Positions 1-49,350 of a stretch of 49,350 bases of DNA are shown here, piece after piece. Both the position numbers and the translations under genes were made by a program. Position 1 is the stretch's first letter, and the number at the start of each line of letters is the position of its first letter. The DNA is from Cyanophora paradoxa CCMP329. Taxonomy: Eukaryota > Plantae > Glaucophyta. The notes beneath the pieces are model-generated. The model had not been told where the DNA came from. It ran no database searches and was given only the letters and a program-made list of their open reading frames with translations. The DNA is taken from assembly GCA_004431415.1 (NCBI GenBank), contig QPMI01000309.1, positions 1 to 49,350 of the forward strand, written 5' to 3'.

Positions 1-2734
1 GGTCCGTGGCGGTGCGGAGGACGGCGGCGCCGCGGGCGCGCAGGCGCGCAGCACGCGCCGCGCGAACGCCGTCTTCCCGTACCCCGCCTCGCCTGCGGGG
101 CGGCTCGCGGGCGGGGCGGGGGCGGGGCGGGCGGGGGCACCGAGGAGGACGAGGTGGAGCCGCGGCCGCGCTCGAAGAGGCCGTCCACCGCCCGCATCGC
201 CGCCCCAGCTCCTCCTCCCTGGCCCCCGCACCCGCCCTCAACCGCCCCGCACGGGCCGGGCCCTCCCAGCCCCCCCGCAACGCGCACCGGCCGACGAGCG
301 GCGGGGCCCGGCGCGCCCCGCGGCGGGCCGAGTGGCGGCCGGAGAGACGGGAGGAGAGGCGGGCGGAGGTATTGCCGCGTCCAGGGCTGCGCGGGGTGGC
401 GGCGCCGGCCGCGGAGCTCGCGGCGGCGCTCTCGGCCTCGCCCTCCGCCTCGGGTCGGCCGTCGGGCTCCTCGGCGGCCGCCGCCGCGCGGAAGACGACG
501 ACGGGGTCGGGGAAGCCCTTCGCCGCCACCGCCGCCCGCGGCTCCAGGCTCACCGCCTGCCGCCCCGTCTCAGCGCGCACGCGCGAGCTGCGGGGGCTGG
601 GGGCGGGCGGACGGCGCGGCGGCGGGAGGCTCTGACGGCGGCGGCGGCGGCGCCTCGACGAGGACGAGCTGCGCGGCGCCGGGGGCCGGGGCGCGGAGGC
701 CCCGCGGGGGCCTGCAGCTGCAGGACGGCCTTGCGCGCCGCCGCCATCACCCGCGCCTGCCGCCCGTGAGAGGCGCCGGCGCCGGCGCCCCCGCGGCCCC
801 GCACCGCCAGGATCACGCAGTCCCCTGCGCCCCGGCCCGGCCGTCGGCCCCGGCGGCGAGCGAGCGCAGCCGCGCGGGCGGCGGGCGCACCGACGATGGC
901 GTACTCCTGGCGGCAGGGGGCGCCGAGGGGGCCGCAGAAGGCCTTGCCGCCGGCGACCTGCGGGCGGCTCGAGCTCGCGGGGCGGGGCGGGCGGGGGCGG
1001 GTGGCGGACGGCGGCGGCGAAGGGCTCGCCGGCCTCGGCGAAGGCGGCCTCCAGCGCGAGCGCCGCCCGCACGCCCGCCCCGCGTCTGCGCCCCGTCGGC
1101 CGCGCGGCGGCCGCGCCGGCGGCGGGGGCGGGGCGGGCACCGTCCTCGTGGGCGTGGCCGGGGAGGCCGAAGCCGAGCAGCGCGGCGACGCCCTTCTCGT
1201 CCACGAACACCTGCCCGCCCTCAGCCGCCGCCCCCGGGGCCCGGCGGGGCTGGGCGGGGCGGGCCTTGTTGAGGGAGCCGCCGTAGTCCGCGGCGGCGGC
1301 GAAGAGGCGGCGGACGACGGGCTCGAAGCGCGCGCAGTTCTCCGCCCCCGCCTGCGCCGTCGCCGCCAGCCCCGGGAACGACGCTGCCGCCCGTCGGCCC
1401 CGCCCCGCCAAACCCGGCGCGGCGGGGCGGCACCGAAGACGACGTAGACGTGGCGGACGGAGGCGAGGAGGCAGCGTGGCCCGCCGACCGCACGATCGCT
1501 GCGCCCCCGCTCGCCATCGCCCCCGCGGGCCGGCGGGGCGGGCGGGCAGGCGGGGCCGCACGGGGCAGGAAGGAGAGGACGGTGTGGGCGAGCGGCGCGA
1601 GCAGCGGCACCGCGCGCGCCGCCTCGGGCCCGAGCGCGGCCCCGCAGGCGCAGGGCGGGCCGGGGCGGGGGCCGGGGCGGGCCGGGGCCGGGGCTGCGCG
1701 GCGGCGAGGAGGAAGTGGGGCCCGCGGGGCTCGAAGGCGAAGGCGCCGAGGGGCGCGAGCAGCGCCCGCGCCTCGCCGAGCACACGATCTCCGTCCCGCT
1801 CGACGCCTCCTGCGCCCCGCACACTGCGCACGCCCCCGCCCCGCTCGCAGCGCGCGGGGCGGGGGGGCGGGGCGGGGCACGCGCCCTGCCGAACGAGGTC
1901 GCCGCCGAAGACGAGCGCCGCGGCGCGCCCCGCCTCGCCGGCCGCGTACCCCTCCAGCTCGCCGGCCCCGACCCTGCGCCCCGCTCAGCGCCGCGGCGGG
2001 CGGGGCGGGCGGGGGGCGGGGGGGCGGGGACCCGGTGTGGACGTGGAGGGGCAGGCCGCGGCGCTCGAAGCGGAGGGCGGCGATCTCGAGGGCGGCCTCG
2101 GCGGCGAGGCGCGCCGCCTCCGCCAGGCCCCGCCCCGGCCCCACCGGCAGGAACGCCACCAACGCGTCTGCCCGCCCCCCCCGTCGGCCCCGCCCGCCCG
2201 CCCGCCCCGCCCGGCCCGGGGCGCACCGCCGGCGTAGAAGAGGACCTCGGCGGAGCGGGCGTGGAGGGCCCGCACGAGCCCCAGGAAGAAGCCGTTCAGC
2301 GTCCCCGTCAGCTGCGCCCTCGTGAGGCCGGCGGGGCGGGGCGGGGCGGGGCGGGGGGCGGGCGCGCGTTCTCGGCGGCGGCCTCCTCGTCGGCCTCGAG
2401 GAGGTCGTGGGCGAGGCGCGAGAAGCCGCGCACGTCGCAGAAGAGGCCGCCCCAGCGCCCGCGACGTCGCCCCCCGCGCCCCCGCCCCAGCTCCCCCAGC
2501 TGCACACGCGTAAGCCCCTCGGCCCCGGCGGCGGGGCGGGGGGCAGGGGCGGGGGGCGGGCCTGGGCGAGGCCCTCGGGGCGGCGAGGCAGCGGAGGGGG
2601 AGGAAGGGGCCGGCCTCGGCGAGCGCGGCGGCGGCGGCGGGGCCCTCGTCCAGGTCCTCCACCCGCGCCCTCGCCCCCGCCAGCGGCTCCCCCGCGAGGC
2701 CCCACGCGTCGCCCGCCCCCGGCCCCGCCTTCAT
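1..2734 (-). CDS. Soluble adenylyl cyclase type 10 (ADCY10/SgcA)-like protein: two class III cyclase domains plus P-loop NTPase; multi-exon, 3' end outside the window
   Basis: Manually spliced exons give C1 motifs LFCDVRGFSRL, LTGTLNGFFLGLVRALH and VLFYAG|DALVAF; C2 motifs VFVDEKGVAALLGFGLPGHAHED and GKAFCGPLGAPCRQEYAIV|GDCVILA|ARVMAAA; then AKGFPDPVVVF, PLVGR|EEEL and Walker A GEAGYGKT (~70-92). The start codon is tentative and a few 1-nt frameshifts sit in GC runs. Confidence 0.8.
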
Positions 2735-3466
2735 TCCGCCCGCGATGTCGATCCTAGGCCTCTTCGCGCCGGCGCTGCAGCTGGCGCTCGCGCTCTGCCT
2801 CCCGCCGCTAATTATAAAGGGCCTCGCTCAAGCAGGGACGCGAGCACTCGCCCGGAGCGTCACGTGCACGGGTGCACTGCACGCTGGACGGAAATTGCTG
2901 CATGCGCACCCGCCGGCCTGGCGCGGTGCGGCGCGGCCGCGTCTTTGAACCGATGTCCTCGAGCTCGAGCTCGAGCTCGCCGAGCAGCACCGTGGCGCTG
3001 AATTGGCCGGGTCGACGTCGCGGGCTGCTTTAGCGCGAGACAAGCTCCCGCCAACTACAGCTGTCGATTATATATACCTCAGGCAGCCGCATGATGGCCC
3101 GCATCCACGCGGCTCGAGCTCGACGCGCGGCCGCGGCGACTGGCCGCGCGCGGGGCTCAGCGGCTACCGCTATAGAGAGGCTACCGCTCCTGCAGCGTCC
3201 TGCAGGCCTGGCTGCAGCTCCTGCTCAGGCTGGCACAGCCTGGCAGGCTGCTGCATGCGCACGCGTACGTACTACGTACGGCCTCGCCGACGGCGCCTTT
3301 TCGAATTCAGCAGCGAGTTGTGGGGGACCCGGGGGGTATACGGCTAACACACGCCCGGCGTCGCCGGCCCGACGGAAAAAAACGGCATGATTGTGAAAAT
3401 TAAAGCGCCGGACCGCCGGTCCGCCGGCGCCGCCCGGCGGCCGCCGCCCGCCCGGCCGGGCCGCCG

Positions 3467-3574
3467 TGTAGTGCGCCAAATAAAATGGCGCGCCATCTTA
3501 TTTTTATGGCGCACGCTTTTGAGCCATCGCAGAAAAAAATGCGCCGGCCAGCGCAGCCGGAGCTTGCGTTGGGG
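3467..3574 (+). repeat. Left terminal inverted repeat of the transposon
   Basis: Reverse complement of 8042-8150 with one substitution and one 1-nt indel. Confidence 0.95.
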
Positions 3575-3631
3575 GGGTTACTACGACTCGCAGCGTATGA
3601 TGCAATAGTACTATACTACTAGGCTAGTCCA

Positions 3632-3819
3632 ACGATCATGAGTCATGAGGCTAACTAGTCGGGTTCTAAAGTTGAACTACGATCATGAGTCATGAAGCTT
3701 AGTAGTCCGGTTCTAAAGTCGAACTACGATCATGAGTCATGAAGCTTAGTAGTCCGGTTCTAATGTCGAACTACGATTATGAGTCATGAAGCACATTAGT
3801 CTGGTTCTTAAAGCGAACT
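3632..3819 (+). repeat. Subterminal tandem repeat, 4 x 47 bp
   Basis: Unit ACGATCATGAGTCATGAAGCTTAGTAGTCCGGTTCTAAAGTCGAACT, with variants, starts at 3632, 3679, 3726 and 3773. Confidence 0.95.
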
Positions 3820-4156
3820 ACAGCCAGGGTTCTTGAAACGCACGCACACAAGTAGACTAGCTATAGTCGTGTTCAAGATCTAAAATTGTACTATGACAAT
3901 GAATGTAGTATCAATAAAGTATAGTAGTAGTAGCAATAAAGTATAAATTATAGTACATGATTCCTAAAGAAGAAGAAGAGTATATATGTATAAGACACGC
4001 CCCAGCCGAGCGCGCGCTGCATGCAGCCTGGCAGGACACAACGCATTCCCAACGCATGCGTTGCGTTTCCGTTGCACACCCGGTTCCCTCTCTCAGTTCC
4101 CTTTCAATTTTCGCATCTCTGTCAGTTCCCTTTCAAGCAAATTTCTGACAAACACT

Positions 4157-7100
4157 TCATACACCATGCCTAGTGTTGGCCATATTCTGCTGGAATGTCT
4201 GCATCATCATCTGAAAGTGCTGCATCATCTGCTGCATCTGCTGCATCTGCTGCTCCATGCTGGGTGCCGGGGGCATAACTGGGCGCACAGGGCTCGAGGA
4301 CATAGCTAGCCTAGACTGAGGGGCTAGTGGGTAACATGGTGCTGCCAAGGCGGCTTCAAGCTCTGCCTGCGTGTAACTTGGCCCGGAGTTGGGGAGGACA
4401 GGCACCCCGTGTGTGTCCCGAGGTGCGGGCCCAACTCGAACTGGCCCACGAATGGGAGAGCTGGATCCAGAGGATGGCAGGGTAGAAGAAGAGAAAGACG
4501 GCCCCAGAGGGAGTGGGGACCAATAACGGGAACCGCCCCTGGGACTGGGCCAAGACCCCTCGCAATTGGGGCTGACCCAACAGGGGGCAGCACCACCCCA
4601 GGTGCATAGTGCGGCAGAGGTGGCGGGCGTGGGCCGGGCGGAGCCGCAGCACGGGCCGGGCCGGGCGGGGCCGCAGCAGGAGACGGGGCGGGCGGGGCCG
4701 CAGCAGGAGACGGGGCGGGCGGGGCCGGAGCGCGGGACAGGCCGGGCGGGGCCGCAGCAGGAGACGGGGCGGGCGGGGCCGCAGCAGGAGACGGGGCGGG
4801 CGGGGCCGGAGCGCGGGACGGGCCGGGCGGGGTCGCAGCAGGAGACGGGGCGGGCGGGGCCGCAGCAGGAGACGGGGCGGGCGGGGCAGGAGCGCGGGAC
4901 GGGCCGGGCGGGCCCGCAGCAGGAGATGGGGCAGGCGGGGCCGCAGCAGTAGACGGGGCGGGTGGGGCCGGAGCGTGTGCTGTGGCTGCTTGGGCTGCAC
5001 GTGCTGCGGCTGCTTGGGCTGCACGCTGAGCGGCATCCTCCTCCTCTTTCTTGAGATAAGCTAGAATTCGCAGCTTGAGAGCCTCCTTGTTACCTGTGTG
5101 CGGCAGGTTTGCAGCACGGAGGAATGCCTGCAGGGGCTTGTTGGTGGTGTGCATGCCAGGGGCCAGAAGCTGCGAGAAAAAGGAAATTAGAAGAGGAAGT
5201 CCAACGCAACTGCACCGCAAGCGTTGAATTGAAGAACGCAAACGTGTGCTTTGCGTTGCTACAAAAACGCACCCGTCGTATCCCATCAACAGACGGGATG
5301 GGGCCGTACTTGTCGTCGACAGGGCCATCTGCTGTTGCATTGTCGGCGACGATCGATTCTGCCGTTGCGCCACGCTGGCGCGGAATGATTTTCTCCCCGA
5401 CACTGGCCGTCTCCGGGTAGATGCGCTCACGCTTGTTCTTGCACCCGTACTTGCTGCACTGGCAGCTCGAGCAGCACACCAGGCCGCTTGTGAAACAGCC
5501 GCATTTCTCTGGAAGGCAGCCATCCCTGCACTTGCACGGGTCCACGTCGAGACCGGGGGCCTGGCCACAGAAGCTCTTGAATGCTGTCATGAGAGGAACG
5601 GTGCCGTTCATTATGTTGTTCGCACGGTTCTCCTCAATTGTCTTCCAGATTGTCTGCATACCTGCACCAGTTTTTTGATGAGTGTGCAACATTCGTGCAA
5701 ATGGGACTACCCCTGCACGTACCGCCCACGAGGTTCATGTTGATCAATTGTGCTCCCTGAATGGGAGTGTCAATGAAACCCGCCATCGTCCTGATCGTGT
5801 AGAGGCCATGCGGGACGTCCACCACTTCTGTGACGATCCCAGGTACCCTTGCTTGTAGGAGGACGTGCATGCCGAGCTGTTTGACAAGGACGGCCACACG
5901 ATCCCCGATACTGTAGATAACAGGACCTGCTCCCTGCTTCTCCGCGCACGCCTTCATCTGGTCTCTGTACACGGCAAGCCGTGCGCATGCCTGGACATTC
6001 CCGAATGCACGCACAAACTGATCGATCTGTCCAACGCATGCGTTGAGAATGCGTTGGATGAGAGTGCGACAAAATTTGCAATGAAAAGACGATCAGCAAC
6101 TTCGCCTGCGCACTTTGATTCGCAAGCCTCCAAGATGAGGAAACGAGTGTAGTGGTCCTGCGTTCGCCGTTGTTCGTTACCGGATGCAGAAATCTGCGCA
6201 TGACCGTGCCGAAAACTGACCTTTATGGCCAGGACAAATGCCCAGAATCGCGGAATGACGTCCGTGACAAAGACCGTCTTGTAGCAGCCCGGAAATTCGG
6301 GATCCGGGATTTTCTTCTCGTACCGGCACACGTGCACTGCTTGCTCCCAGTACCAGACCCTCTCGAGCTCGCCTGAGCTCTCATTCCACTTCCACCCCGG
6401 CAGCCACTCCTGCAACTCCCAGGTAAATTTTAACACGCGGCCAGGCGCATCAATAACAACATCTCACCATGCGGGGGCAGGGGCCCCATGCCTTGGGCAT
6501 CTCAAAGAAGTCGACAATTGCCCGATCCCAGAAACCAATCACCTTGATTGGATGGAGGATCCCGTCGGGCTGCCTCCTCTTGTTCTTGAGCTTGCAGACT
6601 GGACTGCAGCCCCATCCCCACGACCGCAGGTGAGTCTTAGTCACGATTGGTTTGTCGGCGGACAGAAAACTCACCAAATCTTGACGTAGATGCGGACCAG
6701 GTAGCGAGGAATCGCGTACCTTTGCTTCGCATTGTTGTATACACCGGTGCCACCTTTGTGCCCGCTCTCAAGGTGTTCGCGCTGCGCACGATCATGACCG
6801 CGTCACAAACAGTGCAATGCAGTGGACATAAAAATTAAAATGTATTCTGTTCAACGCATGGTCAACGCATGTGTTGAGAATGTCCAACGCTAGCAACCCA
6901 ACGCTTGCGTTGAAGATGCGTTGCGCGTGCGCAGAGAATTGCGTTGTACCGCGATCGCACCTGGATGCAGATGAAAATGTCCTCGTCACACACCAGCTCC
7001 CTGCCCAGTGGGGGGGCGTCGCCCGAATTTCCTCGCTTCAAGCGGTTGTCAACCTGCTTCTCCACCACCAGCCGAAGCTTGCGCCTTGGCCGCGGGTTGG

Positions 7101-7893
7101 GCATGGCGAGCTCCTCCGCTGTCAGGTTGTCTGTCGGATCTGGAACCTCGCGCAGCGTGTACTTCCCCCTCATGAACTCGCGCCAATTCTTCACCCGCTT
7201 CACATGCTCTGGGCTGCCGCTGGGCTCGGGCGCGTCCGGGTTTTCGAGGATGTACTTAACGTGTTCGATGTCGGCGCGAGATAGCAGCACCGCTCCGGGC
7301 TTCACACGCTGTATAGCGGCTCGATATTCTTCGAAAGTTACGCGCTGCACTGATGCTGCTGGGACCGGTTCAGCGCCTCGGGATTCGGCGAACATCCGCT
7401 GGACTCGGTGGCGAAATTCGGTGGTGTCGATGCGCTTGCCGGCTGCTGCGGCCGAGCCCTTCTTTTGTTGTTGCTGCCTCGAGCTCGAGCTCGAAGCCGC
7501 TGCCTCTGCTGGCTGTGATTCTGAAGCTGCTGCGCCATCTGCGCCCACAGCTGCAGGTGCTGGTGGCTGCTTCCGAGGGCGCCCGCGCGGCCGCGGCGGT
7601 TCACTAGTATTTGGCCGCTTTCGATTACGCGGCTTACTGCTCGAACTCGCCGCCTGTCCGCTCGAGGTGGACGGCGCCTGCTGGCCGCTCGATGGTGCTG
7701 ACTGCTGTTGGTTGCTCGATTGCGATGACGATGCCGCTGCTGCGTTGCTGGGCATGTCGATGCGAATGTTAGGAAACAGAGTCTTGCACAGGAAGTTATT
7801 GCCGCAGAGCCCGGACAGATTCTCTGCGGGTGGACACCTGCATTCGAACTTGTTGGGAAGGTCTCTGACATCTGGATGCTCCCACCACCTCAT
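4157..7893 (-). CDS. Spliced Ginger/KRBA2-type integrase (transposase): AT-hook, H2C2 zinc finger, partial integrase core, CXC domain, SAP domain, Pro-rich and Gln/Met-rich tail
   Basis: AT-hook RPRGRPRK (~7570-7596); spliced REHLESGHKG...YVKIC|PVC (H2C2); FWDRAIVDFFEMP (first catalytic D); FVLAIK|DHYTRFLILEACESKCAGEVA; YSIGDRVAV...VPGIVTEV...GLYTIRTMAG; CKCRDGCLPEKCGCFTSGLVCCSSCQCSKYGCKN; LQAFLRAANLPHTGNKEALKLRILAYL (SAP). Start and last intron are tentative. Confidence 0.8.
4640..4970 (-). repeat. Coding 27-bp minisatellite (AAAPPAPSP / APPGPSRAP units) inside the transposase
   Basis: Repeated GCAGCAGGAGACGGGGCGGGCGGGGCC-type units with a three-unit higher-order pattern. Confidence 0.9.
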
Positions 7894-8041
7894 TGCTGAT
7901 GTGCCTAGGGCCGCGCCTTCGGGCTCGGTGCGCGCGCGCGGCTCCCCGACCGCTTCCCGCCAGTGCGGTCCTATACCGGTAGCCCGGCGGTAGGCTATAA
8001 TGATAGGCGATTTCGATCGCGACAGCTAGCCTAGCAGTACT

Positions 8042-8150
8042 CCCCAACGCAAAGCTCCGGCTGCGCTGGCCGGCGCCTTTTTTTCTGCGATGGCTCAAAA
8101 GCGTGCGCCATAAAAATAAGATGGCGCGCCATTTTATTTGGCGCACTACA
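8042..8150 (-). repeat. Right terminal inverted repeat of the transposon
   Basis: Reverse complement of 3467-3574. Confidence 0.95.
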
Positions 8151-8430
8151 CGCCGGGCCGCCGCGGACGTCGACGGCGCGGCCGGCGCGCGGTATCGAAT
8201 TCGAAGCGCCTGGGGGCCGGGGCTCGGGAGCCTCGGGCTCGACTCCGGCGGAGTCCAGCGGACGTCTCCGGGCCTCCGGCCAACCGTCCGGCGGTCACCT
8301 CTGCCAGGCTGCGCGCACGTGTTTGCAACCGGCGGCGGCTCGCCTGCCCAGGCTGCCCGCACGCCTGCGCCACAGGCGGCTTGCCTGCCGACCGCGGGCG
8401 CGTCGGGAAGCTTGGAGCTTGGTGCATTCA

Positions 8431-11400
8431 CTAAGAAGACTTGGGAGAGGGGCGCGTGCGGGGCGGGCCCCCCGGGCGATCACGTCCCCGCGGGGTGCCC
8501 CGGCCAGCCCCGCGAGCTCTCCAGCGCGAGCGAGCGCTCGGCCGCCCCCGCCGCCCCCTCCCCGTGCCCGGGCGGCCCGTGCCGCGGCGGGCCGGGCGGG
8601 GCGGCGTGCGGGGCCCGGCGCCCGGGGCGAAGAGGGGGCCCTCGCGCGGGGCCGCGGGGGCGAGGGAGGCGAAGAAGGAGGGGCCGGGCCCCGCCCCCGA
8701 CCAGCCCCCGGCGCCGAGGCCCCGGGCCCCGCCCGAGCGCCGGCGCCGCCCCCGACCAGCTGACCCCGTGCGGCCGCGGCGCCGGCGGCCGGGGGGCGCC
8801 CCGGGGAGGAAGACGCGCCGCATGTCGGGGGGCGGCGGCGAGGGGTCCGGGCTGGCGGGGACGGCGAGGGGAGGAGCGGGGCCGGGGAGGCGGCGGGGTC
8901 GGGGGTCGGCGGGCGGGCGCGGGGCGTGGCGGCGCCGCCCTCGGCGAGGTCGGCCTCGCAGAGGCGGCAGAGCTTGTCGGCCAGCTCTGCGCCCCCGCCC
9001 CTCAGCGCCAACCGGGGGCGGGGCGGGGGCGGGGCGGGGGCACCGACGACGAGGACGGCGCGCTCGTCGGCCACCACGCGGCGCACCGCCCCGGGCAGCC
9101 CGTGCCGCGCCGCGAAGCCCCGCCGGTCCCTGCCGCCCCGTCGCCCCGCCCGCCGCGCCCGGGGCCGGGGCCGGGGCCGGGGCCGGGGCCGGGGACGGGG
9201 GCGGACGGGGCGGCGGCGTGGAGGTCGAGGACGGTCTTGAGGAGGTTGACGCGGACGCGGGCGTCGGCGCGCGGCAGCGGCGCCAGCAGCAGCGACACCA
9301 GCTCCGACTCCCCCAGCGCCTCGTTCACTCGCTGCCGGCGGGCGGCACCCCCTCAGCCCCAGCGGCCCAGCCTGCCGGCGGGGCGGGGCGGGGCGGGGCC
9401 TGCGCACCCGTGCGACCTTGATGATGCGGTCGAAGGGCTCCAGGATGCGCGCCAGCGACGCCTGCCCCGCGCCCCCTCGCCGGGGCCCCGGGGCGGGCGG
9501 GCGGGCGGCGGGGCGGGGGCGGGCCTGGGAGGGGGCGCGGAAGAGGGCGAGGAGGCGCTGGACGTTCTCGGGCGGGAGAGGAGGGCCTCCGCGGGGCCCG
9601 CCTCCTCCGCCAGCCACACCGCCACCGCGTCGATCGCGTTCACCTGCCCCCCCGCCCCCGCTCGCTCGCCCCCGGCCCCGGGCGGGGGGCGCGGGCGGGG
9701 CGCGGGGCGGGGCGGGGGCGGGCGCGCCTGCCAGCAGTCGGGGACGGTGAGGAGGGAGAGGTAGAACTCGAGGGCGCGGTGCCGCCAGAGCTCGGCGCGC
9801 GCCCGCCGCCCCGCGTGCGCCAGGTCGCACAGCACGGGGATCGCGAACTGCTTCAGCGGCGAGTTCCGCTCGATGATCCGCATCAGGTGCGGCACCACGC
9901 CCGCCACCGCCGCCTGCTCCTGCCGCCCCCGGTTGATCTTGCACAGGTTGTACAGCGTGTTCAGGACCTGCCGCCCCCGCCCCGCCCCCTCAGCGCCGGC
10001 GGCGGGGCGCGAGGGGCCGGGGCGGGGCGGGGCGGGGCGGGGGCGGCGGGCCTGGTTGTGGACCTCGTTGACGTGGGGCCCGTCGGGGGCGGCGAGGAAG
10101 CGGACGAGGGGCGCGAGGGCGCCGGCGCGCTGCAGCGGCTCCAGGGCGTTCGGGTCCAGCGAGAGGTTCTTCACGCACCGCAGCAGCTTCACCAGCACCG
10201 ACGCCGGCGCCCCCCGCGCGCTCAGCGCCCGCACCACCCCTGCCCAGCCCCCGCCCCGCTCGCCCCGGGGCCGCGGGGCGGGGCGGGGCGGGGGCGGGGG
10301 CTGGTGGCGCACGGCGGAGGACCTGGGGGGTGGACATGTAGGCCTTGACGATGGAGTCGGCGTGGGAGAAGAGGAGGAAGAGGTCCGCGATCCGCTCCAG
10401 CGCCCCCTCCCACTCCGCCCCGCCCCGCCCCGACCCCCCCTCCTCCCCCTCCCCCGCCACCTCCTCGTCCGTCCCGTCCTCCCCGTCGGGGCGTGCGCGG
10501 GGGCCGTCGAGCAGGGGCTGCGGGGCGTGAGGGGAGGGCGGGGCGGGGCGGGCGGGGCGGGCGGGGCGGGGGCGGGCACGTGGCGGGCGGGGAGGGGGGC
10601 CTCGTCGAGGATGGAGAGCATGACGGCGACGAGGCGCTCGAGGAGGCCGCACTTGGCGAAGAGGCGGCAGAAGTCGTTCTTCGGCGTCGGGCTCTGCAGC
10701 TCGAACACCCGCCACACGCCGTCGATCGCCAGCCGCACCAGCGCCGCGTTCGCGCTGTACGGCGCCTCCAGGAAGCTCACCAGCGTCGGCAGGCCCTTGC
10801 ACGCGATGAACATCTGCCCGCCCCGCCCGCCCCCTCAGCCGGGCGAGGGCCGTCGGCTGGGAGCCCGCGCCGCCGGCTCGCCTGCAGCGTGAGGGAGGAG
10901 CCCGGGGTGACGGCCGGCGCGGCGCACATCTGCCGCACGAACTGCGCCGCCTGCGGGGGGCGGGGTCGCGTGCCGGGGGCGGGAGGGGGCGGCGGGGCGG
11001 GGGAGGGTGGGGGGCGGGCGGGCCTGGAGGCGGACGTCGGCGGGCTGGGAGGGGGCGGCGAAGCGCATGACGAGGGGGATGACGCCGACGAGGCAGAGGT
11101 TCTCCTTGAACTCCCCGTTGTCCTCGATGATCTGGTTCACAACCTGCCCGCCCCCGTGTCAGCGAGAGGCCGGCGGGGCGGGGCGGGGCGGGGCGGGCCT
11201 GGAGGACGGCGTGGAGGATGCGGGCGTTCTCGGTGTCGAGCATCTCCATGATGGGGATGACGCCCCGGTGCGTGATCAGGTGGCCCTTGGCGAGCGGCTG
11301 CTCGCGGAAGATGCCGACGAGCTTGGCGCACGCCGCCAGGATGACCTCCTCGCTCTCGCTCGGCTGCAGCGTCGCGATCAGCTTCACCACCTCGCCCCCC

Positions 11401-14400
11401 GCCGCCCCGTACACGTCCGTCCGTCCCGCCTCCCCGTCCCCTGCGCCCCGCCCCGCCCGCACGCCTCAGCGCAAGGCCGAGGGGCAAGCGGGGGCGGGGC
11501 GGGGGCGGGGCGGGCCGGCGTCGGGCTCCTCGTCGAGGTCGACGTCGAAGGGGTCGCCGGCGCCGCCGCCCCCGGCGGCCTCGTCCCAGTCCCGCGACAT
11601 CTTCTCCCGCAGCTTCCGCTCCAGATCGTGCCGCAGCGCCAGCGCCCCGCCCCGCACGCTGCCCCCGGCCTCCGACTCCGGCCCCGCCCCCGCACCGGCC
11701 CCGCGCGGCGTCTCCTCCCCCGGCCGCACCCTCCGCCGCCCGTGCCGCCGCCGCCCGGCCCTGCCGGCCTCCCGCTCGCCATCGCTACACTCGTCGTAAT
11801 CGTCCTCATCGTCCTCCTCCTCCTCATCCTCCTCCTCCTCGTCGTCGGGTTCGGAGTCGGAGGGGGCGCCGCGGCCGGCCCCGCCGGGCGCCTCCAGCGC
11901 CGGCGGCTCCAGCGGGCCCTCCCCCTCCAGCAGGTCGTCGTAGCCCTCCTCCGTGTCCTGCCCCCTCGCCCCTCAGCGCCCCGCCGGGCGGGCGGGCGGG
12001 CGGGCGGGCGGGGCGCTGGCCTGGTACTGGGCGAGCTTCTGGGAGTCCTGCTTGACGAGGTGGGGCGGGGCGCGGAGGAGGGGGTCGAGGTAGCGCATGT
12101 CCTCGGGGCGGATGAGCTGGAGCTTGGCGCGGGGCTTGAGGTCGTGCCGCTGGCGGATGCGCGCCTCGACGGCCTCGCCGTCGTCGCTCACGAAGTCGTC
12201 GTACGACTCCTCCGCCCCCTCTGCGTATGCCAGCAGCCCGGGCGCCCCCCCCTGGCCCCGCCCAGGGCCCAGCGACCCCCGCGACGACACCCGCTGCCGC
12301 GGGCTCCCCATGGGGCTCGCCGACGCGCTCACCCTGCGCCCCGTCAGCTGGCCGGCGCTCCGGCGCGCTCGGGCGGCGGCGGCGCACGAAGCGGGGCGCT
12401 GGTGCCGAGCAGGGGGCCGGTCGGAACCGTCGGGGGCGTGCCCGTGCGGGGGCGGGCGGGCCGGGCTGGGGGCCGCCAGCGGCTGCCCGAGGAGGCTCCA
12501 CGCCGTGTCCAGCGAGGCGGTGCGGGCGTGCAGCGGCGGGGCGTGCATGGGGATCGAGGAGAGGCCGGAGCCGGGGAGCGGGGCGGCGCCGTAGGGGCCG
12601 AGGGAGGGGCGGCGGAAGCGGAAGGGGGGGAGGGGCTCGGTGGGGAGGCTGGCGGTGGTGGAGGGGATGGAGTCGCGGTCGGTGGCGGCGGAGGCGGAGG
12701 TGCGGGAGGAGAGGGCCGCCCCCCGCTCGTCCACCGCCGCCGCCGCCGCCGAGCGCAGGGCGAAGGCCGAGGGGCCGGCGGGGGCCCCCGAGCGCTCCTC
12801 CTCCTCGATCTCTCGGTCCCAGTCCTCCTCGTCCTCCTCCTGCACGCTCGCCCTGCCCCCGCCCCGCCTCGGAGGCCGCCCCGGGCCAGGGCGGGCGTGG
12901 GAGGGCTCACGGGTACGCCGCCCCGCCGTGGGCGCTGCGGCTCGAGAAGGAGCCCGAGCGCATGTGTCCCAGCGCCGCCCTGCGCCCCGTCAGATGCGTT
13001 GGAGAAGCCGGCGGCGGGGCGTGGGGGCACCGCGCGGGGGACGGGGGCGCGCCGGGGCCGTCGCCGGCGCGCTGGGAGCGGGGGCCGCGGCAGGGGCCGG
13101 CCGGGGCAGGCCGGGGTGCGGGCGGGGCGAGGCGGGCGGGAGGAGTCGGGGGAGGAGCTGACGGAGGGGAAGCGCGGGTGGGAGCGGGGCGCGCGGCGGG
13201 CCTCCCGCTGCCGCTCCCCGCCGACCTCGTGGGGCGGGGCGGGCGGGCCTCCGCGGTGCTCGGCCGGCGGGCCGTGGGGCCGGCGGCGGGAGGAGGGGGC
13301 GGGGGGAGCGAGCGCGGGGCCCGGGCGGGCGTACTCGCCGCTGGAGTTGCGCTCGCGGAGCTCGATGGTGCGGCCGATCATCTCGTGCAGCGCCGCGTCG
13401 CCCCACTGCGCCCCCGAGCCCCCCGCCGACGGCAGCGCGGGGACGGGGCGCTTGGCCCGGTTGCGGTTCGCGATCCACTGGTGGCGCAGGAGCTGCTGGG
13501 CGGAGACGCGCAGGTTCGCGTCCTTCTGGAAGCACTGCTGCAGGAAGTCCTTCAGCGCCTGCCGCGGGGGCGTCGGCCTCGGGCGCGGCGGCGCAGCGGG
13601 CGGCGGGGGCGACGCGGACGGCGGAGCAGGTGTCCGGGAGGGGGGGCATGTCGTCCTGGACGATGCGGAAGAGGGCGGGCATGGGGGCCAGCTCGAAGTA
13701 GGGCGGCGCCCCCGTGAGGAGCTCGATGACCGTGCACCCGACGCTCCAGATGTCCGACGCCGTGCTCGGCGCCGACATCTCGATCACCTCCGGCGCCACT
13801 GGCCCCGCCCCGCCCGCCTCAGGCCCCCGCCCCCGCGCCCCCGCGCCCCCCCGCCGCCCCCGCGCACTCCAGTAGGCGCTTCCGACGACGCAGTTGCGCT
13901 CGGCGCCGCGCAGCTCCGCCGCGCCGAGCTTCGTGGCGACGCCGAAGTCGGCGAGCTTCACGTGCCCCGCGCTGCTCGTCAGGATGTTCGCCCCCTGCCG
14001 CCCCCTCAGCGCCCCGCGCGCCACTGCGGCCCCCGGGCCCCGGCGGGGCGTGCCTTGACGTCCCTGTGGATGACACCTGCGGGGCGCGGTGGGCGGGCCG
14101 GCCGGGGCGGGGCGGGGCGGGGCGGGGGGCGGGGCGCGCCCTGCTCGTGGAGGTACTGGAGGCCGACGAGGACCTGCTCGATGTAGATGGAGACCAGCTG
14201 CTCGGGGATCGCCCCGAACTTCTTGATCACGTTCGCCAGCGACCCGCAGTCCACGTACCTGGCCCCGCCCCTCGCACGCCGCGGAGGCGGCGCGCCGCGG
14301 GCCCACGCACTCGAGTAGGATGTTGAGGTGCTCCTTCGTCTTGATGAAGCCCAAGTACTTCACGATGTTGTTGTGCTTCAGCTTCTTCAGCAGGTCGATC

Positions 14401-14726
14401 TCCGTCTGCGCCGCGCGCGTCGCTGGGCCGGCCGCCGTGCGTGCCGCGCGAGCTCCGCACCATTATGTTCGCGAGCTCCTCCTTCGGTATGTTGGTCAGG
14501 GAGACCTGCTTTATTGCCACGAAGTCGCCGGTCTCGGTGTTCAGGCCGCGGTACACGGTGCCGAAGCCGCCCTTCCCGATGGACTCTCCAAGCGTCTGAA
14601 TGCGCATGAGACACGGTGCTCGTGGCGGCGAAACGCGGCAGGGGGGCGCACGTAGTGGCCGATGGACCGCGGCGCAGGCGGCGCTCGCCGCCCGCTCGCA
14701 TCCTTCGAGCTCGGTTTCCGCGACAT
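8431..14726 (-). CDS. STE-group Ser/Thr kinase of the Cdc7/SepA/MAP3K-epsilon family with C-terminal ARM repeats; many short introns
   Basis: Spliced: GHY|[17 protein letters not shown]...[21 protein letters not shown]|[21 protein letters not shown]...[20 protein letters not shown]...[10 protein letters not shown]-terminal [38 protein letters not shown] and [15 protein letters not shown] are typical of this family. The stop position is tentative. Confidence 0.9.
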
Positions 14727-15088
14727 GCTGGATGCCGGCATGCCCGCCCGCGGCGGGCGACGCTCGGCCCGCGCGTTTTTTTTCTCTGGGGCGTACAGGC
14801 TCACGATCAAATCGTACCACAGCGGCTTGTTCTGGCCATTGCCGCAGGTGCAGGTGGCTTGAATCCGAGCGCATGCAGCGCCAGCGCGCTGCTTGCTCGA
14901 TTTCCGAGCGCCCAGCGGCTCCTGCGCTTTCCTGCATCATTTCGAATTCCAGCATCCCGGCGCTCCATCGCATAGCGTTTTGATATAGCGGTCGCGGCGC
15001 GCCGAGAGCGCTCTTGCACACAGCGGCAGCGCAAGGTTTCTGACCTCGCGCGCTCGCGCGTCCGTCGACGCAGGTGCAGAGCGCAAGA

Positions 15089-16854
15089 ATGCCAATCTCG
15101 ACATCAACCCGCATACGCGCGCTTCTAGCGGTCGCCATCGGAATTTTCGGGATGGTGGCGCTGACACTGGGCCCGGCCATGACATCCGGGAGCCGTTCGG
15201 GCCATCGTGCGCGGCTGCCGTGGCTCGCGGGCCGTACGACGCCGCCGCACACGGCGAAGCAACTGCAGGTGCACCTGCGCCCCGCTCGTTCTCGCGTCTC
15301 CTGAGGACGACGGGGCTCGCGCGCGCGCAGGACGCGGAGGGGCGGCGGCAGCAGCTCCTGGAGGCGCTGACGGCGAACCCGCGGCAGCCGGGCGTGCCGC
15401 TGCTGCACCCGCGCGCGATCGCGGAGGCGGAGCCGTGGTCCGGGGACGTGCCGCGCGGCTTCTACCGCAGCTTCGCCGGCTGGCTGGAGCGGCGCTACTT
15501 CGGCGAGGCCGGCAGGGCGCGCCCCGCTGCTTTCGCCGCCGGTGCCGGGCCGCTGCGGTGCGGTGCGAGCGCGGGGGCGGCAGGGCGAGTTCCACGAGGG
15601 CGGCGAGGCGGCGGGGGCGGCGGACGCGGAGGAGCCGGTCCCCTGGGAACGGGCGGACCCCGGCGCCCCCACCTACCGCCTCGTCACCCGCGTCCGCCGC
15701 CCCGCGCCCCGCGCTCCCGCCGGCCCCGGCGCCCGATCGCCCTCTTGTCGTAGCGGCCGGCGCCGTGGGACGGGCGGTATGTGGCGCTGGTCGACGTGCT
15801 GACGGCCGTCCGCAACGCGCGCCACACCCTCACCATCGTCGACACCGCTGCCGGGCCCGGTGCGCCTTCCTCCCCGGCCCGCTCGCCCCCGGCTCACGGG
15901 CCGGGGCAGGGGCGTGGCTGGGGACGGCGTGGGCGGCGGGCGGCGGCGGGAGGCGGGCGGGGCGGCTGGCCCGCTGCAGACGCTGCTGGTGGCTCTGGAG
16001 GCGGACCCCCGGCGCGCCCTGATGCTCGACGCCAGCCTCGCCGACAACGCGCGCCCCGCCTCCGGCCCCGGCCCGCCCCGCCCACGCGCGCCCGCCGCCG
16101 ACGGCCCGCTCCCGCGCAGGGCATCGACGCGAGGGAGCACGTCGTGCTGCAAGGTCCGTGCCCGCCCCGCCCCCGGCCCCTGTTCCCTGCAGCTGCCTCC
16201 TGCCCCTGCTTCCCCGCGCAGGCGCCGTCGCGGAGGAGGACGGGGTGCTGAACGCCACGGGGGCCCTCCCCGGCGCCCCCGGTCCGCCCCGCCGTCCGCT
16301 CCTGCCGCCGCCGACGCTGCCGACGCCGGCGCCGGCGGTGGGGCAGGCGGGGCGGAGGGGCGGAGGGGCCGGGGGTGCGGGGTACGGCCTGGCGGGGCTC
16401 CTCGACCGCGTCCCCGAGGCCCGCCCCGTCGACCTCCTCCTCCGTCCGCCCCGCCCCGCCCCGCCCCGGCCCGGCCTCCGCGTGGGGCCTAATGGGGGCG
16501 GCAGTGGACGCCGGGGGCCGCGAGGCGGAGGTGCTGCTGCGGGCCGCCGCGCCGCTGCAGGCGCGCGTGCGCCGCGCCCACGTCGCCGTCCACTCCCGCC
16601 CCGCCGAGGCTCAGCTCCGCGCCTTCTTCGACTCCCTCGGCTGGGCGCGTCCCGCCCAGCGACGGCGCAGCGCGGCCCAGCGTTAGCGCTAGCGCGCGCT
16701 CACGGCGGCGGCGGGGCGGGCGCAGGTGCGGCTGTTCGACGTGGAAGGGGCGGCGGAGAGCGCGTCGCCCTTCGGGCCACTGCGCTGCGCGGGGCCCGGC
16801 CTCCAGTCCTACGTGAACCCCGCCCTCTTCGAGCCCGGCGACATCCTCTACTGA
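15089..16854 (+). CDS. FkbM-family methyltransferase-like protein with N-terminal signal anchor
   Basis: Starts [28 protein letters not shown] (hydrophobic anchor). Later exons read [18 protein letters not shown]|[11 protein letters not shown]...[10 protein letters not shown]...[10 protein letters not shown] and SYVNPALF, resembling the FkbM C-terminal pattern. The SAM-binding motif is not clear. Confidence 0.5.
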
Positions 16855-17069
16855 GCGGGCCCGCGCCCGAGCCATCCTTGCGCGAATGCGTGAATGCTTT
16901 GTCAAGTTGAGCTACCGCGTGCAGCTGCAGCCAGCTGAGCGGTAGGGTTTGGGTAGAAGCGGCAAGGGGGTACACCAGCTAGGAAAGCCAGTTTCGACCT
17001 CCGCACGCCCGCATCGCCGCCACAGCAAAGCAAGCCTTAGAGAAGCGCAGGAAAGGACAGATCCGCAGG

Positions 17070-17788
17070 ATGGTGGGAGGCGGGCCGCTGAAGCTCATCG
17101 GCCGGGTCGTGACGACGACGATGTCGAAGACGATCGGCGTCGTTGTCCCGCGCCCTTTCGAGGTCTCGAAGTGCGCCCGGCCGCGCCGCGCCGCCCTGCC
17201 GCTCCTCCGCTCATCCATCTCTCCGCCGGCGGCGCCTCACCCGCGCAGGCTGAAGTACCGTGGATTCCGCAACAAGAAGTTCCACGCACATGACGAGCAG
17301 GAGCAGTGCAAAGTCGGCGACATTGTGCGTGGCCGCCTCGCGCGATCTGCGCCCCCGCAGCTAAGCGCGCCGGCGGCCCCTTCTGCCGGCTCTGACGCGC
17401 TCTGCTTGCGCGGCGCAGGTACAGATCGAGCAGACATCCGTCAAAGCGAGCAAGCTGAAGGCGTTCCGGCTGGACAAGATCGTCCAGGCGGCGCCCGACC
17501 CGCGCATCTACGAGAACGACAAGATCCCCGACAGGCTTCCCTGGAAGACCTACCCCGCGAAGAAGGTGCGAGCCCGCGCTGCGCGGCAAGGCGGGGCCAG
17601 CGGGCTCCTCGCACGGGACCTGCTTCCCGACCGCCCGAACCGGCCTGACGGGCGGCTGCGCAGGGCGGCATCTTGCCGGGGTCGGAGGCAGATAAGATCG
17701 ACCGGGTCCGTCTTGTTCTTGTCGTCCACCCGCCCGCCCGCCTGCCCGCCGTCTGATTCCCGGGCAGGCTCGGAGGGGGACCTTGTAG
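17070..17788 (+). CDS. Bacterial-type (probably mitochondrial) ribosomal protein uS17
   Basis: LIGRVVTTTMSKTIGVVV...KY...RNKKFHAHDEQEQCKVGDI|VQIEQ...SKLKAFRLDKIV matches the uS17 pattern; a C-terminal extension follows. Confidence 0.85.
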
Positions 17789-17894
17789 CATGCCCCCCCC
17801 TCGTCTTTGAATGATTATTCTGAGAGAACCCCGCGCCCGCGCGCGTTCTGGGAGGACGTTCTGAGGCCTCCAGAGCTTTGGGAGGGCCGCCGGC

Positions 17895-18020
17895 GAGCTC
17901 GAGCGGGGAGCAGCAGTCACGCCCCGTCCGTAGCCAGAAAAGCCCGTGCCTGGCCGTGGCCGGGGCCTGGGGGTCGCTCCCGGCCACGCATTGGCTGTCG
18001 CAGACGAGGAAGCCTGGACT
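17895..18020 (-). pseudogene. Degenerate partial copy of the neighbouring Cys-rich membrane-protein gene
   Basis: 17971-18017 matches 19387-19433 with one mismatch (PGFLVCD[S/N]QCVAGSD) and ~17898-17950 resembles ~19117-19167 (GRDCCSPLE). No signal peptide or TM exon accompanies it. Confidence 0.65.
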
Positions 18021-18428
18021 CCGTGATCGCAGGATGCCGCGCGCGGGGGCACTGATCGATGTGTGACTACGGCGCAGCACGAGACAGGGCCGGGCCGTGC
18101 ACGTGGTTCGCGGTTTATTTGTTGGCGCACACGCACATGTACATGCCGAGTCATGCATGCGCACACGACGCGACGACGCACGACTGCGAGTAAAACAATG
18201 GAACGGAACTCTCACTCAACGAGGTGCTTTATCCTTATCGAGAGCGAGCCTCCGAAAACATAAAACAGAAAATACTGCGAAATCTGCTTGCTCGATTTGC
18301 GTTGCGAATAACTTAAGCGGTCGTCTGGTTCGGATGCGGTTTGGTTTTCTGTCTAGGCCTGGTCTAGCTATAGCTCGGCCCGCGGCCTGCGGCTGCGGCT
18401 GGGCGGGGGCCGGGGTGGCGCGGGGCGG

Positions 18429-19507
18429 CTAGAGGCCCGGGGTGCCGCGGGAGGCGGCGCGGGCGGCGAGGAGGCGGCGGGTGCCGAAGGCGACGCCGGC
18501 GACGAGGGCGGCGGCCCCCACGAAGCCCCCACCGCAATGCCCCTGCGCCCCCGTCACGCCCCGGCCGCCGGCGGCGACGGAGGCGGGCGTGGGGGGCCGT
18601 GGCGCACGCGGCGGCCCCGGTGCTGAGGCCGGTGGAGGCGGCGCCGGCCTGGGAGCCGCCCTGGAGGCGGCCCTGGCCCTGCCCCTCCTCCTTATCCTGG
18701 TCCTGATCACCGTCCTCCTGCCCCCAAGCCGCGGCGGCGTCGGGCGGGGCGGCGGGGCCGGAAAGGCGTGGGGCGGGGCGAGGCGTGCCTGTTCGACGGG
18801 GGTGAGCGGGGTGACCTCCGGGGTCGGGGTGGCGAGCGGCGTCTCCACGGCCGGCGTCTCCGCGGGGCCCTCCCCCGGCAACAGCTCGATCGCAACGCAC
18901 GTGCCCCCTGCCCCGCCCCGTCCGAGCCGTCAGCCGGCGCGCCGCCGGCAGGGCAGGGGGCGAGGCGGCGCCGGGCCGCTCGCACCGGAGCAGAGGGGCT
19001 TGTCCTCTGCGCGAGAGACGCGCAGGCAAACGCGCGCGCGTCAGTTGGCGGCGGGCGACGCGGGCGCGGGGAGAGCGCCGACCGGGGCAGCAGAACTGAG
19101 CGCCGCGGAGGGGGCCCTCGAGCGGGGAGCAGCAGTCGCGCCCGTACCCGCAGCAGCCCGTGCCTGCGACGGCTCAGTTAGTTTTCGGAGACCGGCCGGC
19201 CGGGGAGAGCCGGCGGCGCCGCACCGCAGCAGCGAGAGGACGCGCTAGGGCAGGACCAGGCGTTAGTTCCGTCGCCACAGCACGAATGCGTCTAATGAAG
19301 GGAGTCAACGAGAGAGGAAGTCGAAGAACGTTAATTTCTGGCGTCAACGAGAGGTCGCAGGTCGCTCCCGGCGACGCAACCTACCAGGTCGCTCCCGGCC
19401 ACGCATTGGTTGTCGCAGACGAGGAAGCCTGGAGCGCAGGTGGACGATGCGTGCGCGAAAAGCGCGCACGTGCACGAGACGAGAACGAGAAGGACGAGCG
19501 GGCGCAT
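18429..19507 (-). CDS. Small type I membrane protein: signal peptide, Cys-rich (CC-pair) domain, Thr/Pro stalk, TM helix, short basic tail
   Basis: Spliced: MRPLVLLVLVSCTCALFAHASSTCAPGFLVCDNQCVAGSDL...SSRCCGTGCCGYGRDCCSPL...QFCCP..DKPLCSG..CVAIE..ETPAVETPLATPTPEVTP..GLSTGAAAGIAVG..FVGAAALVAGVAFGTRRLL. One apparent frameshift lies in a G run. Confidence 0.7.
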
Positions 19508-19760
19508 GGCTCGCGGTAACTGCTGGGCGGTTTGAGCACTGGTTTCCGTTCACGGTGGGCTCGGAGTGCGGGGGACTTGACGAGTTCTGCGGGAGAGATT
19601 TGTGCGACGTTTGCGGCGTAACTTTGTGGCGAGCGCTGAGTTGGGGGTACGCAGCGTCACGGCCACTCTCCGTACCCGGACCCGAAGGCGCGCATCCCTG
19701 TTTTCGCCCGCTGCGCGCGCTACAAGCACTACTTGGTGCTTATCTAATCGGCCTGAATAG

Positions 19761-20257
19761 ATGGCGTCGTTCTGGGCCCAGCGCTTCGCTCGTGAGGCGG
19801 AACTGCTCGTGAAGTCGGAGGCGGAGGTCGTGCCGTACCTCAAGAACTTCTGGACTACCGGCTGGGACTTCGGCGTGCGTGGCGGTGCCCATCGGTCGCG
19901 GCGCCCAACCATCGCCGACCCGCCCCGCGCCGCGCAGGTGGCCCGGAAGGAGTTCGCTGACCTCCGGCAGTATTTCGGCTCCGGCCAGGTCCTCGACCTC
20001 ACCGTCGAGCAGACCGTGCGCAACATCGGCAAGCCGGCCTTCTACCTCCTCGCGGGGTCTGCCCCATCGCCGCCTCCTCGCGCCGAGGCGCCATTGACGC
20101 GCCCGTGCCGCCAGCTTCACCCTCGGCGAGGTGCTCGCGCGCCGCAACCTCTTCGGCTACGTCTCCGATGAGGTGCGCCCGCCCGCCGCCGCGCCGTCCG
20201 CGCGCTCACTCGCCCCGCGCCTTCCACGCGCCGCAGGACGGCCACAAGAAGCACTAG
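19761..20257 (+). CDS. Mitochondrial ATP synthase subunit g-like protein (4 exons)
   Basis: About 105 aa ending DLTVEQTVRN...FYLLAG|FTLGEVLARRNLFGYV, matching the F-x-x-G-E-x-x-x-R-x-x-x-x-G-Y signature of subunit g. Confidence 0.7.
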
Positions 20258-20753
20258 GTGCCCGCGCCGCTCGACGACCGGCCGCTGCCGGTCGCTGATT
20301 TGCTCTCTCCGCAGACAGCTTAGCCAGGACATGTAGGCCGCCTGGCGCCCGTCGTCGGCCGCCGGGGCACCGTAGCGCTCGCTGCCCCCGACCGTGTCCG
20401 TCCGTAGAGCCTGGGCTTGTAATCATACATAATTGCTTGAGCTCGCGGTGTCATGGGCGGCGCCAGCAATCGGCGATTGCGTCGGCGCGCGCGGGGCGCG
20501 GCCGCCCATCGGTGCAGCGGCTGGAATGGGAGAGCAATATTAATTGCAATGCGTCGCCGTCGGGCCGGGGGCGTCGAGGAGTGCGCACGCGCGTTCGGCG
20601 GCATGCGCAAGCAGCGCAACCACGGCAGGCCGACGGGCACCGCGGCGCGGGCTGCAAAGACATTGCATTCGAGGAGAGGTTGGAGTAGGAAGGCAGCCGG
20701 AAGGGGTCGACGGGGAAGGGGAGCGAGAGGGGCGGGGCGGCAGGGGGCGGGGC

Positions 20754-22078
20754 CTAGAAGAGGGTGGAGAGGGCCTCGCGGCGGGCGCGGGCGCGGGCGG
20801 CGTCGAAGGAGTGGCCGCCAGCGCGGGCGGCGAGCTCCTCGAGCTGCCGCAGGCGATGCGCGTAGGCGTACATCGCCTCCCGGTCGTTCTCGTCCGCCGG
20901 CCGCTCCACCCGCGTGCCCCCGCCCTGCACCGCCTTCTGCTTCGGCTGCGCCGGGCCCGCCTGCGGCCCCGCCGCCGCCGCCGCCACCGCCCGCGGCACG
21001 TACTCCCGCGCCTTCGCCTCCGGCGCCGCCGGCGGCTCGGCGGGGCCGGGGGCGCGGCGGCGGCTGCGCGCGTGGCGGGGCGCTTGGCGGGGCCGGCTTG
21101 GGGACCTTCCCCGCGACCTGCGCGGGCCGGGTCAGGGGCGGGGCGGAGGGCAGGGCGGGCGGGCGGGGCGCGCGATGCTCTGCATGTTCTCGGCGTGGCC
21201 GCGGCGGAGCGCCTCGATGCGCTCCCGGTCCTCCGCCAGCGCCCGCTCCCGCCGCGCCGCCGCCGCCGCCTTCTCCTCCGCCACCCGCCGCTGCGCCTCC
21301 CGCTCCGCCTCCGCCTGCCCCGCCCGCCCCCTCAGCCGCCGCCGCCGCGGGCGGGCGGGCGGGGCGGGCGGGCGGGCGGGCGGGGCGGGGCGGGGCGGGG
21401 CACCCGCTTGGCCTGGTTGCGGATTATCTGCTCCTGGTTCTCCCGCTGGTGCTCCATCACCAGCCGGTCCATCTTCTCCACGTCGATCCCGTTCACCAGG
21501 TTGAAGACTGCCGCCGGCCGCCTCAGCCGCCGCCGGCGCAAGGGGCGCTGGGCGGGGCGGGGCGGGGCGGGGCGGGGCGCGCTGATGTCCTCGACCATCT
21601 CGAGGTAGTTGTTGTACTCCTCGAGGGACGCGAAGTCCGCCTCCACCTTGTTGAACCTGCCGCCCCCGCGCGCCCGGGCCCGCGCCCCGTGAGCCGTGCG
21701 AGGCCCGCCGGCCCCGGCCCCGGCCCCGCCGCGGTGCGCACGCCCCGAGGACCCGCTTGCGGATGAAGGTCTCGCTGCCCATCGCCATCCCCTCGCCCGT
21801 CGGCCGCTTGAAGTTCGACTTCCGCAGCTGCGTCCCGCACTGCTTGCACACCTGCACCGTCGCCCCGCTCGGGAACATCCGCTCGATGCACGTCTCGCAG
21901 CTGCCGCCGCGCGCGGTCAGCGCCCGGGGGGCGGCTCGCGGCGGCCGGGCGCGCACTACTTGTGGCCGCATAGCTCACTGACGCTGATGCGCAGGCTCGG
22001 CGTGATGTACGGGCTGTTGCGGCACACCGTGCACTCCTCGCCGATCATCAGCGCCGATCCTCCCCCGCGGCCCGCCAT
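20754..22078 (-). CDS. MNAT1: CDK-activating kinase assembly factor MAT1 (TFIIH subunit)
   Basis: RING CTVCRNSPYITPSLRISVSELCGH..CETCIERMF..CKQCGTQLRKSNFK, then ETFIRKRV..FNKVEADFASLEEYNNYLEMVEDI|VFNLVNGIDVE, and C-terminal RAGG...ARARREALSTLF. Confidence 0.92.
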
Positions 22079-22595
22079 GTCGCCGCTTCACGCGCTCGAG
22101 CGCGGCCCAGGCGCTGCCTCCGCTCCGCGCCTCGACCGTTCGGCGAGCTATCGGCGTCCGCAATGCGCTCTGGTCTCGCCGCGCTAAGGTGCGCGTTCGG
22201 TTCACTCCGCGATGCAGGCTGTCGAGCGCGAGTTTGAGGATTCGCGTGTCGCCGCTCGCTGATAGCACCGCGCGCGTCGCTGTCGCTGCTGTCCTCGATG
22301 TTTTCCTATACGGTTGGTGCTCGGTGGCGCTGCGAACGTGTACGTAATGCTCTCGCTCAGAAGCGCTCTCGGCGCGCGGCCTTTAAGCCCGGGTTCGGAG
22401 TTCCCTCAGTTCCCGGAGTTCCGGTCCGGGGGGGTACTTGTCGCTGCCGACGTCCGGCTCGGGTACGTGTCACTCGATTCGACGTCTTCCAGGTTCGCCG
22501 CGAGGAGCAGCGCCGCGCACGCCCCCGCCCCGCGGGCCATCGATGTCTGCTCTGGCCAACGGCACGCGCCGGCCTTTCTCACAGACGCCGATCGA

Positions 22596-25644
<3,049 letters not shown>

Positions 25645-25806
25645 GCCTGCCGCCTCATAGCCCGGCGCCCCAGGCGCCCGGCCCCCGCGCCCCGCTCGAG
25701 TCCCCGGCCCCCCCCGGGTCGACTCGCGGGCGCGCTGGCCGCGGCGCCCTCTGCGCCGGGCGAGGCGGCAGGCTCCCCGCACCCCCCGCGGCAGGCGGCG
25801 GCCGGC

Positions 25807-25882
25807 GGGGACGCGCCAGCATGACGGGGCGGCGTCGAAACGCGAGCACGCGTGACGCCCCCCGGAGACACGGCGCGCCCCC
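25807..25882 (+). promoter_or_regulatory. Eukaryotic SECIS element (type II)
   Basis: Helix I CGCGCC/GGCGCG; ATGAC at 25821; helix II GGGGCGGCGTC/GACGCCCCCC; unpaired AAA at 25838-25840; mini-helix CGCG-AGCA-CGCG; 3' GA. It lies about 180 nt downstream of the in-frame TGA. Confidence 0.9.
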
Positions 25883-26404
25883 CGCAGGCGCCCGGCGGCG
25901 GCGAGCTCCCGAGGCTGGGTCCCCGCCCTCCCCTCGAGTTTGCCGCTTCCGGTGCCGCCCTGTCGCGTATTTTGTCTCAGAATTTGAGTCAAAAGATATC
26001 GAAGCTTTTAGCCTCGTGCATATGCAGCCCATGGCCACAAAATATTTTTTGCTCTCCAGTATACCGCACAAATCCATAACGTCGGCTCAAACAAATAGCT
26101 TAGTCTTAAATGCGAGTCTTAAATAGCTTGCGAGTGAGTTGCGACGTCGACTCGGCGAGTCACTGCAGCTGATCATGATCGGCCTGGGCGGGCCAGGCCT
26201 GGCCCTTTCAAGCGAAATTCAACTTTTAATTCAAGGTTGCGAAATTTGTTTTTGTTTTCAAGCGACTTTTCAAGCGAATTTCAAGTTTTTTGTTTTTGCT
26301 TTGATAATTACGTATACCCGGCGGGTAGACGTAATTATCAACACTGGACCGCCGATTGCGTGATACCGACACTGATACGTGACCAAACGCGTATACCAGG
26401 TACA

Positions 26405-26486
26405 TAGGCTCTTTCCCGGGTACTAGCTAGACGTGACCATATATATGGTCTGAGGCCTAGGCTCTTTCCCGGGTACTAGCTAGACG
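26405..26486 (+). repeat. 29-bp direct repeat pair
   Basis: TAGGCTCTTTCCCGGGTACTAGCTAGACG at 26405-26433 and 26458-26486. Confidence 0.9.
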
Positions 26487-27150
26487 GGTAGTAGGCTGTC
26501 TACGTAGCCATATTATCGTGGCCCATGGGCATTGGGCCATGCCATGATGATCATCATGGCATGACGCCATGTGCAGCAGCAGCAGCAGCCCGCGGCCGCT
26601 GAGCAGCAGCACTGCAGTCTGCAGCTGCAGCCTGCAGGCTGCAGCCTGCCCGGCCCGGCCCTGCCGCAGTGCTACCAGTGCTACCTGCCGCAGCAGCCTG
26701 TCGTGCCAGTGAGTCCGTGGCAGTCCGTGCGAGCGCGAGGTGCGCTGCCGTGCGCATGCACTGCCGCAGTATATACCGTAGTACGTATGCGATTACTAGT
26801 CATATTGCGCTGCTCGGCGGCTAAATCTAAGCTTTTTAGGCATCGACTCGGCGAGGTCACCTGCAGCCGGCCGCGCCGCGCGCGGGTGCGCGGGGCTATG
26901 GCGGGGCAGCGCACATAGCCGGCGCCATATATATATATATGTATAGGATTATCGGATTCCTCTTTATGCATATATATATGGGTTGGGAACTCCTGAAGTT
27001 GAGGTTATAATTAACGTTCGGAATCTTATATTACGCGCGGAATCGCGGGCCTAGGCCCTGAAACAATCTCGCAGTCACTGAATCTCGCAGACCGTCGGAC
27101 GTTGCAATTGCGTACGCGTGCACGTATAATCATCGAATTCAAAACTTGAG

Positions 27151-30100
27151 ATGGGCCGTCCGCGAGCGAAATGCTGGGCCAACGCGGACTGTTCGGGAAC
27201 TCCCGAGCACACGATCGACAAGTGCGCACTGAGCGGCCAGCCTGGCAGATGCATATGGTTCACCTGGGTTCGGCTGCAGCTCCGGGGCAAACTAACGTCA
27301 ATCGCGCATGCGCAGGGGCGGTCTCGTGTCTGCTATTTGCTCGAATTCCTCGTACCTTGCCGGGAATCAGCGAGGCAGCAGCACTTGCGTTCCAGCCAAG
27401 CTGCTGTGTTACACTTCAACGTACGTTCGAATTAGCTCCTTTCGATTGCGAACCACGCACCTGAGTTCGGTTCGGCTCATTCGTTCGCCCGATCAGCGAT
27501 TGTTCGGAGGACTTCTCTGTCGGAAAAGACCCTGCTTCGGGCAGCTTTGTCAGCCAGTAGTGCGGATGTTTTTTATTCAAATATTCTAACTACTATACGA
27601 GCAATGATCATGTGTATACGGTCGCAGCCAAGCGGGGACGATGTCCGACGCGGAAGCGTTCGCTCGCTGCCCTGTGCGGCGCTCCTCTAGATCTAGATCT
27701 GAACTCGTCTCCCGTTCGCTTAGCCAATAATGGACGTGTGCTTATGCGTCGTACATGTGCAGGAAGGCACTTTGAGCTTCAAGAATGGCGACAGCGCCAC
27801 GTGCCACGCCGCTCATCCGTTCATCGAATGCTACACGAGCTTCGACTGCACCACGACCGGGGAGGTGTCGGAGCGCACCTACATCCTGGGAAATGACCCG
27901 TGCGCCTGCCATTTATACATTAAATTGTAACTGATATTAAACTCTTGCCGCTATGATCTGATCGTACATGCTTTCCGGATCCTCACCTGGGCATGCACGG
28001 GATGCATGTTCAGTTCAAAGTGTCCCGACTCAGCGAACTCGTTCAAAAATGGCGGGGATACGACATGCAAGCCAGCCAACTTGCTCTGTTTTGAAGACAG
28101 GTGAGCCCCCGCATCTGGCGCCATGGATCCCGGACCGTCGCAACTACATACCTATATGTGTGCATATATGTGCTGATCGATTGCAACGTGCGCGGCCTGC
28201 AGCAACTGCAGCGGCACGCCCGCGGTTGGCAAGGATGCCTCAGGCAAATCCGTCGACTTTTAGTGCGTTTGCTTTAATTCACAGTCGATTCTCATATATA
28301 TATAGCGCTTTCTTCCGACGCGCTCATCTCTCAAATAAATGAACATAATCTGACCACGTGGCGTTTTGCAGCCAGCCAGAGGGGATTACGGACGAGGAGG
28401 CTTGGGCCCGCTGCCCGGTGCGCTTCTGAGCGCACGTACTGTTTTCTGACACTTTAGATCTCGATCTGCAACACCATCCGTTCATCGGAAGGGCTCATCT
28501 CACCATCGTTTCAGGCGGGCACGCAATCGGTCAAGGAGGCACATGCACTTTCAACTGCGTGCAAAGCAGACGTTCACTTCGGCACTTTATGGTAATCAGC
28601 AGGGCATTGCACCCTCGATCCCCATTGATCCACTGTCTTTGCTGCACGCCCGCTCAGCTACTCCGACCTCGAGTGCCGCTCGACCGCTACGTGGGCGTTC
28701 GACAAGTCGCAGTGCCCTGCAGACAGTCTTGCCGTGCGAGCTGCTGCCCCGCTCCTTGTCTTAGCTTGCCGCGATCTTGCGTATACGTATACGTCTAACG
28801 TTAACGTTGCGCATGCTATTCTTGCAGACAATCACGCGAGGCGTATCCGACGGCAAATGCACACACTCCAAGCTCCTGTGGTACGCTGCAACCATCCACA
28901 TATCGATTGCGGTGGAGAGGCATCGATGCGCCGTGCGCAGCTTTTCGGGCCGCGACTGCTCCGAGAACGTTACGGTCGGCAAAGACCCCGCGTCGGGCAG
29001 CCTCGTCACTGAGTAGTGCGCGATCGCTCGGAGGCTAATGCTAATAAATAACGATTTGCTGACAGATCTAGGAAAGACATCGGCAAAGTTGTTGCGCGCC
29101 ACTGAGCATTCGAACGCAGCCAGCCGGAGAACATGTCCGACTCGGAAGCGTTCGCCCGCTGCCCTGTGCGGCGGATTCTTTGCATTCTTTTCCCGCTCCC
29201 AAACGCAGCATCTATAACCGTTCTACGCGCGCATTTGCGGGGCATGCGCAGGCTGGCACTCTAAGCTTCAAGGATGGCGGCGCTGCAGAATGCAGCGCTG
29301 CTCATCCGTTCACCAAATGCTACAAGAGCTGGGATTGCGCAGCCGCGGGGTCGGAGGGCGACGTCAAGATCGTCCTCGGAACGGATCCGTGCGCATGCTG
29401 TTCTAAGGGTTCATCCGCTTATCTGTGATCATGACGCGTTCGTCTTCGCTGCATCGCTATCGCCGTAACCTCTGCAGCGCGAACTGCCCAGCTGGCACAA
29501 TCAGCTACAGCATCAACGAGAACAAGACCTGCATTCCCTGGGCCCTCCAGTGCTTCTCCGACAGAACTTGCACGGGCACGCCAGCCATCGGCAAGGACTC
29601 AACTGGCGGCCTGTACTCTCACTAGTGCGACGACTCTTGGTCCCCATGCCCCGTGAACAGTCAACGGATCAGCACCTGAATGCGGCGATCGTGCAGCCAG
29701 CCAGAGGGGGTCACGGACGAGGAGGCCTGGGCCCGCTGTCCGGTGCGCATGCGCATTGCTAGCTTTTGCACGCACGCCATACGTCTTCCCTTGTGTCGAC
29801 GTCTGGCATGCGATCATGGACGCTCTATTTGTAATTATATATATATTAATTATAAACCTCTTTAGGCCGGCACGCTCTCAGTTCAGGAAGCCGGTTCGAC
29901 CACGTGCCGCGCGAGCGACGTGCATGGGGGCACTGCCTGGTGCTCTGATTCCCTATTTTCGCTGTCCTCTGCTCTAATTCCTAATATTATTTTATTAACG
30001 ACTTTCTTTACGTCTTGGTCCTTCGCAGCTTTTCGGATTTGAAATGTAGCTCGTCTCCAACTTGGGCGTTCGACAAGTCAAAGTGCCCGGCTGATACTGC

Positions 30101-33100
30101 AGCCGTGCGCATTTGCATTCGAATTCTGCGGGCACCCCATACCAAGATCTAGAACCGCTCAATCTGCCCACTATTCGCGTTTCCGACATCCTGCAGATCA
30201 AGTCGAATGACGTCAACTCGGGGCAGTGCACTCCCAACAAGCTTGTCTGGCGAGCCCGTTATGGCGCGCCGAACGAGTCTCGCGCTGAGGAGTGGCCCGC
30301 GCAGCTTCTCGGGCGCGAACTGCACGCGTGCCAGCACAATCACGAGCTTCGAGCAATAGTGCGCACGCGATCGCTCCTATCGCACGGTTGCCTTTATTGC
30401 AATCGCCATAGAGGATGCTGCTGCGATCGCCCCAGCGTTTCAGTGCTATTAATACTTATTATTTTGTAAAGACCTTTCTGATCACGACGTCGACCCACAC
30501 AATTCGCAGCCAGCCAGAGGGGGTCACGGACGAGGAGGCCTGGGCCCGCTGCCCGGTGCGCCTCTGAGCGCACTGTTTTCTGGCGCTCTAGACCTCGATC
30601 GATATCTGCGGCACCTTTCGTTAATCGGACAGCTAACATCGCCATCATTTCAGGCGGGCACGCAATCGGTCAAGGAGGCGCATTCAGCTGCCTGCAAAGC
30701 AGACGTTCACTTCGGCACTTCGTGGTAATTAAATCAGGACCTTAAGCTTGGCCATGGCACCCTCGATCCCCATTGATCCACTGTCTTTGCTGCACGCCCG
30801 CTCAGCTACTCCGACCTCGAGTGCCGCTCGACCGCTACGTGGGCGTTCGACAAGTCGCAGTGCCCTGCAGACAGTCTTGCTGTGCGAGCTGCTGCCCCGC
30901 TCCTTGTCTTAGCTTGCCGCGATCTTGCGTATACGTATACGTCTAACGTTAACGTTGCGCATGCTATTCTTGCAGACAATCACGCGAGGCGTATCCGACG
31001 GCAAATGCACACACTCCAAGCTCCTGTGGTACGCTGCAACCATCCACATATCGATTGCGGTGGAGAGGCATCGATGCGCCGTGCGCAGCTTTTCGGGCCG
31101 CGACTGCTCCGGAAAAGTTACGGTCGGCAAAGACCCCGCGTCGGGCAGCCTCGTCACTGAGTAGTGCGCGATCGCTCGGAGGCTAATGCTAATAAATAAC
31201 GATTTGCTGAAAGATCTAGAAAAGACATCGGCAAAGTTGTTGCGCGCCACTGAGCATTCGAACGCAGCCAGCCGGAGAACATGTCCGACTCGGAAGCGTT
31301 CGCCCGCTGCCCCGTGCGGCGGTTTCTTTGCAATTGCATTCTTTTCCCGCTCCCAAACGCAGCATCTATAACCGTTCTACGCGCGCATTTGCGGGGCATG
31401 CGCAGGCTGGCACTCTAAGCTTCAAGAATGGCGGCGACGTTGACGTTGTTGCACTTGAGGGCGGCGACGTCGACGATGATCGTGATGAAAATCATAACAG
31501 CTCCAGAATGGACGAACGGATGCGCTTTCAGATGCAAATTCAGCTTATTAGCGCTATCCAACGGTTCAAAGACAGCGGCGATAAGAGTTACAAGGAAATT
31601 GCCGAAATGTATGCGCGGCTGCAGGATTTATCCTCCATCAACGACGGCGACGATCGCGACGGCGACGGCGAAGATCGCGATATCGACGCGAAGTGCTTCG
31701 AAGCTCACCCGTTCACCAAATGCTACAAGAGCTGGGATTGCGCAGCCGCGGGGTCGGAGGGCGACGTCAAGATCGTCCTCGGAACGGATCCGTGCGCATG
31801 CTGTTCTAAGGGTTCATCCGCTTATCTGTGATCATGACGCGTTCGTCTTCGCTGCATCGCTATATATCGCCGTAACCTCTGCAGCGCGAACTGCCCAGCT
31901 GGCACAATCAGCTACAGCATCAACGAGAACAAGACCTGCATTCCCTGGGCCCTCCAGTGCTTCTCCGACAGAACTTGCACGGGCACGCCAGCCATCGGCA
32001 AGGACTCAACTGGCGGCCTGTACTCTCACTAGTGCGACGACTCTTGGTCCCCATGCCCCGTGAACAGTCAACGGATCAGCACCTGAATGCGGCGATCGTG
32101 CAGCCAGCCAGAGGGGGTCACGGACGAGGAGGCCTGGGCCCGCTGTCCGGTGCGCATGCGCATTGCTAGCTTTTGCACGCACGCCATACGTCTTCCCTTG
32201 TGTCGACGTCTGGCATGCGATCATGGACGCTCTATTTGTAATATTATATATTAATTATAAACCTCTTTAGGCCGGCACGCTCTCAGTTCGGGAAGCCGGT
32301 TCGACCACGTGCCGCGCGAGCGACGTGCATGGGGGCACTGCCTGGTGCTCTGATTCCCTATTTTCGCTGTCCTCTGCTCTAATTCCTAATATTATTTTAT
32401 TAACGACTTTCTTTACGTCTTGGTCCTTCGCAGCTTTTCGGATTTGAAATGTAGCTCGTCTCCAACTTGGGCGTTCGACAAGTCAAAGTGTCCGGCTGAT
32501 ACTGCAGCCGTGCGCGTTTGCATTCGAATTCTGCGGGCACCCCATACCAAGATCTAGAACCGCCCAATCTGCCCACTATTCGCGTTTCCGACATCCTGCA
32601 GATCAAGTCGAATGACGTCAACTCGGGGCAGTGCACTCCCAACAAGCTTGTCTGGCGAGCCCGTTATGGCGCGCCGAACGAGTCTCGCGCTGAGGAGTGT
32701 CCCGCGCAGCTTCTCGGGCGCGAACTGCACGCGTGCCAGCACAATCACGAGCTTCGAGCAATAGTGCGCACGCGATCGCTCCTATCGCACGGTTGCCTTT
32801 ATTGCAATCGCCATAGAGGATGCTGCTGCGATCGCCCCAGCGTTTTAGTGCTATTAATACTTATTATTTTGAAAAGACCTTTCTGATCACGACGTCGACC
32901 CACACAATTCGCAGCCAGCCAGAGGGGGTCACGGACGAGGAGGCCTGGGCCCGCTGTCCGGTGCGCGTCTGTTCATAAACTCGAGCGCATTGTTTTCCGG
33001 CGATAGCCCGCTGCCTTGTGCGGCGGTGTCGCTGGGCGTGCATCCGTTCCCCGCTCTCAAATGCAGCCAACCTTTATTCCCGCACATTTTCGGCACAGGC

Positions 33101-36100
33101 TGGCACGCTAAGCTTTACGAATAGCGGGGCTGCCAAGTGCTTCGAAGCTCACCCGTTCACCAAATGCTACAAGAGCTGGGATTGCGCAGCCGCGGGGTCG
33201 GAGGGCGACGTCAAGATCGTCCTCGGAACGGATCCGTGCGCATGCTGTTCTAAGGGTTCATCCGCTTATCTGTGATCATGACGCGTTCGTCTTCGCTGCA
33301 TCGCTATCGCCGTAACCTCTGCAGCGCGAACTGCCCAGCTGGCACAATCAGCTACAGCATCAACGAGAACAAGACCTGCATTCCCTGGGCCCTCCAGTGC
33401 TTCTCCGACAGAACTTGCACGGGCACGCCAGCCATCGGCAAGGACTCAACTGGCGGCCTGTACTCTCACTAGTGCGACGACTCTTGGTCCCCATGCCCCG
33501 TGAACAGTCAACGGATCAGCACCTGAATGCGGCGATCGTGCAGCCAGCCAGAGGGGGTCACGGACGAGGAGGCCTGGGCCCGCTGCCCGGACAAGTGCGC
33601 GTTAAATGGACCACCGAAACCACCGATTGCGTTCCCGATCCTGTAAATGATTCTGATCGATTGTTCGACAGAACTCTAGCGTTCAAGGACAGCGCAAACA
33701 TTACCTGCAATTCTAACGTTAGGAAAGGAGGAAACTGCTACGAGGTGATTCTGATGATTCGTATTCATATATAATTAAATATTCGGGTGCGCAGAGCACC
33801 AACTGTGTGGAGGTGGAAGAATCGAAATCAAGTCGCTGCCGACACTTGTTCAACGTTATGGAATCCCAGAGGAAACAGCTGCATGCAGCAAAGTTGAAGG
33901 AAGCGGTGATTCTATTTCAAATCCTTCAAGCAAAAGGATCCCTTAAACGATGCGCCTGCCTTGCATGGCTCATTTGTGCGACCAGATGGCGCTTGCCGTG
34001 CAGTACGGGTGTACAAGCAACGATTTGGACGTCGTCTACAAGGTGACTCGAGCATACGACGCGTGAGCCGTGGCCACATGCACAGAACTCTCTTTGCCAG
34101 AAGGCTAACATCTTCGTGGGATGCAGTTCGAAGTGTCCCGACTCAGCCGCCTCGTTCAAGAGAGATGATGATTTTACAAGCGGGGCATGCAAGCCGGCGG
34201 GTCTGCTGTGCTACAACAATCGGTGAGCTGGCCTTATCCAATCAAATTGGCTTGAAATTAGTGACAAGTGCTGACTGGGCCGGTTGGAATGCTGACCGAA
34301 TCGGCAGCAACTGCAGCGGCACGCCCTCGGTTGGCAAGGATGCCTCGGGCAAATCCGTCGATTTTTAGTGCGTTTATTTTTATCACACTTGTTACACAAT
34401 CCTTGGGACGTCGACTGTCCTTGCCAAGCACATGCACAGTCAATCCTCATAGCGCTTCAGATTCGCTACGACGCACTGATCTCTCAAATATCTGATCACG
34501 TGGCGCGACGCAGCCAGCCAGAGGGGGTCATGGACGAGGAGGCCTGGGGCCGCTGTCCGGTGCGCAATAAAATCTCTAGGCGTTCCGGGCTATCGATTCA
34601 TATATTTTTCTTTTTTTGCGCGAGCGGATCAGAATCCATATGCATTTCGGGCTCGAAGTTTCGAGCGGGATCTCTAGCTCCTCGAAAGCTAGACATTGGT
34701 TCAATATTGATTCTGCAGAAAGAAGCCGGGGTAGGCTTGATCATGAACGTGGGAGTGTTGCCGTAGTACATTGTGTAAAGCCCGGCCGTGGCCATGGACC
34801 CTCCGAGCTCTCTCATGAAATACAGAGCTCATTTTAAGTTTGTTCGGGTTGCAGGCCGGCACCTTCGGGGTTCGAGAAGTTGGCTCCACAGCGTGCAACT
34901 CTGAAGTTCACGGCGCTGCCTGGTATTTTGAGTACTTCGATTGCTTAAACTGTCGTTCTTGACGATCTGACGTCGACCGGTTTCCTGCGCAGCTACACCG
35001 ATCTGAATTGCGAGACGGCTTTCACGTGGGCGTTCGACAAGTTTAAATGCCCGGCCGACACTGTTGCCGTACGCATTTAACTTGCATTCAAATTCTGCGA
35101 GCAATCCAAGCCCAGCACGGCTCAATCTACCGTTAACACGCGTTTCCGCCATCCTGCAGATCAAGTCAAATGACGTTAATTCGGGGCAGTGCACTCCGAA
35201 CAAGCTTGTCTGGCACGCTTGAGCCCGGTACGACGACCCGAACGGATCTCGCGCTTAAGCGTGGCCCGCGCAGCTTTTCGGGCGCGAATTGCACGGGTGC
35301 CAGGACAATCACGAGCTTCGAGCAGTAGTGCGCTCTTCTGTTTTTTGCATGACCGCTTCTCTGGATCTAGATCTTGCAATTGCCGGCGCCATATATATAG
35401 GCGTTGCTGATGGGAGCGTGCCGGCGCCGGCATTACAGTTCAAAAGAAGTTTTCTTACCCCCGAATGTCGCAGCCAGCCAGAGGGCGTCACGGACGAGAA
35501 GGCCTGGGCCCGCTGCCCGGTGCGCGTACCAAGGAATCACCATGCGCATGCGCAGAATCCGCGGGTTCAGGCTTGCTTAACTTGAACTGCGATTGCAGGG
35601 CGGCACCCTCGGATTCAAGGAAGCCAACTCGGTCAATTGCAGCTTGAACGTGTATGCTGGGGTTGCCTGGTTAGTGCAATGTTATTTGTGTTGCCGGTGC
35701 TGTCGGGACGTTCTGCTGATTTCAGCGCCCATGGCCACGGGAACTGGTTCGCGGACGTTCCTGCGCAGCTACTCTAATCCGAATTGCGAACGTGCCCCCA
35801 CGTGGGCGTTCGACAAGTCAAAGTGTCCGGCTGATACGGCAGCCGTGCGCGTTTGCATTCGAATTCTGCGGGCACCCCATACCAAGATCTAGAACCGCTC
35901 AATCTGCCCACTATTCGCGTTTCCGACATCCTGCAGATCAAGTCGAATGACGTCAACTCGGGGCAGTGCACTCCCAACAAGCTTGTCTGGCGAGCCCGTT
36001 ATGGCGCGCCGAACGAGTCTCGCGCTGAGGAGTGGCCCGCGCAGCTTTTCGGGCGCGAATTGCAAGGGTGCCAGCACAACCACGAGCTTCGATCAGTAGT

Positions 36101-38475
36101 GCGCTCTCTCCTATATAGTAATTGCATGGCAGCTTTTAGATCGCGAGATCTAAATCTTGCAATTGCCGGCGCCATAGGCGTTGCTGATGCGATCACGAGC
36201 TTGCCGGCGCCGGCATTTCAGCGCAAAAGACGTTTTCTTACGTATACCCCCGAATGTCGCAGCCAGCCAGAGGGCGTCGCGGACGAGGAGGCCTGGGCCC
36301 GCTGCCCGGTGCGCGTACCAAGGAATCACTTTCTTGTCGCACTGCGGCATGCGCAGAATTCGGAGGTTCGGGCTTGTTTGAATTGCTATCGCAGGGCGGT
36401 ACCCTCGGATTCAAGGAAGCCAACTCGGTCAATTGCAGTTCAAACGTGTATGCTGGGGTTGCCTGGTTAGTGCAATGTTATTTGTGTTGCCGGTGCTGTC
36501 GGGACGTTCTGCTGATTTCAGCGCCCACGGGAACTGGTTCGCGGTCGTTCCTGCGCAGCTACTCTAATCGATATCCGAATTGCGAACGTGCTCCCACGTG
36601 GGCGTTCGACAAGTCAAAGTGCCCGGCTGATACGGCAGCCGTGCGCGTTTGCATTCGAATTCTGCGGGCACCCCATACCAAGATCTAGAACCGCTCAATC
36701 TGCCCACTATTCGCGTTTCCGACATCCTGCAGATCAAGTCGAATGACGTCAACTCGGGGCAGTGCACTCCCAACAAGCTTGTCTGGCGAGCCCGTTATGG
36801 CGCGCCGAACGAGTCTCGCGCTGAGGAGTGGCCCGCGCAGCTTCTCGGGCGCGAACTGCACGCGTGCCAGCACAATCACGAGCTTCGAGCAATAGTGCGC
36901 TCGCGATCGCTCCTATCGCACGGTTGCCTTTATTGCAATCGCCATAGAGGATGCTGCTGCGATCGCCCCAGCGTTTCAGTGCTATTAATACTTATTATTT
37001 TGTAAAGACCTTTCTGATCACGACGTCGACCCACAAAATTTGCAGCCAGCCAGAGGGGGTCACGGACGAGGAGGCCTGGGCCCGCTGCCCGGTGCGCCTC
37101 TGAGCGCACTGTTTTCTGGCGCTCTAGACCTCGATCGATATCTGCGGCACCTTTCGTTAATCGGACAGCTAACATCGCCATCATTTCAGGCGGGCACGCG
37201 ATCGGTCAAGGAGGCGCATTCAGCTGCCTGCAAAGCAGACGTTCACTTCGGCACTTCGTGGTAATTAAATCAGGACCTTAAGCTTGGCCATGGCACCCTC
37301 GATCCCCATTGATCCACTGTCTTTGCTGCACGCCCGCTCAGCTACTCCGACCTCGAGTGCCGCTCGACCGCTACGTGGGCGTTCGACAAGTCGCAGTGCC
37401 CTGCAGACAGTCTTGCTGTGCGAGCTGCTGCCCCGCTCCTTGTCTTAGCTTGCCGCGATCTTGCGTATACGTATACGTCTAACGTTAACGTTGCGCATGC
37501 TATTCTTGCAGACAATCACGCGAGGCGTATCCGACGGCAAATGCACACACTCCAAGCTCCTGTGGTACGCTGCAACCATCCACATATCGATTGCGGTGGA
37601 GAGGCATCGATGCGCCGTGCGCAGCTTTTCGGGCCGCGACTGCTCCGAGAACGTTACGGTCGGCAAAGACCCCGCGTCGGGCAGCCTCGTCACTGAGTAG
37701 TGCGCGATCGCTCGGAGGCTAATGCTAATAAATAACGATTTGCTGAAAGATCTAGAAGAGACATCGGCAAATGTGTTGCGCGCCACTGAGCATTCGAACG
37801 CAGCCAGCCGGAGAACATGTCCGACTCGGAAGCGTTCGCCCGCTGCCCCGTGCGGCGGTTTCTTTGCAATTGCATTCTTTTCCCGCTCCCAAACGCAGCA
37901 TCTATAACCGTTCTACGCGCGCATTTGCGGGGCATGCGCAGGCTGGCACTCTAAGCTTCAAGGATGGCGGGGCTGCAGAATGCAGCGCTGCTCATCCGTT
38001 CACTACGTGCTACACCGACACAAGTTGCGAGGGTCCTGGAATTTCCGTCTTTGACCAGTCAATGTGTCCGCTCGGCACTGCAGCCGTTCGCGTGCGTCAT
38101 AGGCCGGTCTCAAACATTCGCCGGTCTGCGCATACCAAATTCGCAGACGATCGATATCTCGACGCAAAGCCAGGGCCTCTGCGCTCCCCTGAGCCTTCTC
38201 AACGACGAGATGTCTGCGATCGATATCGACGAGGACGCAGTGTCCGAGGCTCGCTTGACGCTTTTCTTACGTGCCGCAGTGCCCTCTCCAAGCTCGGCTT
38301 ATTGAAACAGCTGCAGGGCACGCAGGAGGTGGACTCTGATCATGATTACGCCGAATTCGAAACGGCCAGCGCTGAATCGCTTTGCCAATGTCACGAGGTG
38401 CGAAAATGTGTCGAATGTTGAGTTTCGTCTTCTTATATTTATTTGAAGCAGTCCGGGTTCTTGGAATGCGCATGA
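27151..38475 (+). CDS. Large (roughly 1,700 aa) Cys-rich tandem-repeat protein built from short-exon cassettes; family not recognised
   Basis: Exons splice in frame through GT/GC-AG borders, for example EY|QPENMSDSEAFARCP|AGTLSFKDGGAAECSAAHPFTKCYKSWDC...GTDP|ANCPAGTISYSINENKTCIPWALQCFSDRTC...SHY|QPEGVTDEEAWARCP. Units are ~100-110 aa with 8 Cys. Apparent TAG stops are split TA|C codons. Exons at 33795-34042 and the last two exons are tentative. Confidence 0.8.
27628..37849 (+). repeat. 14 dispersed copies of a 46-nt hub exon plus kb-scale near-identical cassette duplications
   Basis: Hub exon starts: 27628, 28372, 29120, 29697, 30510, 31268, 32104, 32915, 33544, 34514, 35474, 36263, 37046, 37804. 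Near-identical blocks including introns: 28734/30882/37418, 29550/31957/33397 and 30113/32518/35853/36649. Confidence 0.95.
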
Positions 38476-40968
38476 GCTCAGGACTTTCCGGCACGCTCGC
38501 AATGGATTGGTACCGGTGGAGAGCCCGACGGATGCGAAAAGCAACGGCAGGGCGATGCGTTCTAGATCTGGGATGGGAAGCTTTGGGGTATTCAGTATTC
38601 GTCTCTCTGTAGAGGTTTGCCATTCAGTTCAAATGACGCTTTAGAAACAATTGGCGCATGGTCGGATAAGGTGGCGGTCAAAAGTTTTAGCTTATGCCCG
38701 GCGGCCCCCCTTCCCACGCGCCGCTGTTTCCAGTACTAGAGGCCCGGCCGGACCGCAAATTCAAATGACGCTCGCGAGAGCTCCCGTACAGTGAATCCCG
38801 TACAGTTGTATACTTGCAGTTATCGGCCTCGCCAGGGCTCATGAGGGATGGATCCGGAGGAGTTGATCAAGGGGTGAGCGCGCGGGTCTGGTTACGGCTA
38901 TCACCGAAAACCATGGCTCCCCCACTCAGGCGAACCTCCCATATTGAGCGACCCATGGCCGGCAACTAGCTAGCACCTTCGGCTAGACAGATGACCGTCG
39001 GACCGGTCGGAAGGGCACGTCACGTAGAACATTGATACATGTGCCGTGGTGTATCAATGCGACGTCCACTTTTGCAAAACAAATTGCAGTTATCGGCCTT
39101 GGGGGGCAGGCCTAGGCCTAGGAGATATGGCAGGAGATCTAGATCTAAACCCCTCAAGTTCTTTTCTTCAACCTCTTTCCAACCCAGCATGCGCACCGTC
39201 GAGGGTCGGCGCCCGGCGGCCCTCGGGCCAGAAAGCTGCCCACTGGGCCACCGACAGAATGCCGGGTCCGGCTGGAGCCAGCGGGCGGGGCCAACGCGGA
39301 CGACGGTGAGGGGCGTGCAGCCTGGCAGTCGACGTCGTTGGCAACGAGGGTCGACGCGTTGAACTCCGGATCCGCCCTGGGGGCGCCGAATCGAAGTCGA
39401 ACGGGACTGAAGGCGCGAGTGCAGCGCATCAGCATTAAATTAAATATCACAGTATTGCGCTCCGGATCCCTCTATCTACTCGCGTTTTTGTCTCATCGTC
39501 GCTTCGATTCCGGTGCCGCCCTAGGCATAATCCCTAAGTGTAAATCTGTACTATATATTGCAAGGGGGGAAGGATTCCCCCTTGCTTCCCGTTCCTTCGG
39601 CGGGACCCTCGCTTCAGCCAAAAAACTTTTTCTACGAGGCCGTTTCCGAGGGCCAGTCTGCAAGTTTTGCAACGCGGGAAAAAAATGATGGTTATTCGAG
39701 ACGCGATGGGCTCGGTGGACCGGTCAGCCCTCGACTTTCGAGCGTCAAAATCGAGCTCGCGAGAGCTCTAGATCTCTCGAACTCGCGAAAAGTGGTTTTC
39801 GAGGGGAAAATCAACTTCTCCCTCACTCCGGACTCTCCCTTGCGCGGATCTGCATGGAACCACTTCTCCCTAGCTGTCTCCTCTAGATTTCCGCTTCCGG
39901 ATCCTCGCACTGCGCCGCGTACGCCGCACGGTACCCGTGCCGCCTGGACTACTTTTCACTGCATCGAGCACGCTGTCCGGCACTCGTGCTTGAGCTTGCA
40001 CCGCAAAACCCGTACCGCTTGCGCCGCTGTCTAGCTGCGCCGCTGATCGCAGCCGAGCACGCGTACGCCCGGCCGTCCAGACCGTGCTCTCTTGCTGCGC
40101 TCAGCACGCCGCCGAAATCGAGCTTATATATATACCGCAGAACCGCGTACGCGCGTGCGCCGCTGCCCGCAGCCGAGCACGCCGGCCGGGCCGGGCGCTC
40201 TTAAGCTTGTTGCGCTCGGCACTCCGCTGCTCGGCTTCTCGGACTGGCCGCGGTGCTTAAGCTTGCTTCGGCAGATTGCCCCGCAGCTTTATGCCCGCTA
40301 GTAGCTTCGCCAAATTGCGCGCGTGAGTCTGCTGCTGACCAAGTCCGCACCAGATGGGACGGCGATCTGCAGCCGCTTCTGTGCCCGGAGACGTCGTCCC
40401 GGGGCGGGACTTCGTGGCGGGTGGCGCAGGCTGCACGCGTACGGTGGCAACACGGGCCTTTTCTATTTTTTCAATCATAATCTGTGTTTATCTTTAACCT
40501 TCAACGTTAACCTGCCGCGCGCACAGGGCGCGCATGTGCGTGCCCTTACGACTCTTTCATTGGATCCCGGTTCCCCCCTTGCACCCCCGGCGCGAAAATC
40601 GCGGCCGGGCCACTAGTATATACACGCCGGGCTCGAGCTCGCCCCATGGCCATCTTCAGGGGCTTGCAATTGCAGATCCTGCAAGCTTTGAGCTCGAGTT
40701 CGGGGCGGATGCACATGTATACGTACACATCTATAGCTAGATCTGGAATTCGAACTCTGCCGCAGTGCTAGCGCTCTTCATGATCATGATCATGCATATG
40801 ATCGGGTCAAAATTTAAATGCGGTTGCAGTACACGAGACGGTGCTGCTGCGCGTGGCGACTATTATCACAACTGCAAGCACGGAGCGCGATTAATATTCA
40901 TGTCCTAAGGAGGCACGAGAAAAAAGACCGGAAACACGAAAAGCAAATCGCTGCTCGCACGCAGGCCC

Positions 40969-42456
40969 CTAAGCCTGAGCCTGCGGGCCGAGGGGCTGGG
41001 GCTGGGGCTGGCGGATCTCGACGCGGACCGGAGCGAGGGAGACGAAGGACGGGGGCCCGCCGGGCCTCGTGAAGGTGCCTGCGGGCGGGCGCGGCGCGGC
41101 GCGCGCCTGCTGTCAGCGAAGGAGCGCCCCACGTCCGGCCGGCGCGCGCGCACATTTCAAGCCGACGCTGTAGGTGCGGAGGCCTAGGGCCTCGCCGGGC
41201 GCGATGCTGTGCGTGGCGTGAGGCCCGCGGGGCGTGCGCGGCGGCGGGGCGGGCGGGGCGCACTCGGTGCGGGCGAGGTAGGCGTCGAAGACCTCGCGGC
41301 TCAGGTGCCACGCGAGGCCCGCGCCGCTGACGGAGGCGACGGCCGCCGCCCTGTGGGGCGCGAAGAAGAGGCCGCCCCAGGACTCGCCGACGCTGGCGTC
41401 CACCCCGCCGGCGCCCCACTCCTCCCACAGCGCCGCGTGCAGCTCCACGCGCACGCTCGGCCGGCAGCTCTGCAGCAGCAGCTCCGGACACACGCCCAGC
41501 ACCCTGCCCCGCGGCCGTCAGCAGCTGCAGGGGCCACCCAGGGGCGATCGCGAGCAGGGGAGGCGGGCGGCGGAGGGGCAGATCTAGCACGGCGTCGGCG
41601 TTGCCCCGCACGGACGTCTCCCATGCAATCGCCGGCTGCGGGTGGTACGCCTGCGCATGCCCCGCCTGGGCCCCCGGCCCGCCTCAGCCCGGCGGCCGCG
41701 GCCGCCACCGGCAACGTTAATTATAACGGGCTGGGGCGCGGGGTCGGGCCGGGCTGGGGCCGCTCTCACCACGACGCGGACGGTGCACGAGGTAAATCGG
41801 TAGACGCTGTACAATGTGGCGGAGGCGGACGCTCTCGGCGTAGGGGGGCCGCCCGCTCAAGACCCACAGCGCCCCCGGCCGCGGCTGCACGCTCGGGTCG
41901 ACCTCGAGCGCGTCGCGATTGTTGCTGGCGCGCGCTGACCTGCACGCATGCGCAGTCGCTAGCGCTGGCGCGCGGCGGGGAGGGCGGCCGCGGGCGGGAT
42001 GCAGTCGCGGGGCGGCAGCGTGAGGTTCCGCCGCAGGCCTAGCCTCCTAGGTCGCCGTGCACGTGTCGACCGGCACGTGCACGCGCAGCTCGGCGCCGGC
42101 CGGCGGGCAGGCCCCCGGCAGAGCATGCGCGCGCAGCGGCGCCGGCTCCGGCTCGCGCACGAAGATCTAGAGGCCGTAGGCCGCCGGGCGAAGGAGCAGT
42201 TCCCCTCGGGGCCCTGTCGCCGAGCCACGGCGGCCTGTCAGGGGGCGCCCCGGGGGCGCCGGGCGGCGCGGGTCGCGGGCCGGCGCCGCGGGGCCGGGGC
42301 CGGCGCCGGGCGGAGCTCGGGGGCGCGGGCTGGGGCACCTCGCCGGTGGGGTTGTCGACGCGTACGCGTACGCTACGGTGCCGCGGTGCCGCCGTGCCGA
42401 CCCGGCGCACGGTACGGTGGGCCCTCGCCGGCCATGGCCAGCTGCAGGGCCGGCAT
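40969..42456 (-). CDS. Hypothetical multi-exon protein
   Basis: Coding-like exons with GT/GC-AG borders: VLGVCPELLLQSCRPSVRVELHAALWEEWG...WHLSREVFDAYLART, IAPGEALGLRTYSVGLKC and TFTRPGGPPSFVSLAPVRVEIRQ...stop. The 5' exons and start are uncertain and no family was recognised. Confidence 0.5.
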
Positions 42457-42651
42457 GGCGGCACCGCCGCGCCGCTTTACCGTGCGCCGGGCCGGCACGA
42501 GCAGCGAGCGCTATAGCTGTCAGAGGCGCCGGTAGCTGCTGGCCAGGCTCGGTTGCTTGCTAATTAATATTGAGGCTCCACCTCGCCGGGGGGCGAGCTT
42601 CGAGCCGGGTACAGCGCCTTCGCCCAACCACCGCGGCCCGCGAAGATATCG

Positions 42652-45015
42652 ATGCCGCAGCGCGTGTGCTACTTCTACGACGGTGCGCGAAGGACTCTCC
42701 GCTCCACCGCATCGCCTCCGACGCGCCTGGCAGGCGATGTCTCGAAGTACTACTACGGGCCTGGCCACCCGATGAAGCCGCACCGCCTCACGCTTACGCA
42801 CCACCTGCTCCTCGGGTACGGGCTGTACAAGAAGATGGAGATCTACGTATCCTCCCCGCCGCTCGCGCCCTCCTCCTCCCGACGGCCCTCGCCCGCTCCG
42901 CCGGCGCCCTCGGCGCGCGAGCCGCAACGGCCCTTGACGGGGCGCGACGCGCCGGGCAGCGTCCGCGGCGGGCGACGGAGGAGGACCTGCGCAGGTTCCA
43001 CTCGGACGACTACGTGGACTTCCTGCGCCGCATCGCGCCCGACAACGTCGTGGAGTACTCGAAGCAGCTGCAGCGATGTGCGCGGCCCGCCCGGCGCCCG
43101 CCAGCGCGCCGACGCGGGACGGGGGCAGTCAACGTGGGGGAGGACTGCCCCGTCTTCGACGGCCTCTTCGACTTCTGCCAGATCTACGCCGGCGCCAGCC
43201 TCGGTCCTGCCCCGCCCCCGCCCTCCCGCCCCTTCCTTTTCCCTCCTTTCCCCGGCCCGACCGACGTGGCGGGGCGGGCGGCGGGGCGGCAGACGCGGCG
43301 CACCGGCTGGTGACGAACAAGGCGGACATCGCGATCAACTACAGCGGCGGGCTGCACCACGCCAAGCGCGGCGAGGCCTCGGGCTTCTGCTACGTCAACG
43401 ACATCGTGCGCCCCGGCCCCCGCGCCGCCGCGCCGCCGCGGCGTGCAGCGAACGGGGGCGGGCGGGGGACAGGTGCTGGCGATCCTGGAGCTGCTGCGGT
43501 ACCACCCGCGGGTGATGTACATCGACATCGACCTGCACCACGGCGACGGCGTCGAGGAGGCCTTCTACTGCACCGACCGCGTCATGTGCCTCTCCTTCCA
43601 CAAGGCGCCTCGCCCCGCCCCGGCCCGGCCCGCCGCCCCGGCCCCGGCTCACAGGGCTGCGGGGCGGCAGTTCGGGGACTTCTTCTTCCCGGGGACGGGC
43701 GACGTGACGGACGTGGGGGCCCAGAAGGGCAAGTTCTACTCCGTCAACTTCCCCCTCAAGGACGGCATCACCGACGAGATGTACGAGCACATCTTCCGCC
43801 CCGTGCGCCCCCCTCCCGCCCTCCCGTCCCGGCCCCGCGCCCCCGCGCCGCGAAGGCGGGTTGCGAGGCGGGGCGGGGCGGGGGCAGGTGGTGGCCAAGG
43901 CGGTGGAGGTCTTCCAGCCGACGGCGATCGTCATGCAGACGGGCGCCGACTCCCTCACCGGCGACCGCCTCGGCTGGTTCAACCTCTCCACCAAGGGTGC
44001 CCCGCCCCCGCCCCCGCCCCGGCCCCGCCCCGGCCCCGGCTTGAGCGGGGCGGGGCGGGGCGGGGGCGCAGGGCACGCGGCGTGCGTGGGGTTCGTGAAG
44101 GGGCTGGGGATCCCGCTGGTGGTGGTGGGGGGCGGGGGCTACAACATCCGCAACGTCGCGCGCTGCTGGACCTACGAGACCAGCGTCCTCCTCGGCCAGG
44201 ACGTCTCCCCCGAGGCCCGCCCCGCCCCGCCCCGCGCCCCGCGCCGCCCTGCGCTGCTCTTGAGCGCGGGGCGCAGCTGCCGTTCAACGACTACTGGCAC
44301 TACTTCGGGCCCGACTTCAAGCTCCACGTACCGCAGGCCCGCCCCGCCCCGCCCCGCGAGCCCCGCCCCGCGACCCCCCGCCCCGCCCCGGGCCCCGTCC
44401 GAGGCGGGCGGCAGAGCCCGCACATGGAGAACCTCAACCGCCGCGAGGAGCTCGAGAAGATCAAGCGCGCACGCCGCCCCCCCGCCCCCGCCCCCGCCCC
44501 CCGCCACGGCCGCGAGCGGGCGGGGCGCAGGCAGCGGTGCTTCGAGAACCTGCGGCAGCTGCGGGGGGCGCCGAGCGTGCAGTTCCAGGACATCCCGCCG
44601 AGCCTGTACCCCCGGGCGGAGGAGGACCTGGCGGACGAGGAGCGGGACCCCGAGGCCCGCAACAAGCGCACCGAGGCCGAGTTCAAGCAGGCCCGCCCCG
44701 CCCCGCCCCGCCCCGCCCCGCCCCGCCCCGCCCCGCCCCGCCCCTCGCCGGGGCTCACGCCCCGCGGCAGAAGCCGGAGCCGCGGCGGGCGCGGAACGAC
44801 ATCTGCGGGGCGGACCCCGACGCTGGGCCCCCCGGGGGGCCGGGACGCCCAGCGAGCCCTCGCCGTCCCCTCCCCGGCCCCTCGGGCCACGCCGCCGCCC
44901 CCTCGCCGCCCCCGCTGGGCCCCGGCGAGGGCGCGGGGTCGGGGAGGCCTCGCCGGGGCGGGGCGGGGCGAGCCCCGAGGGCGGCGGGGCCGCCGACGAC
45001 CCCATGGAGAGCTAG
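42652..45015 (+). CDS. HDAC3: Class I histone deacetylase, HDAC3/HDA9/Hos2-like
   Basis: [10 protein letters not shown]|[91 protein letters not shown] and [24 protein letters not shown] and FFPGTG favour the HDAC3 subgroup over HDAC1/2. Confidence 0.9.
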
Positions 45016-45587
45016 GCCCGCCGCCCTCCCCCGCTCCGCTCCAGCACCCCCCGCCCCGCCCGCCCCGCCCCGCCCCCCGCCGCCCCCGCATAATGCCCTC
45101 CGCCTCGTAATCACCACACCCTGCCTTCTTCTTCCCCGGGGGCCGGGCGCCGTCATCCGCACCCCTCGAGCCCGTCGCCTTGGCCCCGCTGCGCACGCCG
45201 GTTTAGTGAGCGCCCCGCGCCCGATGTTGCGTCCAGCGCGGTACTGTCGCTTGTACTGGTATTCGATAGCCAGAAGATCGGAGAGAGATCGCGCGCGCAT
45301 AGGACGCGGAACGATCGGCGGCAAGGCGGTGCCGATCACACGCTCTAGCGCTATTGAAATAACACATCTAAGCCATTAAGCGGAAGGCAGAAGAATCAGA
45401 AACAGCGATAGCTGCTAATTATATAAAAGACTCGCGAATGGATGAAAAGCGGGTTCTAATCATTTCTAATCATTAACAAGTTTCGCGACTAATTTTAAGC
45501 AACGACGAGCGAAAACGATAGCAGCCGATCGACGGGGCGGGAATGATGTGATGAAGAGTGCGCGGGGGCGAGGCGCCCCGCCGCGGG

Positions 45588-48500
45588 TTAGAGGCCGGAG
45601 GCGGCGAGCTGGGCGACGAGGGCGGCGAGGTGGGCGCGGATGCTCGCCGTCGCCTCGATGACCTCCGGCGGCAGCATCAGGATCATGAACGACGTCCTGC
45701 GCCCCGCCGCCCCTTAGCGCGGCCGGGCGGGGCGGGGGCGGGGCGGGTGCGGGGCGGGCCGGTGGGTCTCGTCCTGGAGGGTCGAGATGATGCGGGAGAG
45801 GAGGAAGAGGTACTCCAGCCCCAGCAGCAGCTGCGCCCCGGGCGAGGGGTCGGGCTCGGCGCGGGGCGGGCGGGCGGGGCGCGGGGCGGACGAGGATGGC
45901 GGCGAAGCAGCAGCTCTGGACGGTGTGGAGGCGGGCGAGCTCCTCCCGGGCCTCCTGCGTCAGCAGCGCCGCCAGCCGCTCCACCCCGGGCTGCAGCCCC
46001 GGCAGGTTCGTCGCCGTGATGAACTGCCCGCCCCGCCCCGCCCCGTCGGGCCCCGCGGGGCGTGGGGGCGGGGGGGCGGCGGGGCGGGCACCCGCATGCG
46101 GGGGTTGGTCGGGGCGAGGCGCCCCAGGTCGGGGCTCGTCAGCTGCCACGCCTGCGCCGGGGCCGGCCTCAGCGGCGCGGGCGGCCCGGGGGCGCGGGCC
46201 GCGGCCGGGGCGGGGCGCGCGTGGCGGATGAAGGAGAGCAGGAGCGTCTCGAGGCCCTCCGTGAAGAGCACGCCCCCGGCCGCGCAGTCCGCTGCCCCGC
46301 GTCAGCGGGCGAGGTCCGAGGCGGCGCGGCCAGCCGGGGGCGCACCGGGCGTCTTGGCGAAGCAGGCGGGGGAGAAGAGGAGCTCGTCCGCGGGGGCGTA
46401 CCGGTGCAGCATGCCTGCCGGGGGCTCAGGGGCGGGGGATGCGAGCGGGCGGGGCCGGGGCGGGCCGCCGAGGTGGAGGGAGCTGTTCCCGAAGAGCAGC
46501 GCGTCGTGCGCCGCCCGCATCTGCCCGGACCCCGGCCCCTTCAGCACCGGCCTGGCGCCGGGCGGGGCGGGGCGGGCGGGGCGGACGCGGGCGACGGCGT
46601 CGGCGACGGCGGCGCGCTGGCGGGCGACTCCCGCCGCGTCGGGCGACGTCGCCATCTCGAGGAGGTGGTAGTGCAGCTTCATCGCCAGGCTCCCCAGCAG
46701 CGCCGTCTGCTCCCGCTCCCCCGCCGCGTGGTCTGCCCCGCCCCGCCCCGCTCGCCTCGGGCGCGGCGAGGGCGGGGCGGCGGGGTGGGGGGGCGGACCG
46801 CAGCTGTCGGTGATCTCCAGGCCGACGACGAACCAGACGAGGATCACCGCCTGCGCGCCCCGCCCCGGCCTCAGCGCCGGCCCCGGGGAGCGAGGGCGGG
46901 CGGGCGGCGGGGCGCGCCCAGACGGCGAAGAAGGCGCCGCAGTACTGGTAGGTCACCCGGTCGGCGCTCGCGAGGAAGCGCCCCGCCCGCCTCGCCAGCG
47001 CCCCCGCGGCCCGCGCAGCCCGCGCCGCCCGCAGCACCGCCGCCGCCGGCGCTCGCGGGCCGCGGCGGCGGCGCCGGCGCCCTCCTCCTCGTCGCGGGGC
47101 GAGGCCGAGCCGCGGCGGCCGGCGCGGCCCTCGGCCTTGGCGGCCTTGTGCGCGCGCGCCGCGCGGGCGTGCGTGGGGCGCCTGTCGGTGGAGAGGCCGG
47201 CCTCGTCTGCGGGGCGGGCCGGGGACGTGAGGCGTGAGGCACGAGGGGCGCGAGGGGCGGGGCGTGGGGGGGCGGGGCGGGGTACCGGCGAGGTCCTCGA
47301 CGTCGGCGAGCGAGTCGTCCTCCGAGCTGCCGGTCGGTCAGGCCCCGCGTCAGGCCCCCGAGCCCGCCGGGCGGGTGGCGAGGGGAAGGCCCCCGGCGCA
47401 CCTGTTGTCGCCGTTGGAGGCGCCGGCGGCCTCGTCGCCCGAGCCCGAGCCCGAGGCGCGGCGGACGAGGGCGAGGCGCGCCACCGCCGCCCGCGGGATG
47501 TCGTGGAAGAGCGCTGCGGCGCCGCCGTCGGCCCGGCCCCGCGCGGCGGGGGCGGCGGGGCGCTGGGGCGGACCGAGGGCGGCGGCCTTCTCGCGGCGGA
47601 CGCGGGCGACGGCGGGGCGGAAGAGGCACGCCGCGAGCGCCACCAGCAGCACCGTGATCGCCACGAACATCCCCTGCCCCGGGCGTGAACCCGAGGCGCG
47701 GGGCGGGGCGGGGCGGGGCGGGGCGGGCGGACGATGAGGAAGGCGCGGATGCGGAGGAAGTCGGTCCACGCGTCCTCCACCAGGCCCCCCGCCGCCTTCA
47801 CCAGCGCCTCGTACAGCAGCGCCGGCCCTGGCCCCGCCCCCCGGGGACCCCTTCAGCGCCCCCTGCGCCCCCGCCGGGAGCGGCGCGGCCGGCGGGGCGG
47901 CACCGTTCTGCTCGACGAAGAGGAGCGGGGCGCGCGCGTCGGTCCCGTTCCGCAGCGTGGCCATGCTCGCCCTGCGCGCCCCGCCCGCCCGCCGCGTCAA
48001 GGCGCGAGCGGGGCGCGGGGGCGGGGCCGGGGCCGGGGCGCGCCTGGCGACGGAGCGCGCGGCGACCACGAAGTCGAGGCCGGCCTGCCCGGCGAGAGGG
48101 GTCCTGAGCAAGGCGGGGGGCGCGGGGAGCGGGGCGGGGGGCACCTGCCAGAGGGGGACGCGCTCGTCGACGACGACGCCGGCGTCGCCGAAGGCGCGCC
48201 GCACGAGCACCAGCGGCTGCGTGTCCTCCGGCACCCGCGCCCCTGCACGCCGCGACTCAGCGGGGCGGGGGCGGGGCGGGGCGGGGCGGGGCGGGGCGGG
48301 GCGGGGCGGGCCGTCGCGGAAGAGGGCGATGTGGCGCGCCTCGAAGTCCGACGCCGCCCGCTCCAGGCTCGCCCGGCTCCTGCCGCCCCGCCCCCCCGCT
48401 CGCTCCCGCGCGCCGGCTGGAGCGCGCGGGGCGGGGCGCGGCGGGACGGGGGCGCACTCGGCCTCGAGGGCGCCGGTGCGGTCCCACTCGGTGCCCCCCA

Positions 48501-49350
48501 GGTGGAGCAGCTGCGCATTCAGCGCGATGTACGTCGCGTCCGTCGCCCGCACCCCCGACTCGCCCACCGCCTCCACGTCCCGCGCGCTGCGCCCCGCCCC
48601 GCCCCGCGTCGGCCGGGGAAAGCGGGGGGGGCGGGGCGGAGGCGGACAAGGTGTCGGCGAGGCTCTGGACGACGGCGAAGAGGGTCGAGGCGAGGGCCGT
48701 CACCGCCACCAGCACGCCCACCACCACCTGCCCCCGCGCCCCGTCAGCCGCGACCGGGGGCGCGGGGGCACGGGGGGAGGGGGGGCGTGCCCAGCGCATG
48801 CGCGTGATGGCGGCCGTGCGCGTGTCCCGCGCCCCCTGCGCCCCGCCGCCGGGGAGCGTCAGCCCGGCGGCGCCGGGGGGACGGGAGGCGCGCGTCGTGC
48901 CTGGATGCGGCGCTTGATGCGGGTCCAGCGCCGCAGCCGCCTCTCGCGCGCCGCGGGGTCCTCGACCTTCGCCGGCTCCTCCTCGTGCCCCGCCGCGTCG
49001 GGCGGGGGGCGGCCTCGGCCCCCGCGAGGCGCACGTCGCTCCCCGCGCGGCGCGTGCGGAAGCTCTGGCTCTTGAGGATGCCCCGCGCCACCCCGGCGCC
49101 CCCGGCCCCCGCCCCCGCGCCCCCGCCCGCCGCCTCGCCCTCGCCCTCGCTGTCGCTCTCGCCGGCGCGGAGGATGCCGACGCTCAGCACCGGGTGGCCC
49201 CGCCCGCCCTGCGCCCCGCCCCGCCCCGTCGGTTCCGCCGGCCCCGCCGCGAGAGGGCGCGCGGGGCGGCGGCCGCACCGAGTCGGGCCCCTCGTGGGCC
49301 CCGTCGCCGCCCGGCGCCGCGAAGGAGCTGCCGCCGCGTCGGGTCAGCGC
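45588..49350 (-). CDS. 3' part of a TmcB/TmcC (tiny macrocysts)-like multi-pass membrane protein; 5' end outside the window
   Basis: TM segments (VVVGVLVAVTALASTLFAVV, MFVAITVLLVALAACLFRP) alternate with helical ectodomain-like exons. C-terminus LLLGLEYLFLSRIISTLQDETHR|TSFMILMLPPEVI resembles the TmcB-type end. The family call is from motif memory only. Confidence 0.55.

Follow-up and report, generated by a model that had tools for sequence, protein, structure and literature searches.

The window analysed here is a stretch of 49,350 nucleotides on contig QPMI01000309.1 of Cyanophora paradoxa CCMP329, and its positions 27151-38475 hold, on the forward strand, a real, intact and almost unannotated gene for a lineage-specific family of four-cysteine repeats (Table 1). 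A hand-built model joins the exons into 1,657 amino acids with 116 cysteines and no internal stop; the phases chain consistently, and the coding frame is unbroken over 63 introns (median length about 92 nt), while the gene's other two frames contain 13 and 36 stops. Fifty-eight of these introns are of the GT-AG type, and the other five are GC-AG introns at 30250, 32655, 35213, 35990 and 36786, the same place in all five C-type cassettes, where a cysteine codon is split. The start methionine lies seven codons ahead of the first cysteine, as in paralogue g11214. Whether the last exon is read through or interrupted by two more introns, the encoded protein ends in an acidic tail, as does paralogue g18047, and has about 1,660 amino acids with 29 four-cysteine units.

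Cassettes of several exons are separated by copies of one short exon, the hub. The first-pass annotation had listed cassette types A, B and C in a given order together with 14 hub copies, and all of these are confirmed, each hub being preceded by CAG. The hub length of 46 nt given there holds for 13 of the 14 copies, which are followed by GT, but not for hub 9, whose donor comes 5 nt later (51 nt). Shuffled controls gave no hub-like 46-mers. All cassettes begin in phase 0 after a hub and finish in phase 2 before the next. For the insert in the second A cassette, protein homology searches found no protein homologue; a second single-copy contig, which differs from it by a 3-nt deletion at 31653, suggests a related sequence elsewhere in the genome. 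Within an intron of cassette D, 33795-33905 is an exon-like, optional, frame-neutral piece of phase 0/0. When included it preserves the frame but disrupts the four-cysteine pattern, and it was excluded from the model; it may be a further captured fragment or an exon of optional use.

Table 1. Features of the four-cysteine repeat gene (positions of the window; hubs numbered along the gene)
Feature	Position	Strand	Remarks
Whole gene	27151..38475	+	64 exons, stop 38305; 66 exons if last exon is spliced on, stop 38475
N-terminal exons	27151-27221, 27316-27420, 27497-27559	+	no signal peptide
Hub 1, class E	27628..27673	+	further class E: 29120-29165, 31268-31313, 37804-37849
Cassette A'	27763..28262	+	3 exons
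Hub 2, class G	28372..28417	+	further class G starts: 29697, 30510, 32104, 32915, 33544 (51 nt), 34514, 35474, 36263, 37046
Cassette B, copy 1	28515..29015	+	4 exons
Cassette A, copy 1	29252..29624	+	2 exons
Cassette C, copy 1	29866..30358	+	4 exons, one GC-AG intron
Cassette B, copy 2	30654..31163	+	
Cassette A, copy 2, with insert	31406..32031	+	3' part is annotated fragment tig00001307_g8125
Insert in A, copy 2	31436..31687	+	in-frame, about 84 aa, acidic ends, single-copy in short-read DNA
Cassette C, copy 2	32271..32763	+	
Chimeric intron	32961..33098	+	start of B intron fused to decayed 3' end of class E hub and A intron
Cassette A, copy 3	33099..33471	+	
Divergent cassette D (A'-like)	33672..34367	+	
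Cassette C'	34855..35327	+	
Cassette C''	35599..36098	+	carries roughly 300-nt tract 35803-36104, 97% like C
Chimeric cassette	36395..36894	+	5' half C'', 3' half C; switch in second exon near 36599
Cassette B, copy 3	37190..37699	+	
Terminal cassette	37942..38475	+	last unit and acidic tail; two possible endings, stop 38305 or 38475

Copy number, selection and expression

Is such an array an artefact of assembly? The first-pass annotation had left room for this, and two DNA runs, of 2012 and 2024, rule it out. The insert (31397-31720), the junction after hub 8 (32939-33164) and the stretch from D to C' (about 33570-35207) are covered by contigs without differences at about 1x depth, and pieces of A, B and C are found in both runs at 2.4-3.2 times the single-copy depth, fitting the three assembled copies; neither collapse nor mis-join is seen. 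Twenty DNA runs contain 85-90% of the sampled words. One cassette arrangement dominates: where a comparison of haplotypes and strains had been suggested, the short-read runs of 2012 and 2024, in which rare variants are invisible, hold a single one. Between cassettes pN/pS is 0.18-0.70, with no pair above 1 and with 0.18-0.34 in the most recent copies, and the cassettes are under purifying selection.

In two RNA runs no contig mapped to the locus, which is not proof of silence. Could the gene be a recently silenced or dying copy, whose repeat turnover is real but whose useful protein is no longer made? The lack of RNA would fit, as would the 15-kb island of about 55% GC in which the gene sits between flanks of 70-84% (intron GC is 0.53 versus 0.84-0.92 in the neighbouring gene), the tolerated foreign insert of 84 amino acids and the lack of a signal peptide. 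However, the 64 exons are free of stops and frameshifts and their splice sites are unbroken, the most recent duplicates still keep their low pN/pS, and both the insert and the deletion after hub 8 preserve the frame, and we regard a silenced copy as rather unlikely. We suppose instead that the protein would be made under conditions outside those sampled by the RNA runs.

The four-cysteine module and its relatives

The module follows the pattern C[YF]x5C-loop-CP-x14-16-C over 43-63 amino acids, short and long units alternating. Its four cysteines are invariant and none of them adjacent, with spacings of 5, 12-32 and 14-16 and no CxxC pairs. The two subrepeats per cassette drawn earlier are probably half a unit out of the structural register, while the statement that this modular Cys-rich protein could not be assigned is borne out: searches of Pfam, NCBIfam, PDB sequences and the ESM Atlas gave nothing usable. 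Queries in database and fold searches were single exons or proteins that the searches had found; the joined model served for the frame check, for local comparison with the paralogue proteins and for cutting the units for a tree. A profile of exon translations, run against 1.84 billion representatives, found five related proteins, all of them C. paradoxa models, and one of them, tig00001307_g8125, is a 110-amino-acid fragment of the present locus. A further protein homology search gave Cyanophora self-matches only, a weak result since it was length-limited. P0006 and P0007, whose domain content is unrelated, were rejected as chance matches. The paralogues P0004/P0005 (tig00020601_g11729, g11728) and P0003 (tig00021073_g18047) show a regular short/long alternation or mostly short units. 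The models of P0001 and P0002 end at a TAG which overlaps a splice donor in the structure of the present gene, and thus they are probably fragments of larger genes. Judged from these sequences, the family seems to be small and limited to Cyanophora, an undescribed repeat family almost absent from the annotation.

What is the fold of such a module? Structure models (pLDDT 85 and 78) find their best matches among disulfide domains, and the cysteine positions agree by the end-points of the alignment ranges. Six TB-type entries are among the structural matches. Among known systems, the TB (TGF-beta-binding, 8-Cys) domain stands close to the module, with its relatives in properdin (short-TB domain), fibrillin (hybrid 2 and TB4), LTBP1 (TB3) and follistatin/FSTL3 (N-domain). 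The TB fold has two small sheets and one helix with disulfides 1-3 and 2-6, and the module was compared with it by alignment end-points. TB domains have eight cysteines, or six in the short form, including a CC or CCC run (PMC3306419, PMC6736995), whereas the Cyanophora unit has four non-adjacent ones, and no sequence match to TB domains of Pfam or PDB was found. We infer that each module probably folds into a mini-domain, mostly beta in structure and TB-like in topology, with two disulfides that close it. It may even be a true minimal two-disulfide relative of the so far animal-only TB/follistatin-N/properdin domain, used in a 29-fold array in a glaucophyte protein. The 46-nt exon with the helix and the third cysteine would then be the hub at which paralogous loci recombine, each within itself and with one another, and chimeric binding domains would be the product; we think all this distinctly doubtful. 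Were the fold homologous, this domain, regarded so far as an invention of the animal extracellular matrix, would have a much earlier origin; our literature search found no paper that names these genes or reports a TB-like fold in anything but animals. The Greek key of beta/gamma-crystallins gives a higher rmsd (mostly 2.8-3.8 A), one unit spans one and a half motifs, and neither a Pfam Crystall match nor paired Greek keys were found.

The four invariant cysteines of each unit, and the lack of a signal peptide here and in two paralogues with a similar start, would also suit intracellular metal-binding units that are not disulfide-bonded. Against this, there are no CxxC pairs, the spacings are those given above, and the best fold matches are disulfide domains with agreeing cysteines; metal binding is in our opinion quite unlikely. 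Cys-rich tandem chains with a CPxGT motif are known in protists from GCC2/GCC3 (Ephrin_rec_like) proteins, ciliate i-antigens and Giardia VSPs. The Cyanophora protein shares the motif and the chain with them but lacks CxxC, a Pfam match, a signal peptide, a transmembrane helix and a GPI signal.

The hub exon and the growth of the array

Hubs fall into two classes, E (hubs 1, 3, 6 and 14), which is always ahead of an A-type cassette, and G (the other ten). Among 36 pairs of class G hubs with unlike neighbours on both sides, which are not independent of each other, exon identity is 94.5% and drops to about 30% past the splice signals in the introns, a large contrast. Four-fold sites of hubs differ at 0.09 within class G and at 0.64 between G and E, and therefore these sites are free to vary and not frozen by selection; pS between the bodies of unlike cassettes is 0.56-0.75. 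Repeated exchange at the hub is the simplest reading of its homogeneity. The hub is the only high-identity sequence common to unlike cassettes and sits inside a domain. Thus, crossovers there would fuse half-domains of different types, and the locus offers a clean case of a short shared exon as a crossover point, with halves of unlike domains fused in frame. Loose ends and joints in DNA contigs that match nothing in the window reveal additional loci, in which hub and C-type exons of near-identical sequence have different introns around them.

The listed order of cassettes is right, but it is less irregular than was thought and reads N, A', [B A C], [B A+insert C], [B deleted, A], D, C', C'', [C''/C B A-terminal]. 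It is indeed more than a simple head-to-tail repeat, being a higher-order array in which hub recombination joined unlike cassettes. Blocks of 1.3-1.4 kb are 99% identical (36599-37970 with 30063-31434, and 29300-30561 with 31703-32966), and the limits of near-identical tracts fall within a hub or next to one (hubs 4 and 7 versus hub 9, for example), within the second exon of C and within the first exon of A. Since tracts end in these two exons as well, about three motifs are prone to crossover, the hub among them, and the idea of cassette shuffling at the hub holds, with many breakpoints elsewhere. The chimeric intron after hub 8 is joined at a 3-nt GCG microhomology (about 33000-33002), and thus a B cassette was deleted there and a third B-A unit was once present. 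We propose that the array grew as a higher-order (B-A-C) repeat, whose blocks would be swapped when unequal crossover or gene conversion strikes the hub or either of two further conserved motifs beside a CP. Every cassette is joined to the hub before it and to the hub after it in the same phases as all the others, so that block exchange leaves the frame intact; such exchange would have homogenised the hub and produced chimeric long domains. Tandem-repeat genes of the mucin, filaggrin and apolipoprotein(a) type also have phase-matched exon blocks remodelled by unequal crossover, and higher-order repeats, conversion tracts and in-frame gain or loss of blocks are common to them and the present gene. 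Here, in contrast, a lone 46-nt exon inside a domain is the high-identity sequence between unlike cassettes.

Does the locus then generate diversity, as the first-pass annotation proposed? The evidence is good for hub-centred recombination over evolutionary time, and we find none for programmed or ongoing diversification. Programmed DNA diversifiers of the VLR, VSG or DGR type vary in arrangement between clones or cells, a variation not found in the two DNA runs. Such systems also use silent donor cassettes or a dedicated enzyme; the cassettes here all lie in one frame of one gene, and the window showed no enzyme of this kind. A fast, selected diversifier of DNA, making a recognition or decoy protein for an arms race and polymorphic between strains or cells, would explain hub homogenisation that extends to loci outside the window, chimeric domains and variable loops. 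But the junction contigs of 2012 and 2024 are identical and at single-copy depth, no cassette pair has pN/pS above 1, many breakpoints are outside hubs, the protein has no anchor, and no recombinase or reverse transcriptase ORF was seen in the gene's flanks within the window; such a diversifier is very unlikely. Phase-compatible, interchangeable exon blocks are also a feature of Dscam-type splicing, and with every cassette starting in phase 0 and ending in phase 2 any skip from hub to cassette or cassette to hub would keep the frame and could give many isoforms. This RNA-level generator seems very unlikely to us: the two RNA runs gave no contig on the locus, the introns are short with strong sites, and several cassettes are nearly identical, so that skipping would alter length more than specificity. 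Slow germ-line repeat turnover under purifying selection, rather than a programmed generator, would account for the array.

Location, function and neighbours

The proposal of a surface or recognition protein finds no footing in the conserved N-terminus, which lacks a signal peptide. A hydropathy scan saw no signal peptide, transmembrane helix or hydrophobic/GPI tail, the highest 19-residue window reaching 0.88 and none exceeding 0.9, and upstream there is no hydrophobic exon spliceable at a canonical site. An in-frame stop lies just 5' of the ATG with no canonical acceptor between, and thus a surface receptor lacks support. In our judgement it is moderately probable that the gene is single, fixed and intact and belongs to a small family specific to Cyanophora, that it encodes a soluble chain of 29 modules and that its repeats turn over slowly. 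A missed 5' exon or unconventional export may bring the chain into an oxidising compartment; alternatively, it may bind metal. Cyanophora has a cell cover, flagellar hairs and mucocysts (PMC6704402, PMC6212826), and a tentative guess for its role is that of an elongated protein, either structural or for multivalent binding, in the cover, the hairs or the mucocyst content. In the literature, where the structures are described (PMC6704402), we found no names for mastigoneme or mucocyst proteins of Cyanophora, and the four-cysteine family is a candidate for them.

The genome of C. paradoxa is probably haploid with many short introns (PMC6704402), and according to the supplement of the genome paper the contig also carries a thioredoxin reductase (g8124) and a histone deacetylase (g8127), in agreement with the flanks of the gene. 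The island as cargo of a transposon or virus was rejected: there are no terminal repeats between its flanks, no viral relative and no metagenome match to the hub. Searches for RNA families in the window found none. Thioredoxin reductase g8124 (22739-25642, +) ends in K-K-G-C-TGA-G-TAA, the Gly-Cys-Sec-Gly end of animal-type selenoprotein TrxR, although Rfam found no SECIS at the gathering threshold. At 3427-8188 there is a low-GC element that resembles a DNA transposon: it has terminal inverted repeats of about 150 nt (3427-3574 and 8042-8188, 91%) and a 47-nt tandem repeat, and its ORFs show a SAP domain and a weak CXC-like match. Upstream of the gene, a 41-nt hairpin and a perfect 29-nt direct repeat (26301-26341 and 26405-26486) are possibly transposon remnants, and close to a divergent promoter region a sequence of roughly 35 nt occurs twice, at 17984 and 19399, with about 1.4 kb between the copies.
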